NCBI GenBank assembly: GCA_963812015.1
Contig: CAWETI010000002.1
Span: 1,568,001-1,632,000 of the forward strand
Reading direction: 5' to 3'
From: an uncultured delta proteobacterium
Lineage (GTDB): Bacteria > Desulfobacterota > Desulfobaccia > Desulfobaccales > 0-14-0-80-60-11
Length of the DNA stretch: 64,000 bases
Below are positions 1 through 64,000 of this stretch, piece by piece. The position numbers and the translations under genes are program-made. The notes below the pieces were generated by a model. It was not told the origin of the DNA and ran no database searches. It worked only from the letters and a program-made list of their open reading frames with translations. Positions within the stretch are counted from its first letter, which is position 1; every line of letters begins with the position of its first letter.

Positions 1-479
1 TGGTCTGGGCCGGATTTATCCTGGGGATCGCGGTGCTCTTGGGGCTGGCGCAGCAGTGGCCCCTGGTGCGCCAATCCTGGCGGGGCGAACTCGCGGCCCG
101 GCTGGAGCAGGTGCGGAGCCAGCGGCGCCAGGAACAGTTCCAGGGCGTAAAAACGATCAATCTGCCCCAGGCTTACGCCCAGTTTCAAGGGGGCCAAGCC
201 CTGTTCATTGACGCCCGGAAGCCTGACGAGTACGCGGAGTTGCATATCTCCAAGGCCCTGAATATCACCCCGAGTATGCTGGAAGCCGGCGGGGCCGAGA
301 AGGTGGCGGGCCTCGCCAAAGACCGGGAGATCGTGGTGTATTGCGACCAGGTTAGCTGCGACCTGGCCCTGCGGGTGGCGGAGCAACTCCAGGCCCTGGG
401 ATTTACCCGGGTGACGGCCTTTGTGGGGGGCTTTAAGGCGTGGGATGAAGCCGGCTACCCGGCGGATACGAGTAAATAG
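1..479 (+). CDS. Rhodanese-like domain protein with N-terminal membrane anchor (5' truncated by window edge)
   Basis: Frame is open from base 3; LFIDAR..EY..LHI..A.NI, IVVYCDQVSC active-site loop and GGFKAW..AGYP C-terminal rhodanese signature. Confidence 0.85.
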   Translation, partial: VWAGFILGIAVLLGLAQQWPLVRQSWRGELAARLEQVRSQRRQEQFQGVKTINLPQAYAQFQGGQALFIDARKPDEYAELHISKALNITPSMLEAGGAEKVAGLAKDREIVVYCDQVSCDLALRVAEQLQALGFTRVTAFVGGFKAWDEAGYPADTSK

Positions 480-480
480 C

Positions 481-790
481 AGGGGAAAAAGGGAAAAACG
501 CGAAAAGGGGAAAAGGAAAAACCAAGAAATTTTTCATATACAGCCCAGCTTGACCCTGTTCAGGAGAACTGTGGAAAATCTCTTAGGGACATGATTTATC
601 ACTCTCAGGGTGCAATGAATTACGGGTCTGCCAAAGGTCATTTTGCGATAAGTTTCTGAAACTGGATCAGGTTTTTCATGCTTTTATATAATATTCGCAA
701 TTTTCGCTAAGGTAACGAATATGGTTCTATTTAATAAAGATATTACCCGCTTTCCCTTTTCGCCTTTTTCCCTTTTCGCCTTTTCCCCCT
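481..790. repeat. Inverted pair of 8-bp-unit tandem repeats (GGGAAAAA/GGCGAAAA at 481-520; complement at 751-790) around an AT-rich spacer
   Basis: Reverse complement of 751-790 reads AGGGGGAAAA GGCGAAAA GGGAAAAA GGCGAAAA GGGAAA, matching the periodic tract at 481-520. Confidence 0.7.
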
Positions 791-809
791 ATCTTTTTGG
801 GAGTGAGCC

Positions 810-1280
810 TTGCGGATAAGCAGCAGCTTTATTGCCCTCCGGATGCTGGAAGTGGTGTTGGGCGGGCTCTTTGTTTACGCCGGCCTGCAAAAATCCTTGC
901 ACCCCTATGAATTCGCCGAGGCCGTGCTGGCTTACCGATTGGTGCCGGAGGGCCTGGTGGGGGTGGTGGTGGCGGTACTGCCGTGGGTGGAGATCGTTGC
1001 GGGGCTCACCCTGGTTGTAGGGCTGAAGCGGCGGAGCGGCCTGCTTCTCCTGGCCGGCCTGGTGGGAGGTTTCCTGGCCATCATCCTCATCAGCATGGCC
1101 CGGGGGCTCAAAATCGACTGCGGCTGCGGCCTGTTTTTTCAACGGCAGGTGGGGCTGGTCGCGGTTATGGAAGATGCGGTTTTTCTGATCTGGGCTGCGG
1201 GGCTCTATGTTTGGGAGCGCCAGACGGCGGGTCGTGCCCACCCTATATTTTTTTCCCGAAAAACGAAAACCGAAAACTGA
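810..1280 (+). CDS. MauE/DoxX family membrane protein
   Basis: LGGLFVYAG..K, LPWVEIVAG and RGL.IDCGCG motifs; 4 hydrophobic segments. Confidence 0.85.
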   Translation: MRISSSFIALRMLEVVLGGLFVYAGLQKSLHPYEFAEAVLAYRLVPEGLVGVVVAVLPWVEIVAGLTLVVGLKRRSGLLLLAGLVGGFLAIILISMARGLKIDCGCGLFFQRQVGLVAVMEDAVFLIWAAGLYVWERQTAGRAHPIFFSRKTKTEN

Positions 1281-1284
1281 AAAA
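1257..1284 (+). repeat. 7-bp tandem repeat (CGAAAAC-like x4) over the MauE stop codon
   Basis: cgaaaaa cgaaaac cgaaaac tgaaaaa. Confidence 0.6.
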
Positions 1285-1289
1285 TCCCC

Positions 1290-1991
1290 ATGGCCAGATT
1301 CTTTAATTTTTACGATCCGTTGGAGAAACGCTACGTCTTCAACAGCTTCCTGGTGGTGGTGGGGCTGGTGGAGATCCTCATCCTGGTCTTCACCCTCATC
1401 TGGTCAATGGATGAAGGCATCTTCACCGATCATCCGAAAATCATCCCGTTCCCCTGGACGGTATACCTGTTGGCCGCGTTCGTTGCCCCCATCGTCTTGT
1501 TGTTTCTCTTCGGCGTCATCATCCAGGGATTCGAACTGCTCTGCCAAGAGACCCCGGCGGACACCCCTGGCGGTCCCCGGAACCTATGGGGCCCCCGGCT
1601 AGGGCGGATTCGCTACCTTCTGGGGCTCCTGGCCTTCGTGGCGGTTCTGGGGCTCGCCCTGCAGGGGAAGAACGCCCTGCCGCTGGCGGCGGCGGCCATC
1701 AAGTTCGTCGGGCTGGGGGGAGCCTATGGGCTCGTCGCCCTATTGGCCCTGGCGCTGCTCTATCTGCCGCTGCGTCTTTGGCTGCAATACCGCCTTAAAA
1801 AGCAGGCCATGGAGTATCAATACCTTTTGACCCTGGCGGAGCGGCACGGGGTGGTGGTGGTGGACCCAAAACTCCATCCGGAGCTGGCGGCAGAGCTGGA
1901 GGCGAAAAAAAATTTATCCGCTCCAGCCGTAACTCTGCTGGCTGGTCCGGATTTTTCGGAAGACCCCGGCCCCAATAAATCGGACTTGTGA
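1290..1991 (+). CDS. Hypothetical integral membrane protein
   Basis: 233-aa ORF with about 4 hydrophobic helices, in operon position. Confidence 0.7.
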   Translation: MARFFNFYDPLEKRYVFNSFLVVVGLVEILILVFTLIWSMDEGIFTDHPKIIPFPWTVYLLAAFVAPIVLLFLFGVIIQGFELLCQETPADTPGGPRNLWGPRLGRIRYLLGLLAFVAVLGLALQGKNALPLAAAAIKFVGLGGAYGLVALLALALLYLPLRLWLQYRLKKQAMEYQYLLTLAERHGVVVVDPKLHPELAAELEAKKNLSAPAVTLLAGPDFSEDPGPNKSDL

Positions 1992-2156
1992 AATTTTTCC
2001 TTTACACCCGGTGCCTTTTTGGGGTATGAATTGACATTCAGCTAATAAATTGCTCACAGTTCCAGAAACAGGGTAGGGGAGGTGATGCAAGGTTAGCTCG
2101 GAAGTTTTGGTTAAAGACCTTAAATCTTAAGGAAATCATTACGTTATAGGAGGGAA

Positions 2157-4235
2157 GTGGACAGTATGGATATTATGAGCTTTGCGTTGATTTGTGGTGC
2201 AGTGGGCGTGGCCTATGGCCTGTTCACCACCACCTGGGTCCTGAAACAGGATGCCGGCAATCCCCGGATGCAGGAAATCTCCGCGGCGGTGCGGGAAGGG
2301 GCCAATGCCTTCCTGAACCGGCAGTATAAGACCGTGGCCATGGTTGGCGCGGTGGTCTTCGTGCTCCTGTTCGCCCTGGGCAAATACACCGCCATCGGCT
2401 TCGTCATCGGCGCGGCGGGTTCGGCCCTGGCCGGTTATGTCGGCATGTACGTGTCGGTGCGGGCTAATGTGCGCACCGCCCAGGCGGCTTTCACCAGCAT
2501 GGCCCACGCCCTGAAAGTATCCTTCCGGGGCGGCTCCGTCACCGGCATGCTGGTAGTAGGCCTGGCCCTGTTGAGCGTGGCCGGCTACTACAAATTCTTG
2601 ATGACGGCTGCTCCCGAGCATGCCATGCACGCCCTGATCGGTCTGGGCTTCGGCTGCTCCCTGGTGAGCGTCTTCGCCCGGTTGGGCGGCGGCATCTACA
2701 CCAAGGCGGCGGACGTGGGCGCCGACCTGGTGGGTAAAGTGGAAGCGGGCATCCCCGAAGACGACCCCCGGAACCCGGCGGTTATCGCCGACCAAGTGGG
2801 CGACAACGTGGGTGACTGCGCCGGTATGGCCGCCGACCTTTACGAGACTTACGTCGTGACCGTGGTGGCCGCCATGCTGCTGGCCTTCACCGTGTACGGC
2901 GCCGGCTCCAATGCCATCGTCTTCCCCATGGTCATCGGCGGCGTGTCCATCATCGCCTCGGTTATCGGCACCTACTTTGTCCGGCTGGGCAAAGGCGGCT
3001 ACGTCATGGGCGCCCTGTATAAGGGACTGGCTGCGGCGGGCATTTTGGCGATCATCGCTTTCTACCCCCTGGTTAACAAGTTCATGGCCGGCGTGGCCTC
3101 TAAGGCCGCCCAGGGCGCCGTGGGTTTTGCGATTCCGACCTTTAACGTCTTCCTGCTGGCGGTGATCGGCGTATTGCTCACCGGGCTGATCGTGGGTATT
3201 ACCGAATACTTCACCTCCAAGAGCTTTAATCCGGTGAAGTCCATTGCCAAGGCCTCCACCACCGGCCACGGCACCAACGTCATCCAGGGCCTGGCCATGT
3301 CCATGAAGTCCACGGCGGCGCCGGTTATCGTCATCGTCGGGGCCATCCTGGCGGCCTTCCACCTGGGCGGCGGTTTGGCCCACCCCGGCACCGGCCTCTA
3401 CGCCATTGCGCTGACCGCGGTGGCCATGCTTTCCATGACCGGTATCGTGGTGGCCATTGACTCTTACGGTCCCATCACCGATAACGCCGGCGGCATCGCC
3501 GAAATGTCGGAACTGCCGCAAGAGATCCGGGACATCACCGATCCCCTGGATGCGGTGGGCAACACCACCAAGGCCGTCACCAAGGGTTACGCCATCGGCT
3601 CTGCCGGTCTGGCCGCCCTGGTGCTCTTCGCCGAGTACTCCCGCTCCTTCCCCGGGGTCATGACCTTTGACTTGTCCGACCCCCGGGTCATCGCCGGCCT
3701 GTTCATCGGCGGGCTGCTGCCTTACTTCTTCGCCGCTCTGTGCATGGAGGCCGTAGGTAAGGCCGCCGGCGGCGTGGTTGAGGAAGTGCGCCGTCAGTTC
3801 CGGGAAATCCCCGGCATCATGGAAGGCACCGGCAAACCCGAATACGGCACCTGCGTTGACATCGTCACCAAGAGCGCCCTGCGCCAGATGATGCTGCCGG
3901 CCCTGATCCCGGTGTGCGCGCCCCTGATCGTGGGCTTCATGCCCGGCCTGGGTCCCGTAGCCCTGGGCGGCATGCTCATCGGCTCCATCGTCACCGGCTT
4001 GTTCCTGGCCATTGCCATGACCTCCGGCGGCGGCGCCTGGGATAATGCCAAGAAGGCCATCGAAGACGGCCTCTACGGCGGCAAGGGCAGTGACGCCCAC
4101 AAAGCCGCGGTCACCGGCGACACCGTAGGCGACCCCTACAAAGACACCGCCGGCCCCGCCATCAACCCGATGATCAAGGTCGTCAACATCGTGGCCCTGT
4201 TGATCGTGCCCCTGCTCATCAAGTACCTGAAATAA
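2157..4235 (+). CDS. hppA: Membrane-bound H+-translocating pyrophosphatase, K+-independent type
   Basis: [43 protein letters not shown] and [14 protein letters not shown] motifs; GNTTKA has Lys at the K+-dependence determinant. Confidence 0.97.
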
Positions 4236-4278
4236 TATCTTGCAGGGTGCGCCCGGCGCCCCCTGCCTCGAACCAAGG

Positions 4279-4308
4279 AGCCGGCCCCGTCTGGGGCCGG
4301 CTTTTTTT
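4279..4308 (+). terminator. Rho-independent terminator of hppA
   Basis: AGCCGGCCCC-gtct-GGGGCCGGCT followed by T run. Confidence 0.9.
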
Positions 4309-4366
4309 GTGGGCGATGTAATCGGCAACTTAGGGGAATTTGTGGTAATATGCTAATTGGCTTTAT

Positions 4367-4385
4367 CTTTGCGTCTTTGCGAGAG
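4367..4385. repeat. Left arm of 19-bp perfect inverted repeat flanking the GxxExxY gene
   Basis: CTTTGCGTCTTTGCGAGAG is the exact reverse complement of 4775-4793. Confidence 0.9.
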
Positions 4386-4389
4386 AAAA

Positions 4390-4773
4390 ATGCACGAAAA
4401 TGATATCACGAGACTGATTGTGGGTGCTTCATATAAAATACATACCACGCTAGGTCCAGGTCTCCTGGAGTCAGTTTATGAAGCCGTGCTTTTTTACGAA
4501 TTGGAAGAGCTGGGGTTGGTAGTGGCCCGCCAGGTTCCCATCCCCGTGGTCTATTCAGAAATTAAGTTTGATGAAGGCTTTCGTGCAGACTTGATAGTAG
4601 CTGGAAAAGTGATTGTAGAATTGAAGTCCATTGAGAAAGTGGCGCCTGTTCATAAGAAGCAGCTTCTTACTTACCTAAAATTGGCTGATAAGCGGCTTGG
4701 ATTGTTGATTAATTTTGGAGAGGCGCTGATTAAGTATGGCATTACTCGCATAGTAAACCAACTTCCTGATTAG
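4390..4773 (+). CDS. GxxExxY protein (PD-(D/E)XK nuclease-like fold)
   Basis: GPGLLESVYE motif, RADLIV..KVIVELKS, QLLTYLK..GLLINFG; AT-richer than neighbours. Confidence 0.93.
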   Translation: MHENDITRLIVGASYKIHTTLGPGLLESVYEAVLFYELEELGLVVARQVPIPVVYSEIKFDEGFRADLIVAGKVIVELKSIEKVAPVHKKQLLTYLKLADKRLGLLINFGEALIKYGITRIVNQLPD

Positions 4774-4774
4774 G

Positions 4775-4808
4775 CTCTCGCAAAGACGCAAAGACGCAAA
4801 GGCGCAAA
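4775..4808. repeat. Right arm: CTCT + (CGCAAAGA)-unit tandem repeat
   Basis: ctct cgcaaaga cgcaaaga cgcaaagg cgcaaa. Confidence 0.9.
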
Positions 4809-4812
4809 TAAA

Positions 4813-6459
4813 ATGGACAACTGGAAAAACCAGCTTTTTTTCGGGGACAATCTGGAGATTCTGCGGAGCGGCCGTATTCCCGTGGGGAGCGTGGACCTGG
4901 TTTATCTGGACCCGCCGTTCAACTCCAACGCCACCTACAATATCCTGTTTGCGGAAAAGAGCGGGGAGAAGTCCGCGGCCCAGATCACTGCGTTCGAGGA
5001 CACCTGGCACTGGGGCGAGGAAGCCATGACGGCCTATGACGACGCCATGAAACTCGGCGCGCCCCGCCTGGCGGACCTGCTCCAGGCCCTCCGGGCCTTC
5101 CTGGGCCAAAACGACATGATGGCCTACCTCACCATGATGGCAGTGCGCCTGGTGGAACTGCACCGGGTCCTGAAGCCCACGGGGTCTTTGTACCTGCATT
5201 GTGATCCCACCGCGAGTCATTATATCAAGCTACTTTTAGATGCAATATTTAGCCCAAAGAATTTTAGAAATGAAATAATCTGGAAGAGAACCAGTGCGCA
5301 CAGCAGTGCCAAAAGATTGGGACCAATTCACGATACAATTTTTTATTATACAAAAACTGATTCTTATATGTGGAATCCTCTATATACCGAACATGCTGAG
5401 AAATATATTAGATCTCATTACTCCCAAATCGACGGCGAGGGGCGGAGATGGACTGCAAGCGATCTTACGGCAAACGGCATTCGGCATGGTTCATCCGGTG
5501 GGCCATGGCGAGGATTTGATGTTACTGCTAAAGGAAATCATTGGAAATTTAAAATTGAAAAATTAGAGCAATTAGATGCAGACGGAAGAATATATTGGCC
5601 TGCTGGTGGAGGCTGGCCACGGTATAAAAGATATTTGGATGAATTGAAAGGCGTCTCTCTTCAAGATTTATGGGATGATATTCCACCAATCAATGCAGTT
5701 GCCAAAGAACGCCTGGGCTACCCCACCCAAAAGCCCGAAGCCCTGTTGGAGCGGATAATCCAGGCCTCCAGTAATGAAGGCGATATCGTGCTGGACCCCT
5801 TCTGCGGCTGCGGCACCACCATTACCGTGGCGGAGCGCCTGCACCGCCGCTGGATCGGCATTGACATCACCCATCTGGCCATCACCCTGATCAAGAAGCG
5901 GTTGCACGACACGTATGGCCCGGAGTTGGCCCCTTATGAAGTGATCGGCGAGCCCGCCGACGCCATGGGGGCCGAGGCTTTGGCGGAGCAGAATCGCCAC
6001 CAGTTCGAGTGGTGGGCCTTGGGGCTGGTGGAAGCCTTCCCGGCCCAGGACAAGAAAAAGGGGGCGGACAAGGGGGTGGACGGGGTGATCTATTTCAAGG
6101 ACGACGCCGGCGGCGTGCATAAGAAAATCATCGTCCAGGTGAAGAGCGGCCACGTCGGCTCGGGCCAGGTCCGGGATTTGAAAGGGGTCCTGGAGCGGGA
6201 CCAGGCGGCCATCGGGGCGCTCATCAGCCTGAAGCCGCCCACCCGGGATATGAGGGTGGAAGCCGCGGCCGCGGGTTTCTATGTGCCGGAGCAGTTCCCG
6301 GAGCATCGTTTTCCGCGTCTCCAGATTCTCACCATCGCCGAACTCTTCGCCGGCAAGAAGCTGGAATATCCCCAATGGGCGCCGTCTTCGACCTTTAAAA
6401 AAGCGGCCCGCCGCCGCAAAGGCCCCAGCGATGAAGAGAGGCAGGGGGAATTGCTGTGA
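4813..6459 (+). CDS. Beta-class N6/N4 DNA methyltransferase fused to a C-terminal Mrr-like restriction endonuclease domain
   Basis: DPPF catalytic motif precedes LDPFCGCGTT SAM motif; YPTQKP; C-terminal D.G.DG..IIVQVKSG nuclease motif. Confidence 0.9.
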   Translation: MDNWKNQLFFGDNLEILRSGRIPVGSVDLVYLDPPFNSNATYNILFAEKSGEKSAAQITAFEDTWHWGEEAMTAYDDAMKLGAPRLADLLQALRAFLGQNDMMAYLTMMAVRLVELHRVLKPTGSLYLHCDPTASHYIKLLLDAIFSPKNFRNEIIWKRTSAHSSAKRLGPIHDTIFYYTKTDSYMWNPLYTEHAEKYIRSHYSQIDGEGRRWTASDLTANGIRHGSSGGPWRGFDVTAKGNHWKFKIEKLEQLDADGRIYWPAGGGWPRYKRYLDELKGVSLQDLWDDIPPINAVAKERLGYPTQKPEALLERIIQASSNEGDIVLDPFCGCGTTITVAERLHRRWIGIDITHLAITLIKKRLHDTYGPELAPYEVIGEPADAMGAEALAEQNRHQFEWWALGLVEAFPAQDKKKGADKGVDGVIYFKDDAGGVHKKIIVQVKSGHVGSGQVRDLKGVLERDQAAIGALISLKPPTRDMRVEAAAAGFYVPEQFPEHRFPRLQILTIAELFAGKKLEYPQWAPSSTFKKAARRRKGPSDEERQGELL

Positions 6460-6469
6460 ACCTTTGTGC

Positions 6470-6556
6470 CTCGCAAAGACGCCAAGGCGCAAAGGAAGTA
6501 GTGTGCGCTCTGCGCATACTACTTGATATCTTTGCGTCTTTGCGCCTTGGCGTGAG
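6470..6556. repeat. Palindromic REPIN-like element built from the same CGCAAAGA/CGCCAAGG units
   Basis: ctcgcaaagacgccaaggcgcaaag - inner hairpin aagtagtgtgcgc/gcgcatactactt - ctttgcgtctttgcgccttggcgtgag. Confidence 0.85.
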
Positions 6557-6569
6557 ACTATAGTGAATC

Positions 6570-8276
6570 TTGGATCGCGCATCCGACACTCAAGATAAAC
6601 GGGACTGGCCTTTCCTCCTGGGATTATTCCTGGCGGGGCTGGTGCTGTTTTTCTACCGCCTGGGGGCTCCGGGGCTCATGGACCCGGACGAGGGAAGGTA
6701 CGCCGAGATCGCCCGGGAGTTTTTCGTCCGGCGGGATTGGCTCATCCCCCACCTCAATCTGCTGCCCTACCTGGAGAAGCCGCCCCTGGTCTACTGGCTT
6801 ACGGCGTTGAGCTTCAAGGTCTTGGGCGAAACCGAACTGGCGGCCCGCCTGCCGTCGGCCCTCAGCGCCCTGGCCGGGCTGTTCCTGGCCTACGGGCTGG
6901 GCCGGGCGATGTGGGGGCCCCTGGCCGGGGTCCTGGGCGCCCTGGTCCTGGCCACCGCAGCCGGTTACGTGGCCCTGGGCCGGATTCTCACCCTGGACAT
7001 GACCTTCGCCCTGTTCCTGAATCTGGGGATCGGCCTGGGATACCTGGCCCTGAGCCGGGAGCGGGTGCGGCTGTGGCCCTGGGCTTATGGGGCGTTGGCC
7101 CTGGCGGTCCTGACCAAGGGACCGGTGGCGCTGGTGCTGGCCGGGCTCACCTGGGGTCTCGGGGCGTTGTTCATGAAACAGGGGGTTCAAGAGAAGGCAG
7201 GGGAACGAGGCAGTATTTTTTCCCGGCTGCGTTCACTCTGGCGGCGGCGCCCCTGGCAAGCCCTGATCCAGCCTCGAAGCTGGGGCCTTCTTTTGCTCAT
7301 CACCCTACCGTGGTTTGTCTACGTGCAGTGGCGCTACCCGGAGTTCTTCCGGTTTTTTATCCTGGAGCAGCATCTGGGCCGATTTCTGACCCCGGCCATT
7401 CATCCCGAGCCCTTGCTGTTCTATGTCCCGGTGCTCCTGGGGCTGCTGCTGCCCTGGACCTGGCTTCTGCCCTGGGCCCTGGGGGTGAAGAGCCGGTGGC
7501 GGGACCGGGACTGGCAATTCCTGGCGATCTGGGCCGGGGTGATTGTGGTCTTTTTTTCCCTGTCCCGGGGCAAGCTTGTGCCTTACATCCTGCCGGCGCT
7601 GCTGCCCCTGGCGTTACTGGTGGGGCACAGCTTAGGGCTGCTCGCCGGGGCCGGGCGGTTATCCTTCAACAGCCGGACGCTCAAGGCCAGCCTGGTGGTT
7701 TGGGCCGTTACCGGCGTGGCGCTGGTGGCCCTCAGCCTCCGGCCCCCGGCGCCTTTAGTCCAGGCCCTGGCCAAGGGCAACCTTGTCAGGCCCTATCTCC
7801 TGACGCTCGCCCTGATTTGGGCCCTGACCCCCCTGGCCGCCCTGGTTTGGCGGCACCTGGGGGCGCTGCTACTGGGGGCGCTCCTGCTCGCGGCCCTGAT
7901 GCCCCTGGGCATCGACCAGGTGAGCCGGGGGCGCTCGTTTAAGGATATGGGCCTGGCGCTCAAGTCGGGATGGCAGCCCGGGGCGGCTCTGGTGGGGATG
8001 CAGCTTTATTCCCAGGGGCTGAGCTTTTACAGCGGCCACATCTTCCATCTTTTGGGCTGCCGCACCGAGCTGGACTTCGGGGAGCGCCTGGCGCCGGAGC
8101 AAGGGTTATGTCTGGCCGATAAGGCGGCGTTGCCGGCCTTTACCGGGGCGCGTCCGCTCACTTATTTTTTCCTCAAGGCGGACGATCTTACCTGGCTCAA
8201 GGAGGGGCTGCCGGGAAAATTCCACCGGCTGGCCGCGCATAAGGATTGTATTTTAGTGACCTATGAGGGAAAATGA
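6570..8276 (+). CDS. ArnT/PMT-family (GT-C) glycosyltransferase, 4-amino-4-deoxy-L-arabinose transferase-like
   Basis: DPDEGRYAEIARE, YLEKPPLVYW, LTKGPV, K...YILP motifs; multiple TM helices. Confidence 0.9.
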   Translation: MDRASDTQDKRDWPFLLGLFLAGLVLFFYRLGAPGLMDPDEGRYAEIAREFFVRRDWLIPHLNLLPYLEKPPLVYWLTALSFKVLGETELAARLPSALSALAGLFLAYGLGRAMWGPLAGVLGALVLATAAGYVALGRILTLDMTFALFLNLGIGLGYLALSRERVRLWPWAYGALALAVLTKGPVALVLAGLTWGLGALFMKQGVQEKAGERGSIFSRLRSLWRRRPWQALIQPRSWGLLLLITLPWFVYVQWRYPEFFRFFILEQHLGRFLTPAIHPEPLLFYVPVLLGLLLPWTWLLPWALGVKSRWRDRDWQFLAIWAGVIVVFFSLSRGKLVPYILPALLPLALLVGHSLGLLAGAGRLSFNSRTLKASLVVWAVTGVALVALSLRPPAPLVQALAKGNLVRPYLLTLALIWALTPLAALVWRHLGALLLGALLLAALMPLGIDQVSRGRSFKDMGLALKSGWQPGAALVGMQLYSQGLSFYSGHIFHLLGCRTELDFGERLAPEQGLCLADKAALPAFTGARPLTYFFLKADDLTWLKEGLPGKFHRLAAHKDCILVTYEGK

Positions 8277-8324
8277 AGCGGTCGTAGAGTCGCCGCCCAT
8301 CGAGTCCGAGAAAATCAACCTATC

Positions 8325-9479
8325 ATGCCCCAAATCCTTTACCGCTATTTGATCCTGGAAATCCTGCCCCCCTTTGGGGTGAGCCTGCTGGGCTTCACCG
8401 CCATCGTGTTTCTGGGGCGCATGATGAAGATCACCCAGATGATCGTGGTCAAGGGGGTGGGTCTCATCGACGTCCTGAAGATGTGCGCCTTTCTGCTGCC
8501 CTATCTGCTGGTGTTCACCCTGCCCATGGCGGCCACGGTGGGGATTTTGCTGGCCATGACCCGGCTGTCGGCGGACCAGGAAGTGATCGCCATGAAGACC
8601 GCGGGGTTAAGCTTTGCCCAACTGCTGCCGCCGGTCCTGGGGTTTGCTATGGCGGTGGGGCTGCTCTCCCTGGGCCTGACGGTTTTTGCCAGCCCCTGGG
8701 GGCAGCGGTCGACCAAAGATTTGATGAAGGATGTGGTCAAGCGGCGGGCCGATATGGGCATCCAAGAACAGACGTTTAATACCGACTTCAACGGCATGAT
8801 GCTGTTTGTCAATCACGTCGTCCGCAAGGGCGGCCACCTGGAAGGGGTGTTCGCCTATGATTTCCGGGACCAGGAGAATCCCCTGACCATTTATGCCGAG
8901 CAGGGGGACTTGAGCTACGACCGGGAGCAGGAAACCATGCTCATGCAGCTCTATGACGGGCGGATCCTGCGGTGGGAGAAAGAGCCGCACCGCTGGCAAG
9001 CCATGGAGTTCAAGACCTATAAACTGCCCCTGGAGGTCTTTAAATTTGCCCTACAGGGGGCTAAATCCGAGTCGGAAATGACTTTGGGGGAATTGCGGGG
9101 CATCGTGGCGACGGAGCCCCGGGGGTCGGACGCCTCCAACCGGGCCCTGGTGGAGGTGAACCAGCGGTTTGCCCTGCCGGTAGGGGCGATGCTGCTCTGT
9201 CTGATGGCCATGCCCCTGGGTTTGAGTCCCCGGCAACACGGGCGCACCTGGGGCCTGGTCCTGGGCCTGGTGGTGTTCCTGGTGTACTATGTAATTTTTA
9301 CCGCGTCATGGCGTCTGGCCGTCAACGCCCGGATCAATCCGGCCCTGGCGCCCTGGCTCTCCAATTTCCTGTTCATCTGGGTGGCCCTCTATTTCTGGCG
9401 CCGGACGGTGCGGGAGATGCCATTGCTGCCGGACTGGGTGGTTTGGCGGATCAGGCGCCGGTCCACCGCCGGTGGGTAA
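8325..9479 (+). CDS. lptF: LPS export ABC transporter permease LptF (YjgP/YjgQ family)
   Basis: ILYRYL..EI..PF, RLSADQEVIAMKTAGLS, 3 TM + periplasmic domain + 3 TM. Confidence 0.88.
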   Translation: MPQILYRYLILEILPPFGVSLLGFTAIVFLGRMMKITQMIVVKGVGLIDVLKMCAFLLPYLLVFTLPMAATVGILLAMTRLSADQEVIAMKTAGLSFAQLLPPVLGFAMAVGLLSLGLTVFASPWGQRSTKDLMKDVVKRRADMGIQEQTFNTDFNGMMLFVNHVVRKGGHLEGVFAYDFRDQENPLTIYAEQGDLSYDREQETMLMQLYDGRILRWEKEPHRWQAMEFKTYKLPLEVFKFALQGAKSESEMTLGELRGIVATEPRGSDASNRALVEVNQRFALPVGAMLLCLMAMPLGLSPRQHGRTWGLVLGLVVFLVYYVIFTASWRLAVNARINPALAPWLSNFLFIWVALYFWRRTVREMPLLPDWVVWRIRRRSTAGG

Positions 9480-9624
9480 AGGGGAGCAGCAGGGCCGGGG
9501 GAGCGATTTTCCCAGACGGTCTTTTTCTATATTTCCCGATAACATGATAAGGTTCGACAACCTGAGAGAAAACGCACACATGGGGTGAGTTATTTCCGAG
9601 TTAGATAAACTCAGCGGCGCCCGC

Positions 9625-10584
9625 GTGCTGATCACCGGCGGGGCGGGGATGATCGGCAGCACCATAGCCCACCTGGCGGTGACCCGGGGGGCCCGGGTCA
9701 GCATCCTGGATGCCATGTTGCCCCTGTATGGGGGAAACCGGTACAATCTCCGAGGTATTCTCGATCAGGTGGAGTTCATCCAGGGAGATATTCGGGACCT
9801 GGAGCTGATGCGGCGGGTGGTGCCCGGATACGATTATATTTTCAGTCTAGCCGGCCAGGTGAGTTACGTGGACAGCAACACCGATCCCCTCCTGGACCTG
9901 GATATCAACTGCAAGGGGCACCTCCAGGTGTTGGAGGCCTGCCGATTGGAGAACTCCCAGGCCAGGCTGCTCTTTGCCAGTTCCCGGTTTGTCTATGGCC
10001 GGATCGAGTACAACCCGGTGGATGAAAACCACCCGTTTAACTGTCTGAGCATCTACGGCATCCACAAGCTGGCGGGGGAGAAATATTATCGCTTCTATCA
10101 CGAGGCCTATGGTTTAAAGACCGTGAGCGTGCGCATCGCCAACCCCTACGGACCCCGGCAGCAGATGAAACACAGCAAATACGGCATTGTTAACTGGTTC
10201 ATCCGCCTGGCCCTAGAGGGCCAGCCGTTGACGGTGTTCGGTGACGGGCAGCAGCGCCGGGATTATATCTTCAATGCGGATCTGGCCGAAGGTTGTATGG
10301 CGCTCCTGCTGAGCCCGGGAACCGAGGGCCGGGTCTACAACCTGGGGACCGGCACCGGGGTGCCGTTCATCGAGATGGCGCACCTGGTGGCGGCGGCGGT
10401 GCCCGGCACCGAGGTGCGGCAGGTGGAGTGGCCCCGGGATCGGTACTTTGTGGAAACCGGGGACTACCAGAGCGATATCAGCCGGATCACCGCGGCCTCG
10501 GGTTGGCGGCCCCGAACCAGCCTAAAGGATGGGATTGAGGGCACCGTGGCTTATTATCGGGAACATCGGGAAAAATACTGGTAG
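9625..10584 (+). CDS. NAD-dependent epimerase/dehydratase (extended SDR); true start may lie upstream
   Basis: ITGGAGMIGS Rossmann motif, YGIHK (YxxxK), NPYGP. Confidence 0.9.
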   Translation: MLITGGAGMIGSTIAHLAVTRGARVSILDAMLPLYGGNRYNLRGILDQVEFIQGDIRDLELMRRVVPGYDYIFSLAGQVSYVDSNTDPLLDLDINCKGHLQVLEACRLENSQARLLFASSRFVYGRIEYNPVDENHPFNCLSIYGIHKLAGEKYYRFYHEAYGLKTVSVRIANPYGPRQQMKHSKYGIVNWFIRLALEGQPLTVFGDGQQRRDYIFNADLAEGCMALLLSPGTEGRVYNLGTGTGVPFIEMAHLVAAAVPGTEVRQVEWPRDRYFVETGDYQSDISRITAASGWRPRTSLKDGIEGTVAYYREHREKYW

Positions 10585-10689
10585 CCGGGGTTGGGGTGGA
10601 AATGCCGAGCGTCACCGGAGGGTGATGCTTCGCAGATAATAAAGTTTTGTTCCTTATCCATCTACCGCTAACTTTAAGAAAATAGGCTT

Positions 10690-11688
10690 ATGACGGATTG
10701 GACCTCTGAAGTTAAGAACTATACGTTTCTGGTGACCGGCAGCGCCGGGTTCATCGGGTTTCATGTGGCCCGGAGCTTGCTGGGCCACGGGGCCCGGGTG
10801 GTAGGGCTGGACAACTTCAACGATTACTACTCCCCGGCTTTGAAACATGACCGGGACCGGGAACTGCGCCAGCACCCCAACTTTGTCTCGGTTGCGGCCG
10901 ACCTGGCCGACCTGCCGGCCCTGGAAGCCCTGTTCAGCGCCCACCAGCCCCAGAAAATCTGTCATCTGGCGGCCCAGGCCGGGGTGCGGTACTCCCTGAC
11001 CAACCCCTTTGCCTATCAGAAGTCCAATCTGGAGGGGTTCGTCAATCTCCTGGAGCTGGTCAAAGGCTTTCGGCCGGAGCGCCTGGTCTACGCCTCCAGT
11101 TCCAGTGTCTATGCCGGCCTGACGGAAATGCCTTTTAGCGAGACCCAGAGGGTGGATAGGCCCATCAGTCTCTATGCGGCCACGAAAAAGGCCAATGAAT
11201 TGATGGCCCATGCCTACTCCCACCTGTTTGGCATCCACAGCGTGGGGTTGCGGTTTTTTACGGTGTACGGGCCCTGGGGCCGGCCGGATATGGCCATGTG
11301 GCTGTTCACCGAGGCGATGCTCCAGGGGCAACCCATCAAAGTCTTTAATTATGGGAAAATGCAGCGGGATTTCACCTATATCGATGACATTGTCCAGGGA
11401 GTGGTGGCGGCGTTGATGGCCCCGGGCCTGGACCCTTACGAGATCATTAACCTGGGGAACCACCGGGCCGAAGAACTTCTCAAGGTGATCAGCATCCTGG
11501 AAAGCGAACTGAAGGTCAAGGCGATCCAAGACCTTTTGCCCATACAACCCGGAGATGTCCCGGCCACCTATGCGGATATTGACCGGGCCAGGGCCAAGCT
11601 GGGGTTTCAGCCGCTCACTCCCATTGAGGTCGGGATCCCCCGCTTTGTGCAATGGTATTTTGATTATCACCGCCTGCCACGCCGCTAG
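10690..11688 (+). CDS. UDP-glucuronate 4-epimerase-like NAD-dependent epimerase
   Basis: HLAAQAGVRYS, YASSSSVY, YAATKKANE, FFTVYGPWGRPDMA, RDFTYIDDI. Confidence 0.92.
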   Translation: MTDWTSEVKNYTFLVTGSAGFIGFHVARSLLGHGARVVGLDNFNDYYSPALKHDRDRELRQHPNFVSVAADLADLPALEALFSAHQPQKICHLAAQAGVRYSLTNPFAYQKSNLEGFVNLLELVKGFRPERLVYASSSSVYAGLTEMPFSETQRVDRPISLYAATKKANELMAHAYSHLFGIHSVGLRFFTVYGPWGRPDMAMWLFTEAMLQGQPIKVFNYGKMQRDFTYIDDIVQGVVAALMAPGLDPYEIINLGNHRAEELLKVISILESELKVKAIQDLLPIQPGDVPATYADIDRARAKLGFQPLTPIEVGIPRFVQWYFDYHRLPRR

Positions 11689-11723
11689 TGGCGGGCCCCC
11701 GGGCATAGGAGAGGATAGAGCAC

Positions 11724-13043
11724 GTGACGGATTTACTGGGCAAAATCAAGAATAAGCAGGCGTTGGTGGGCATCATCGGTTTGGGCTATGTGGGACTCCC
11801 GTTGGTGTTGCGTTTCTGTGAGGTGGGATTCCAGGTTCTGGGCTTTGATACGGATGCCAACAAAATAGAACGTCTGAACCGGGGGGAGTCCTATATCAAG
11901 CACATCCCATCCTTCCGGCTGGCGGCTTTGCTTACGCCCCAGGAGGGTACGGGGCGGTTTGCCGCCACTCATGACATGGGGCGCCTGGGGGAACCGGATG
12001 TCTTGATCATCTGCGTGCCCACCCCCCTGACTTCGAAACGGGAGCCAGACCTGCGCTATGTGGAGAACACCACCCGCCAGATTGCCGCCTGCCTGCGCCC
12101 CGGCCAGCTGGTTTCTTTAGAATCCACCACCTACCCCGGCACCACGGCGGAATTGCTTTTGCCCCTTCTGGGCCAGAAGCACAAGGTGGGGGAGGATTTT
12201 TACCTGGTCTTCTCTCCCGAACGGGAAGACCCGGGCAACCCCCAATTCCAGGTGAACACCATCCCCAAGGTGGTGGGCGGGGTGACGCCCGCGTGTTCGG
12301 AGCATGGGGTGGCGCTCTATTCCCAGGTGATCGAACGGGTAATTCCCGTGTCTTCCACCCAGGCGGCGGAGATGAGCAAGCTCCTGGAGAACATCTACCG
12401 GGCGGTGAACATTGCCCTGGTCAATGAACTCAAGATGCTGTGCCTGAGGATGGGGATAGACATCTTTGAAGTCATCGCGGCCTCCAAGACCAAGCCCTTC
12501 GGATTCCAGGCCTTTTATCCCGGGCCGGGTCTGGGAGGGCATTGCATCCCCATCGATCCCTTTTACCTGACCTGGAAGGCCCGGGAATACGATTTTTCCA
12601 CCCGGTTTATCGAACTGGCCGGGGAGATTAACACCTCGATGCCCTATTTCGTGATGCAGCGGGTGATCAAGGCCCTGGGTGACCAAAACAAGGCGCTGAA
12701 CGGCTCCAAGATCCTGGTACTGGGGGTTGCTTACAAGAAGGACGTGGATGATCCCCGGGAGTCCCCCTCCCTCAAGATCATGGACCTGCTCAAGCAGGAG
12801 GGCGCCGAGGTCAGCTATAATGATCCGCACATTCCCCGGTGTGCCGGGATGAGGCATTACCCCCATTTCGACCTGGTGTCGACGCCGCTGGACAAGCGCG
12901 CCCTCAAAGAGTCCGACCTGGTGCTCTTGGTGACGGACCACTCCGCCTATGACTATGCCTGGATCGCCTCCCAGGCCCGGCTGATCGTCGACACCCGGAA
13001 CGCCTTTAAGGGAATCGCCGGCAAGCACATCTACCCGGCCTAA
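11724..13043 (+). CDS. Nucleotide-sugar dehydrogenase (UDP-GlcNAc 6-dehydrogenase, WbpA-like)
   Basis: GLGYVGLP, LESTTYPGTT, SPEREDPGN, GGHCIPIDP. Confidence 0.93.
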   Translation: MTDLLGKIKNKQALVGIIGLGYVGLPLVLRFCEVGFQVLGFDTDANKIERLNRGESYIKHIPSFRLAALLTPQEGTGRFAATHDMGRLGEPDVLIICVPTPLTSKREPDLRYVENTTRQIAACLRPGQLVSLESTTYPGTTAELLLPLLGQKHKVGEDFYLVFSPEREDPGNPQFQVNTIPKVVGGVTPACSEHGVALYSQVIERVIPVSSTQAAEMSKLLENIYRAVNIALVNELKMLCLRMGIDIFEVIAASKTKPFGFQAFYPGPGLGGHCIPIDPFYLTWKAREYDFSTRFIELAGEINTSMPYFVMQRVIKALGDQNKALNGSKILVLGVAYKKDVDDPRESPSLKIMDLLKQEGAEVSYNDPHIPRCAGMRHYPHFDLVSTPLDKRALKESDLVLLVTDHSAYDYAWIASQARLIVDTRNAFKGIAGKHIYPA

Positions 13044-13047
13044 GCAA

Positions 13048-13200
13048 TTTTTGGAGAGGGGGCCAGGGGCCGACGGCCCCTCCCCCCTCTCCCAAACCCT
13101 CTCCCCCAACCCCCATACAGGGGGCTGGGAGGGGAGCTTGAGGGGCGGGCGGGGGAATTTTTCGTATTTTCGTAAGGGCTTCCCCCGGTCCTCCCCTCAA
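13048..13200. repeat. GC-rich multi-hairpin intergenic repeat between convergent genes (probable bidirectional terminator/REP-like element)
   Basis: tttggagagggg..cccctctcccaaa and ttgaggggcgggcgggggaa..ttcccccggtcctcccctcaa imperfect stems. Confidence 0.65.
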
Positions 13201-13212
13201 AACACTCCTGAC

Positions 13213-14562
13213 TCAGGTCATCAGGGCCAGGAGTTCGGCGGTCTTTTCCTTAAGCAGGGCCGGGTCTTGCCGGGTTTCGACATTGAGGCGGAGCACGGGT
13301 TCGGTGTTGGATTTGCGCAGATTGAAACGCCAGGCGGGGAATTCCAGATTGAGGCCGTCGGTGCGGTCGCAGGCGACGGCTTCGGCCTGATAAAGCGCCT
13401 CCACCCGGCGGAGGACTGGACCGGGGTCGGCCACCTTGCGGTTGATTTCACCGCTGACGGGGTAGCGCTGCATTCTCGCCGCCACCAGAGCGGACAAGGA
13501 TTGCCGGCTGCGGCCCATGATCTCAAGGACCAACAACCAGGGAATCATACCGCTGTCACAGTAGGCGAAGTCCCGGAAGTAGTGGTGGCCCGACATTTCC
13601 CCGCCGTAGAGGGCGTTTTCGGCCCGCATTCTCTCCTTGATGAAGGCATGCCCGGTCTTACTCATGACCGGGCGGCCGCCGGCCGCCTCGACCATGTCGA
13701 TGGTATTCCAGGTCAGCCGGGGATCGTGAATGATGGCGGCGCCGGGATGATGCGCCAGCAGCGCCTGGGCGATCAGCCCCACCAGGTAATAGCCCTCGAT
13801 AAAGTTGCCCAGTTCATCAAAAAAGAAACAACGGTCAAAATCGCCGTCCCAGGCCAGGCCCAGCGCCGCCTCATGGTCCCGGACCGCCTGGGCGGTGATG
13901 TGCCGATTCTCGGGCAGCAAGGGGTTGGGCACGCCGTGGGGGAAAGACGGGTCGGGTTCGTGGCAGATCTTGATGAACCGGCAGGGGAGGTGGGGCTCCA
14001 GGGCGTCGAGCACCGGCCCGGCGCAGCCGTTGCCGGCATTGACCACCACCTTGAGGGGTTTCAGTATCTGGGGATCGATATAGCTCAACAGGTGGCCGAT
14101 ATACGCGTTGAGCGGGTCTGTGGCCCGCCGCCCCCCTTTCGGTCCGGGGGAGGCCGGCAACTGCCGGGCGGCGGCCAGCCGTTCGATCTGGTGAAGCCCG
14201 GAGTCGCCGCTGATGGGCCGGGATTGCTCCCGGACGAACTTCATGCCGTTGTATTCGGGGGGGTTGTGGCTGGCGGTGATCATGATGCCCCCGTCCAGGC
14301 CCAGGTGCGAGGTGGAGAAATAGATTTGTTCGGTGCCGCACAGCCCCAACTGCCAGACCTCCACGCCGCAATCGTTGAGGCCCGCGGCCAGGGCCTCGGC
14401 CAGGGGGAGACTGGAGGGGCGCACGTCCCACCCCACCGCCACCCGGGCCGGGGACAGGAACCCGGCGTAGGCCCGGCCGATCCGGTAGGCCAGGTCGGGA
14501 TTGAGTTCCTCGGGGACCCGGCCCCGGACGTCATACGCTTTGAAACAGTTTAGCTTTTGCAT
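13213..14562 (-). CDS. manB: Phosphomannomutase/phosphoglucomutase (CpsG/ManB family)
   Basis: FKAYDVRG, ITASHNP phosphoserine loop, DGDFDR, GEMSGH, SNTEP. Confidence 0.93.
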   Translation of the reverse strand: MQKLNCFKAYDVRGRVPEELNPDLAYRIGRAYAGFLSPARVAVGWDVRPSSLPLAEALAAGLNDCGVEVWQLGLCGTEQIYFSTSHLGLDGGIMITASHNPPEYNGMKFVREQSRPISGDSGLHQIERLAAARQLPASPGPKGGRRATDPLNAYIGHLLSYIDPQILKPLKVVVNAGNGCAGPVLDALEPHLPCRFIKICHEPDPSFPHGVPNPLLPENRHITAQAVRDHEAALGLAWDGDFDRCFFFDELGNFIEGYYLVGLIAQALLAHHPGAAIIHDPRLTWNTIDMVEAAGGRPVMSKTGHAFIKERMRAENALYGGEMSGHHYFRDFAYCDSGMIPWLLVLEIMGRSRQSLSALVAARMQRYPVSGEINRKVADPGPVLRRVEALYQAEAVACDRTDGLNLEFPAWRFNLRKSNTEPVLRLNVETRQDPALLKEKTAELLALMT

Positions 14563-14831
14563 GATTGTCTCTTGTTCAACTATCATAACCGGGCGCTAAA
14601 GGCCAGGGTGAACCACCGCCTTCTTCCCATGGGCCAGGTTTTGCCTTTTTGTTAGGGGGTTGGCATCTCGCAGGTCAGGGACCGGTGGGCCCGGAAATGC
14701 TAAAAATCCGGCGGCGATGGTTGAAAAGAGTCGACAACAACCTGTATCATTACCAGGAGATGGCGCACCATAAAATAACCACACTCGGCCTGCACCTGGA
14801 GGGAGTGGGAGAGAGGACAGGCTCGAACCGG

Positions 14832-15956
14832 ATGATTCATATCTCCAGATCGATGGTGGGACAGGCGGAACTTGAGGCCATGGCCCGGGTCGTGCGCGAA
14901 GATGGCTACCTGGGTATTGGCCGGGAAGTTCGGGCTTTTGAAGAAGAGCTCCAGGAATATCTCGGCGGCCGAGACCGTAAGGTCGTTTGCCTCAATTCCG
15001 GCACCGCGGCCCTGCATCTGGCAGTGCAGGCGGTCACCCAACCCGGGGATGAAGTCCTGGTGCAATCGCTGACCTTTATTGCCTCGTTCCAGGCGATCAG
15101 CGCCGCGGGCGCGGTCCCGGTGGCCTGTGAAGTTTACCCGGAGACGGTAACCCTGGACCTTAAGGACGCCGGCCAAAGAATCACGCCTCGCACCAAAGCC
15201 GTGATGCCGGTCCATTATGCCAGCAACCCCGGGGACCTTGAGGCCATCTATGAGTTTGCCCAGCGTCATGACTTACGGGTGATTGAAGACGCAGCCCATG
15301 CCTTCGGATGCACCTACCAGGGGCGGAAGATCGGCTCGTTTGGCGACCTGGTCTGCTTCAGCTTTGACGGTCTAAAAAATATCACCTGCGGGGAAGGGGG
15401 GGCCGTGGTCACCTCGGACCCCAAGGTGATTCAATCGGTGCAGGATGCCCGCCTGTTGGGGGTGCACCGGGACACCGAAAAGCGGTATCAGGGGGCCCGG
15501 AGTTGGGAGTTTGACGTCCAGCAGCAGGGCTATCGGTACCATCTGAGCAACCTGTTTGCAGCCGTAGGACGGGTCCAGTTGCAGCGTTTTGAAGGGGAAT
15601 TTAAACCGCGGCGCATCGAATTGGCCCAAAAATACCGGTCGGCCTTGACCGGCGCCCCAGATCTAAAATTCTTCCAGGGTGATCCAGGTCCAATTGTTCC
15701 GCATATATTCCCCATCAGGGTGGTAAATGGCAAGCGGGATGGGCTGCGGCAATTTTTGCAGGACCGGGGTATTGAATCCGGCATTCACTATAAGCCGAAT
15801 CATCTCCTGTCATTTTACGGCGGGGCCAAAGGGTTGCTGCCGGTTACCGAAAGGCTCTATGAAGAGTTGTTAACTCTGCCCTTGCATCCCGGGTTGAGGG
15901 ATGAAGATGTTGATCATACCATCGCTGCGGTTATGGAATTCTTGTCTCATGCCTGA
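14832..15956 (+). CDS. DegT/DnrJ/EryC1/StrS family PLP aminotransferase
   Basis: NSGTAALHLA, IEDAAHAFG, SFDGLKNITCGEGG; start placed at MIHISRS. Confidence 0.92.
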   Translation: MIHISRSMVGQAELEAMARVVREDGYLGIGREVRAFEEELQEYLGGRDRKVVCLNSGTAALHLAVQAVTQPGDEVLVQSLTFIASFQAISAAGAVPVACEVYPETVTLDLKDAGQRITPRTKAVMPVHYASNPGDLEAIYEFAQRHDLRVIEDAAHAFGCTYQGRKIGSFGDLVCFSFDGLKNITCGEGGAVVTSDPKVIQSVQDARLLGVHRDTEKRYQGARSWEFDVQQQGYRYHLSNLFAAVGRVQLQRFEGEFKPRRIELAQKYRSALTGAPDLKFFQGDPGPIVPHIFPIRVVNGKRDGLRQFLQDRGIESGIHYKPNHLLSFYGGAKGLLPVTERLYEELLTLPLHPGLRDEDVDHTIAAVMEFLSHA

Positions 15957-15964
15957 GACCAAGT

Positions 15965-17098
15965 TCAGGTTAATAAGGCCTGGACAATCTTTTCTTGATC
16001 TGCTTGACCTAAATAGGGATGCATGGGCAGACTAAAAATGCGCTGTGAAGCGCTTTCGCTAACCGGGAAATCCCCTTTCTTATAGCCCAAGTGAGCAAAA
16101 GCTCTCTGCAGGTGTAAGGGTAAGGGATAATAAATGGCCGTGGGGATTTGGGCATTATGCAATTTCTGCAGCAAAAGCTCCCGTTGCTCGCTGAGCACCG
16201 AATACTGGGCCCAGACTGAGGTGCAATCCTGGGCCACAGAGGGCACCTCCACCACGGTGTTCAGAGCCTCGCCGTACTGCTGGGCCACTCTCTGGCGGGC
16301 CGTCACCTCCTGATCAAAGATTTCCAGCTTGGCCAGGAGCACCGCAGCCTGCAAGGTATCCAGTCGGCCGTTCAAACCGATGCGGACATTCTCATATTTA
16401 TGCTGCCCCTGGCCATGGACCCGGATGGAGCATAAGGCTTCAGCCAGGTCGTCGTCATCGGTAAAAACGGCCCCGCCGTCACCATAGCAGCCTAACGGCT
16501 TGGCCGGGAAAAAGGAGGTGGCGGCCACCTCCGCCAGGGCACCGGCCCGCCTCCCCTTATACGTAGCGCCAAAGGATTGGGCCGCATCTTCCAGGACAAA
16601 CAAGCCATGTCCTTGGACAATGGCATGGATGCGGTCGTAATCCGCAGGTTGGCCGAAGAGGTCCACCGGGATGACCCCTTTGGGTTGGAGATGAGCCGTC
16701 CTGGGGTTTTGCCCCAGGCTGCTGACTGCCTCCGCCAGGGCCTCCGGATCAAGGTTGAAGGTTTTGGGATCAATATCTACAAACACCGGGGTGGCTCCCA
16801 ACAGTTGGATCACTTCGGCGGTGGCGATAAAAGTAAAAGGAGTGGTAAAGATGGCGTCGCCTGGACCTACTCCATAAGCCATCAAGGGCATCAGCAGGGC
16901 ATCGGTGCCGGAAGAGCAGGAGATGGCGTGCTTGACGCCCACATACGTCGCCAGTCTGGTCTCCAATTCTCGGATCTCGGGCCCCATGATATATTGGCCA
17001 TGGGCCAGGACGCGTTGGATGTTCTCTTTGAGTAGGGCAGAAATTCTCTGTCGTTGAGCTTTCAGATCAATAAAGTCCATGCGTTTTTCAGAGGTCAC
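15965..17098 (-). CDS. DegT/DnrJ family aminotransferase (WbpE-like)
   Basis: FIDLKAQ, SGTDAL, EDAAQSFGA, SFFPAKPLGCYGDGG. Confidence 0.93.
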   Translation of the reverse strand: MTSEKRMDFIDLKAQRQRISALLKENIQRVLAHGQYIMGPEIRELETRLATYVGVKHAISCSSGTDALLMPLMAYGVGPGDAIFTTPFTFIATAEVIQLLGATPVFVDIDPKTFNLDPEALAEAVSSLGQNPRTAHLQPKGVIPVDLFGQPADYDRIHAIVQGHGLFVLEDAAQSFGATYKGRRAGALAEVAATSFFPAKPLGCYGDGGAVFTDDDDLAEALCSIRVHGQGQHKYENVRIGLNGRLDTLQAAVLLAKLEIFDQEVTARQRVAQQYGEALNTVVEVPSVAQDCTSVWAQYSVLSEQRELLLQKLHNAQIPTAIYYPLPLHLQRAFAHLGYKKGDFPVSESASQRIFSLPMHPYLGQADQEKIVQALLT

Positions 17099-17257
17099 GG
17101 TTTCTTCATCCCCAGTGCCGGCGTTATCTCGGCCGGTAAAAAGTGAGTCCCTTTACTACCGGTTGACGGGAAATTTTTTATTTTTTCATATTTTCATAAA
17201 GGGGACAGATAATGAACGTTTTCTTTAAAAGGTGGCCAGCCGGCCTCCCTCTAAAGA

Positions 17258-17412
17258 CCTGCTCATCCGTCCGCTTTCTCACCCGACACCCAGGTTGCTT
17301 GAAAGGCGTGCCCTATCCTCGGATGGCCAGGCAGAATATACCACGATCCCCTAATTTGGAGAAGAAGCTAAATTTCCTCACTCAACATGGTGCAAATTTG
17401 GGGGATAGACCA
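17258..17412 (+). mobile_element. Orphan right end of an IS3-family element (diverged relative of 40288-40442)
   Basis: Colinear similarity with the non-coding 3' part of the IS3 remnant (catccgtc.gctt, caggttgct, tatcctc, cagaatatacca, ctcactcaa.atggt.caaa..ggggg..CA). Confidence 0.75.
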
Positions 17413-17630
17413 GAACGCACGCGGCCACCAAATAACCTGGCCAAAAGTGGCAGGAACTACTATTCGTTAAAAGCTCTGGTAAAATCCGTTCTGCCTGCCA
17501 TAATGAAAGCAGCGCCTAATTTCAACATGATAAAAATATGAGATGCTTCGTTCGGCTCAGAATGAAATTTTTCTTTCCAGGTGTTTAAGGATAAATTAAG
17601 CCAATTTCTCGCGCCAGGATGGGTTAAGAG

Positions 17631-18560
17631 ATGATCGAGACCAAGAGTCGTCTAGATGTGGGCCAGCCGGAGGAGATTGCCCCCGGCCCGGGGTGGAAGG
17701 GGATCATTTTGGCCGGCGGCGCCGGAACCCGCCTCTATCCCGTGACCCAGGTGGTCAGCAAGCAACTCCTGCCCGTCTATGACAAACCCATGATTTATTA
17801 TCCCTTGTCCACCCTCATGCTGGCCGGCATCCGGGAGATTCTGATCATCTCCACCCCTGAGGACCTGCCCAGGTTCAAGACCCTGTTGGGTGACGGGGCG
17901 CAATTGGGTTTGCGCTTCAGTTATGCGGAACAACCCCGCCCCGAAGGCTTGGCTCAGGCTTTCATCATCGGTAAGGAATTCATCGGCCAGGATCGGGTCT
18001 GCCTCATTTTGGGGGACAACATTTTTTATGGCCACGGGCTTGAGGAGATCCTGAAACGGGGGGTGCAGTTGACCGAGGGGGGCCTGGTGTTCGGCTATCG
18101 GGTCAAAGATCCAGAAAGGTACGGCGTGGTTGAATTTGACGAAACTGGCCAGGTCCTGGATATCGTGGAAAAGCCGGTAAAGCCGAGATCGTCCATTGCC
18201 GTGGCCGGCCTTTATTTTTACGACAACCGGGTGGTGGAAATCGCCTCGCGGCTTAGGCCTTCCGCCCGGGGAGAATTGGAGATCACCGACGTCAATAAGG
18301 TCTACCTGGAAAAGGGGGAGTTGCGGGTGGAGGTGTTGGGCCGGGGTTTCGCCTGGCTGGATACGGGGACCCACGAATCGCTCCTGGAGGCCTCCACCTT
18401 CATTGAGACCATCGAGAAGCGCCAGGGTCTCAAAATCGCCTGCATCGAAGAAATCGCTCATCACCTAGGCTTTATCGACGCCGGGCAACTACGCCGGCTG
18501 GCCGAACCGTTGCGGAAGAACGGCTACGGCCAGTACCTGCTAAAGATCTTATCGGAATGA
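17631..18560 (+). CDS. rfbA: Glucose-1-phosphate thymidylyltransferase
   Basis: [43 protein letters not shown]. Confidence 0.97.
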
Positions 18561-18764
18561 ACCGGCGGCCGGCATAGCCTAAGATACAGCTATGACAACC
18601 ATATCAAGTAGTTATATTTTGGATTGAAACCGCGCATAGACAGCAGGTATCTTCAATCCCCCAGATTTTTAATTCCATCCTGCCACCGCTGGATCATTGC
18701 TGGGCGGCAGCCTTAGCGGTGCCAGTCTTAATGCCTATTTCGGCGAACTCCCAACTCTGAACCC

Positions 18765-19649
18765 TTACCTTTTGCTTCCTTCCGTTCCGCCCGACGAGCC
18801 ACTCATTTTGCCCAAGTCAATGAAGGGGACGGCTCCTCCAGAGACTTGAGGTAAAATCCCGTTCCATTTCTCGATACCCTTGTACTGCACGAGGATCGGG
18901 GTGATCGACCGTGATAGGGCATCATTGGCTTTGGCCTGTCCCTGAGCCACCACTAGAATGGATTCAGCCTCTCCTTTTGCCGTGGCAACCTTTTGCTGAG
19001 CTTCAATCTCGCGTTGGGCCAAAACCTGTCTCTGCGTTTCGACTTGTTGCTGGGCCACTTGTTTGGCCTCGATGGCCCCTTCATATTCGGGAGAGAATCG
19101 GATATTGGCAAAGTAGATGTCATCGACGATGATGTGATACCTCGCCAGATTATCTCCCAATTTTGTCATCGCCCTCTTCCGGATCTCCTCCCTTTTGGGA
19201 AGAATCTCCCCGATCGGGTAGGTCGGCACAACCTCCTTGACGAAGTCGTTGAAAGCCGGGTCGATCACTTTGTCAGCAAAATCGAGCCCCACTTTCTGGT
19301 AAAGGTCATTGACATAAGCCGGATCGATGTGGAAGTTCATCATTCCCGTCATTTTCACATTCTGGTATTCTTTTGAAGAGGCATCGATCTCCTTGAACGG
19401 ATGGGGTTGAACCTTGACATCCACCTTGATGACTCTTTCGGCAACGGGAACTATGAAATTGAGCCCCTCCCCCATGATTCTCTTCTCTACACTCCCCCAC
19501 CAGAGAACAACACCCCTGTGGCCAGCCGGGACGATGACAAAGGTGCTCCAACCCAGGATAAGGATGATGATAAGCAAAATGAGCATTCCAACATTTCGTG
19601 GCCTCGGCTTTTTGAATTCAGCTATGTTTATGATTCTTTCCACCATCAT
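18765..19649 (-). CDS. SPFH/prohibitin (band 7) family membrane protein
   Basis: N-terminal TM, VPAGHRGV, EGLNF..P, AIEAKQVAQQ coiled coil, KWNG.LP. Confidence 0.9.
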   Translation of the reverse strand: MMVERIINIAEFKKPRPRNVGMLILLIIILILGWSTFVIVPAGHRGVVLWWGSVEKRIMGEGLNFIVPVAERVIKVDVKVQPHPFKEIDASSKEYQNVKMTGMMNFHIDPAYVNDLYQKVGLDFADKVIDPAFNDFVKEVVPTYPIGEILPKREEIRKRAMTKLGDNLARYHIIVDDIYFANIRFSPEYEGAIEAKQVAQQQVETQRQVLAQREIEAQQKVATAKGEAESILVVAQGQAKANDALSRSITPILVQYKGIEKWNGILPQVSGGAVPFIDLGKMSGSSGGTEGSKR

Positions 19650-19929
19650 TTCACCTCATCTGGGTGTCTTAACTGAGATTATGCGCTACCTATCGACCCA
19701 ATTCCAAAATTATGGGACCTGTTCCCCTAAGTTTAAGCCATAAAATGACCCTCTTCGCGAAGGCAACCCTGCTCCTAGGAAGCATGATAGCACAAAATTT
19801 TGTAAGAGACTAACTTTCCCCCAGATTTCAGGGATACCCCATTATATTTCACCATACATCATCGATTTACCGGCCTAAATATAAATTCAGATTACCTGAC
19901 AATTGGTAGCAGAATGAAATCCCAGGAAT

Positions 19930-20553
19930 TTAAAATGTCTGGTGATGACGCTGAAGCGTAGCGAAAAGTTGGGTAGCCCGGATCTCCTGGCCGCTGGCAG
20001 CGACGCCCACGCCCAGGTGGGTGTAGTCCGGGCAGAGGATGTTCTCCCGGTGGCCGGAGCTCGACATCCAGGAATTCATAATGGTCCGTGCCAGGGCCTC
20101 GCGGTCGGCGGCTGACAGGTTGGAACCCTCCCAGATGTTTTCCCCCCAGCCGTAGATGGGGCCGGAGTAAAAGGGCCTGAGCCGCTCCTGGGCAGTCAGG
20201 CCCTCGGGATTGGTGTGGCTGAAGAAGCGGCGCCGCAGCATGTCATCGCAATAGGTCTGGGAGACCATTGCGAGTGTGCCTTCCTGGCCCACGGGGGGAA
20301 GGCCGTATTGCCGACGGACGTCATTGGTTAAGCGCCAGATCCGGTCTTCCACGTCCCGGAGGTGGACCGTGCCTTGGGACCAGGGCTGCATGGGGGCCGG
20401 GGCCTGGACACCCCAGGCCGATGGCGGCGAATATGGCTGGGCCTGGTACGGTTGCAATGGAAATAGGCCACAGCCCGCGCAGACCACCAGGGCGGCCAGA
20501 GAGGTGGTCACAGCCAGGGCAAATTTTATTGATTTTCTGACCTTTGATTTCAT
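19930..20553 (-). CDS. CAP/SCP domain lipoprotein
   Basis: Lipobox-like CAGC; TN..R...GL, FFSH, GENI, WM.S.GHRENIL, HLGVGV. Confidence 0.88.
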   Translation of the reverse strand: MKSKVRKSIKFALAVTTSLAALVVCAGCGLFPLQPYQAQPYSPPSAWGVQAPAPMQPWSQGTVHLRDVEDRIWRLTNDVRRQYGLPPVGQEGTLAMVSQTYCDDMLRRRFFSHTNPEGLTAQERLRPFYSGPIYGWGENIWEGSNLSAADREALARTIMNSWMSSSGHRENILCPDYTHLGVGVAASGQEIRATQLFATLQRHHQTF

Positions 20554-21255
20554 AATCAAGTGGGCCTTATAATTGGCTGATTTCCCCCTACGACATCCTT
20601 TTTCACCCCCCCTCCCCCCTCAAGGCGGAGGGAATGATAAGGCGGCTTATACCAGTTGTGGTCAAAGAAGCAGTTTATCCGTCGTAGGGTGGCCACCGGG
20701 GCTGGGGCGGACACATGGGTCGCCCATACTTTCAACTGGCAGACCAGGTTTTATCATCGTTAAGTGTGCCAGCCGTGATACCAACCGCCGCCCTGGCTAT
20801 GGTGGCGGCGCTCAGAGAAATCCTCGCCATAATGGCGGCTGATGCGGTGGTCGCTCCAAAAATTGTCTCCTTGCTCTGACCCTAACTCCGAGGCCTTCTC
20901 TCTTCATGCCATATTAGATAAATCGCGACGCCAGGTGTTAGGCACATTTCCGGCTCGTCGGCTCATTTGCGATATGGCGATTATCTATCTGGCTCTTGAG
21001 AATTTTGGCGATGATGAATCGCCAGGAAAGGCGGCGCTACCTGTACCTACCATCTCTTTCGGTTTAGAAACGGTTAGATAGCAGAAAATTTGCAATCGGA
21101 AGGGAGATGAATAGCGAAGATCTTGCCATTAACGAGACTGATGAAAAATTACCGATGGGGGTGGATATGATCAAGATAGCGAAATAAGCGTTTTGGGTTG
21201 AAGGAATTTCAGAAGAAAAGGGGTGAAGAAAGTCAGGTAAAACCTGGACCCACCG

Positions 21256-22218
21256 TTAAGGAGCAGGTTGCTGGTTGAGGCCGAAGTGGCGGCGGGCGAA
21301 GGCGATGCGGTCTTGGACGGTGGGTAATTCCTGGCAATGCGCTTCCACGAGCTTGACCCGGTGCATGAGGCCGGCGGCGTTGGCGATCTGGATGGCCAAC
21401 CCCGGGCGGGCGTTGAGTTCCAGGAGCAGGGGCCCCAGGTCCTGGTCCAGGACCAGGTCCACCCCCAGATAGCCCAACCCGGTGAGGTCGTGGGCCCGGG
21501 TGGCAACATCCAGCAGCGTCTCCCAATTAGGGATAGTGATGCCCTGGATGCTGTGGCCGGTGTCGGGGTGCTCGGTGACGATCCCCTGGCGGTCCACCCC
21601 CTTGAGGGTAACGCCGCTGGCCAGGTCGATGCCGGCCCCGATGGCCCCCTGGTGGAGGTTGGCCTTGCCCCTGGAGGCCCGGGTGGGCAGCCTCAGCATG
21701 GCCATGACCGGGACGCCCAGGAAAACGATGATGCGGACGTCCGGCACCCCCTGGTAGCAGATGTGTTCGAACACCGGGTCGAACCGGACCCGGTACTCAA
21801 CCAAGGCGGCATCCGTCTGCCCCCCCAGACTGTAGAGGCCGCCCAGGACGTTGAACACATGATGGTCGAGCTCTTCCTGGGTCATGATGAGGCCGCCCAC
21901 CGTGCGATAGTTGGCTCCCGACCGGCCGACGATCACCAGGATGCCCTCGCCCCCGGAGCCGTGGGCGGGCTTGATGACGAAATCCTCGCGGTCTTTGAGC
22001 AGGGCCGGCAGATGGCGCACCTGGTATTCCGACTGCACGACGCTGTAGAGTTCCGGGACCGGGATGCCCGCGACCACGGCAATCTCCTTGGTGCGCACCT
22101 TGTCATCCACCAGGGGATAGTAGCGGCGGGGATTATGGGCCAGGGTGAAGTCGGCGTTACGCCGGTTGATCCCCATGATCCCCAGGTCGGCAAGTCGGCG
22201 GGCCAGCCCGAACATCAC
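21256..22218 (-). CDS. Alpha-L-glutamate ligase-like ATP-grasp protein (RimK-related)
   Basis: GINRRN, VDDK..TK, KPAHGSGGEGI, KANLHQG, LELNARPGLAIQIAN. Confidence 0.92.
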   Translation of the reverse strand: MMFGLARRLADLGIMGINRRNADFTLAHNPRRYYPLVDDKVRTKEIAVVAGIPVPELYSVVQSEYQVRHLPALLKDREDFVIKPAHGSGGEGILVIVGRSGANYRTVGGLIMTQEELDHHVFNVLGGLYSLGGQTDAALVEYRVRFDPVFEHICYQGVPDVRIIVFLGVPVMAMLRLPTRASRGKANLHQGAIGAGIDLASGVTLKGVDRQGIVTEHPDTGHSIQGITIPNWETLLDVATRAHDLTGLGYLGVDLVLDQDLGPLLLELNARPGLAIQIANAAGLMHRVKLVEAHCQELPTVQDRIAFARRHFGLNQQPAP

Positions 22219-23744
22219 CTGCCCTCTTTCGCCAGGACTTTGAAGCGCAGGAGTTCCAGGAGGCGGTAGCCGGAATAGCGCCCCAGGAGCAGGGTGGCGG
22301 CCAGGAGCACCAACAACAGCTCGGGGAAGACGAAAAATAGGTGCTGGATTTCCCGGTGGTGCATCACCAGATAGGCCAGGGCCGCGGCCAAAAGACTCCC
22401 CAGGCCCTGCTTGAGGGCCTCATAGGGGCCACGCTCTTCCCAGACGATGGACATGCGCTCGATGGTCATGGTCAGGATGACCATTGGGAACAGGGCTACG
22501 GAGAGCCCCCGCTCGATCCCCAGCCGGTTGGTGAAAATGCTCATCAGGGCCATCATGATGACCACCACGATGAGGATCGCGGCCAGGCGCGGCACCAGCA
22601 ACAGCTTGAGGCGGTCCAGGTAAAAGCGGATGGTCAAGCCCAGGGCCACCAGGGAACTGAAGAAGACGATGCCCCAGAGCAGCTGGGTCTCCCGAAAGGC
22701 CAGGGCAATGAGCACCGGCATAAAGGTGCCGAAGGTGCTGATGCCGATGATGTTCCGCAAGATCACCAGCAAGAAGCCGCCCACCGGCACCATGAGCAGG
22801 ATGCGATAGACCTGCTGGGAATGAATGGGCAGACTCAGGAGAGAAAACTTAAGAAGCAACGGCTTTTTGATCTGGCCCCGGACCACGGCGGTGTTGATGG
22901 CGGCTTCCACCTCCCGGGTGACGGACAGGATGACGTGCAGGTCGGTGCCGCCGGTCAGCCTGGCCATAGGCAGGGGCCCGCGCCACCAGGCCAGATAATT
23001 GTCGGGGATGCTCGGGGCGCCGGTGATGGGATCGATGGCCTGCCACCACTTCTGGTTATATATTTCCAGCCAGTGGACCACGGGCAGCCGCTCTTTCTGT
23101 TCCTTAAGGGCGATGCCGTGCACCACCCGGGCCGGCACCCCGGCCAGGGCCAGGACTCGCGCCGCCAGCTCCATCTTGCCCGCCTCTGAAGGCTGTTTCC
23201 CCAGGAGGAGGGCGACATTATCATCCGGTTGGGGCTGCTTGAGGCGCTTGAGCAACTCCGCGGCCATGGTTTCATTGTCGGCGGAACGGCGGCGGATGCG
23301 GTCCACCAGGGCGTGGGCCGCGGCCAGGTCGGCTCCCTCGAACCCGGGATTATCAATGGTGGGTGGCTGGATGGGATTGATGGGTTCCCGGGTATTGACC
23401 CGCACCACCTCGGCCCGGTAATAAAGGGTTTGCAACCCATCGGCCTGGCGGATGGACCAGGTGGCCTGGCGGTTGGCGCTCTCAATGGCGGTGACGAGCC
23501 CATAACCCCGGGAGACAAAGGCTTCGTTGGTGACGGCGTAACGGCGGGTCGTCCGGGGGGTGAACAGGGTGACCTTGGCGGGCTCGCTGCCGGCGGTGAA
23601 GGTGACCTTGGCTTCCACGTTCCAGATATAGGACTCGACCCCCGGAGACAGGGGAAAGTTGAGGGCCAGGACTTTGTAGAGAAACAAGCCCAGACCCACG
23701 GCCGCCAAGATGCCGGCCAGAACGTAGAGGTGCGTTTTATTCAA
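22215..23744 (-). CDS. Inactive transglutaminase fused to 7TM domain
   Basis: GVPARVVHG..HWLE transglutaminase-like region without catalytic Cys; TFGTFMPVLIALAF and LFPMVILTMTIER 7TM motifs. Confidence 0.9.
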   Translation of the reverse strand: MNKTHLYVLAGILAAVGLGLFLYKVLALNFPLSPGVESYIWNVEAKVTFTAGSEPAKVTLFTPRTTRRYAVTNEAFVSRGYGLVTAIESANRQATWSIRQADGLQTLYYRAEVVRVNTREPINPIQPPTIDNPGFEGADLAAAHALVDRIRRRSADNETMAAELLKRLKQPQPDDNVALLLGKQPSEAGKMELAARVLALAGVPARVVHGIALKEQKERLPVVHWLEIYNQKWWQAIDPITGAPSIPDNYLAWWRGPLPMARLTGGTDLHVILSVTREVEAAINTAVVRGQIKKPLLLKFSLLSLPIHSQQVYRILLMVPVGGFLLVILRNIIGISTFGTFMPVLIALAFRETQLLWGIVFFSSLVALGLTIRFYLDRLKLLLVPRLAAILIVVVIMMALMSIFTNRLGIERGLSVALFPMVILTMTIERMSIVWEERGPYEALKQGLGSLLAAALAYLVMHHREIQHLFFVFPELLLVLLAATLLLGRYSGYRLLELLRFKVLAKEGR

Positions 23745-24246
23745 GGCCGGCAGGATTGGGGCAATTGGGCTCGACGGTATACTTGGCCGAGGGGTCGATG
23801 ATCACAGCGCCTTCCATAAATTTGCGTCCGATGAGCATCCGGTAATTAAACCCGGTGCGGTCCACCAGATTGACCTCCGTTTCCTTATAGAGGTTGCCCA
23901 GGCAAACCCCCAGTTTGATAACGGGACACGTCTGGGCTTGAAGATAATGCCGCTTGATGGTGGCATTGCGCAACAGGGGCCGCTCAATGGTAATCTTTCG
24001 GCCATCCCCTTCGATCACGTCAAAGCGCACCCAAGGTTGGCCGTCGCGGTCAAACTGCGTGAGGTTGGCGGCGTCAAGAGAACTGTACTCCGCCCCGGAG
24101 TCCAGCTTGGCGTGGACGAGGAAGTTGCCGGGATAGATGCGGACCTTCTCGATCCATCCCACCATGGTTTTCTCCCCGGCGGCCGCAGGCAGGGCCAGAA
24201 CCAGGGCGCCGAGCAGGCCGGCGAGGAGAACGGACGGATATTTCAT
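23737..24246 (-). CDS. Secreted RimK-associated retropepsin-like aspartyl protease (family usually labelled ATP-dependent Zn protease)
   Basis: Signal peptide; GWIE, AKLDSGA..SSL, VNL.DR, MLIGR. Confidence 0.88.
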   Translation of the reverse strand: MKYPSVLLAGLLGALVLALPAAAGEKTMVGWIEKVRIYPGNFLVHAKLDSGAEYSSLDAANLTQFDRDGQPWVRFDVIEGDGRKITIERPLLRNATIKRHYLQAQTCPVIKLGVCLGNLYKETEVNLVDRTGFNYRMLIGRKFMEGAVIIDPSAKYTVEPNCPNPAGLE

Positions 24247-24464
24247 AATTCACCTGCTTGAAAAAGTGATATTAGGTGTAGCGCTCGCATGACTTTTCTG
24301 GGGCAGACAATTTTTAACCGGCTCGAAAAATCCTGGTCGGCGGCACCACTTCCTGGCAGGCCCGGCCAATCCCCCGGGGAGAGGCGCACGCCTTCCTCAA
24401 CCCTTATTGTAATAGAAAACCCGGTTTTCACCAAATTACGGCGGCAGCACGAAAAATATTTTCC

Positions 24465-25292
24465 TCAGTCTTTACCGGGCTGGCATTCGGGACAGAAGAA
24501 GGTGCTGCGCCCGGCCTGGACCAGGCGAACAATGGGGGCGCGGCAACGGCGACAGGGTTCACCGGTCCGGCCATAGACCAGCAGCTCCAGCTGGAAGAGG
24601 CCGGCCTCACCTTTGCTGTTGAGATAGCTGGCTACCGTAGTGCCGCCCTTTTTAATGGCGTGCTTGAGGATCCTCCTGGTCTCGGCCAGCACCCGGTCCC
24701 AGTCCTCCAGGGTCAGGCGGCCCACCGGGGTGGCGGGATGCTGCCCCGCGGCAAAGAGGATTTCACAGGCATAAATGTTGCCGATGCCGGCCACTACCCG
24801 GGCGTCCAAGAGGAAGTTTTTGATGGGCCGAGACCGGCCCCGGGCCTGGGCTAGCAGCCAGGCCGGGGTTACTTTCCGGGAGAACGGCTCGGCCCCTACC
24901 TGGGCCAGGGGCGTGGGATCCACACCGGGAGGAAAGACCAGGACCTGGCCGAAACGCCGGGTATCCTGGAAAAGCAGGTCCAGACCGCCTTCCAGTTGAA
25001 AGACCAGGTGAACGTGGGGGAGGGGAGGGGAGGGGAGAGGCCCGGTGAGGAGGCGGCCGGTCATGCCCAGATGGATGAGCAGGGTGACCCCGCCTTCCAG
25101 GTGGAACACGAGGTATTTGCCCCGGCGCCGGAGGCTCTCGAGGCGTCGCCCCAGGACCCAGCGGCGCAACTCCCGGGGCGAAGACTGCTGCCGGAGACGT
25201 TGCTTACCTACCTGGATGGCCAGAAACCGCCGTCCCTGCAGCAACGGGGCCAGGCCCCGGCGGATGACCTCTACTTCAGGGAGTTCAGGCAT
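24465..25292 (-). CDS. mutM: Formamidopyrimidine-DNA glycosylase
   Basis: MPELPEVE N-terminus, RRGKYL, HLGMTG, GIGNIYA, C-terminal zinc finger. Confidence 0.97.
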   Translation of the reverse strand: MPELPEVEVIRRGLAPLLQGRRFLAIQVGKQRLRQQSSPRELRRWVLGRRLESLRRRGKYLVFHLEGGVTLLIHLGMTGRLLTGPLPSPPLPHVHLVFQLEGGLDLLFQDTRRFGQVLVFPPGVDPTPLAQVGAEPFSRKVTPAWLLAQARGRSRPIKNFLLDARVVAGIGNIYACEILFAAGQHPATPVGRLTLEDWDRVLAETRRILKHAIKKGGTTVASYLNSKGEAGLFQLELLVYGRTGEPCRRCRAPIVRLVQAGRSTFFCPECQPGKD

Positions 25293-25342
25293 AGACGAGA
25301 CTCCGGGGGGCGGCGGGGCGGGGCTTCAAGGAAAAACCTGGC

Positions 25343-25558
25343 CTAAAAAAGCATGTCCAGGAAGTGTTCGTGGTATTCTCGCAGCTCTTTGTGGCATTCT
25401 CCGCAAAAGAGGCGCACTTCCCCCTGGATCTCGGAATCATCGCTCACCGAAGAGAAACTACCGTCTTCGTTTTGTACGTAAAACGTGGTTATGGTCACCC
25501 CTTCGGCGACCTCGTAAAAATCCGTATCATTGCCGCAATAAGGGCAGGCAATCCTCAT
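25343..25558 (-). CDS. Small zinc-ribbon hypothetical protein
   Basis: CPYC...CGEC; start overlaps the stop of the upstream TPR gene. Confidence 0.75.
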   Translation of the reverse strand: MRIACPYCGNDTDFYEVAEGVTITTFYVQNEDGSFSSVSDDSEIQGEVRLFCGECHKELREYHEHFLDMLF

Positions 25559-26169
25559 TTTCCATTCTCTTGCTGGATGAGTTGTTTCGGGTCTTGCTTA
25601 TATAAGGCGTTGTTGGGCGCCAGCTTGCGGGCCAGTTCCATTTCGATGGCGGCCCGTTTAAACTGCTGGTGGGAGATGCGCTTTTTGCCCTTATTGGCGT
25701 AAATCTGCCCCTGGTGGGCGAACAGGCAGGCCAGATAATAATGGGTCCGGGGGTTCTTGGGGTTGAGCTCGTTGGCGGACTGAAGATCATGTTCGGCTTG
25801 CTTGTACTTCTGCTGGTGGTAATGGATGATGCCCAGGTTGCGCCACAGGACCGCCCCGGAGGTCTTGTCCGGGCTTTTTATGGTCTTGAGGATCAGCAGT
25901 TCCAGGCGGGCCATGGTCTCTTGATCATTGAAGGTGTTGCTGCCATCGGCCAGGAGGCGGTCACTCAGGTCGGCCACCTCGGAGGCTGACAGGGTGCGTC
26001 CGGTCAGGCCTTCCTTCAATATAGCCAGGTCGGAGGTTCCGGGAGAGGACGGCTCCGCCGGGAAAACCGCGGCGGCTTTCGGGGGCGGCGCCTTCGGCGC
26101 CGAGCCACAGCCTAACAATCCACCCAGCAGAAATAGCGCCAACCAGGCAGCAACCACACGTGTCATCAT
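25555..26169 (-). CDS. TPR-repeat lipoprotein
   Basis: Lipobox LLGC; NLGIIHY..A..L.P.NP..HYYLA TPR pattern. Confidence 0.8.
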   Translation of the reverse strand: MMTRVVAAWLALFLLGGLLGCGSAPKAPPPKAAAVFPAEPSSPGTSDLAILKEGLTGRTLSASEVADLSDRLLADGSNTFNDQETMARLELLILKTIKSPDKTSGAVLWRNLGIIHYHQQKYKQAEHDLQSANELNPKNPRTHYYLACLFAHQGQIYANKGKKRISHQQFKRAAIEMELARKLAPNNALYKQDPKQLIQQENGK

Positions 26170-26449
26170 GAACCCAGGATCTCTCTCTGCCAGATGGAAT
26201 TTACGAACTAGTACCCTATCCACCGCAGGCCGTCAACCCCTTTTTGACCGGGGGTTGCCGGGCAAAGCCGGGAGATAGTAAGGGTCTGTCGGGGAAATGT
26301 TGGAAACCCTTGGGCAAAGTCTGTCGGTTGACGCGACCGGGGCGCAAGCGCTTGAGACAATGGTCAGCCAGATTAAGGGCCGGTTCCCGGTCGCCGGTGG
26401 TTGGCGATAAAAACTAACATTTGATATTGTCTACACGATACGCTATCTT

Positions 26450-27826
26450 TTGACTCAGTTTACCTTACTGCCGAATGCGCCCGGAGCCGCCCCAACCTTG
26501 GAAACCCTACCACCGGATTGCAAAAACCTCGAATCTATCCTGGACCACCTCCCGGATGGGATCATCTGCCATGATCGGGAGCGGCGGATTATCTGTTTCA
26601 ACCGGGCGGCGGAAGTCTTAACCGGTTACGCCCGGGCCGAGGTTGTGGGCCGGGACTGCCATGAGGCCTTTGGACGGCCGTTTTGCGGCAATCAATGCTC
26701 CTTTTGCGGGCAGGCGCCGGAGACCTGGACCAACCTCAACTACCCCCTCAATATTGTCACCAAGACTGGCGAACCCAAACAGGTCCAGATGGCGGTGGTG
26801 GGCATGAAGGATGCGGAGGGGCACCTGACCGGAGTGCTCGCCACGATCCGGGACATCACCAGCCTGGTGGGTTTGAAATTCTGGACCGAAGAATCAACCG
26901 GCTTCGCGGGCATTGTCGGGCGGGACCCCAAGATGGTCCAGATCTACCGGCAAATTCAAAAATTGGCGGAGCATGACTATCCCGTACTGATTACCGGGGA
27001 GACCGGCACGGGCAAAGAGTTGGTGGCGGCCGCGATTCACAGCGAAAGCCGGCGCCATCACGGCCCTTTTGTGCCGGTGAATTGTGGGGCCCTGCCCGAA
27101 GGCGTGGTAGAAAGCGAGCTTTTCGGGCACGTCAAAGGCGCCTTTTCCGGGGCGGTACGGGATAAAAAGGGGCGTTTCGAGCTGGCCCACGGGGGCACGA
27201 TCTTTCTGGATGAGGTGGCCGAGCTGGCCAAGAACCTCCAGGTAAAATTGCTGCGGGTTTTGGAAAACCACACCTTTGAGCGGGTGGGGGGCGAGAAGTC
27301 CATCACCGTGGACGTGCGGGTGCTCAGCGCCACCAACCGGGATCTCAAACGGGAAGTAGAAAAGCAGCGGTTTCGGGAAGACCTCTATTATCGCCTCAAC
27401 GTGGTGCCCCTGAAGCTGCCGCCCCTCCGGGAGCGACCGAACGACATCCCCCTGCTGCTGGAATATTTTCTGGAGCAGGCCAGGGGCCGGGGCCAGGCAG
27501 CCCCGCGGTTTTCCCCGGAAGCCGTAGCCCTCATGAGGCAGTATCCCTGGCCGGGGAATGTGCGGGAACTGCAGAACGCGGTGCATTATGTCCTGGCCGG
27601 TTGCCAGGGCGAGGTGGCGGGGCCGGATGACCTGCCCCCGGAAATCAGGCAGGGCCGTCCGCTCCGGGGGCCCGCCCCCAAGCTCAATCCGGAGGCCGTA
27701 ACGGCCGCCTTGCAGCAGTGCGGCGGCAACAAGGTCAAAGCCGCCAGACTGCTGGGGGTGGGCAGGGCCACCCTCTACCGCTTTCTGGTGTCCCATGAGG
27801 CATCTTTGTCTCACGAAGCAAGGTGA
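26450..27826 (+). CDS. Sigma54-dependent activator, PAS-AAA+-Fis HTH, OrpR-like
   Basis: GETGTGKE, ESELFGH.KGAFSGA, FLDEV, WPGNVREL, AARLLGVGRATLYR; PAS carries C-X8-C-X3-C. Confidence 0.93.
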   Translation: MTQFTLLPNAPGAAPTLETLPPDCKNLESILDHLPDGIICHDRERRIICFNRAAEVLTGYARAEVVGRDCHEAFGRPFCGNQCSFCGQAPETWTNLNYPLNIVTKTGEPKQVQMAVVGMKDAEGHLTGVLATIRDITSLVGLKFWTEESTGFAGIVGRDPKMVQIYRQIQKLAEHDYPVLITGETGTGKELVAAAIHSESRRHHGPFVPVNCGALPEGVVESELFGHVKGAFSGAVRDKKGRFELAHGGTIFLDEVAELAKNLQVKLLRVLENHTFERVGGEKSITVDVRVLSATNRDLKREVEKQRFREDLYYRLNVVPLKLPPLRERPNDIPLLLEYFLEQARGRGQAAPRFSPEAVALMRQYPWPGNVRELQNAVHYVLAGCQGEVAGPDDLPPEIRQGRPLRGPAPKLNPEAVTAALQQCGGNKVKAARLLGVGRATLYRFLVSHEASLSHEAR

Positions 27827-28000
27827 GAAGTTTTGTCGTAACTTCCTCTGAAAGATCAAGCTCTTATCTTAAGTGGGGCGGAGGTGTCTCATGGCCGCCG
27901 GCCGGCCCTCTCAGGTAGTTGATCCGTCCTCACCTCTTGCCTGGTTAGTAAGCCATTGATTTTCCTAGACATGATGATTATAAGATCAGGGGCAGACGGG

Positions 28001-28016
28001 TGGCACAAATCTTGGA
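28001..28016 (+). promoter_or_regulatory. Putative sigma54 (-24/-12) promoter
   Basis: TGGCAC-AAATC-TTGGA: perfect -24 box and variant -12 (GG for GC), between an activator gene and the rubredoxin cluster. Confidence 0.6.
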
Positions 28017-28083
28017 TTAAGAAAGGGCAAGGTTCGGGGAAGGACCAGGGAACCCCCCGGGAAATTCAATCAGGAACTTGCCC

Positions 28084-28287
28084 ATGGCGCCTACGAATGA
28101 ATGCCTCAAAAGGACTCTGGAGTTGGCCGAACGCATGCTGAAGCTGGCCGACGAAGGAGATGCGGCCCGCAAAGACGTGGGGTGCGGCGTGCTTTACGGG
28201 GTTTTGCGGGATTCGGCTTACCGCATCAAGAAACTGGCCGAGTCGGAGCGCCAGGCCCACATCAAAAAAGGCGGCTGGGAAACATAG
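28084..28287 (+). CDS. Small helical hypothetical protein
   Basis: AGGA RBS upstream; LADEGD...D.GCGVLYG.LRDSAY; first gene after the sigma54 site. Confidence 0.75.
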   Translation: MAPTNECLKRTLELAERMLKLADEGDAARKDVGCGVLYGVLRDSAYRIKKLAESERQAHIKKGGWET

Positions 28288-28303
28288 GTTAAAGGAGCAC
28301 AGC

Positions 28304-28462
28304 ATGCAAGACTACCAGTGTGACATATGCGGTTATCTCTACGAACCATCTAATGGCAACCCGGGGGCGAATATTCCCCCCAACACCGCGTTTGAAAATC
28401 TCCCTGCCGATTGGGTCTGTCCCATCTGCGGAGCCGGGAAAGACCAGTTCACCGCGGTTTAA
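28304..28462 (+). CDS. rub: Rubredoxin
   Basis: YQCDICGYLY...FENLPADWVCPICGA; AAGGAG RBS. Confidence 0.95.
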   Translation: MQDYQCDICGYLYEPSNGNPGANIPPNTAFENLPADWVCPICGAGKDQFTAV

Positions 28463-28564
28463 TGAGCCTTTAAATCCGGGAGAAACCTGAAAAGGCCCCC
28501 ACCGGGGTGAACCTGAAAGAGCCAACCCAGAAGCAACCATGACACTTTTGCACAGGAGGAAACC

Positions 28565-29059
28565 ATGACGAAATCCGAACAATTTTTGATGGAAGCGTTT
28601 GCCGGTGAATCGCAGGCCAACCGTAAGTATTTGGCGTTTGCCAAGCAGGCGGAGAAAGAAGGCTATCCCCAGGTGGCCAAGCTCTTTCGGGCCGCCGCCG
28701 CGGCGGAAACCGTCCATGCCCACGCCCATCTTAGGGTGGCGGGCGGCATTAAGACTACTGCGGAAAACCTCAAGGCGGCCATCTCTGGGGAAACCCACGA
28801 ATTTGAGCATATGTATCCGGAAATGATTGCCGCGGCCCAGGCCGAAGGCAACAAGGCGGCGGAACGCTCCTTCTCCTATGCCAATGAGGTGGAAAAGGTC
28901 CACGCCGGCCTGTACGAGAAGGCCCTGGCCAACCTGGGCAAAGAGGAAGGCGTGGACTACTACGTGTGTTCCGTCTGCGGCTACACCTGTGAAAACGAGC
29001 CCCCCGAGAAGTGCCCGGTGTGCAACAGCGGCGCCAAGGCATTTTCCAAGGTGGTCTAA
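28565..29059 (+). CDS. rbr: Rubrerythrin
   Basis: AFAGESQA, E..HA, E..H diiron ligands; C-terminal CSVCGY..CPVC. Confidence 0.95.
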   Translation: MTKSEQFLMEAFAGESQANRKYLAFAKQAEKEGYPQVAKLFRAAAAAETVHAHAHLRVAGGIKTTAENLKAAISGETHEFEHMYPEMIAAAQAEGNKAAERSFSYANEVEKVHAGLYEKALANLGKEEGVDYYVCSVCGYTCENEPPEKCPVCNSGAKAFSKVV

Positions 29060-29159
29060 GGCAATTGCGACCCGCCGGCCACCACCGAGTGACCGGCGGA
29101 ACCCATGACGGCCGAGACCGGGTCAAGGGCCCGGGGCTGGCGGTAAGGAGAGTTAAGCA

Positions 29160-29534
29160 ATGACGGAGAAACTGCAAATCTACAAATGTGAAGTCTGCGG
29201 CAATATCGTTGAGATGCTCCACGGCGGGGCCGGTCAGTTGGTATGTTGCGGCCAGCCGATGAAGCTCTATCAGGAAAACACGGTGGATGCCGCTAAAGAG
29301 AAACACGTGCCGGTGATCGAAAAGACCGCCGAGGGCATCAAGGTGAAAGTGGGGAGCGTGGCCCACCCCATGGAGGAGAAACACTATATCGAGTGGATCG
29401 AAGTTATTGCGGACGGCAAGGCCTACCGGGCATTCCTCAAACCGGGGGAGGCGCCGGAAGCGACGTTTGCACTCAAGGCCGAGAAGGTTACGGCCCGGGA
29501 GTACTGCAATCTCCACGGTTTGTGGAAATCGTAA
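29160..29534 (+). CDS. dfx: Desulfoferrodoxin (2Fe superoxide reductase)
   Basis: [34 protein letters not shown]. Confidence 0.96.
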
Positions 29535-29569
29535 GCCTTGGCCGGTGACCACCGGCAGAATGACAGCCA

Positions 29570-29650
29570 GGCCGCCGGGGTTGCCGACCGGCGGCCCCGG
29601 CGGCCGAACCTGGAGCGCTGCCCCGTAGCGGGGGATGGCGCTTTTTTGTT
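29570..29650 (+). terminator. Strong hairpin followed by Rho-independent terminator after dfx
   Basis: GGCCGCCGGGG..CCCCGGCGGCC stem, then agcgctgcccc..ggggatggcgct + T run. Confidence 0.65.
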
Positions 29651-29830
29651 TCCGGGGGGGCCGGATAGGCCCCCTAATAGGGGTCCCCGGATGGCTCCGA
29701 GATCGCCTCATCTTGAGGAATGGAACCCAGATTGTAGATATTTTTTTGCGGTTTTTGGGCTAAGTCAAAGACTAGCCGGTCAAGACGTATTATTTTGAGG
29801 AGCATTAACCAGCGACGGGAGGCGATCTGC

Positions 29831-31102
29831 ATGAAAAATTTAGTTATTTTGGGGCATGGCACCGGCGGCACCATCATCGCCGCCAAGATGCGGCAAAAAC
29901 TGCCGGAGAAGGAATGGCAGATAACCGTAATCGACCGGGACTGGCAGCACCACTACCAGCCCGGCTGGCTCCTGATTCCTTTTGGGATTTACACCGCGGC
30001 GGACTGCGTCAAGCCCAAGGCTAAATTTGTGCCTCCTGGGGTCAAGTTTATTCTGGACGATATCACCGGGATTGATCCGGTCAAAAAGCAGGTCAAAACC
30101 GGGCGGGACACCTATCCCTATGATTGGCTGGTGGTGGCCACCGGCTGTCGCATCATGCCGGAAGAAGTGGAGGGCCTGACCACCGGATGGGGCGAGGCTA
30201 TCCATAATTTCTACACCCCAGACGGCGCCGTCGCCCTATGTGAGAAGCTGAAGTATTTCGACAAGGGCAGGGTGGTGCTCAACATCGCCGAGTTGCCCTT
30301 TAAATGCCCGGTGGCGCCCCTGGAATTCGTCTTCATGGCCGACTGGTTTTTCACCATCAACGGCGTGAGGGACCGTGTGGAAGTCGAACTGGTGACGCCG
30401 CTACCGGGGGCCTTTACCAAACCCAAGGCCGCGGAGATCCTGGGCCAGATATGTGAGCAGAAAAAGATCAAGGTCACCCCCAATTACCAACTCGCCGAGG
30501 TGGACTCGGAAAAAAAGATTCTCAAGTCTTATCAAGGCCAGGAGGTCCCCTATGATCTTTTGGTCTCCATTCCGCCGAACTTCGGGGCCCAATGCATCAT
30601 CGACAGCCAGATGGGGGACCCTATGGGCTATGTGGAGACCGATAATTTTACCTTGAAGGCCAAGAAATTCGACCATATTTTCGTGGTGGGTGACGCCGCC
30701 AACGTGCCCACTTCCAAGGCGGGATCCGTGGCCCACTATGAGGCCGATGTGATTTGCGACAACCTGCAGCGGGAAATCGACGGCCATGAAGCCAAGCCCG
30801 ATTACGACGGCCACTCCACCTGCTTCGTGGTCACGGGATACAGCCAGGGTTCTCTGCTGGATTTCAACTATAAGATCGAACCCTTGCCGGGTAAGTATCC
30901 TTTCCCCGGCCTGGGGCCCTTTGACCTGCTGGGCGAGAGTTTTGTCAACTATATGGGCAAGATGATGTTCCGGTGGACCTATTACAACCTGATGCTCAAA
31001 GGCAGCCACCTGCCCCTGGAAAGCCAGTTCGTGATGGCCGGCAAGGTACGCGGCATTCTTGCTCCGGATATCGAGATGCCCCTGAGAAGGAGGCGGCCAT
31101 GA
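29831..31102 (+). CDS. sqr: Sulfide:quinone oxidoreductase-like flavoprotein (type III-like)
   Basis: ILGHGTGG FAD motif, HHYQPG, KCPVAPLE, GDA..VPTSKAGS, YDGH..CF. Confidence 0.88.
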   Translation: MKNLVILGHGTGGTIIAAKMRQKLPEKEWQITVIDRDWQHHYQPGWLLIPFGIYTAADCVKPKAKFVPPGVKFILDDITGIDPVKKQVKTGRDTYPYDWLVVATGCRIMPEEVEGLTTGWGEAIHNFYTPDGAVALCEKLKYFDKGRVVLNIAELPFKCPVAPLEFVFMADWFFTINGVRDRVEVELVTPLPGAFTKPKAAEILGQICEQKKIKVTPNYQLAEVDSEKKILKSYQGQEVPYDLLVSIPPNFGAQCIIDSQMGDPMGYVETDNFTLKAKKFDHIFVVGDAANVPTSKAGSVAHYEADVICDNLQREIDGHEAKPDYDGHSTCFVVTGYSQGSLLDFNYKIEPLPGKYPFPGLGPFDLLGESFVNYMGKMMFRWTYYNLMLKGSHLPLESQFVMAGKVRGILAPDIEMPLRRRRP

Positions 31103-31797
31103 CCAACGAAGAGCTGATCCTGGAAAGACTCACCCGCATCGAGGCGAGGCTGGATGGAGTCGACCGGGTGGAGCAGCAGATGCAAGCCTTTGCCGGACCC
31201 TGGGAAAATTTGAGTGATCTGGGCCGGGACCTGTCCCTGTTGACGGAGCCTGCGGTCAAGAAGCTGACGGAGGAGATGGTGGAGGTGGAGATCGGGTTTC
31301 AGATGGAGGACTTCTTCGCCCTGATCAAAAAACTCCTGCCAAGCTTGAAATACCTCACCTGGTCCCTGGAACAGATGGAAAACCTCGTCGACTGGTGGCA
31401 GGATATGGAGCCCTTATTGAAGCTGGGGTTCCCCAAGCTGGTCGACTACCTGGATGACCTGGAACAAAAAGGCATATTCCGCATTAATGCGGCGGTTCTG
31501 GAGATGTATGGCAAAATCGCCGCAAATTATAATCCCGAGGATATTGACGCCATGGGCGATGGGTTCGTCCGGATGCATGGCGTGGTCAAGAAATTGTCGA
31601 ATCCCGAGTTGATTCAATTTCTCGACAGGATCATCGACATTCCTCTGGAAATAAATCTGGAGGAGGCCAAGCCGGCCGGTCCCTTTGGCTTGCTCTGGCG
31701 GATGCGGAGTAAAGAGTGCCGGGAAGGATTGGGCGTCTTGGTGGAGCTCACCCGGGCCCTGGGCAAGCTCAAACCGGGTCCGGAGCAGGCGGCTTAG
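31099..31797 (+). CDS. DUF1641-like helical protein, translationally coupled to SQR
   Basis: ATGA overlap with the sqr stop; C-terminal GPFGLL..MR..E.REGLG...EL.RALGK. Confidence 0.8.
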   Translation: MTNEELILERLTRIEARLDGVDRVEQQMQAFAGPWENLSDLGRDLSLLTEPAVKKLTEEMVEVEIGFQMEDFFALIKKLLPSLKYLTWSLEQMENLVDWWQDMEPLLKLGFPKLVDYLDDLEQKGIFRINAAVLEMYGKIAANYNPEDIDAMGDGFVRMHGVVKKLSNPELIQFLDRIIDIPLEINLEEAKPAGPFGLLWRMRSKECREGLGVLVELTRALGKLKPGPEQAA

Positions 31798-32030
31798 CCG
31801 GAGGGGGAAAAGGGCTCAAAAAATTCGTCAGAACTTAGCGAGTTCTCCAGTCAGCCGGAGCCTGTGGCTGGTTTAACCGCAAGGGGCCGGGAGATTTAGG
31901 CGCTTGAAGGGAGAGATGGTGAGGGGCCCCGATGCCGGCCAAGTTGCTCCCCCCCCTTGACAGCGAGCCGGCAACCGCATAAAACCTCGGGTAGCCGGCT
32001 TGCTCCGGCAAATCACTCAGGAGACGTGCA

Positions 32031-33320
32031 GTGTATTGGGATGCCAACCTCGAAACCTTAACCCCGGCGGCGGTGCAAGAGTTGCAACTGACCCGCCTGC
32101 GGCAGACCCTGGAGCGCGCCGCCCACAGCCCCTTTTATGGCCGGCGCTTGAAGGAGGCGGGCGTTGCCGCCGGCGACCTCCGGTCCCTGGAAGATATCCG
32201 CCGGATTCCCTTTACCACCAAAGACGACCTCCGGGCCCACGGCCAGGAGATGCTGACCCTGCCCCTGGCCGACATGGTGCGCCTCCACGCCTCTTCCGGG
32301 ACCACGGGCCAGGCCACGGTGATCTATTATACCCGCGCCGATATCGAGACCTGGGCCGACCTGGTGGCCCGTTCCCTGTATGCCACCGGCATGCGGGCCG
32401 CTGACGTGTTCCAGAACATGATGGGCTACGGCCTGTTCACCGGGGGGCTGGGGTTTCACTACGGGGCCGAACGGCTGGGGGCCCTAACCATCCCCGCCGG
32501 GGCCGGCAACAGCCAGCGCCAGCTGCAACTGATGCAGCAGTTTTCCACCACCGCAATCCACATTATCCCCAGCTATGCCCTGCTCCTGCTCAACACCTTT
32601 GCCAAGAAAGGCGTCGACCCCCGGGACCTGCCGCTGCGCCTGGCCTTTCTGGGGGCCGAGCCCCACTCCGAAGATATGCGGCGGCGCATCGAGACGGCCT
32701 ATGGGGTCAAGGCCTACAATTCTTACGGGTTGTCCGAGATGAACGGCCCCGGGGTGGCCTTTGAGTGCCCGGAGCAGAACGGCATGCACGTCTGGGAAGA
32801 CGCCTTCTTGCTGGAGGTGCTGGACCCCGAGACCCTGCAGCCGGCGCCGCCGGGAGAGGTGGGGGAACTGGTCTTCACCAACCTTACCCGGCAAGGCATG
32901 CCGCTGTTGCGCTACCGCACCCGGGACCTGGCCTCCTATGACGATTCACCCTGTCCCTGCGGCCGGGGCTTCAAACGGCTTTCCCGGATCATGGGGCGCA
33001 CCGATGACATGGTGATCATTAAAGGGGTCAATATCTTCCCGATGCAGATCGACAAGGTGCTCATGGCCATGCCGGAGGTGGGCACCCAGTACCTGGTGGA
33101 ATTGACCCGGCAGGATTACAGCGACCAGATGCTGGTGAAGGTGGAAGTGCAGCAGAACTTTTTCCAGGAAGACCTCAAGTATCTCAACCAGTTGCAAAAG
33201 CGGATTACCGAGGCCTTAAAGAGCGAGCTGCTGGTGACGCCCCGGGTGGAACTGGTGGAGCCCAACACCCTGCCCCGGAGCGAAGGCAAGGCCCAGCGGG
33301 TCGTGGATAAGCGGTCCTGA
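32031..33320 (+). CDS. paaK: Phenylacetate--CoA ligase family protein
   Basis: PFTTKDDLR, HASSGTTG, YGLFTGGLGFHYG, YGLSE, RYRTRD, GRTDDM. Confidence 0.93.
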   Translation: MYWDANLETLTPAAVQELQLTRLRQTLERAAHSPFYGRRLKEAGVAAGDLRSLEDIRRIPFTTKDDLRAHGQEMLTLPLADMVRLHASSGTTGQATVIYYTRADIETWADLVARSLYATGMRAADVFQNMMGYGLFTGGLGFHYGAERLGALTIPAGAGNSQRQLQLMQQFSTTAIHIIPSYALLLLNTFAKKGVDPRDLPLRLAFLGAEPHSEDMRRRIETAYGVKAYNSYGLSEMNGPGVAFECPEQNGMHVWEDAFLLEVLDPETLQPAPPGEVGELVFTNLTRQGMPLLRYRTRDLASYDDSPCPCGRGFKRLSRIMGRTDDMVIIKGVNIFPMQIDKVLMAMPEVGTQYLVELTRQDYSDQMLVKVEVQQNFFQEDLKYLNQLQKRITEALKSELLVTPRVELVEPNTLPRSEGKAQRVVDKRS

Positions 33321-33353
33321 GGGGGGCTGGGCGGACAATGCCCCGGCGGGCCT

Positions 33354-33382
33354 GTAGGGCCGGGTTTTAAACCCGCCCCTAC
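33354..33382. repeat. GTAG-type REP palindrome
   Basis: GTAGGGCCGGGTTTTAAACCCGCCCCTAC, near-perfect palindrome. Confidence 0.75.
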
Positions 33383-33443
33383 GCGTGTAGCAAGACCCCT
33401 TTCCTTGACAATACCTGAGTCCGGTGTTAAAAAACCAAGATGT

Positions 33444-33529
33444 GGAGGGATGGCCGAGTGGTTTAAGGCAGCGGTCTTGAAAACCGCAGACCGGAAGGTC
33501 CGTGGGTTCGAATCCTACTCCCTCCGCCA
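33444..33529 (+). tRNA. tRNA-Ser (anticodon TGA)
   Basis: GGAGGGA acceptor, GCGGT-CT-TGA-AA-ACCGC anticodon arm, long variable arm, GGTTCGAATCC, encoded CCA. Confidence 0.97.
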
Positions 33530-33612
33530 TCTGCTGACCTACCGGAGATTGATAAAGGTAGACTCTCGTGACATGGCCCCGAAACGGCCGTAAAGCCCAG
33601 AAAAGCCCTACC

Positions 33613-33704
33613 GGAGAGATGACCGAGCGGCCGAAGGTGCTCGCCTGCTAAGCGAGTGTGGGGGGAAACTTCCACCGAGGGTTCGAATCCCTCTCTCTCC
33701 GCCA
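33613..33704 (+). tRNA. tRNA-Ser (anticodon GCT)
   Basis: GGAGAGA acceptor, CTCGC-CT-GCT-AA-GCGAG, long variable arm, GGTTCGAATCC, encoded CCA. Confidence 0.97.
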
Positions 33705-33808
33705 GTTCTATATTCAGCCACCCCTGCTTCTTCCCTGGCCGTTCCCGGCCGCCGTTTTCTGAAAAATCCTCTCCCACTTCGACCCGGCTTGGCGTAAGAT
33801 AAGAAACC

Positions 33809-35212
33809 ATGTCTGCCGCCGCGCCACCGCCGGATCATGCCCCGAACCGCCGCATCGTCCTGCTGGCCGTCTGTATGGGGGCCTTTATGGCGACCCTGGA
33901 CACCAGCATCGTCAATATCGCCCTGCCGCAGATTGCCCGTGAATTCGACGTGTCACTGGTCCAGATCTCCTGGGTCATGCTGATCTACCTCCTCATGAAC
34001 GTCTCCCTTTTGCTTACCAGCGGCCGGCTGGGGGACCTCTTGGCGCCGGGCAAGCTCTTCCTTCTGGGGTTGGTGGTGTTTACCGGGGCCTCGGCCCTGT
34101 GCGGGCTGAGCCCGGGACTGGCCTGGATGGTGGGCGGCCGGGCCCTCCAGGGGCTGGGTGCGTCTTTGATACTGGGGGTGGCCCCCAAGCTCATCGCCCT
34201 GGCCTATGGGGAGGGGGAGCGGGGGCTGGCCCTGGGACTGTTTTCCACCGCCTTCGCCACCGGCATCAGCGTGGGAGCGCCCCTGGGTGGGGTCATCACT
34301 ACTTACCTGGGCTGGCCGTTTATCTTTTTCATCAACCTGCCCATCTGCGCCGGGACTTTTTGGGTGGGGTGCCGAGTCCTGCTGCAGTTCAAGCCCCAAA
34401 AGGCCTGGAACTGGCGGTCGTTTGACCTCGGGGGGGCTGTGATCCTGGCCGGGACCCTGGGAGTGTTCCTCCTGGGGTTGACCTGGATCCGGCAGTCCGG
34501 CTGGAGCGCCGAGACCCTGGGGGCGCTGGGGCTGGCCGCGTTCCTGGGCCTGGTCCTGCATTTCCTGGAGCGCCGGCACCTCAATCCCCTGCTGCAGCGC
34601 GAGCTCTGGCGCCACTGGCCCTTTGTGGTGGGGTCATCGGCGGTGGTGCTGACCTTTGCGCCGGTGATGGGCGTCTTCTTCCTGCTGCCCTTTTTTCTGG
34701 AGCATATCTATCACTATACCCCGGCCCAAACCGGGTTTTTGTTGGCGGCCCTGAGCGCCAGCAACGCCCTGGTGGCCCCCTGCGGCGGTTACCTGGCGGA
34801 CCGGCTGGGGAACCTCGCGGTTCTCAGGACCGGGGCCGGATTGATCCTGGCGGGCCTGATCTCCCTCATCTTTACCGGGCCGGACAGCTCCACCCTGACC
34901 CTGGCGGCCAGGTTCGTCCTCATCGGCCTGGGGTTCGGCCTCTTCCAGGCCCCTAATCTCAGTGAAATCCTCCAGGGGGTGAAACCCGCCCTGATCGGTC
35001 TGGCGGCCAGCACCAATGCGGTCCTGAAAAACCTCGGATCGCTCCTGGGCATCACCTTGATTGTGTCAGTGTTTGCCTGGCTCAGCGGCAACCACGGTTC
35101 ACCCATCCCGGGAGTCAACCTGGAAATGGCCGCCTTCCACAAGGCCTTTACCCTGGCCGCCCTGGTGGCGGGCTTCAACCTGGCGGCCAACCTCCTGCCC
35201 CGCAAACCCTGA
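33809..35212 (+). CDS. MFS drug:H+ antiporter, DHA2 (EmrB/QacA) family
   Basis: LDTSIVNIALP, GRLGD, RALQGLG motifs; about 14 TM. Confidence 0.92.
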   Translation: MSAAAPPPDHAPNRRIVLLAVCMGAFMATLDTSIVNIALPQIAREFDVSLVQISWVMLIYLLMNVSLLLTSGRLGDLLAPGKLFLLGLVVFTGASALCGLSPGLAWMVGGRALQGLGASLILGVAPKLIALAYGEGERGLALGLFSTAFATGISVGAPLGGVITTYLGWPFIFFINLPICAGTFWVGCRVLLQFKPQKAWNWRSFDLGGAVILAGTLGVFLLGLTWIRQSGWSAETLGALGLAAFLGLVLHFLERRHLNPLLQRELWRHWPFVVGSSAVVLTFAPVMGVFFLLPFFLEHIYHYTPAQTGFLLAALSASNALVAPCGGYLADRLGNLAVLRTGAGLILAGLISLIFTGPDSSTLTLAARFVLIGLGFGLFQAPNLSEILQGVKPALIGLAASTNAVLKNLGSLLGITLIVSVFAWLSGNHGSPIPGVNLEMAAFHKAFTLAALVAGFNLAANLLPRKP

Positions 35213-35314
35213 GGCCAAAACGGCCGGCCCCGACCAAGGGGCGTTTCACGCCTTGGTTCCCGGGGGTCGCTGTGTTACTATAACGCCAGGCAAAGCAATC
35301 AGACCAAGGGGCTT

Positions 35315-35533
35315 ATGAGGCTCGGGGGGAGCGAGGCGGTGGCGGTTAAAGCAGGGGAAATTGTGGCGTTGGTGGGCATGGGGGCACTGTTGTTGAACAA
35401 CCTGGGGCGGCGGCGGGTGCGGCAGGGGCGGCCGCCGGTCAAAGGACGCCTGGCCAAATTGCTGGCCTATGGGGATTTCGTGGCCTTCGGCATCATCCTG
35501 GCGGGCCTGGTGGTTATGTATCTGCAAAAATAG
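35315..35533 (+). CDS. Small two-TM hypothetical protein (start uncertain, possibly 35339)
   Basis: Two hydrophobic segments with a basic loop; GC-rich third codon positions. Confidence 0.55.
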   Translation: MRLGGSEAVAVKAGEIVALVGMGALLLNNLGRRRVRQGRPPVKGRLAKLLAYGDFVAFGIILAGLVVMYLQK

Positions 35534-35688
35534 CCGGCCGCGGCTTTGCCCTTCCCGGGGAGGGGGAAGCTCGTCGGCCGAGTGCGGTTAAGCTCCGGCA
35601 AAAGCGGTGTTGGCGGTCAGCAGGACGGAATACACATAACTATAAGGGGGAGCATCGGCCCGAGCATTACATGGCTTATCTGCTTATC

Positions 35689-36150
35689 TTACTCTTCTTT
35701 TTCTTTGGGTTTTGTTAATGGATTAAATTTATTCTCAATGCCTTTGGGGGCTTCCTGGAAAGGTGTCACGGCTTGGGCGGTGAGAGGCCGCAATTGGACA
35801 TGAGCATTTTCCGGCACTAATTGACATTGAGCTCCAGTCGCAGCGTCAACTGCATAGCCAATAATTCCTCCCGCGAATACATCGCCAGCTGTTGCTAAAC
35901 TCATTGCTTGTTTAATATTAATAGTTTCTTTTTGATACCCCTCTTTGGAAACTTCAACTACGTGGGAATCTTTACGTGACATAGTGATTGTTGCTGGAGA
36001 TTTATAGCTATCCTTCCCATCTACCAGTAAATCAGCACCAAATGGGTCTGTGGTTATCCCAATATCTTGTGTCGTTCCGTGCATGATAGTAGCACAACCG
36101 CTTGACATAATTAAAAGGGAGAAAATCAGCAGGGCGTTAAGACGACTCAT
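35689..36150 (-). CDS. PEGA-domain lipoprotein
   Basis: SGCATI lipobox, TDP.GA...VDG...SP, KEGY, VDAATGA; AT-rich gene. Confidence 0.8.
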   Translation of the reverse strand: MSRLNALLIFSLLIMSSGCATIMHGTTQDIGITTDPFGADLLVDGKDSYKSPATITMSRKDSHVVEVSKEGYQKETINIKQAMSLATAGDVFAGGIIGYAVDAATGAQCQLVPENAHVQLRPLTAQAVTPFQEAPKGIENKFNPLTKPKEKEE

Positions 36151-36355
36151 GGATTATACCTCTTTAAGATACATAGGGTTGGGGCTGGACCTGATAAGCT
36201 ACGCTGAAAACCGGTCCATTTATTATCCGCGTAGACGGACTCCCCAGTCAATAAATTTATAATCACTTGACCGCCTCGCGGCAAGGGTCAAGGGATGGGG
36301 GTCCAGTTCTTCGCGAAATTCTCTTGGCCTGCAAGCTCGGCCCCGGGATCATGAG

Positions 36356-39040
36356 CTAAACCGCCAGGGAGTCGGCAGCAAAAGACATCTCCACGCGCCT
36401 CACCCCGCCATCGGACTCGCCGATGGTGAAGCCCAGCTTCTTCACCAGGCCCAGCATGGGCAGGTTTTCGGCCAGGACTTCGCCATAGAGCAGCTTGACG
36501 CCATTGTCCCGGGCAATCTCAATGACCCGCTCGATGAGTTTTTCACCCAGACCTTTGCCCTGCCAGGGGTCGGCCACGATCACGGCAAATTCGGCGGTGG
36601 AGCGGTCCGCGGCCATGACCAGACGGCTCACCCCCTGCATGATTTCGGGCCCCGGCGGCTGGCCGATGGCCATCAAGCCGAGCTCCCGGTCATAATCGTT
36701 CTGGGTGAAGCGGATGAGCATTTCATGGGTCCACTTTTTGATCAGCTTGAAGTAGCGGAAATAAACGGTTTCCTCGGAGCAGAGGGCGAGGAATTCGGCC
36801 ACCAGGGATTCGTCTTCGGGTTTCATGGGCCGGAGCAGCACGGGGGTGCCGTCCTCCAGGAGCCAGTCGCTCTCATATTGGTTGGGGTACGGGGCGATGA
36901 TCAGGTGACGGGGAGCCGGAACGGCGCTGGGCGCCAGGAGAATCCGGGCATCGACGCACACCGGGCGGCCATTGGCGATGAGGAGGGGATTAATATCCAG
37001 TTCCTCGATTTCCGGGAAGTCAGTCACGAGCTGGGAGAGGCGGACTAAAATTTCCCCCAGCAGGTCCAGGTTGGCCGGCGGGATGTTGCGGTATCCCTGG
37101 AGGAGCTGATAAAAGCGGGTCCGCTCCATGAGCCGCCGGGCCAGGAGCAGGTTGAGGGGCGGCAGGTCCACGGACGATTCCCTCAGGACCTCGGCGAGAA
37201 TCCCGCCCAGGCCAAAGAGCAGGAGGGGCCCGAACTGCGGGTTTTTCTTGGCGCCCAGGATCAATTCCAGGGAAGATTTTTCCACCTGGGTTTGAACCGT
37301 CACCCCGAAGATCTTAGCATCGGGCCTGGCAGTCTGAGCCCGGCTGACGATATCCTCGTATGCCGCGGCTACTTCCGCGGCGCTCTTGAGAAAGGTTCGC
37401 ACCCCATCCACATCCGACTTATGGGAGATGTCCGGGGAGTGGATTTTTGCCACTACCGGAAAGCCCAGCTTTTGGGCCGCGGCAGCGGCGGCGGCGGCGG
37501 AAGAGGCCGTCACCGTGGGATTCACCGGGATGCCGTAAGCCGACAGAATGGCCTTGGCCTCCACTTCCGTGAGCAGCAGCGTCTGGCGCTTGAAGCATTC
37601 ATCGATGAAAGTCCGAGCCTGCTTTGTGTTGACTTTCAGGTCGGCCGACAGCCGAGGCGGGGTTTCCTGGAGCAGTTCCAGGTTCCGGGTGTAGGAGTAC
37701 ATCTCCATGAAGGTGTCCACGGCGTCTTCGGGAGTTTCATAGGTGGGGATGTCGGATTCATTTAACTGATGAATCCCGGCGGCGACATGCTGGGCCCCCA
37801 TCCAGACGGCAAAGACCGGCTTGGCTTGTTTTTTAATCTCAGGGATCAGGGCTTGGGCCACGCCGGTGGGGTCGGTCATGGCTTGGGGGGAGAGCAGGAC
37901 CACCGCGCCGGAGATCTCCGGAGCGACCAACAGGCGCCGGGTCGCTTCCAGGTAGCGCTCCGGCGGCGCATCGCCCAGGATGTCCACGGGGTTGTTCCGG
38001 CTCCAGAAGGGGGGCAACGCCTGGTCGAGATTCGCCAGGGTTTCGGGGCTCAAAGGCGCCGGCTCCAGGTGCCACTTGCTCAAAGCGTCCACCGCCATCA
38101 CCCCCGGACCCCCGGCGTTAGTGATGATGGCCAACTCCCCCCCCAGGGGCCGGCTCATTTTACCCAAAGCCTCGGCGCAGTTGAAGAGCTGGGCGATGGT
38201 GTCCACCCGGATGATGCCGGCCCGCCGGAAAGCGGCATTATAGGCCTCATCCTGGCCCGCCAGGGCGCCGGTATGGGAGGCCGCGGCCCGGGCGGCGGCT
38301 TCGCTGCGGCCGGATTTCACCACGATGATGGGTTTTACCCGAGACACGGAGCGGGCGGCGCTCATGAAGGTGCGGTGGTGCACCAGGTTTTCCATATAGA
38401 TGATGATACTTTTGGCTCGATCATCATTGCCCAGGTAATCGATCATTTCGGCGAAATCGAGGTCCGCCATGGAACCGATGCTGACGAAATGGCTAAATCC
38501 CATATTCTGGGCCTCGGCCATGTCCAGGATGGCGCTGCAGATGGCCCCGCTCTGGGAGAGGAGGGCCACACTGCCGGGGCGCACCGACTGCGCCGCGAAG
38601 CTGGCGTTGAGGTGCGTGTGGGGGCAGAGTATCCCCATGCAGTTGGGTCCAAGGTAGCGAATGCCGCCGGCCTGGGCCGCGGCGTGGATGTCGGCTTCGA
38701 TTTTCTGGCCCGCTTCGCCCACTTCCTTGCCGCCGGCGGAGATGATGATAACCCCGGGAACTTTGGCCCGGGCGCACTCCTGCATGATCTCCGGCACTCC
38801 CTGGATGGGGACGGCGACGATGGCCAAATCGATGGCGGCGCCCACTGCCGTGACCGACGGAAAGGCGGGAATCCCCAAGATCTCGCTATGCTTGGGGTTG
38901 ATGGGGTAGAGGCGTCCTGGAAAGCCGTCCTTCTTCAGGTTCTCCACCAGGATGCGGCCGATGCTGTTCTCTTTGGGGCTGGCGCCCACGACCGCAATGG
39001 ATTCCGGCTGAAAAAACTTATCAAGGATATGTTTCTGCAT
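36356..39040 (-). CDS. NDP-forming acyl-CoA synthetase/GNAT fusion (Pat/YfiQ-type protein lysine acetyltransferase family)
   Basis: P.SIAVVGAS, GPNC.G, SQSGA, SHTGALAG, ATP-grasp HKSDV.GV, C-terminal GNAT WQGKGLG. Confidence 0.92.
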   Translation of the reverse strand: MQKHILDKFFQPESIAVVGASPKENSIGRILVENLKKDGFPGRLYPINPKHSEILGIPAFPSVTAVGAAIDLAIVAVPIQGVPEIMQECARAKVPGVIIISAGGKEVGEAGQKIEADIHAAAQAGGIRYLGPNCMGILCPHTHLNASFAAQSVRPGSVALLSQSGAICSAILDMAEAQNMGFSHFVSIGSMADLDFAEMIDYLGNDDRAKSIIIYMENLVHHRTFMSAARSVSRVKPIIVVKSGRSEAAARAAASHTGALAGQDEAYNAAFRRAGIIRVDTIAQLFNCAEALGKMSRPLGGELAIITNAGGPGVMAVDALSKWHLEPAPLSPETLANLDQALPPFWSRNNPVDILGDAPPERYLEATRRLLVAPEISGAVVLLSPQAMTDPTGVAQALIPEIKKQAKPVFAVWMGAQHVAAGIHQLNESDIPTYETPEDAVDTFMEMYSYTRNLELLQETPPRLSADLKVNTKQARTFIDECFKRQTLLLTEVEAKAILSAYGIPVNPTVTASSAAAAAAAAQKLGFPVVAKIHSPDISHKSDVDGVRTFLKSAAEVAAAYEDIVSRAQTARPDAKIFGVTVQTQVEKSSLELILGAKKNPQFGPLLLFGLGGILAEVLRESSVDLPPLNLLLARRLMERTRFYQLLQGYRNIPPANLDLLGEILVRLSQLVTDFPEIEELDINPLLIANGRPVCVDARILLAPSAVPAPRHLIIAPYPNQYESDWLLEDGTPVLLRPMKPEDESLVAEFLALCSEETVYFRYFKLIKKWTHEMLIRFTQNDYDRELGLMAIGQPPGPEIMQGVSRLVMAADRSTAEFAVIVADPWQGKGLGEKLIERVIEIARDNGVKLLYGEVLAENLPMLGLVKKLGFTIGESDGGVRRVEMSFAADSLAV

Positions 39041-39175
39041 CTTGACCTCCGCCTCGGGGCGTCACGCTGACCTGCGGGGCTGAAACTGACCGTTTTTTTA
39101 TAATAAGATCGGCAGAGCGAACCTGGTATTTCGGGCTTTTGATCAGTTTATAATAAAAATATTTCTTTAATGTTA

Positions 39176-39201
39176 AAAGGCGGCCGGAAAGGGCCGCCTT
39201 T
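39176..39201. terminator. Hairpin, likely terminator for the minus-strand ORF at 39246-39455
   Basis: AAAGGCGGCC..GGCCGCCTTT stem. Confidence 0.65.
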
Positions 39202-39245
39202 AACCTGGGTCATGACCTCAAGGATCTGCAGTAGATTGGGGTGGC

Positions 39246-39455
39246 CTAAACCTCCGTTGAACTCTCGGGTGCGTAGGTTATATCGGTTAATCCGGGGATT
39301 TCAACCTTTACGCAACCATCGCCCAACAAGTTCATGGTGTGGATTATGATACCATAAGTCACCACGGCCCAGGTAACCAGAGCTCTTGCGGCTTGAAACG
39401 GATGTGACACGAAAATTGTGTCGCCATATTTTGATTGTTTTACAATACTTATCAT
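39246..39455 (-). CDS. Small hypothetical protein
   Basis: G-rich RBS upstream and hairpin downstream; no recognisable motif. Confidence 0.4.
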   Translation of the reverse strand: MISIVKQSKYGDTIFVSHPFQAARALVTWAVVTYGIIIHTMNLLGDGCVKVEIPGLTDITYAPESSTEV

Positions 39456-39920
39456 CTCATTCCCCCCTTTTTCCGGTGCCAGTTTTCCTCCCTTCCGTAA
39501 TTTTGCTGCAGGAACTTCTTCTCCCCCAAGAAGAAGCCAGATAAATTAAGAACACCAGCAGATTCTTTAACCCCAATACGTTATGTCAGAGGGAAGTAAG
39601 GTTGTCAATTAAAATTTACCGAGAGAATAAATTTCAAGAAACAGGGGAAATAAGATCAACAACGGGTCATGAGGTCGGGAAATCATCACGCCAAAAATGG
39701 TGATCTGATCCAGATGTAGTGGTTTCTTAGTTGGTTAAAAAGTCTCCCATTATAGCTGCGAGCCTCATGACGCCTTAATTCTGGTTCTAAGAGGCGGTTG
39801 GTACCAGGGTTTCTGGCCTGGGCACGCCCGCCTCTCTCCGGCCTGGCGGGCTGCGCCCAGACATCCACCATCCTCATAGACGATGGCGCCAATTTTAAAC
39901 GACACGAACAACTGGAAATG

Positions 39921-40442
39921 GTGCCGGAGCCATCCGGGTGGACAACGGCCCAGAGTTTATCTCCAAGGAAGTAGACCTGTGGGCCTATGCCCATGGGGTG
40001 GTCCTGGACTTTTCCCGGCCGGGGAAGCCCACGGACAACGCCTTCATCGAATCGTTTAACAGCCGGTTTCGGCAAGAATGCTTGAATGAACACTGGTTTT
40101 TGAGCCTGGAGGATGCTACAGAGAAGATCGAAGCTTGGCGGGGCCACTATAATGAGCTGCGGCCCCACAGCAGTCTGGGTTATCAATCGCCGATGGAGTA
40201 TCTCTCGGGGGCGCTGCCCCCGAACCCCCGGAGTTTAACGCTTTTAGAAGCTCCGGATGGGCAGGAAAAGCAAGGGCAGGGGCTCAGCCCTGCCCATCCG
40301 TCTGCTTCCCCACCAGGCGCTCAGGTTGCTCTCCAGCAGAGCCTTATCCTCCAGGTGGGTGGACAGAATATACCATGAACCCATAAATGGAAAAAAGCCG
40401 AATTTTCTCACTCAAAATGGTCCAAAAAAGGGGGCAGCTTCA
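39921..40442 (+). mobile_element. Truncated IS3-family element (OrfB integrase-core C-terminus plus right inverted repeat)
   Basis: VDNGPEFISK, SRPGKPTDNAFIESFNSRFRQECLNEHWF, YN..RPHSSLG; ends GGGGGCAGCTTCA; 5' part absent. Confidence 0.9.
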
Positions 40443-40585
40443 ATTTGGCCCACGCGGACCACACTCATGGTTGCTCAATTTGAGGATTCTGAGGGGGTCT
40501 GTGTGGGCCATAGTGTGGGCGAAACGTGGAAAGGCACCCAAAACAAAAGGCGTAACCCTTTGAGGTTACGCCAATTTTAATCTAA

Positions 40586-40609
40586 TGGTGCCGAAGCGGG
40601 GATTCAACC
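40586..40609 (-). other. att-like site: 3' end fragment of a tRNA (probably tRNA-Leu)
   Basis: Minus strand reads GGTTGAATCCCCGCTTCGGCACCA, a T-arm remnant plus acceptor stem and CCA; short direct repeats on both sides (GTGGGC x2, ATCCGCAA x2). Confidence 0.75.
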
Positions 40610-40840
40610 GGATGAGGATAACTTGTTGAAATCATTAGGTGAGGCAGGTGAAAAAGTGGCGGTTTTCATGTCATCATCCGCAAGCTATCCGCAACCATTT
40701 ACCGTTATTTGCAAAAACCCTAAGATCGGGATATTAATAAAAATAAGAAATTGATTTGGCCCCCTTACCCCCGGAAGCCGATAGCGGGGAAAGGTTGGCT
40801 TTCTCAGTCGTCTTGGCCTTCCGGGATTAGGATTGATGAC

Positions 40841-41494
40841 ATGAAAGAGTTGACTAATGAACAACGCAAAGACCTTTGGTCAAAATATGTACACTACCAG
40901 TGGGAAATAACTCGCAGAAATAAAGATTACCAATCTGAATATGAGGATTTAAAAAACACTTTAGATGAAGAAACCATGCATAGCAAAAGGATGGCAATGG
41001 CAATAAAATGGGGGTTTGCAGTTGACCCCCGCAACGAGGAACCTTATTTAGCAGAAATGGGTTCTGGGATTTCTGGAAATATAAAAATAATCAAATCACC
41101 GGTTCTTGATTGTATTGTTGATGAAGGGTTAATGACTATAGTTGGTAAAGGAAGCGATCCTAACTTAATTGATAATGAAATTATAGTGTCAATAGATGTT
41201 AGTGGCCCAGATTGGCTTACTATTGCCAGTCTCGAAAGTATCCTTAAATCAATAAGGATGGTCACTGATATAAAAGAGAAACGTATTTCTTGGGATAATC
41301 TCGATGACTATCTTCAAGTGTATGATTTAAGCCAATGTGGATTTTCTCCTGAAGATATTGCAAAAGAGCTTTTTCTTTATAATATTGATGATATTGAAAA
41401 TGATATTGAACAACAAAAGGAATCAGCTGCCAGGAAAGTGAGAAGGTATCTGAAAAAAGCGATAGACTTTATTGAAAATGGACAAATAAGATGA
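40841..41494 (+). CDS. FseA-like transcriptional activator (DUF6499-like + DUF2285-like)
   Basis: N-terminal WEITRRNKDYQSEY; C-terminal LQVYDL...G.S..DIAKELF...KVRRYLKKAIDFIENG. Confidence 0.65.
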   Translation: MKELTNEQRKDLWSKYVHYQWEITRRNKDYQSEYEDLKNTLDEETMHSKRMAMAIKWGFAVDPRNEEPYLAEMGSGISGNIKIIKSPVLDCIVDEGLMTIVGKGSDPNLIDNEIIVSIDVSGPDWLTIASLESILKSIRMVTDIKEKRISWDNLDDYLQVYDLSQCGFSPEDIAKELFLYNIDDIENDIEQQKESAARKVRRYLKKAIDFIENGQIR

Positions 41495-41583
41495 CAGCTT
41501 AAGTGTCCTTTACATAGCCTTAACCTAATCTAAAATAGGGGTGAATCAGATGATTCATCCCTTTTTTCTTCATGGGGGCCATT

Positions 41584-41784
41584 ATGTTGACCAAACTAAG
41601 AATGCAGCGCCTGAAAGCAGGACTGCGGCAAGTGGATTTGGCAGAAAGGACTAAGTTGCCCCAGCATCGCATTAGTCTAATCGAGCGTGGCGTCATACCC
41701 CTTAATGATGAAGCCCGTGCTTTGGCGGGTGTCCTCGAACTGTCAGTAGATGAGCTTTTTCCAAATAGGCGGGACGGCTCTTAA
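41584..41784 (+). CDS. Xre/Cro-family HTH regulator
   Basis: LR..R...GLRQ.DLA......ISLIERG..P.....LA.VL..SVDELF. Confidence 0.88.
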   Translation: MLTKLRMQRLKAGLRQVDLAERTKLPQHRISLIERGVIPLNDEARALAGVLELSVDELFPNRRDGS

Positions 41785-41915
41785 ACATCCAGGAGAATGA
41801 TTCCTGGGACTCGATGGCTCTTATTCCACAGTCGATTCGATAAGACCAACTGGCGAAAGTCCTGGGGATTGACAAATGGCAAGACTTTCTCGGGCGGGAT
41901 ACCGGAGCAAAATAG

Positions 41916-42164
41916 TTGAAGAACCGAACCATTAGCCCTGAGTTCTTTACACTCCCGCAGCTTTGCCTCTACTCCGGCCTGGGGCAACGTTTTCTACGGG
42001 ATGCCATTAATTCAAGGGAGCAACCTCTACCTCATTTCAGGCTGAATCATAAAACCATCCTCGTCTCAAAAAACGAATTTGGTGAATGGCTAAAAAACTT
42101 CAGGACAGAGAATGACGACCTTGAACGAATCGTCGATCAAACTATATCGGGGATGCGGAAGTAA
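41916..42164 (+). CDS. Excisionase/AlpA-like winged-helix protein
   Basis: FFTLPQL..YSGLG..FLR......PLPHFRL..KTILV...EF.EWL. Confidence 0.75.
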   Translation: MKNRTISPEFFTLPQLCLYSGLGQRFLRDAINSREQPLPHFRLNHKTILVSKNEFGEWLKNFRTENDDLERIVDQTISGMRK

Positions 42165-42469
42165 CCCGCTGGCAGGCATAAAGGGGGTAACCCCGCGGCA
42201 CCAGGGGGAGGCCTTGCCCGGGCTACGATTCATGAATTGAAAGTTTCCGGGGATAGGGACGGCTGATACCTGGTCCCGAACAGCGCTTTTTCTAGAGCGA
42301 TTTCCCCGGACCCCTTTCAGGACCAAGCGTCAGGAGGCAAAACCACGGTGCCAAAATCCTTTGTGTCCCCCTCAGGCTCTAAGGAATTGGCATTGATCCT
42401 GAGGGACGGGAGGCCTTGTGAAAACAAATCCCCTGGTGGACGGCCAAGGGAGGCGGCAGGGGGAGGCGC

Positions 42470-43465
42470 ATGGGAAGACCTTGGGGCAGGCTTTATAGCG
42501 GCATGCGAAATCATCGCAAGATCGTGGCCCTATCGCGACGGCACCCTACCCATTGGCGCGTGGTCTACACCCTTCTTGAAATGAGCTTCGAGACCTGGGA
42601 TGGAGGTAGGATTCTGGCGGCGCCCGGCATTCCTTACACTCTTGCGGAACTGGCCGAGGAAGTCAGACTTTCCCCCAAAAAGCTCCTACCGATTTTAAAA
42701 ACGATGGATGAACTCTCCCTAGTGAAACTGGAAACGGAATGTGCCAATTCTGATCTTAAAAACGCGAAAAAAATGACAATTTTTCTTCATTTTGAAAGTT
42801 GGAATAGAAGGCAATTTGAATCGGATTTGAGTACGAATCGCACCCAAAAACACAGGGCGAAATCAAAAGAATCAGATACTTACAGCAGCATGGGAACGGC
42901 TGGGGAACGGCCACCGGAACGGCAAAGGAACGGTCACGGGAACGGACCAGAGACAGAGACAGAGACAGAGACAGAGACAGAGACAGATATTAACCCCCCT
43001 ACCCCCTTACCAGGGGGTGGCGGGAAGGCTCCTCCTGCGGAAGGCGAAAAGCCAAGGCGGCAGACCAAACGCCAGAAGGCCTTGGCCAATCCATACTCGC
43101 CAGACTTCGAGCGGTTCTATAAGGCCTACCCCAACAAGAAGGGTGGTAAGGACGAGGCCTGGAGACTCTGGCAGGAGCGGGCCGAGGTCGGCAAATTGCC
43201 TTCCATCGACGATATCATGGCCTCCATCGAAGCGCTTATTCCGGGATGGGCCCAGGACAGTAATAAATTCGCCCCTATGATCACCACCTTCATTAATCAG
43301 GGCCGCTGGACTGATGCGGATGCCCTGATTTCCAGGGATGACCCGCAAAACAAGACCGATCCGAACTGCCCTGACTGCCATGGCAGGGGCCTAGTAGAAG
43401 CGGTAGATGACGACGGTGATACAGGCCAGAGAACCTGCCGTTGCAGAGGAGAAAAGCATGACTAA
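42470..43465 (+). CDS. Phage-type replication initiator with C-terminal zinc finger
   Basis: Replisome-organiser-like N-terminus, (ET)6 linker, FERFYKAYP.K..K.EA...W, TTFINQGRW, CPDC..CRC; overlaps dnaB. Confidence 0.8.
   Translation: MGRPWGRLYSGMRNHRKIVALSRRHPTHWRVVYTLLEMSFETWDGGRILAAPGIPYTLAELAEEVRLSPKKLLPILKTMDELSLVKLETECANSDLKNAKKMTIFLHFESWNRRQFESDLSTNRTQKHRAKSKESDTYSSMGTAGERPPERQRNGHGNGPETETETETETETDINPPTPLPGGGGKAPPAEGEKPRRQTKRQKALANPYSPDFERFYKAYPNKKGGKDEAWRLWQERAEVGKLPSIDDIMASIEALIPGWAQDSNKFAPMITTFINQGRWTDADALISRDDPQNKTDPNCPDCHGRGLVEAVDDDGDTGQRTCRCRGEKHD
42893..42985 (+). repeat. Five GGAACGG iteron-like repeats followed by (GAGACA)6
   Basis: GGAACGG at 42893, 42904, 42916, 42927, 42939; hexamer run 42950-42985. 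Confidence 0.85.
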
Positions 43466-44792
43466 ATCGCAAGCGGCGAATCCAGGATACCAGCCCCCGG
43501 CCAACCTGGAGGCGGAGCAATCCCTGTTGGGCGCCATCCTGGTGCGCCCATCTGCTTTAGATGAGGTCATCGGTCTGTTATATGAAGACGATTTTTACTC
43601 CACTGCCCACGCCCGGATCTACCATGCGATGGTGGATCTCTACGGCGCTAATTTCCCTGTGGACCTGGTGACGGTCTGCGCCTACCTGAAAGACCGCAAC
43701 CAACTGGAAGGCGTCGGTGGTCCGGTCTTTTTAGCCCAACTCTCTGAGCAGGTGGGGTTCGCCGTCAACGTCCCGTACTATGCGAAGCTGGTTCGGGAGA
43801 AGGCGGTCCTCCGTCGCCTACTGGAAGCCTCCCAGGAGATCGCCGGGGGCTGTTTGGCTCCCGTTGACGATGTGGCGGAGTTCGTGGACCGGGCCGGCGA
43901 GAAAATCTCCGAGGTCATGGATAAGCGCGGGGCCCAGGCTCATTCCCTGGCCGACCTCGTGCCGGTAGAGGAGGCCCGGATTGAAGCGCTCCACGACCGG
44001 AAAAATCAAATTATTGGGATTTCCACGGGATTTAAGGACATTGACCGGCTAACCGCAGGGCTCCAGGATTCAGACTTGATCATCCTGGCGGCCCGCCCCA
44101 GCATGGGCAAGACTGCCTTGGCCTTGATAATCGCCTTCAACGCTGCCCACCTTTCCAAGGCCCCGGTGGCATTCTTCTCCCTGGAAATGTCCAAGGAGCA
44201 ACTTGTCCGCCGTTTGATAGGGAGTGCGGGCAAGATCAATGCGGAGCGGTTGAGGACCGGTCGGATGGAGGCTGAGGAATGGGTTAGGTTCAACAAGACG
44301 AACCAAATGCTGATGACGGTTCCCATCTTTATTGACGATTCGCCCAACCCGTCACCGTTGGAAATCAGGTCCCGGGCCCGGCGTCTCAAGATGCGTTATG
44401 GTATTCGACTGGTGATCGTGGACTATTTACAACTCGTCAAGGACCCCGGGGCCAAGAGCCGGGAACAAGAAATTTCCGGAGTCTCCCGGGCCCTGAAAGC
44501 CCTGGCCAAAGAATTGAATATCCCGGTGATCGCCCTCTGTCAGTTGAATCGGGATGTTGAAAAGCGGGACAAGAAGCGGCCCTTACTGTCAGACCTGCGG
44601 GAATCAGGTGCCATTGAGCAAGACGCCGACTTGGTTTTTCTCATCTACCGGGATGATGTTTACCACGAAGACTCGCCCGACAAAGGGATCGCCGAAGTAC
44701 GGCTGGCGAAACAACGGAATGGGGCTACTGGGAGGATAACCCTGACCTATCTGGGGGAGTTTATGCGGTTCGAAAATCACATCGCATTATAA
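43458..44792 (+). CDS. dnaB: Replicative DNA helicase (island copy)
   Basis: PP.NLEAEQSLLG, AARPSMGKT, FSLEMS, VDYLQL, DLRESGAIEQDAD, KQRNG. Confidence 0.96.
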   Translation: MTKSQAANPGYQPPANLEAEQSLLGAILVRPSALDEVIGLLYEDDFYSTAHARIYHAMVDLYGANFPVDLVTVCAYLKDRNQLEGVGGPVFLAQLSEQVGFAVNVPYYAKLVREKAVLRRLLEASQEIAGGCLAPVDDVAEFVDRAGEKISEVMDKRGAQAHSLADLVPVEEARIEALHDRKNQIIGISTGFKDIDRLTAGLQDSDLIILAARPSMGKTALALIIAFNAAHLSKAPVAFFSLEMSKEQLVRRLIGSAGKINAERLRTGRMEAEEWVRFNKTNQMLMTVPIFIDDSPNPSPLEIRSRARRLKMRYGIRLVIVDYLQLVKDPGAKSREQEISGVSRALKALAKELNIPVIALCQLNRDVEKRDKKRPLLSDLRESGAIEQDADLVFLIYRDDVYHEDSPDKGIAEVRLAKQRNGATGRITLTYLGEFMRFENHIAL

Positions 44793-44868
44793 GGGCTGAA
44801 ACCCTCAATGCTTCCCTCGACCTTGCGGTTTGATGGGAGGTGCCTCAACGGGCAAAAGGAGCTGAATT

Positions 44869-45318
44869 ATGGGTATGGACGTAATGGGCAAGGCCCCCTG
44901 TAGCAAACGTGGCGAATATTTTCGCAGCAGCGTCTGGTGGTGGAGGCCATTGTGGACGTTCTGCGAACAAGCTGCTCCTGAGATCATCCCACAGGACAAT
45001 CTTGGCCATTTCAACGAAGGCTGGGGACTCGACGAAGCGGATGCGTGCGCTCTTGCTGACCGCCTACAAAGCCTCTTAGATAGGGGCGACGTCACCGGTG
45101 ATGATGTAATCCGTAAAGCCGAAATGCACTGCATAATGGGTGAACTATGTGACCAGTTCAACTTCACAGGGGAGCGCTGGCACCATGGGGATCATGCTTG
45201 CGCGAAATACGGCGTAGGAAGCCTGCGACCCCAGGAGACATGCTACCAATTCAGTGCAGAAGGCGTTCGCGCTTTCGCAGCGTTTCTCCGTGACTGTGGA
45301 GGTTTTGAAATTTACTGA
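44869..45318 (+). CDS. Phage-type hypothetical protein
   Basis: AAGGAG RBS; MGMDV.G..GEYFR.SVWWWRPLW..F..FL..CGGFEI. Confidence 0.75.
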   Translation: MGMDVMGKAPCSKRGEYFRSSVWWWRPLWTFCEQAAPEIIPQDNLGHFNEGWGLDEADACALADRLQSLLDRGDVTGDDVIRKAEMHCIMGELCDQFNFTGERWHHGDHACAKYGVGSLRPQETCYQFSAEGVRAFAAFLRDCGGFEIY

Positions 45319-45510
45319 TGCTACAAGGGAGGGGGAAAACAATGTCTGATGGTAATGTGTCTGACCTGTTCGAGAATTATACCCGGGAGGCAATAAAATT
45401 CCAGTTGGGAATGGGAGCCGAATATAGTCACTCTCAAAGTTGAAAATCAGGCGCACCTTTACCCGACAAGCCACCTTATTCGCGGCGTGGCGGCACTTTT
45501 ATAAGGAGCA

Positions 45511-45780
45511 ATGGTTATGAGCGAGAAGCCTATTTGCGAGATTCAAAAGAATGCACGGGAGTCTATTCAACTTCGCTTGGGAACCTTTAAGAAACATCGG
45601 TTTGTAGATATGCGGATTTTCATTAAAGAGGACGGCAAAGCCCCGGCCCCCACTCCAAAGGGCTTGGCGGTTTCTCCTGCCTTATGGCCCCAATTCAGGA
45701 GGGCTCTTGCCCAAGTGGAAGCGAAAATGATTGAAGGAGGCTGGCTGGATAAAGAGGACCTGGAGGTGCAGGATGAATAA
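45511..45780 (+). CDS. PC4/YdbC-family ssDNA-binding protein
   Basis: EIQKNARE.I..L..FK...FVD.R.F.......PT.KG. Confidence 0.85.
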   Translation: MVMSEKPICEIQKNARESIQLRLGTFKKHRFVDMRIFIKEDGKAPAPTPKGLAVSPALWPQFRRALAQVEAKMIEGGWLDKEDLEVQDE

Positions 45781-46450
45781 GACAGACATCGAGTGGACTG
45801 ATTTTACATGGAACCCAGTGACCGGTTGCCTGCATGGGTGCCCCTACTGCTACGCCAGGGGCACGGCCAGGAGATTCTACACGCGGGAGATCGGCTTCTC
45901 CCCTCATTTCTGGCCTGAACGGATAGACGAGCCGGGACGTCGGAGGAAGCCGGCTAAAATATTCGTGACCAGCATGGGTGATTTATTTGGTGATTGGGTT
46001 CCCGTCAACTGGTGGCGGGCGGTGTTTGATGTGGTGAGTCAATGTCCCTATCACACCTTTCAATTCCTCACCAAGAACCCCAGACGGCTTAAGGAGTTGA
46101 ACCCCTGGCCCGATAACTGCTGGGCAGAGGTCACAGCTACGGATCAGGAAATGTTTGATGTGGCGACCGGTCACCTTAAAGAGGTGGAAGTCGCAACCAG
46201 GTTCGTTTCGGCGGAGCCTCTCCTGGGTCCTATCAGGATGAAAGAAGCCCCCGGCCTTGACTGGCTCATCATTGGGGCTCAGACCGGCAGGAGGCCGATG
46301 CAACCCTTGAATGCCTGGGTAGATGATCTGGTGGCCGACGCCCAGTGCTGGGGGATAAAGATTTTCTGCAAAGGTAACCTGGAGGGCTATCACATCAGGG
46401 AATGGCCGGCTGGCTTTTTGACACAAAGACCTGATGGGCGGTGGAGGTAG
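45773..46450 (+). CDS. Phage Gp37/Gp68 (DUF5131) protein, radical-SAM-like
   Basis: IEWTD.TWNPVTGC..GCPYCYA, IFV.SMGDLF, FLTKNP, FVSAEPLLG, DWLIIG. Confidence 0.9.
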   Translation: MNKTDIEWTDFTWNPVTGCLHGCPYCYARGTARRFYTREIGFSPHFWPERIDEPGRRRKPAKIFVTSMGDLFGDWVPVNWWRAVFDVVSQCPYHTFQFLTKNPRRLKELNPWPDNCWAEVTATDQEMFDVATGHLKEVEVATRFVSAEPLLGPIRMKEAPGLDWLIIGAQTGRRPMQPLNAWVDDLVADAQCWGIKIFCKGNLEGYHIREWPAGFLTQRPDGRWR

Positions 46451-46603
46451 AAATTGGTGGTTTCTTATGCGGTATGGGGGGCAGAATAGAGCCTTGTGCT
46501 CAAAGCCCGGATCCGCCGGTTTCCAGGAAAAAGTATAAACCCTCCGGCTATTTCGAGCTACAGCAATGGGACATCACATTCAAGACCAACAAAGGAGATT
46601 ACA

Positions 46604-47002
46604 ATGGACGATTCAGGAAGATGCGAATGTTGTGGGCGACTTTCAAGTGAACTAACACCCTTCTGCAACGGCGCGTTGTTGGGCAAAACATACAGGGTAA
46701 TGGGCCCGGATAATGAAGAACGCGAGGCAATGTATGCATGTTTGGAAGAATTCCCCCATGGAGTCGTGACGGAAGAGGAGTTATGCGAAGCTATCGCTGG
46801 GCGCAATGAAAAATACGGGAAAGAAAAAGTCTGGCGGATGATTGAAGCTGTCCAAACGCCAAGGACGGTTGGCGTCAGTTGGGAGTGCAGCGATTGCATA
46901 AGATTGGATGGAGACGAGTATCGGAAAAGGCGACGGAAGGGATATGAGGCTTATTTATGGAGAAAAACAGAGGAGGGGATTGAAATCCCGACGTCTCCAT
47001 AA
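46604..47002 (+). CDS. Hypothetical Cys-rich protein
   Basis: AAGGAG RBS; CECC..C..CSDC. Confidence 0.65.
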   Translation: MDDSGRCECCGRLSSELTPFCNGALLGKTYRVMGPDNEEREAMYACLEEFPHGVVTEEELCEAIAGRNEKYGKEKVWRMIEAVQTPRTVGVSWECSDCIRLDGDEYRKRRRKGYEAYLWRKTEEGIEIPTSP

Positions 47003-47155
47003 AATTATCCCCGATTGGTTTTGAAGTGGCCGGGGGTCTGGGGGTAGCGCCAACTTACCCTGCCCTTGGAGACGTCAAACACGATCTCTTCTTACCCAAA
47101 CGTTCGGCCTCAGGGGGCCCCCCGTGGCCTAAGCATATCTATGAAAGTTGAAGAA

Positions 47156-47224
47156 CTCTGGCCCGGTGTATAAGCGGCCATGGTTAAAGGTGGCTGGTTG
47201 GACCGGAGGACCTGCAGGCCCAGG
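47156..47224 (+). pseudogene. Degenerate copy of the 3' end of the PC4 gene
   Basis: Aligns with 45704-45772 (MVKGGWLD versus MIEGGWLD). Confidence 0.65.
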
Positions 47225-47242
47225 GGGATTGGAGTCGAGTTT

Positions 47243-47539
47243 ATGGGTAATACGAGATTATCTCCGCGAGCGATGAAATTTTTAGAACTCTATTTTGGTG
47301 GCGCTTTAATGAAGGACGCCGCCCGTGCCGCGGGTTATAAGGGGGCAAGCAACCAGGCACTTTGCAACAGCGCGAGGAGAATCCTGAGCAAATTCAGCAA
47401 GACCCCCTGGGCCACTTTCCGCCGAGCTGAGGCACGCAAGAGGAAGATTGCCCAACTACTTACAGATTTTGATGGCAGATCCGAGCTTCAACAATTAAAA
47501 GCACTGAAGATCTTGTCGAGGTGCATAAGAGGAGGTTAA
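47243..47539 (+). CDS. Terminase small subunit-like HTH protein
   Basis: LSPR..KF..LY......AARAAGY......SARRIL pattern typical of TerS N-termini. Confidence 0.65.
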   Translation: MGNTRLSPRAMKFLELYFGGALMKDAARAAGYKGASNQALCNSARRILSKFSKTPWATFRRAEARKRKIAQLLTDFDGRSELQQLKALKILSRCIRGG

Positions 47540-47542
47540 CCC

Positions 47543-47845
47543 ATGGGCCGGGGACTATCACCTGTTCAGCGCCGGATTTTGGCCTTTGTTGGGCGGGAAA
47601 AGTTTGTCATGTGCCAAGACCTTTTAACGCTGTGGGAAGTCCAACCTGGCGCTGGTGATGATAAAGCCAAGTACGCCGCGGCTCATGCCGCCTTGTCTCG
47701 GGCCTTAACCCGTTTGTTTTGGAGGGGGCTGATCAAATATTGGGTAAATAAATTTAGCCGTTATCGAACGGCAGTCACCTTGACCGATAAGGGGAAGGGG
47801 CTGGCCCAGGCCATTTTCACGGAAGATCAAAAGGCGCAGTATTAA
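47543..47845 (+). CDS. Winged-helix (MarR-like) DNA-binding protein
   Basis: GGAGG RBS; LS..QRRIL, LSRALTRL..RGLI, LTDKG. Confidence 0.7.
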   Translation: MGRGLSPVQRRILAFVGREKFVMCQDLLTLWEVQPGAGDDKAKYAAAHAALSRALTRLFWRGLIKYWVNKFSRYRTAVTLTDKGKGLAQAIFTEDQKAQY

Positions 47846-48367
47846 GGGTTAAGAGGGCTTGAATTGCCAGAAATGTTCATAGAATAATTCCGACTGGAAA
47901 CATAATAACCATATTTATTTAATATTAAAAGTAAGTTAAGCGCTTTCAGCAAAGAAACCTTGAGAATTTTTTTGGCAATCTTCCACGTGCCATTCATCCT
48001 TTTCCCGCATTTTCCCACATCCCCACTCCTATGCATGAATTTCCTGAAAGGTATTGTTATTTAAGGATATAATCCATGATCCGATACATTCTTGTCTGCG
48101 TCTGCATATGAGTTTTAGGTTAATCAATTCTGGTCATTTCACCGTTTCCGGCAAGCGACCTCTCAAAAATCCTTCAGGCCATGCAATTTGTCGCCCTAAA
48201 CTCTCCAAAAAAGTCTTAACCATTTCTTCTTCATCGTGGCATAATGCCCATGGGTGAGGCCCGATGAATCCTTTGGAAACCTGCCCCAAGGAACTTACCG
48301 AGATCTGCGCCTCCGGAGCCGGTGGAAAAGGCTTGGGTCTGAAATCCCAAGAAGGTAGGAGTCAGGA

Positions 48368-49738
48368 ATGAGTTTGTTAAACGAGCATCAAAGGCAGAGA
48401 GCATTAGAAGTAATGCGGGAATTCCTATCGGCACCTGCCGGGGCAGACGGACAGACCCCGGTTCAGGCTGGAGATGCATGCGACCATGAACGGATTCGAC
48501 TTATTGAACAAGAAATAAATCCGCTCCTTTCCGGCTACCTTGAAGGGACAATTCCCTTGGCCGATTTCAAGTCTAAAGTGGACAGCATAAACAAGCGTAA
48601 TAGTGGCCTATGGGGTTTCAAGGGCATCAAGGGCCAGATGTTCTTCAACATGGTGGTCAATGTGACCGACAATCCCGGGGAATGCGATCAGGAACTCAAG
48701 GCGGCAATAGCAGTTCCGTCCAGCGACCAGATAGGCGCAAGTCGCTTGAAAACCTTTACCAGCTATGTAAAGCGCCTGGGAGAACAGTGGGTAGAGGCTG
48801 GCCACACCGGGCACGGCATGCCCAAAGTGGGGAGCATTCCGTTCTTTGTCTCATATTTCTGGCAGATTCAGGAACGGGAGACTTGGCCTGTTTATTACAC
48901 CAACAGCGTGCAGATGATGACCGACCTCAATCTCTGGCAACCTTCGGGCGAACTGGCCGAGGATTACATAAACTTCAAGCATCTCCACGAAGAGCTTGCC
49001 GATCTCTTTACGCGAGAGAGCGGCCAGAGATTCGACCTCTACCGGGTGGAACATGTCTTCTGGCACCGCGGCGGCAACCCGTATGCCGGTGGCCCCAGAC
49101 CACCAGTTGGCCCAACACCTCCACCAATTCCCCTGGTCGGCGTGGATGTCCTGCCCGAAAGCTACGTGCCGCCCATCATCGCCATCCTTCCTCGCGTGGC
49201 CTTGAATGAACCTACCATGATTGAAACAGCCCGAAATTCTGGAACTTCCCTGGAACGCGCCTTCGAGAAATACATCAATTCGGCTTTTACTATATTGGGC
49301 TACAAAGCAGAACTCCTTGGAATGGGGAGGGGGCGGGTGCCGGATGGCTTAGCTCTGGCCCACGATGAGAACTATGCTATTCTTTGGGACGCTAAGATTA
49401 GGGCAAACGGATACAGCATGGGAACCGACGACCGTACCATACGTGAGTATATTACTACCCAAAGCCGGGAATTGAAGCGTCGACGTTTCATGAGAAACAT
49501 CTATTACCTTATCATTTCCAGCGCCTTCACGGATGATTACGATGATGCCATCCGCTCCATCAAAATGGAGACCGACGTGAACGAAGTTATCCTCATGGAA
49601 GTCGACGCCCTGGTGGCTATGGTGGATGCAAAACTTAGAGCGCCTTTGGATGTAACTTTAGGTCCCGACGGCTTGCAGCGCCTGTATTCACAAAGCGGCA
49701 TCCTCACCTCCGACACGGTGCGGGAGCTTTTGATATAG
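48368..49738 (+). CDS. Putative restriction endonuclease with C-terminal FokI-type cleavage domain
   Basis: FE....AF..LGY....LG.....PDG.....YAILWDAK...GYS; Pro-rich linker to an unassigned N-terminal domain. Confidence 0.7.
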   Translation: MSLLNEHQRQRALEVMREFLSAPAGADGQTPVQAGDACDHERIRLIEQEINPLLSGYLEGTIPLADFKSKVDSINKRNSGLWGFKGIKGQMFFNMVVNVTDNPGECDQELKAAIAVPSSDQIGASRLKTFTSYVKRLGEQWVEAGHTGHGMPKVGSIPFFVSYFWQIQERETWPVYYTNSVQMMTDLNLWQPSGELAEDYINFKHLHEELADLFTRESGQRFDLYRVEHVFWHRGGNPYAGGPRPPVGPTPPPIPLVGVDVLPESYVPPIIAILPRVALNEPTMIETARNSGTSLERAFEKYINSAFTILGYKAELLGMGRGRVPDGLALAHDENYAILWDAKIRANGYSMGTDDRTIREYITTQSRELKRRRFMRNIYYLIISSAFTDDYDDAIRSIKMETDVNEVILMEVDALVAMVDAKLRAPLDVTLGPDGLQRLYSQSGILTSDTVRELLI

Positions 49739-49748
49739 AGGTAGCATC

Positions 49749-52700
49749 GTGACAACGACATTATCCACATCTGTTGAAATCCAGCTTACGACCTATGCCC
49801 AAGAAGTAACGGCCAAGTTTGCCCTCCCCATAGATTTTAACCCTGAGGACCAGCTTAAAACTCCTACCGATACTCTCTTCAAAGGTATCGGTGCTGCGCT
49901 GGATCTTGAAGTCAAGGTGGTGACGGAGGTGCAGACCGATCAACTCGGCCGCCCCGACATGGGTATCGCCGTCAAAGGACTTCTGGCAGGTCACGTGGAG
50001 TTAAAAGCACCCGGCAAAGGCGCTGACCCTGATAAGTTAAAGGGAGATGACAAGAGGCAATGGGAGCGGTTCAAGAACCTTCCTAACCTGATCTACACCG
50101 ACGGCAATGAGTGGGCCTTATACCGCAGTGGCGAGAGGGTAGGCAAAATTGTAAGGCTCTCCGGCGATGTAACCTCCGAAGGCCATGCGGCTATCGGCCT
50201 GGGCGACGCAGAGGCCATCATTGAGATGATGCAAGACTTTCTCCGCTGGGAGCCTATTGTCCCTGCGTCGCCTACAGCGCTGGCCAAGATGCTGGCCCCC
50301 CTCTGCCACCTGCTGCGCGCCGATGTTCTGACCGCCCTCCAAAATCGGGAGTCAAATCTTTCTCTCCTGGCCGCGGATTGGCGCAAGTACCTCTTTCCTG
50401 ACGCCGACGACTTTCAATTCGCCGACGCCTATGCCCAGACGCTCACCTACGCATTGCTCCTGGCTCGCCTCTCCGGCCCGGGCGAGGGCCTCTCCATCAC
50501 CCAAGCCGCGGCCGCGATCCGTACCGGCCATCGCCTGTTGGCCGACGCCCTCGGCATCCTGGGCGACCCCAAGGCCCGGGAAGAAATTGAGACCCCGGTG
50601 TCGGTGCTGGAACGGGTTATCGGCGCGGTAGACCCCGTGGCTCTCACCCGCAAGGCCAAAGGCGACCCCTGGCTCTATTTCTATGAGGACTTCCTGGCCG
50701 CGTATGACCCGAAAATGCGCAAGGACCGGGGAGTGTACTACACCCCGGTGGAGGTGGTCCAGGCCCAGGTGCGCCTGGTGGCCCAGTTGCTGGAGGGGCG
50801 CTTTGACGCCGACTTTTCCTTTGTGAACGAGAAGGTCATCACCCTGGACCCCGGCGCCGGCACCGGCACTTATATCCTCGCCGCCCTGCAACATGGCCTG
50901 CACCAGGTTGAGCAGGAAAAAGGCCCCGGCATGCGAGCTGTTTTTGCCGGCCAGGCCGCCAAAAATCTCCACGCCTTCGAGCTCTTGGTGGGCCCCTATG
51001 CCGTGGCCCATCTGCGGCTCACCCAGCAAATCCTGGCCGAGGGGGGCCAGATGCCGGCGGACGGCGTCCACGTCTATCTCACGGACACTCTGGAATCCCC
51101 CCACCAGCCGCCGCCCGCGTATCCGATGCTCTATAAGGAATTGGGAGAGGAATACAAACGGGCCCAGCGGGTCAAGGCCGACGTTCCGGTTCTGGTCGTT
51201 CTTGGCAATCCGCCCTACGACCGCCAGCAGATCGAGGCGGCGGAGGCGGGGATGGTGCGGCGCAAGGGCGGCTGGGTGCGCTACGGCGAAGGCGGGAAAG
51301 AAGGCGAGAGCATTTTCAAGAGCTTCCTCAAACCCTTGGAGGCCCTTGGCTGGGGGGTGCACGCCAAGAACCTTTACAATGATTACGTCTATTTCTGGCG
51401 CTGGGCCTTGTGGAAGGTCTTTGAGAATAAGGGCGGCCCCGGAATCGTCAGCTTCATCACCGCCTCCTCCTACCTCCGGGGGCCAGGCTTCGCCGGTATG
51501 CGCCGGGTGATGCGGGAGACCTTTGACGAATTATGGATCATAGACCTCGAGGGCGGCCAGGGGGCGCGGCAAAGCGAAAACGTCTTCGCCATCCAGACCC
51601 CCGTTGCCATCGCCGTGGGTGTGCGCTATGGCGAGCCCCAGCCGGAAACCCCGGCTGCGGTGTACTACACCCGCCTCAGTGGCACGGAGAAGGAAAAGCT
51701 CAAGACCTTGGAGCAGGTGACTTGCTTTGCAGACCTGCCCTGGCGGCCTTGCCTTTCCGGCTGGATCGACCTTTTCCTGCCCACCAGCGACAAGCCCTAC
51801 TGGAATTGGCCGATACTGACCGACCTCTTTCCCTGGCAGGAAAACGGCGTTCAGTTCAAGCGCAACTGGCCTATTGGCGAGACTCCAGAAGTTCTACGAG
51901 GGCGCTGGAACGCGTTTTTAAAAGAACCTCCCGAAAAGAGAGGTGTATTATTGCGCGAAACCGGGGCCCGCAACACTGCGAAAGCCTTTACTGACCCCAT
52001 GACGGGAAAGCAATTATCCTCGTTGAGCAAACTGAAACTTGGAGACCCTGTGGTGGAGCCGGTTCGATACGCCTACCGAAGTTTTGACAGGCATTGGGCT
52101 TTGCTGGACATTCGCCTCTGCGACCGCCCCAGACCGAACCTGTTGAAAGCTCACAGCAACCACCAGGTCTACCTTACCAGCCTACTCACCGAGGTTTTGG
52201 GCGACGGGCCGGCAGCTGTAGCAACAGCACATATACCGGATTTGCACCATTTTCGAGGTTCATTCGGCGGCGCCCATGTCATTCCCCTCTGGCGGGACGC
52301 TGGGGCCACGGAGCCCAATCTCACCGCCGGAGTGCCGGAGGCCATGGCCCAGGCTTACGGCCGGGCCGTCTCGGCGGAAGACCTTTTCGCTTATTGCTAT
52401 GCAGTCCTGGCTTCGCCGGACTACATGCGCCGCTTCTGGGACGAACTGACCATCCCCGGCCCTCGCCTCCCCCTTACCCGGGACGCGGCCTTGTTCGCCC
52501 GCACCGCTGACCTGGGCCGCCGCTTGCTGTGGCTGCACACCTATGGCGACCGCTTCGTGCCACCGGGACACAAGCCCGGCAGAATTTCTCCGGGAACAGC
52601 GAAGTGCCTGAAAGGGACTCCAGCCGTCCCTGAGAAGTATCCCGAATACTCTTCCTATGATCTGGCCGGGCAGCAGTTGCATGTGGGGGAGGGTGTTTTT

Positions 52701-53036
52701 GGCCCGGTGAGCCAAGAGGTGTGGAAATTCAGCCTCTCCGGCTTCCAGGTGGTCCAGCATTGGTTGGCTTCCCGGATGAGAAAAGGGGCTGGCAAAAAGT
52801 CTTCTCCCCTGGATAAGATTCGGCCTGCTGCCTGGCACTTCGACGAGGAACTGCTGGACCTATTGTGGGTATTGGAACACACCGTGGACCTGTGGCCCTC
52901 TTTGGCCCAAATCCTCAATGACATTTTAGCCAGCGATCTGTTCACCGCCCAAGAATTCCCCGGGCCCAAGCCCGAAGAACGGGCGGCCAAAGGACATCTG
53001 CCGCTCCTGAGCGCCATTGCTTCAGATGAAACCTAA
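49749..53036 (+). CDS. Single-chain R-M enzyme: PD-(D/E)XK nuclease + N6-adenine MTase + Type ISP-like specificity domain, no helicase
   Basis: RPD..HVELK, GVYYTP, LDPGAGTG, GNPPY, YRSFD, ...GFQVV.HWL..R. Confidence 0.9.
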   Translation: MTTTLSTSVEIQLTTYAQEVTAKFALPIDFNPEDQLKTPTDTLFKGIGAALDLEVKVVTEVQTDQLGRPDMGIAVKGLLAGHVELKAPGKGADPDKLKGDDKRQWERFKNLPNLIYTDGNEWALYRSGERVGKIVRLSGDVTSEGHAAIGLGDAEAIIEMMQDFLRWEPIVPASPTALAKMLAPLCHLLRADVLTALQNRESNLSLLAADWRKYLFPDADDFQFADAYAQTLTYALLLARLSGPGEGLSITQAAAAIRTGHRLLADALGILGDPKAREEIETPVSVLERVIGAVDPVALTRKAKGDPWLYFYEDFLAAYDPKMRKDRGVYYTPVEVVQAQVRLVAQLLEGRFDADFSFVNEKVITLDPGAGTGTYILAALQHGLHQVEQEKGPGMRAVFAGQAAKNLHAFELLVGPYAVAHLRLTQQILAEGGQMPADGVHVYLTDTLESPHQPPPAYPMLYKELGEEYKRAQRVKADVPVLVVLGNPPYDRQQIEAAEAGMVRRKGGWVRYGEGGKEGESIFKSFLKPLEALGWGVHAKNLYNDYVYFWRWALWKVFENKGGPGIVSFITASSYLRGPGFAGMRRVMRETFDELWIIDLEGGQGARQSENVFAIQTPVAIAVGVRYGEPQPETPAAVYYTRLSGTEKEKLKTLEQVTCFADLPWRPCLSGWIDLFLPTSDKPYWNWPILTDLFPWQENGVQFKRNWPIGETPEVLRGRWNAFLKEPPEKRGVLLRETGARNTAKAFTDPMTGKQLSSLSKLKLGDPVVEPVRYAYRSFDRHWALLDIRLCDRPRPNLLKAHSNHQVYLTSLLTEVLGDGPAAVATAHIPDLHHFRGSFGGAHVIPLWRDAGATEPNLTAGVPEAMAQAYGRAVSAEDLFAYCYAVLASPDYMRRFWDELTIPGPRLPLTRDAALFARTADLGRRLLWLHTYGDRFVPPGHKPGRISPGTAKCLKGTPAVPEKYPEYSSYDLAGQQLHVGEGVFGPVSQEVWKFSLSGFQVVQHWLASRMRKGAGKKSSPLDKIRPAAWHFDEELLDLLWVLEHTVDLWPSLAQILNDILASDLFTAQEFPGPKPEERAAKGHLPLLSAIASDET

Positions 53037-53280
53037 GTACATGAGAATGATGGATGGCAACAGGCTCATAAACGAGTCGGCCTACTGGCAGAACATCCCG
53101 GCCAGGGTGTGGGGCTACTGCATCGGCGGCTATCAAGTGATCAAAAAGTGGCTCAGCTACCGGGAACGCAATCTCCTGGGCCAGCCCCTTATCCGTGAAG
53201 AAGCCCGGGAATTCACAGGCATGGGGCGGCGCTTGGCTGCCATTGTCCTGATAGAGCTGGCCTTGAATATAAGCTACTGA
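53017..53280 (+). pseudogene. Orphan C-terminal fragment of a second Type ISP-like specificity domain
   Basis: NIPARVWGYCIGGYQVIKKWLSYRE parallels VSQEVWKFSLSGFQVVQHWLASR of the upstream gene. Confidence 0.75.
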
Positions 53281-53619
53281 TGATTAAGGAATCGGGCTCT
53301 CAATGGTCAAACTTCAAGAAAGAATGATTATTGCCGATCTATATGAATCAGATGGCGCGGTTCTTTTCCAACCATAGTGTCATCAGAAAAAAAATGGAAA
53401 AAAACATAAATTCGTGATATTAAGAATTCCTTAAGGGGAAATATAGGCAAAAATGCCTATTGAAAAACCAATCTTAAGTCCATAATTATTTATCAAGATC
53501 CCTTGAGAAGGGGCGAAGAGGGACCTCTGCCTGGCGTGCAGAATTGAACCTCGCATTTTGACTCTTCGTGTTGCAGGGAACCTCAAAGAGTCTCCACAAA
53601 AATGAAAGGGGCGGCGAGG

Positions 53620-53847
53620 ATGGCGAGAGTGAGAGAATCGCGTGTTTACGAACTTGAGGTGAAAGGAAGAGGGATTGTCCCTGAGTCAAATCACTTAACC
53701 CAGATGATCAAAGAGATTGAGTCCGATCGGTTCATGGCCTGGGGTAAGGATTTTTTCCACAAACGAACTTTCTTTAAAAAGTATCTTACTGGCGTCGACA
53801 AATACAGTCTCACGGCCACAGACCCGTGGGCGCTCACCAAAGGCTGA
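53620..53847 (+). CDS. Small hypothetical protein (75 aa)
   Basis: G-rich RBS, followed by a strong hairpin; first gene of the AT-rich module. Confidence 0.6.
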   Translation: MARVRESRVYELEVKGRGIVPESNHLTQMIKEIESDRFMAWGKDFFHKRTFFKKYLTGVDKYSLTATDPWALTKG

Positions 53848-53890
53848 ATAAGTTTTTGCGACCTGCTATCGTATCTCCCTAATTCCAGGG

Positions 53891-53927
53891 AAAAAGAACA
53901 GGAACCATGGGGTTCCTTTTCTTTTTT
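53891..53927 (+). terminator. Hairpin/terminator between the small ORF and the large gene
   Basis: AAAAAGAA-c-AGGAACC-atgg-GGTTCCT-t-TTCTTTTT. Confidence 0.7.
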
Positions 53928-53940
53928 AGGGTGCTAAAGA

Positions 53941-56245
53941 ATGCAGCAAAAAATTGGCAAAGAGGGAATTAAGGTTACCTTTATTCAAACCCTGCCAGGG
54001 ATGGAGATCCAGGTGGCTCACCAGCTGGTACAGGCTTGCCGGGCCGCGGGGGTCAATCGTTATGCCTTTTTCAAGGCCCTTGGGGGATGTGACATTATTA
54101 TGGTCTATCCCTCAAACTACTTCGGCTTTCAGCTCACTAAGTATGGAATTATCTCCGGCATTTTGAAATACAACACCTTTCTATGTTTTCCTTACCGCTG
54201 GACCGATTCCCCAGATAGGCCAACTGATGCCATAAAGTTTCTGAACCAATCTACATTCGCTGGCTTCAGCCTCTTGAAAATGAATTCTGAAGGGGAGACC
54301 AGTTTCCAAAATATTGAAGAACACTTCTTTTCTTTTTTAAATCGCAGACACCCGATAGATTCTCTTACCTTGGGTACCTTAGGGTGGAACGAACTCGTCC
54401 TTATATTAACCGAGGAAAGCCTGGGGCAGATCATAGAGGACCTCATCAGGTTGAGCTATGAGGCGTCTCTCAATCCTGAGACCTCTTATCCCTTGATCAA
54501 GACTTTTTCTTACTTGGCCATTAACTATGATCAGCTTTTTGGACATGGATGGAGCGCCAAAATAGCTAAAATGGTAAGCCCCAAAGAATTCGAGGACTTT
54601 TTCAAAAAATCTCTAAAAGAGCAAAAGTTTGGCGAATTGATTCGTGAGGAATCAGAGGCCCACGCTATGCATCACCACCCCCCCCGGTCAGCCACACCAA
54701 ACTATAAAGGATTACTGGCGAAATAAAAAATTTCAGTGTTTAGATACCTTAGGGGAGCAAGATATCCAGGTTATCCCTCCTCAACGATATAGAAAGTCGT
54801 GGGGAGATTTTCTGTCCGATATTCTCATCTTTCGGTGGAAATTCCGCAATCTTATTCACTCGACCAGCACCATGTTGAACTATGAACTGGGTGATTACGC
54901 CAAACTTTCAGGAAAAACTGGACTGAAATCCGCTCTTGGCCACCGGTTGGACCTGGAAATTTTCTCCAGATCTGATTACCCATACGAGGACTTGGAAATA
55001 TTTTTTGGGGAAAAGGCTGCCCCAATGCTGGCGGCCCAACTCTTCGCCCTTAATAGCATGAGTCAAAACCCAACGAGCGGTCAAGTATTTCGGGATATGC
55101 GCTACTACCCCAAGATAATTATGAATAGAGGATACAAGCGCTATAATAAATTCAATGCTCCGGATGAACTCATGGCCTTCAAATTTGCCGAGGCGTTAAG
55201 TCATGGGTTGGAACTGCGATCTTATGGAACTTACGGCCATGTGGAAAAACCATATGGCCGGATTGCTAAGCTCAAGGGAGGGGTACAAAGGGCTCTCTTG
55301 GCAATGGAATACCTGCCTTCCAGAATTTTAGATCGGGCCTGTCCCCAACCCTGGTTCGGTTTCATCAATGCCTATGAAGACCCAAAGTTTGCCCAAATAC
55401 AAGAAGTTATTTATGTCCCCCTCGAAGCTCTCTGGACACCCGAGAACTGGTGGGCGCTGTTTCATGAGGTCGCGCATATAATCGTTGACCGGAGTCCTAA
55501 ACTATTATCTGAAACCGATCAGGTGATCCAGAATTTTCTGACTTATAAAGAGAATTACGGCGCTTGGATGAGGTTTTTTAATGAACTGGCGGCGGAGGTC
55601 ATCGGTTTTGAGTTGGGGTTTTTCGGGGATTTGGATCTGTTCATTAAGACGCTCTGGCCATATTTGAAAAAAATTGAATTGACCCTTGGGGACTATTCAA
55701 GCCTGGAAGTCTATTTGTTCCGCACCTTTTGTGTAGAAATCTGGCACAAATGTTTTGGGGCGGTAATGGAAAGACAGGGAAGCCCAAAGGTCACCATTGA
55801 TAATTACCGCGATGATGACTTTTTATATAAAAGTCTCATAAATCATATTAGAAAGGTGGAAGGCCTTATCGGCAAATTAGAAAAGAGAAATCTTGCCATT
55901 GCGAGTTTCATGGGTATTTTCAAAGAAATATTTCCGTTTATCAAAGACTTGTATAGCAAAATTAAAGATATAGAAGAAAACCAGCAGGTAAAAATATTTC
56001 ACCAGAAAGCATGGGTTGAAGATAATAATGTAAAAAATATTACCAATCATTTATTAGAAGGCAAGGTTTACTGGGGTAAGATCGAATATCCAGAAGCTGT
56101 TTTATACAATATCTTAAAGCAAAAAATGAAAATAAGGTCTAAGGAAAAGAAATTTCCTTTTGTCATGGCCATTATCCTTACCTTTTGGAACGCTCAGTTA
56201 AAATGGTTAAAAACTATGCCTCCCACTCACTTTAGAGCTCTCTAA
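53941..56245 (+). pseudogene. Frameshift-split gene (53941-54726 and 54644-56245): repeated AsnC/ferredoxin-like domains plus C-terminal HExxH domain
   Basis: Overlapping +1 frames; repeated units FIQTLPG..ALGGCDI, TLGWNEL, CITTPPG..TLGEQDI; FHEVAH..ELAAE. Confidence 0.6.
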
Positions 56246-56263
56246 GGACTTCTTTTCATTCCG

Positions 56264-57454
56264 ATGGAAGAAAAACCTCCCATACTAAAACTGATTCAAC
56301 TCTTAATTGATTCTCCGGTTCAGGTTCTCCCTCCGGAACACCAGGCCAAGTTTTCTGGCAAATTGAGTTCATATGCGCATAAATCTTCAGAGGCAGAAAA
56401 ACTTAGGCTCATCACTGAAATGATGGAGTTGTTGTGGCGCGAAGGAAATAGTGCCCAACTTCTCAAATATTTTGCCAATTTTGAGCGTTTTCTACGAGCT
56501 GTTGGTAAGAGAGATCACTTCATTCATCAATTTGAGGTATATCTTTTAGGCTGGTTTATTATCCATGCCTTGGAAATTAGGGGATATCACATCGGGGAAT
56601 TCACGTCCTTGAGTTCTGAGCTTTTCCTTCAAACCTGGCTGATGACCGCAATGGGGCACGATTTGGGCCTGCCGTTACAAGAAGAACCGGCAATCATAAA
56701 GGTTCTTAAGGAACTCCACGAAAGTGTGGGGACCCGCACTATTGCGGGGAATTACGCTAAATTGGAAGCGAAACTTTCCCATATAGGAAGTAAGGGGAGG
56801 CAGATCCTGATGAAGGATCTCCTTAGTGGTGAAGGTTCTAAAATTGCTCATCAAATTAGAGCTGGAATTAAGATAACCACTGGTTTCAGCTTAACGCAAA
56901 CAAGGGCCGTGTGGAACGCGCTGGTGAAATCTGGGAAAAACCATGGACTTATCAGCGCTATAATCCTGGGTCGAGACCTTTCCGGCTTTTTTGTCCCCGG
57001 CGGTGATTTCCAAGGGGCAGAAGCTGCTGATGATCCGGAGCTAAAACGTTTCCGGTTACTGCTCTCAGCTATTGCTCTTCACCATCTTAAAGAGGAAGGG
57101 GACTCTGAACACGTGGTGAAAAATATAAGGTTCACCGCAAATCCTTTTGCTTATCTTCTTTATATTGCAGACAATCTTCAGGAGTGGGGCCGGGATATTG
57201 GGGGCTGGGCAAATGTCCCCGAAACCACTTTGACTGATTTTGAATTCAATGATCCCAAATTAACTCTGACTTTCACGCTTTCTCACGATGACTGGGGAAT
57301 AGGTGACGCTGAAAAGAATGTTTTGGCAGAAATTCGCAAGGCTGATCACCGTCTAAAATGGCCACAAAGACCCTACAAAGGCTTATCCATTGAGGCTATA
57401 TATAATAGTAATAGCAAGATAATCAATGCCGAGAAAATTACTGTGGAAATTTAG
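56264..57454 (+). CDS. HD-superfamily metal-dependent phosphohydrolase
   Basis: RDHFIH..GHDLG..NHG.ISA..AIALHH..IADNLQEWGR. Confidence 0.78.
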   Translation: MEEKPPILKLIQLLIDSPVQVLPPEHQAKFSGKLSSYAHKSSEAEKLRLITEMMELLWREGNSAQLLKYFANFERFLRAVGKRDHFIHQFEVYLLGWFIIHALEIRGYHIGEFTSLSSELFLQTWLMTAMGHDLGLPLQEEPAIIKVLKELHESVGTRTIAGNYAKLEAKLSHIGSKGRQILMKDLLSGEGSKIAHQIRAGIKITTGFSLTQTRAVWNALVKSGKNHGLISAIILGRDLSGFFVPGGDFQGAEAADDPELKRFRLLLSAIALHHLKEEGDSEHVVKNIRFTANPFAYLLYIADNLQEWGRDIGGWANVPETTLTDFEFNDPKLTLTFTLSHDDWGIGDAEKNVLAEIRKADHRLKWPQRPYKGLSIEAIYNSNSKIINAEKITVEI

Positions 57455-58234
57455 TTCCAGCCTGATTTTTAATTCCCCAAATAACCTTGCCGAGCTATCT
57501 TCACGCCGGGAATTACCGCTCCTTTTGGCCATCGTAAGTTGGCTTTCCTGGTCCGGCAGGTATGGCCACTTCTCGTTGAATTTTCTCTCTAAGAGTTTCA
57601 AAGCCAGGACCCAATATCCTGGTATTATCTCCCCAAAACCCACATTTATACCTCACAGGTCGAAACGTGTACTTGCGGCAGAAAGCGTGTCACGCTTTTT
57701 TAGAGGCTATACAAGGGTTGGGGCATGACCATAATCCGGCCGGGTTCAAGTGGCCCCACGGACGCGGTTACGATCTCCGGAACAAAGGGATTTTTCCTCT
57801 AAAATTTTTGCCATGGGTCCCATAACAGGGGGGTTGCTTCTATTTTTCCGGGCCCGAAATTTTGAAAAATTCCCGTGCGAAGCATGCTGACCGGGGGGGC
57901 GTAGGAGTCCCACCGCGGGTTTGCGTTCCTGGGCCGAAAATCTTTTAGACTATCGGTGGCGCAGGTGGCGGGACCGTGGTGAGCGGGTGACCATTGGTGG
58001 ACACCAGGGCGCCAGAGACAAGGCCGTCAGGCATGGGCCGGCCATGTGCTAGAACTTCCCATATCCAGACCATATCTGCAATTGTGAAGGCTTTGGGGAT
58101 AAGTGCTCAGTTTGGCAAGTTATCCGCTACCCGAACTTGCATTCTCCCATGAGTTGACTGCTACTAAAAATTTTGTGATCAGAACTTTTTTGGCTCAGGT
58201 TGCAGGCCTGTCTCATAACCTCTGTAAATTTATT

Positions 58235-58249
58235 TGCAACTCAGTTGTT
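58235..58249. promoter_or_regulatory. Putative Zur box
   Basis: TGCAAC-TCA-GTTGTT imperfect palindrome just upstream of the Fur-family gene. Confidence 0.55.
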
Positions 58250-58262
58250 TTTCGATTATTTT

Positions 58263-58700
58263 ATGGGCATGGGTGATCATTGCGATTTTTTCCAATGGCT
58301 GACACGGGAAGGGGTAAGGCCCACCACGATCCGCTTGACCATACTGGAGATCCTGGGCGACTCTTCCCGGGCCCTACGAGCCCAGGAGATCATTGAGGGC
58401 ATCCGTTCCCGCCGCCGGGTCAACAAAGTGACGGTGTATCGCATTCTTGAGGACTTTACGCAGCGAGGCATGGTGCGCCGCCTCTCCCTGGAGGGCCGGG
58501 TGTCCCACTATGAGCTGGCCTGTGAGCACCGCCCGCCCCATCCCCATTTTCAGTGCCACACCTGTCGGGAGGTCCAATGCCTGGACCCGGTGTTCCTGAC
58601 CCGCGTGTGGACCGAACTTCAGGGGCCTGTGGGGAACCGGGCTGACCACATCGACATTCGAGTGGAGGGCCTCTGCCACAAGTGCCGGGAGGATAGCTGA
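58263..58700 (+). CDS. Fur-family regulator, probably Zur
   Basis: T..R..IL, TVYRIL, HPHFQCHTC, EGLCHKC; precedes a Zn ABC transporter. Confidence 0.88.
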   Translation: MGMGDHCDFFQWLTREGVRPTTIRLTILEILGDSSRALRAQEIIEGIRSRRRVNKVTVYRILEDFTQRGMVRRLSLEGRVSHYELACEHRPPHPHFQCHTCREVQCLDPVFLTRVWTELQGPVGNRADHIDIRVEGLCHKCREDS

Positions 58701-58707
58701 AATGAAA

Positions 58708-58721
58708 GAAACCCGGTTGCA
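58708..58721. promoter_or_regulatory. Second putative Zur box
   Basis: GAAAC-CCG-GTTGCA upstream of the ABC operon. Confidence 0.5.
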
Positions 58722-58777
58722 CCTAAAATCCTGGCGGTGATCGATAGAGGTCAGATGTCGCTCCTTGCGGGAGTCCA

Positions 58778-58968
58778 TGCCGATGAACAACAATCCTAGT
58801 TCCCTTGATAAGAGTGAGCCTTTGGAAAAAAATCTGCCGGAATGCCCGAAGCTTGGGCAGATTCTTGCGTCTCCGCTCGGCTGGAGCATCAAAGGCCGCC
58901 TGATGTGCGCCGCGGCAGCCATCGCCCTGCTTTGGTTGTCGGTGGCCTGGGCCATCGGCTGGCTATGA
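58778..58968 (+). CDS. Small single-TM protein coupled to the ABC ATPase
   Basis: RL..AAAAIALLWLSVAWA helix; stop overlaps the ATG of the next gene. Confidence 0.6.
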
Positions 58969-59708
58969 TGGATGCTATTGTTCTGCACGACCTGACCCTG
59001 GGCTATGACGGGCATCCTGCCGTCCACCACCTCTCCGGCGTCTTTGAGGCGGGATCGATGACCGCGGTGGTGGGGCCGAACGGTTCGGGCAAGAGCACCT
59101 TGTTGAAAGGACTTACCGGCATCCTACACCCGCTGGGCGGCCGTATCGAGCTGGGCAGCTTAAAGACTTCCCAGATCGCTTACCTGCCCCAGCAGGCGGA
59201 AATTGACCGGAGTTTCCCGATCACGGTTCTGGATACCGTGGCCCTGGGGCTCTGGCATGCCGTGGGCATGTTCGGCGGCATGAAGACCGAGCACTGGCAG
59301 CAAACCAGGCAAGCCCTGGCGTCGGTGGGTCTGGAAGGTTTTGAGCAGCGAACTATCGGCAATCTGTCGGCCGGACAGTTCCAACGGGTTCTGTTCGCCC
59401 GTCTGCTGCTCCAAGACTGTCCCGTCATTCTTCTCGATGAACCCTTCACCGCCATCGACACGCGGACCACGGCCGATCTCCTGGACGTGGTCCAGAACTG
59501 GCACGCCGAGAACCGCACGATCATCGCGGTGCTTCATAACTTCGATCAAGTGCGGTCCCACTTCCCCAAAACCCTGATGATCGCCCGTGAACCCATCGGC
59601 TGGGGCGATACGGCTGAGGTTCTCACTTCCGAGAATTTACAGTGCGCCCGCCAGATGTCCGAGGCTTGGGACGAGTCGGCGGAGGTGTGCTTTAGAAGCG
59701 AGACATGA
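58965..59708 (+). CDS. Zn/Mn ABC transporter ATP-binding protein (ZnuC/AztA-like)
   Basis: GPNGSGKST, LSAGQFQR, LLDEPF. Confidence 0.93.
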   Translation: MMDAIVLHDLTLGYDGHPAVHHLSGVFEAGSMTAVVGPNGSGKSTLLKGLTGILHPLGGRIELGSLKTSQIAYLPQQAEIDRSFPITVLDTVALGLWHAVGMFGGMKTEHWQQTRQALASVGLEGFEQRTIGNLSAGQFQRVLFARLLLQDCPVILLDEPFTAIDTRTTADLLDVVQNWHAENRTIIAVLHNFDQVRSHFPKTLMIAREPIGWGDTAEVLTSENLQCARQMSEAWDESAEVCFRSET

Positions 59709-60580
59709 ATCATCTCTTCGACATCTTCCTGGCCCCCTTCCTGGACTTCATCTTCATGCGTCACGCCCTGGTCGCCTGCATGGCGCTGGCCCTGGGATGC
59801 GGGCCCATCGGTGTGCTCCTGGTCCTCAGGCGCATGAGCCTGGTGGGCGACGCCCTTTCCCATGCGGTGTTGCCGGGGGCGGCAGTCGGCTTCCTGGTTG
59901 CCGGCCTATCCCTCTATGCCATGACGGTGGGAGGCATCGTGGCGGGGCTCGCAGTAGCCCTGCTGGCAGGCATGGTCACCCGCCTCACGATGCTGCGGGA
60001 GGATGCCAGCTTTGCGGCCTTGTACTTAATTTCGCTATCTTTGGGGGTCCTCATCGTCTCGCTGCGCGGCAGCAGCATCGATCTTATGCATGTGCTCTTT
60101 GGCACTATCCTGGCGGTGGATGATGCCGCCCTGATTCTGGTCGCCGCCATTACCACGGTGACGCTTGCGATCCTGGCGATTATCTACCGGCCTCTCATCG
60201 TCGAATGCTTCGATCCCGGCTATCTGAGGTCCGTAGTGGGGCGGGGCACGGTCATGCACTTTACCTTCTTGGTCCTGGTAGTCCTCAACCTGGTGGCGGG
60301 GTTCCAGGCCCTGGGTACCCTGATGGCAGTAGGTCTGATGATGGTGCCGGCGGTATCCGCCCGCTTCTGGGCCAGACAGGTATGGTCCATGGCCATGGTG
60401 GCCGTGGTTATCGCACTGCTGTCCGGATATACCGGGCTGTTGCTTTCCTTCCACGCCAACCTCCCCTCCGGGCCTTCGATCATTCTCACCGCAGGCTTTT
60501 ACTACATTTTCTCCGTCATCTTTGGCAGGCTTGGCAGCATCTACAACCGTCGCAGACCAGACCTCCATCTGGGGGGCTGA
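59705..60580 (+). CDS. Zn/Mn ABC transporter permease (ZnuB/AztB-like)
   Basis: RRMSLVGDALSHAVLPG, LFG.IL, FDP, PSGP.I. Confidence 0.93.
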   Translation: MNHLFDIFLAPFLDFIFMRHALVACMALALGCGPIGVLLVLRRMSLVGDALSHAVLPGAAVGFLVAGLSLYAMTVGGIVAGLAVALLAGMVTRLTMLREDASFAALYLISLSLGVLIVSLRGSSIDLMHVLFGTILAVDDAALILVAAITTVTLAILAIIYRPLIVECFDPGYLRSVVGRGTVMHFTFLVLVVLNLVAGFQALGTLMAVGLMMVPAVSARFWARQVWSMAMVAVVIALLSGYTGLLLSFHANLPSGPSIILTAGFYYIFSVIFGRLGSIYNRRRPDLHLGG

Positions 60581-60606
60581 ATTCTTGATTCAGGAGGACA
60601 AAGATT

Positions 60607-61539
60607 ATGCCGGTCATTGTCAGGGGTCTCATGTTCTTTTTGGCCCTCTGCCTGGCTGGAAGCGGTACCCAGGCAAGAGCCGAGAAAAAGGTCAAAGTAA
60701 TCGCCAGTTTTAGCATTCTCGGCGATATGGTCAAAAATGTGGGCGGCGATCGGGTGGAGGTTACCGCCCTGGTGGGTCCCAACGGTGACGCCCATGTTTA
60801 CGAGCCGACCCCTGCCGATGCCAAGGCCGTGAGCGCCGCCGACCTGGTTATCGTCAATGGGCTGGGTATGGAGGGCTGGATGGACCGACTCATCAAGACG
60901 TCCGGCTATAAGGGGCCCATCGTGGTGGCCACCAAAGGAATCAAACCTCGGGAAATGACCAAAGAAGAGGAAGCGGAACACGAGCATGGCGCCAAGCACG
61001 AGCATAAGATCGACCCCCATGCCTGGCAAAATTTGAGCAACGGCCTGATCTATGTGGACACCATCGCCAAGGGGCTCAGTTCGGTGGATGCCGCAGGCAC
61101 CCCCGTCTACCAGGCCAATGCCGCCGCCTATAAGACCAAGCTCGCCGAACTGGACAAGTGGGTGAAAATGGAGTTCGCCGCCATCCCTAAAGCCAAACGC
61201 CGCATGATCACTACCCACGACGCCTTTGGCTATTTCGGCGCGGCCTATGGCATCACCATTCTCTCCCCCGTGGGCTTTAGCACCGAAAGTGAAGCCGCCG
61301 CCGGCGATATCGCCAAGCTCATCAAACAGATCCGTAAGGAAAAAATCACCGCGGTCTTCATCGAGAACGTCACCGACCCACGCCTCATGCAGCAAGTCGC
61401 CAAGGAAAGCGGCGTGACCTTAGGTGGGGAACTCTATTCGGACGCCTTGTCCAAGCCGGATGAAGCGGCCCCGACCTATATCGACATGTTCAAGAACAAC
61501 GTCACCAAAATTGTGGCTGCCATGCGGATAGGCTTCTAA
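60607..61539 (+). CDS. Zn/Mn ABC transporter substrate-binding protein (ZnuA/AztC-like)
   Basis: Signal peptide, DAHVYEP, His/Glu loop, DPHAW, HDAFGYF, LYSDAL. Confidence 0.94.
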   Translation: MPVIVRGLMFFLALCLAGSGTQARAEKKVKVIASFSILGDMVKNVGGDRVEVTALVGPNGDAHVYEPTPADAKAVSAADLVIVNGLGMEGWMDRLIKTSGYKGPIVVATKGIKPREMTKEEEAEHEHGAKHEHKIDPHAWQNLSNGLIYVDTIAKGLSSVDAAGTPVYQANAAAYKTKLAELDKWVKMEFAAIPKAKRRMITTHDAFGYFGAAYGITILSPVGFSTESEAAAGDIAKLIKQIRKEKITAVFIENVTDPRLMQQVAKESGVTLGGELYSDALSKPDEAAPTYIDMFKNNVTKIVAAMRIGF

Positions 61540-61707
61540 AATAAACGCCCGCCAGGAGCGCTGCTGCTCAGCTGGCATCTTTACTTCTTCCTGACTGAAT
61601 CAGCTTTTTTCCAAAACCATGATCGTTGGGGCAGTGTTGCGATTGCATCGGATTTTTTGAACCAACCCAATATGCTATAATTCCTCCATCAAGAATGAGG
61701 GCAGGCT

Positions 61708-62580
61708 ATGTGTATCTTTTGCGGGGGTCAATGCGGCGGCTTGGGAGAGTTTCTCATTTCCCTGGGTTTGCCGTTTCTAGCGTTATATTTTTCGAGAATC
61801 AAGAGGGCGCTGGCAAAAATAAAAAATAAAATTCTGCGAAGAGACCTTCCAGGGGCAGTGCTGGATGAGCCAATTACCTGTAAATGTTGTGGGGAGGCCC
61901 TACGGGACTGCAGGGGGATATCTGCTCAGTCACTTGATCGTGAAAACTTAGAGCAACTTGAACTGAAATTTCAAGACAATGAATCGGCAGAAATCTCAAT
62001 GTCAATAGAAACAAAAAAGCCTAATAATCAAATAAGATTAGAAACTGAAACGGGGCTAAAAGGCGTCAAAGGCTGGTTATTATTGCTGTGTCTAAATCTT
62101 ACTATATTTATTCCTGCATCATATCTTTATCAATTTAATTGTATTCTCGATTTATATAATTCTACCAGGAATAAAATATTACTCTTAATGTTCAAGAAAC
62201 TACTATTATTTAATATAGCGACTGGCGCCACGATGCTATTTTTGGCTATATTTAGTTTCTATGTGGGCATGAAGCTTTGGAATATCAAATCAGGAGCAGT
62301 GAGGATCGGCAAAGCATTTCTAATCATTCAATTATTTTTAATATTTATCATTACCATCATCCGGCCGTTCATGACATTCTCCATAGAACCCAAAGGAACG
62401 ATCTTTGGCGCTATATTATTAAGTCTTATACCGTCATTATTTCAGTTTGGCTTATGGTACTTATATTTAAGCAAATCTAGCCGAGTTTACAATACCTATA
62501 GGGGGACCGAAGAAAAGAGATCAAGCATCATGCCGCCCCCGACAAAATTAGACAGTTATACAGAACTTAGCCAAGGATAA
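61708..62580 (+). CDS. Membrane protein with Cys-rich N-terminus and DUF2569-like C-terminal domain
   Basis: MCIFCGGQC, CKCC; GVKGWLL..WYLYL.KS.RV.NTY; AT-rich. Confidence 0.65.
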   Translation: MCIFCGGQCGGLGEFLISLGLPFLALYFSRIKRALAKIKNKILRRDLPGAVLDEPITCKCCGEALRDCRGISAQSLDRENLEQLELKFQDNESAEISMSIETKKPNNQIRLETETGLKGVKGWLLLLCLNLTIFIPASYLYQFNCILDLYNSTRNKILLLMFKKLLLFNIATGATMLFLAIFSFYVGMKLWNIKSGAVRIGKAFLIIQLFLIFIITIIRPFMTFSIEPKGTIFGAILLSLIPSLFQFGLWYLYLSKSSRVYNTYRGTEEKRSSIMPPPTKLDSYTELSQG

Positions 62581-62854
62581 AGCTGGCGCCGTGCTGCAGT
62601 AAGTTCCAAAGGCACCAATGATAAAGCCGCCCTGAGAATACCCAGGGGTTAGCAGGAGTTGCTATCCCCTTTAAATTTTTTATATCAGTCCTCAGAGGAG
62701 CCAAGGTACTGGGTGCCATGTGCATGTTCATGGCTGGGTCGGGGTGGGGCACAATCTGGTGCAAATAAGCACTGCTGAGCACTTTAGATGATAGAAAAAC
62801 AACTCAACGGGAAAAAACTTCACCAGCGTCAAGTAGACGCACTCTAAGATCGCT

Positions 62855-63823
62855 ATGAATCAAGACGTACAACTTTTCACCTCCACAGCGACCGCGGTAT
62901 TCTTGGAGGCCTCTCCCTTTTTACTTTTGGGAGCATTGCTTTCGTCTGTTTTTGAGGTTTATCTGCCGTCGGATCGCCTGGAGAAGTTTATGCCCAAGGG
63001 CCTTCTCTTAGGCCTGCTTTTCGGGCTGAGTGCCGGGATGTTGATCCCCACCTGCGAATGTGGCGTGGTTTCTATCGTGCGCCGGTTATTGAAAAAGGGC
63101 GTCCCACCACATGTGGCGATGACCTATATGCTCTCGGCGCCGGTTATCAATCCGCTGACCATAGCTGCCACCTATATTGCTTTTCGTGGGAATATCTGGA
63201 TGGTTCTGGGGAGAATCGGTATAGTTGCGGCCTGCGCCTCCTGTATAGGACTGGCCTTGGCCAGGATCAATCCAGTTCTGCTGCTGCGAGGGAGGGAAAC
63301 CGAGCCGGACCTCTGTGATCATGGCCACACAATTTGTCGCCCTGCCGATGTGAACCATATGCCTCACGCCCGTCTTGATGTGGCCCAGGGGTGTAGCTGC
63401 GGTTGTGCCATCCCCAAAGGCTCCAGGCTGATACAGGTTTTCCAGCATACAGCTTCGGAGTTCTTAGATATGGGGACGTATCTCATTATAGGCGCTTTGG
63501 CGGTCGGTTTTTTCAGGGCCGTGCTCCACCAAGAGTGGCTGGCTTTTTTTCAAGACAACGTCTTCCTGGCCATTGGGATGATGATGTTACTGGCTTTTTT
63601 TCTGTCCATTTGCTCGCAAGCCGATGCCTTTGTGGCAGCATCCTTTGTCACTTTTCCCGTTGTGGCCCAGCTCTCCTTCGTAACGCTTGGGCCAATGGTT
63701 GACCTTAAACTCGTCGCCATGTATGGGGCGGTGTTCCGCAAGCGCATAGCGCTCACGCTCATCTTTGTGCCGATAATCCTTATTTATATTTTATCGCTCC
63801 TGCTGGGGATAGTGATCAGGTAA
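62855..63823 (+). CDS. Predicted permease (DUF318/YcgR-like)
   Basis: EA.PFL..G, PTCECG, P.INP, His/Cys-rich loop, CSQADAF, GPMVD.K. Confidence 0.88.
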   Translation: MNQDVQLFTSTATAVFLEASPFLLLGALLSSVFEVYLPSDRLEKFMPKGLLLGLLFGLSAGMLIPTCECGVVSIVRRLLKKGVPPHVAMTYMLSAPVINPLTIAATYIAFRGNIWMVLGRIGIVAACASCIGLALARINPVLLLRGRETEPDLCDHGHTICRPADVNHMPHARLDVAQGCSCGCAIPKGSRLIQVFQHTASEFLDMGTYLIIGALAVGFFRAVLHQEWLAFFQDNVFLAIGMMMLLAFFLSICSQADAFVAASFVTFPVVAQLSFVTLGPMVDLKLVAMYGAVFRKRIALTLIFVPIILIYILSLLLGIVIR

Positions 63824-64000
63824 TGATGGGACGAATCGGTGGAATTATAGAAGGACTCATTCTGCTGGCGATAGGTGTCTATGCCGGTCTGCTGGTTATT
63901 TACGGGGATTATTGGCGGTTTCTGAATCCTAAATTTAAATGGCTGACCGGTTTGACCGCGGCCATGCTGATTCTTATAGGCACAATAGCCATCTTCAAGA
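63823..64000 (+). CDS. YcgQ/DUF1980-like membrane protein (3' truncated)
   Basis: TAATG overlap with the permease stop; TM-G...FLNP-TM pattern. Confidence 0.6.
   Translation, partial: MMGRIGGIIEGLILLAIGVYAGLLVIYGDYWRFLNPKFKWLTGLTAAMLILIGTIAIFK

Follow-up and report, generated by a model that had tools for sequence, protein, structure and literature searches.

Sensor metallopeptidases with small partners

Sensor metallopeptidases that cleave a small partner have precedents in CapP/CapH and IrrE/DdrO, and the CapP study (10.1101/2022.04.27.489752) gives the metal ligands of that peptidase as H96/H100/E129. Together with ImmA/ImmR, these systems share with the module described here a site made of HExxH and a downstream glutamate, a fusion to a domain for ligand sensing (putative in the module), a gene for a small partner and a mobile or defence context. 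The C-terminal domain of the module's large protein matches Pfam Peptidase_M78 weakly in four of 20 members (best E 0.012), none of the window proteins or of these 20 domains rising above the PF06114 cut-off. In the M78 systems, the peptidase is N-terminal, before HTH and GAF domains, whereas that of the module is C-terminal behind three RAM domains. Besides, the partner in the module is a short peptide without a recognised HTH, unlike CapH, DdrO or ImmR, and the output is an enzyme gene instead of promoter de-repression. The search for an HTH repressor as an M78-type substrate gave no Pfam or NCBIfam match for the small partner and no conserved adjoining HTH gene.

Lit (peptidase U49) with its activator Gol offers a second comparison, being a HEXXH protease that depends on a short peptide, of 29 residues according to PMC3014915. 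Gol belongs to a phage capsid protein, whereas the module encodes its own peptide and an enzyme partner, and Lit stands alone, whereas the protease of the module is much longer and carries RAM domains. The α-KG-HExxH RiPP enzymes ChlH and PflC also associate a HExxH protein of zincin-like ancestry with an adjoining short peptide gene, but the module has no match to their models, no radical SAM, MNIO or transporter gene, and its partners are HD, SIR2-like or RelA enzymes. Compared with the RAM domains of Lrp/AsnC and the dimeric α+β barrels of Cld/HemQ, the module has three copies in one chain, a peptidase-like fusion and no HTH, and compared with the HD/PDEase superfamily (class I PDE, PPX/GppA HD domain, SpoT, Cas3 HD), its HD protein belongs to no Pfam family. 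With 511 clusters at 50% identity, the large protein represents a family without annotation. We did not find described an architecture like that of the module, where amino-acid-sensor-type domains are joined to a peptidase-like domain and accompanied by a dedicated peptide and by nucleotide enzymes that can be exchanged. No title or abstract start in the literature searched describes it, and catalogue supplements or subscription papers could list it.

Architecture of the three-gene module

The window, i.e. the whole stretch of 64,000 nucleotides that was analysed, contains the module in a block (53443-57454) of 43.5% GC against 58.1% genome-wide, in which all genes are co-oriented; the features given below all lie on the forward strand. 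The block is preceded by genes that are context outside the module (48368..53280), namely a FokI-cleavage-domain gene (Pfam E 2.5e-6) and a type IIG RM gene (PADLOC E=0), with a short Type-ISP-C fragment between these two restriction genes and the block. A preliminary description made from the sequence had reported exactly this, an AT-rich block in one direction behind two restriction-type genes, and had found no named system to which the genes could be assigned. Both statements hold, since searches of Pfam, NCBIfam and PADLOC returned no match for the three window proteins; PADLOC 2.0 assigned no family to the four window ORFs at E ≤ 0.1, and the homologues give faint matches only. The co-occurrence of the genes is likewise supported: of the 19 other loci, 14 have an HD gene directly downstream of the large gene. 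The three-gene module is real and conserved.

The first gene encodes the 75-aa peptide foreseen in the preliminary description (53620..53847; an alternative start at 53602 would give 81 aa) and corresponds to a called protein in the collection. The peptide is soluble and basic, without a signal-peptide-like hydrophobic run. An ORF of 58-95 aa flanks the module in 17 of 20 loci (the window and 16 of the 19 others), and none was recognised in L016, L036 and L037. Eleven of these peptides form one sequence family, with linear motifs along the chain and conserved residues (mostly N, G, P, R and K) spread over the full length. In a leave-one-out analysis, the family profile ranked the peptide first in its own locus in 10 of 11 cases, the L005 peptide failing, and it recovered an untrained twelfth member at E 2e-13. 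In the one pair tested for selection (L012/L032), 19 of 28 substitutions fall at third positions, which points to purifying selection on the peptide; in the one close pair compared, the peptide is also more conserved than the enzymes, which is unlike a fast-evolving part of an arms race. Neither the family profile nor any of the 16 further candidates compared (shuffle p 0.06-0.95) gave a match with the window peptide, which is tied to the peptides of other loci only by its position and by a conserved terminator hairpin. Its small ORF belongs to the recurring peptide slot.

This hairpin, U-tailed and similar to an intrinsic terminator, lies between the peptide gene and the large gene (53893..53926, the hairpin proper at 53900-53917). 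Taken alone, it is at chance level (5 sites versus 6.1 in shuffles; fold z -1.4). The hairpin noted after the 75-aa ORF was nevertheless found again at the same place in seven of the nine loci of the window's layout, five of them sharing the stem, and the window stem shows two-sided change. The hairpin matched no known RNA family (0 Rfam matches at E ≤ 1), and a promoter scan at the locus gave chance-level signals only.

The large gene (53941..56245) comprises about 767 codons and encodes three RAM-type ferredoxin domains, a helical region and a HExxH…E metallopeptidase-like domain. The preliminary description had correctly sized it at roughly 770 codons, but the split is not shared by the family. 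In tblastn, the frame 53941-54726 aligns with residues 1-248 and the frame 54644-56245 with residues 220-764 of a single homologue of 765 aa, and the homologues are unsplit single proteins. Moreover, in a contig from run X1 (54524-54676; a single contig of low depth, 3.3), one base is missing at 54650, the remainder being identical, and the reading frame is thereby continuous. An extra base introduced at 54650 by the assembly most likely accounts for the split in the window. A programmed frameshift or a two-gene form was discarded given the single-protein homologues, the breaks seen elsewhere and the X1 contig without the extra base; the large gene is broken in five of 20 loci including the window, the four others at different positions.

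The three tandem AsnC/RAM-type domains (53941..54890, limits approximate) were examined on the AF2 model of a homologue (P0002, pLDDT 92.8), in which each repeat is predicted as a four-stranded α/β sandwich. The fold comparison agrees with the AsnC/ferredoxin nature that had been suggested and with the count of three units; these were said to end in LG..(D/E), but in the model this motif is a mid-domain loop. The G-x-x-D/E loops are nearly invariant across homologues and, with an invariant Thr, would fit amino-acid binding at a domain interface, both being presumed binding residues. At the sequence level, an Lrp-family chain was matched at E 0.24 only, Pfam gave no match for the RAM-type domains, and no solved relative was significant.

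The C-terminal motif announced as HEVAH..ELAAE turned out to be a nearly invariant predicted metal site (55463..55597), made of HExxH (HEVAH, 55463-55477) and E-x-x-A-E/D (ELAAE, 55583-55597). H, E and H of the first motif are kept in 115 of 115 full-length homologues, as is an acidic residue four positions past the third ligand. The third ligand itself, on helix 539-562 of the AF2 model, is E in 114 of 115, the sole exception being a paralog in this genome with N. The large protein is probably a zinc protease with putative ligand-binding repeats. As for its relatives, the domain weakly matches M48 in two of 20 members, the PADLOC Lit profile reaches E 0.011 in one of nine large homologues scanned and is not matched in the window, and the U49/M48/M13 clusters of the ESM Atlas that resemble it (scores 0.78-0.87) are leads only. 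The faint genome matches of the family profile include HTH-M78-like and Lit-like proteins, as read by eye. Whole-chain structure searches returned match lists wholly filled by the N-terminal RAM domains, and a viral structure library gave no match at E ≤ 0.001.

The third gene (56264..57454) starts 19 nt past the stop of the large gene (56245), as had been reported, and encodes a 396-aa HD-superfamily phosphohydrolase. Its identity is in agreement with the modelled helical HD/PDEase fold, whose best structural matches are class I PDEs, PPX/GppA HD domains and SpoT/alarmone hydrolases. Of the H..HD..H..HH..D set proposed initially, six metal ligands (H85, H132-D133, H227, H273, D303) are present in 21 of 21 sequences, whereas just 8 of these 21 retain the second H of 'HH'. 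The three strong HD matches found in 401 genomes all adjoin a large gene; a wider unnamed HD group has distant members without the large gene in six of the nine genomes with a match. Across the 20 loci, the partner enzyme is an HD phosphohydrolase in 15, a SIR2-like protein in two and a RelA/SpoT protein in one (Pfam E 5e-20, from that single locus), and none was recognised in L040. In a FastTree tree, the HD loci group in one clade (support 1.0), whereas the RelA locus and both SIR2 loci fall on other branches. Both the NYD and the HG motif are kept by 10 of 10 SIR2-like partners. The HD gene is one among several interchangeable partners.

Distribution and genomic setting

Among 400 further genomes from the phylum, five have full-length matches to the large gene, and among 82 from the class there are none, yet this genome has two copies despite such a patchy spread. 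No copy of the module was found in 50,697 phage records, in 72,556 plasmids or in a viral contig scan, and a planctomycete sample of 351 genomes gave no full-strength match and one distant 927-aa relative. The 20-locus set omits duplicates (L007/L009 = L008, L039 = L033 and similar), the 1-kb L017 and the distant L062; L012, L016, L032 and L034 are 64-71% alike and therefore non-independent, and L035 was rejected as a false match. Most loci adjoin RM genes, integrases, tRNA genes or IS. Defence-gene neighbours are present in seven of 16 loci, a raw count without a background rate, from which matches to generic methyltransferase (mad2), GlgB and radical SAM were excluded (L032, L033, L034 and one in L038); in the nine others, no credible gene of PADLOC type lies within 5 kb.

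As to the phage-satellite setting evoked in the preliminary description, no integrase was found among the window ORFs examined (28000-64000), and neither an att pair nor island boundaries were found around the module. Relatives compared for such boundaries retain only the downstream Fur/ABC genes. The window also carries PC4, DUF5131, a regulator and a DnaB-like ORF, the last recognised by eye.

Possible modes of action

The module, rare and undescribed, lies in mobile DNA and, judged from sequence features, would most likely serve as a switch in defence or stress under the control of a protease. The initial idea of a sensor protease with an HD effector, the small protein being its substrate or an antitoxin, is partly supported. 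As a mechanism, we tentatively put forward, at somewhat less than an even chance, that, following the CapP/IrrE model, a ligand-gated metallopeptidase cuts an abundant peptide and so releases an effector that consumes nucleotides. The constant core would be an IrrE/Lit-like zinc metallopeptidase behind three RAM-type domains, together with a cytoplasmic peptide of 60-80 aa, and the variable part a nucleotide-consuming enzyme, an HD phosphohydrolase here and a SIR2-like or RelA/SpoT protein elsewhere. Having its own gene, with a terminator after it or separate transcription, the peptide would be made in excess and keep the enzyme inactive. The RAM domains would read a signal (an amino acid or a peptide end) and switch on the peptidase, whose cleavage of the peptide would release the enzyme, which would then deplete or alter a nucleotide pool and arrest the cell. 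In one homologue of the large protein (P0182), a NACHT/NB-ARC-like region (E 8e-4, below the cut-off) replaces the RAM domains, as expected if the sensor part is swappable. We infer in this scheme the metal, the proteolysis, the ligand, the binding partners, the effector substrate and the anti-phage role. If true, it would provide a metabolite-gated protease switch for defence effectors with a separately encoded peptide as inhibitor, and intact natural loci such as L010 and L011 make it directly testable. A broader proposal, which we find rather doubtful, is a new peptide-centred immune or signalling class, where a RAM-repeat HExxH scaffold would process or modify its genome-encoded peptide upon sensing a metabolite and thereby drive plug-in HD, SIR2 or RelA enzymes; hundreds of uncharted branches would then be likely to hold further partners.

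An intracellular RiPP-like pathway seems unlikely. Here, the peptide would be a precursor bound by the ferredoxin repeats and cleaved or oxidised by the HExxH domain, the latter as in α-KG-dependent HExxH enzymes, with the HD, SIR2-like or nucleotidyltransferase partner as tailoring enzyme. HEXXH RiPP enzymes with a zincin-like fold can indeed oxidise and hydrolyse, according to PMC12636437, and anti-phage lanthipeptides and an ADP-ribosylated RiPP are reported to exist. The arrangement of seven of nine loci, where the enzymes are preceded by an ORF of precursor size and its terminator, the linear peptide motifs and the nearest NCBIfam matches of the SIR2-like partner, which are protein deacylases (E 4e-5, far below the cut-off), would agree with such a pathway. 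However, no RiPP enzyme model of NCBIfam or Pfam was matched (for the HExxH RiPP models of NCBIfam, none at E ≤ 0.05 among 12 large homologues or the window proteins), radical SAM, transporter and second protease genes are not conserved beside the module, the full-length spread of conserved residues leaves no clear leader/core split, and the E-x-x-A-E/D helix of the third ligand is presumably of the hydrolytic gluzincin type.

We would also give little credence to regulation of the protease by the peptide, as a trans inhibitor or a Gol-like cofactor, the protease then activating the partner by cleavage or cutting a host protein, as Lit cuts EF-Tu. The peptide and the large gene stay paired while the partner varies, L040 combines the large gene with a small ORF but lacks a partner, and the weak profile and embedding resemblance to the peptide-activated Lit points the same way. 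On the other hand, the peptides of the SIR2 loci miss the HD-locus profile, which partner-specific binding would explain equally well, the large proteins of these loci being distant too. Finally, metabolic or stress signalling in place of defence, with RAM domains sensing amino acids (which they bind, according to PMC2995911) and the module tuning alarmone or cyclic-nucleotide pools through the HD hydrolase or RelA synthetase, would suit the modelled HD matches, the RelA/SpoT locus and the nine loci without defence neighbours, but it is quite improbable for a module that is very patchy, AT-rich, mostly beside mobility or RM genes and broken at different positions in five of 20 loci, and the fold matches do not give the HD substrate.

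Composition of the block and the reading frame of the big gene

The block at 53443-57454 of the window has a lower GC content than the genome (43.5% vs 58.1%) and comes after a gene with a FokI cleavage domain and a restriction-modification gene of type IIG. As the preliminary description had it, the block comprises a 75-aa ORF (53620-53847), a U-tailed hairpin, a big gene in two overlapping frames (53941-54726 and 54644-56245), and a 396-aa partner ORF starting 19 nt after the big gene ends. Its statement that no named system matches also holds, the four ORFs having no match in Pfam (E≤1), NCBIfam or PADLOC (E≤0.1). Tests of membership in M78, Lit, alpha-KG-HExxH and the PADLOC systems were all negative for the module. 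Full-text search found no description of it, although supplementary material may still list the family; the module is genuine and three-part and, as far as this search reached, undescribed.

The big gene had been called split. However, its top homologues are single, unsplit proteins of 700-777 aa, and the 765-aa homologue P0002 aligns with the first frame over residues 1-248 and with the second over 220-764, at ∼68% identity. A contig from a public sequencing run has one base fewer at 54650 and is otherwise identical over 54524-54676; removing this base yields 767 codons. Four further loci are broken, each at positions unlike those of the window. Judged from these alignments, the split is not a biological feature of the family. 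Because the support from the run is one contig at depth 3.3, we consider an assembly error likely, and a recent inactivating insertion possible.

Partner enzymes and peptide

Once duplicates were set aside, 20 loci carrying the big gene remained. Fifteen of them, the window's included, have an HD homologue immediately 3' of it, which supports the proposed pairing. A SIR2-like gene is found directly upstream in two, L004 (second copy in the window's genome) and L038, and their products are homologous (BLASTP E 9e-22) with NYD and HG motifs kept. L037 carries a RelA/SpoT gene 3' of the big gene (Pfam E 5e-20), no partner enzyme gene was found at L040, and L016 is interrupted by an insertion and a contig end. 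In the tree, HD loci form a single clade and non-HD loci occupy other branches. On these sequence comparisons, the partner enzyme is swappable, and additional kinds may exist since most deep branches lack any collected locus. The HD metal-ligand set is invariant (H85, H132, D133, H227, H273 and D303; 21/21), and the modelled fold resembles class I PDE, PPX/GppA and SpoT HD domains. Across 401 genomes, the three strong HD matches all adjoin the big gene; six weaker ones come from a wider HD group without it. P0042-P0044, distant homologues of the HD protein, are fusions with a CDC48 N-terminal domain (PF02359).

An ORF of 58-95 aa adjoins the module in 17 of the 20 loci, upstream and co-oriented in nine, downstream and convergent in eight. 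Candidates were chosen by eye and profile-tested afterwards: in 10 of 11 leave-one-out trials, the omitted peptide came out at the top of the 17-136 small ORFs at its own locus. The complete profile recovered an unused peptide in L034 (E 2e-13; 2230 small ORFs searched). Between the L012 and L032 genes, 19 of 28 changes fall at third positions (codons: 13 synonymous, 12 nonsynonymous). These comparisons identify the peptide as a genuine third component. Shared motifs are N-x-x-T-L, G-L, aromatic-x-G and a basic C-terminal P-R-x-x-R-K; as no long hydrophobic run was seen, the peptides are probably cytoplasmic. The profile does not recognise those of the window, L004, L038, L040 or L057. The window peptide is tied to its slot by position, a U-tailed hairpin between peptide and enzyme genes recurring in 7 of 9 upstream-type loci (stem identical in five, two-sided changes in the window and L038). 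From this layout, peptide output should greatly exceed enzyme output.

A putative peptidase switch and its alternatives

By analogy, the module most plausibly works as a sensor-metallopeptidase switch. In our preferred reading, put forward tentatively, a signal sensed at the RAM domains would switch on the putative zinc peptidase, which would cleave the abundant peptide and so release the predicted nucleotide-consuming enzyme. This logic is drawn from CapP/CapH and IrrE/DdrO, where the output is a promoter (10.1101/2022.04.27.489752), whereas here it would be an enzyme. It is rather improbable that the peptide instead controls the protease, which would then cut the partner enzyme or, in the manner of Lit (PMC3014915), a protein of the host. 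RiPP-like modification of the peptide appears similarly unlikely, even though precursor oxidation is within reach of HEXXH enzymes (PMC12636437). Metabolic alarmone signalling is the least probable reading.

Distribution, surroundings and relatives

When 400 other genomes of the phylum were searched, 5 had a full-length match; the figures are 0 of 82 for other genomes of the class and 2 of 251 for a further class sample. No module copies were found in phage, plasmid and viral collections. Of the 15 loci scanned, 6 have defence genes of PADLOC type no more than 5 kb away (AbiEi, GmrSD-like with ATPase, WYL with DrmD-like, HmaB/C, and two type I restriction-modification), or 7 of 16 with the window, a raw count with no background rate for comparison. 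Most remaining loci have integrases, tRNA genes, IS or resolvase close by. The window island carries PC4, DUF5131 and regulator genes and, by eye, a DnaB-like ORF. Of the island context proposed earlier, the defence-type neighbours are retained, but satellite status is unproven because neither integrase nor att pair was found in the island.

The second island of the genome (L004:3977-19697; contig C2, about 668-684 kb), bearing the SIR2 version, also has tRNA-Thr, HNH-HIT, DUF6946, YLATT, DUF5655 and an integrase. In the big protein of this island, N occupies the position of the third metal ligand. At L008:6052-13400 (also L007 and L009), near-identical partial oxidoreductase gene copies (formate dehydrogenase-like, by eye) flank the module, which suggests either an assembly repeat or an insertion accompanied by duplication. 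In the window, a short duplicate piece of a Type ISP C-terminal specificity domain (53017-53280) lies directly 3' of the type IIG gene. The start of that gene (49729-50930) has an 85% copy on contig C3 (721272-722470), and 47279-48244 a 69% copy at C2:713781-714748, by their similarity related elements elsewhere in the genome. On the left side of the island is an IS3-type transposase remnant (39686-40445, by eye), with a related copy on C3. A hexamer repeat coding for an ET run (42948-42989) lies inside a replication-type gene (42470-43465).

As to relatives, P0182 (892 aa) shares the C-terminal half of the big protein, but in place of the RAM domains it has an ATPase region that is NACHT/NB-ARC-like (below cut-off). 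Stand-alone HExxH-domain relatives occur at L041:2785-6150 (372 aa, facing a convergent prokaryotic Argonaute gene with a Piwi domain) and, in a same-family genome, at L058:2519-9348, within a co-oriented operon of uncharacterised genes. A distant relative of 927 aa (E 3e-14), from a genome of the planctomycete phylum (L062:607-3390), has neither partner nor peptide recognised at its locus, and P0097, P0109 and P0111 are long forms resembling it.
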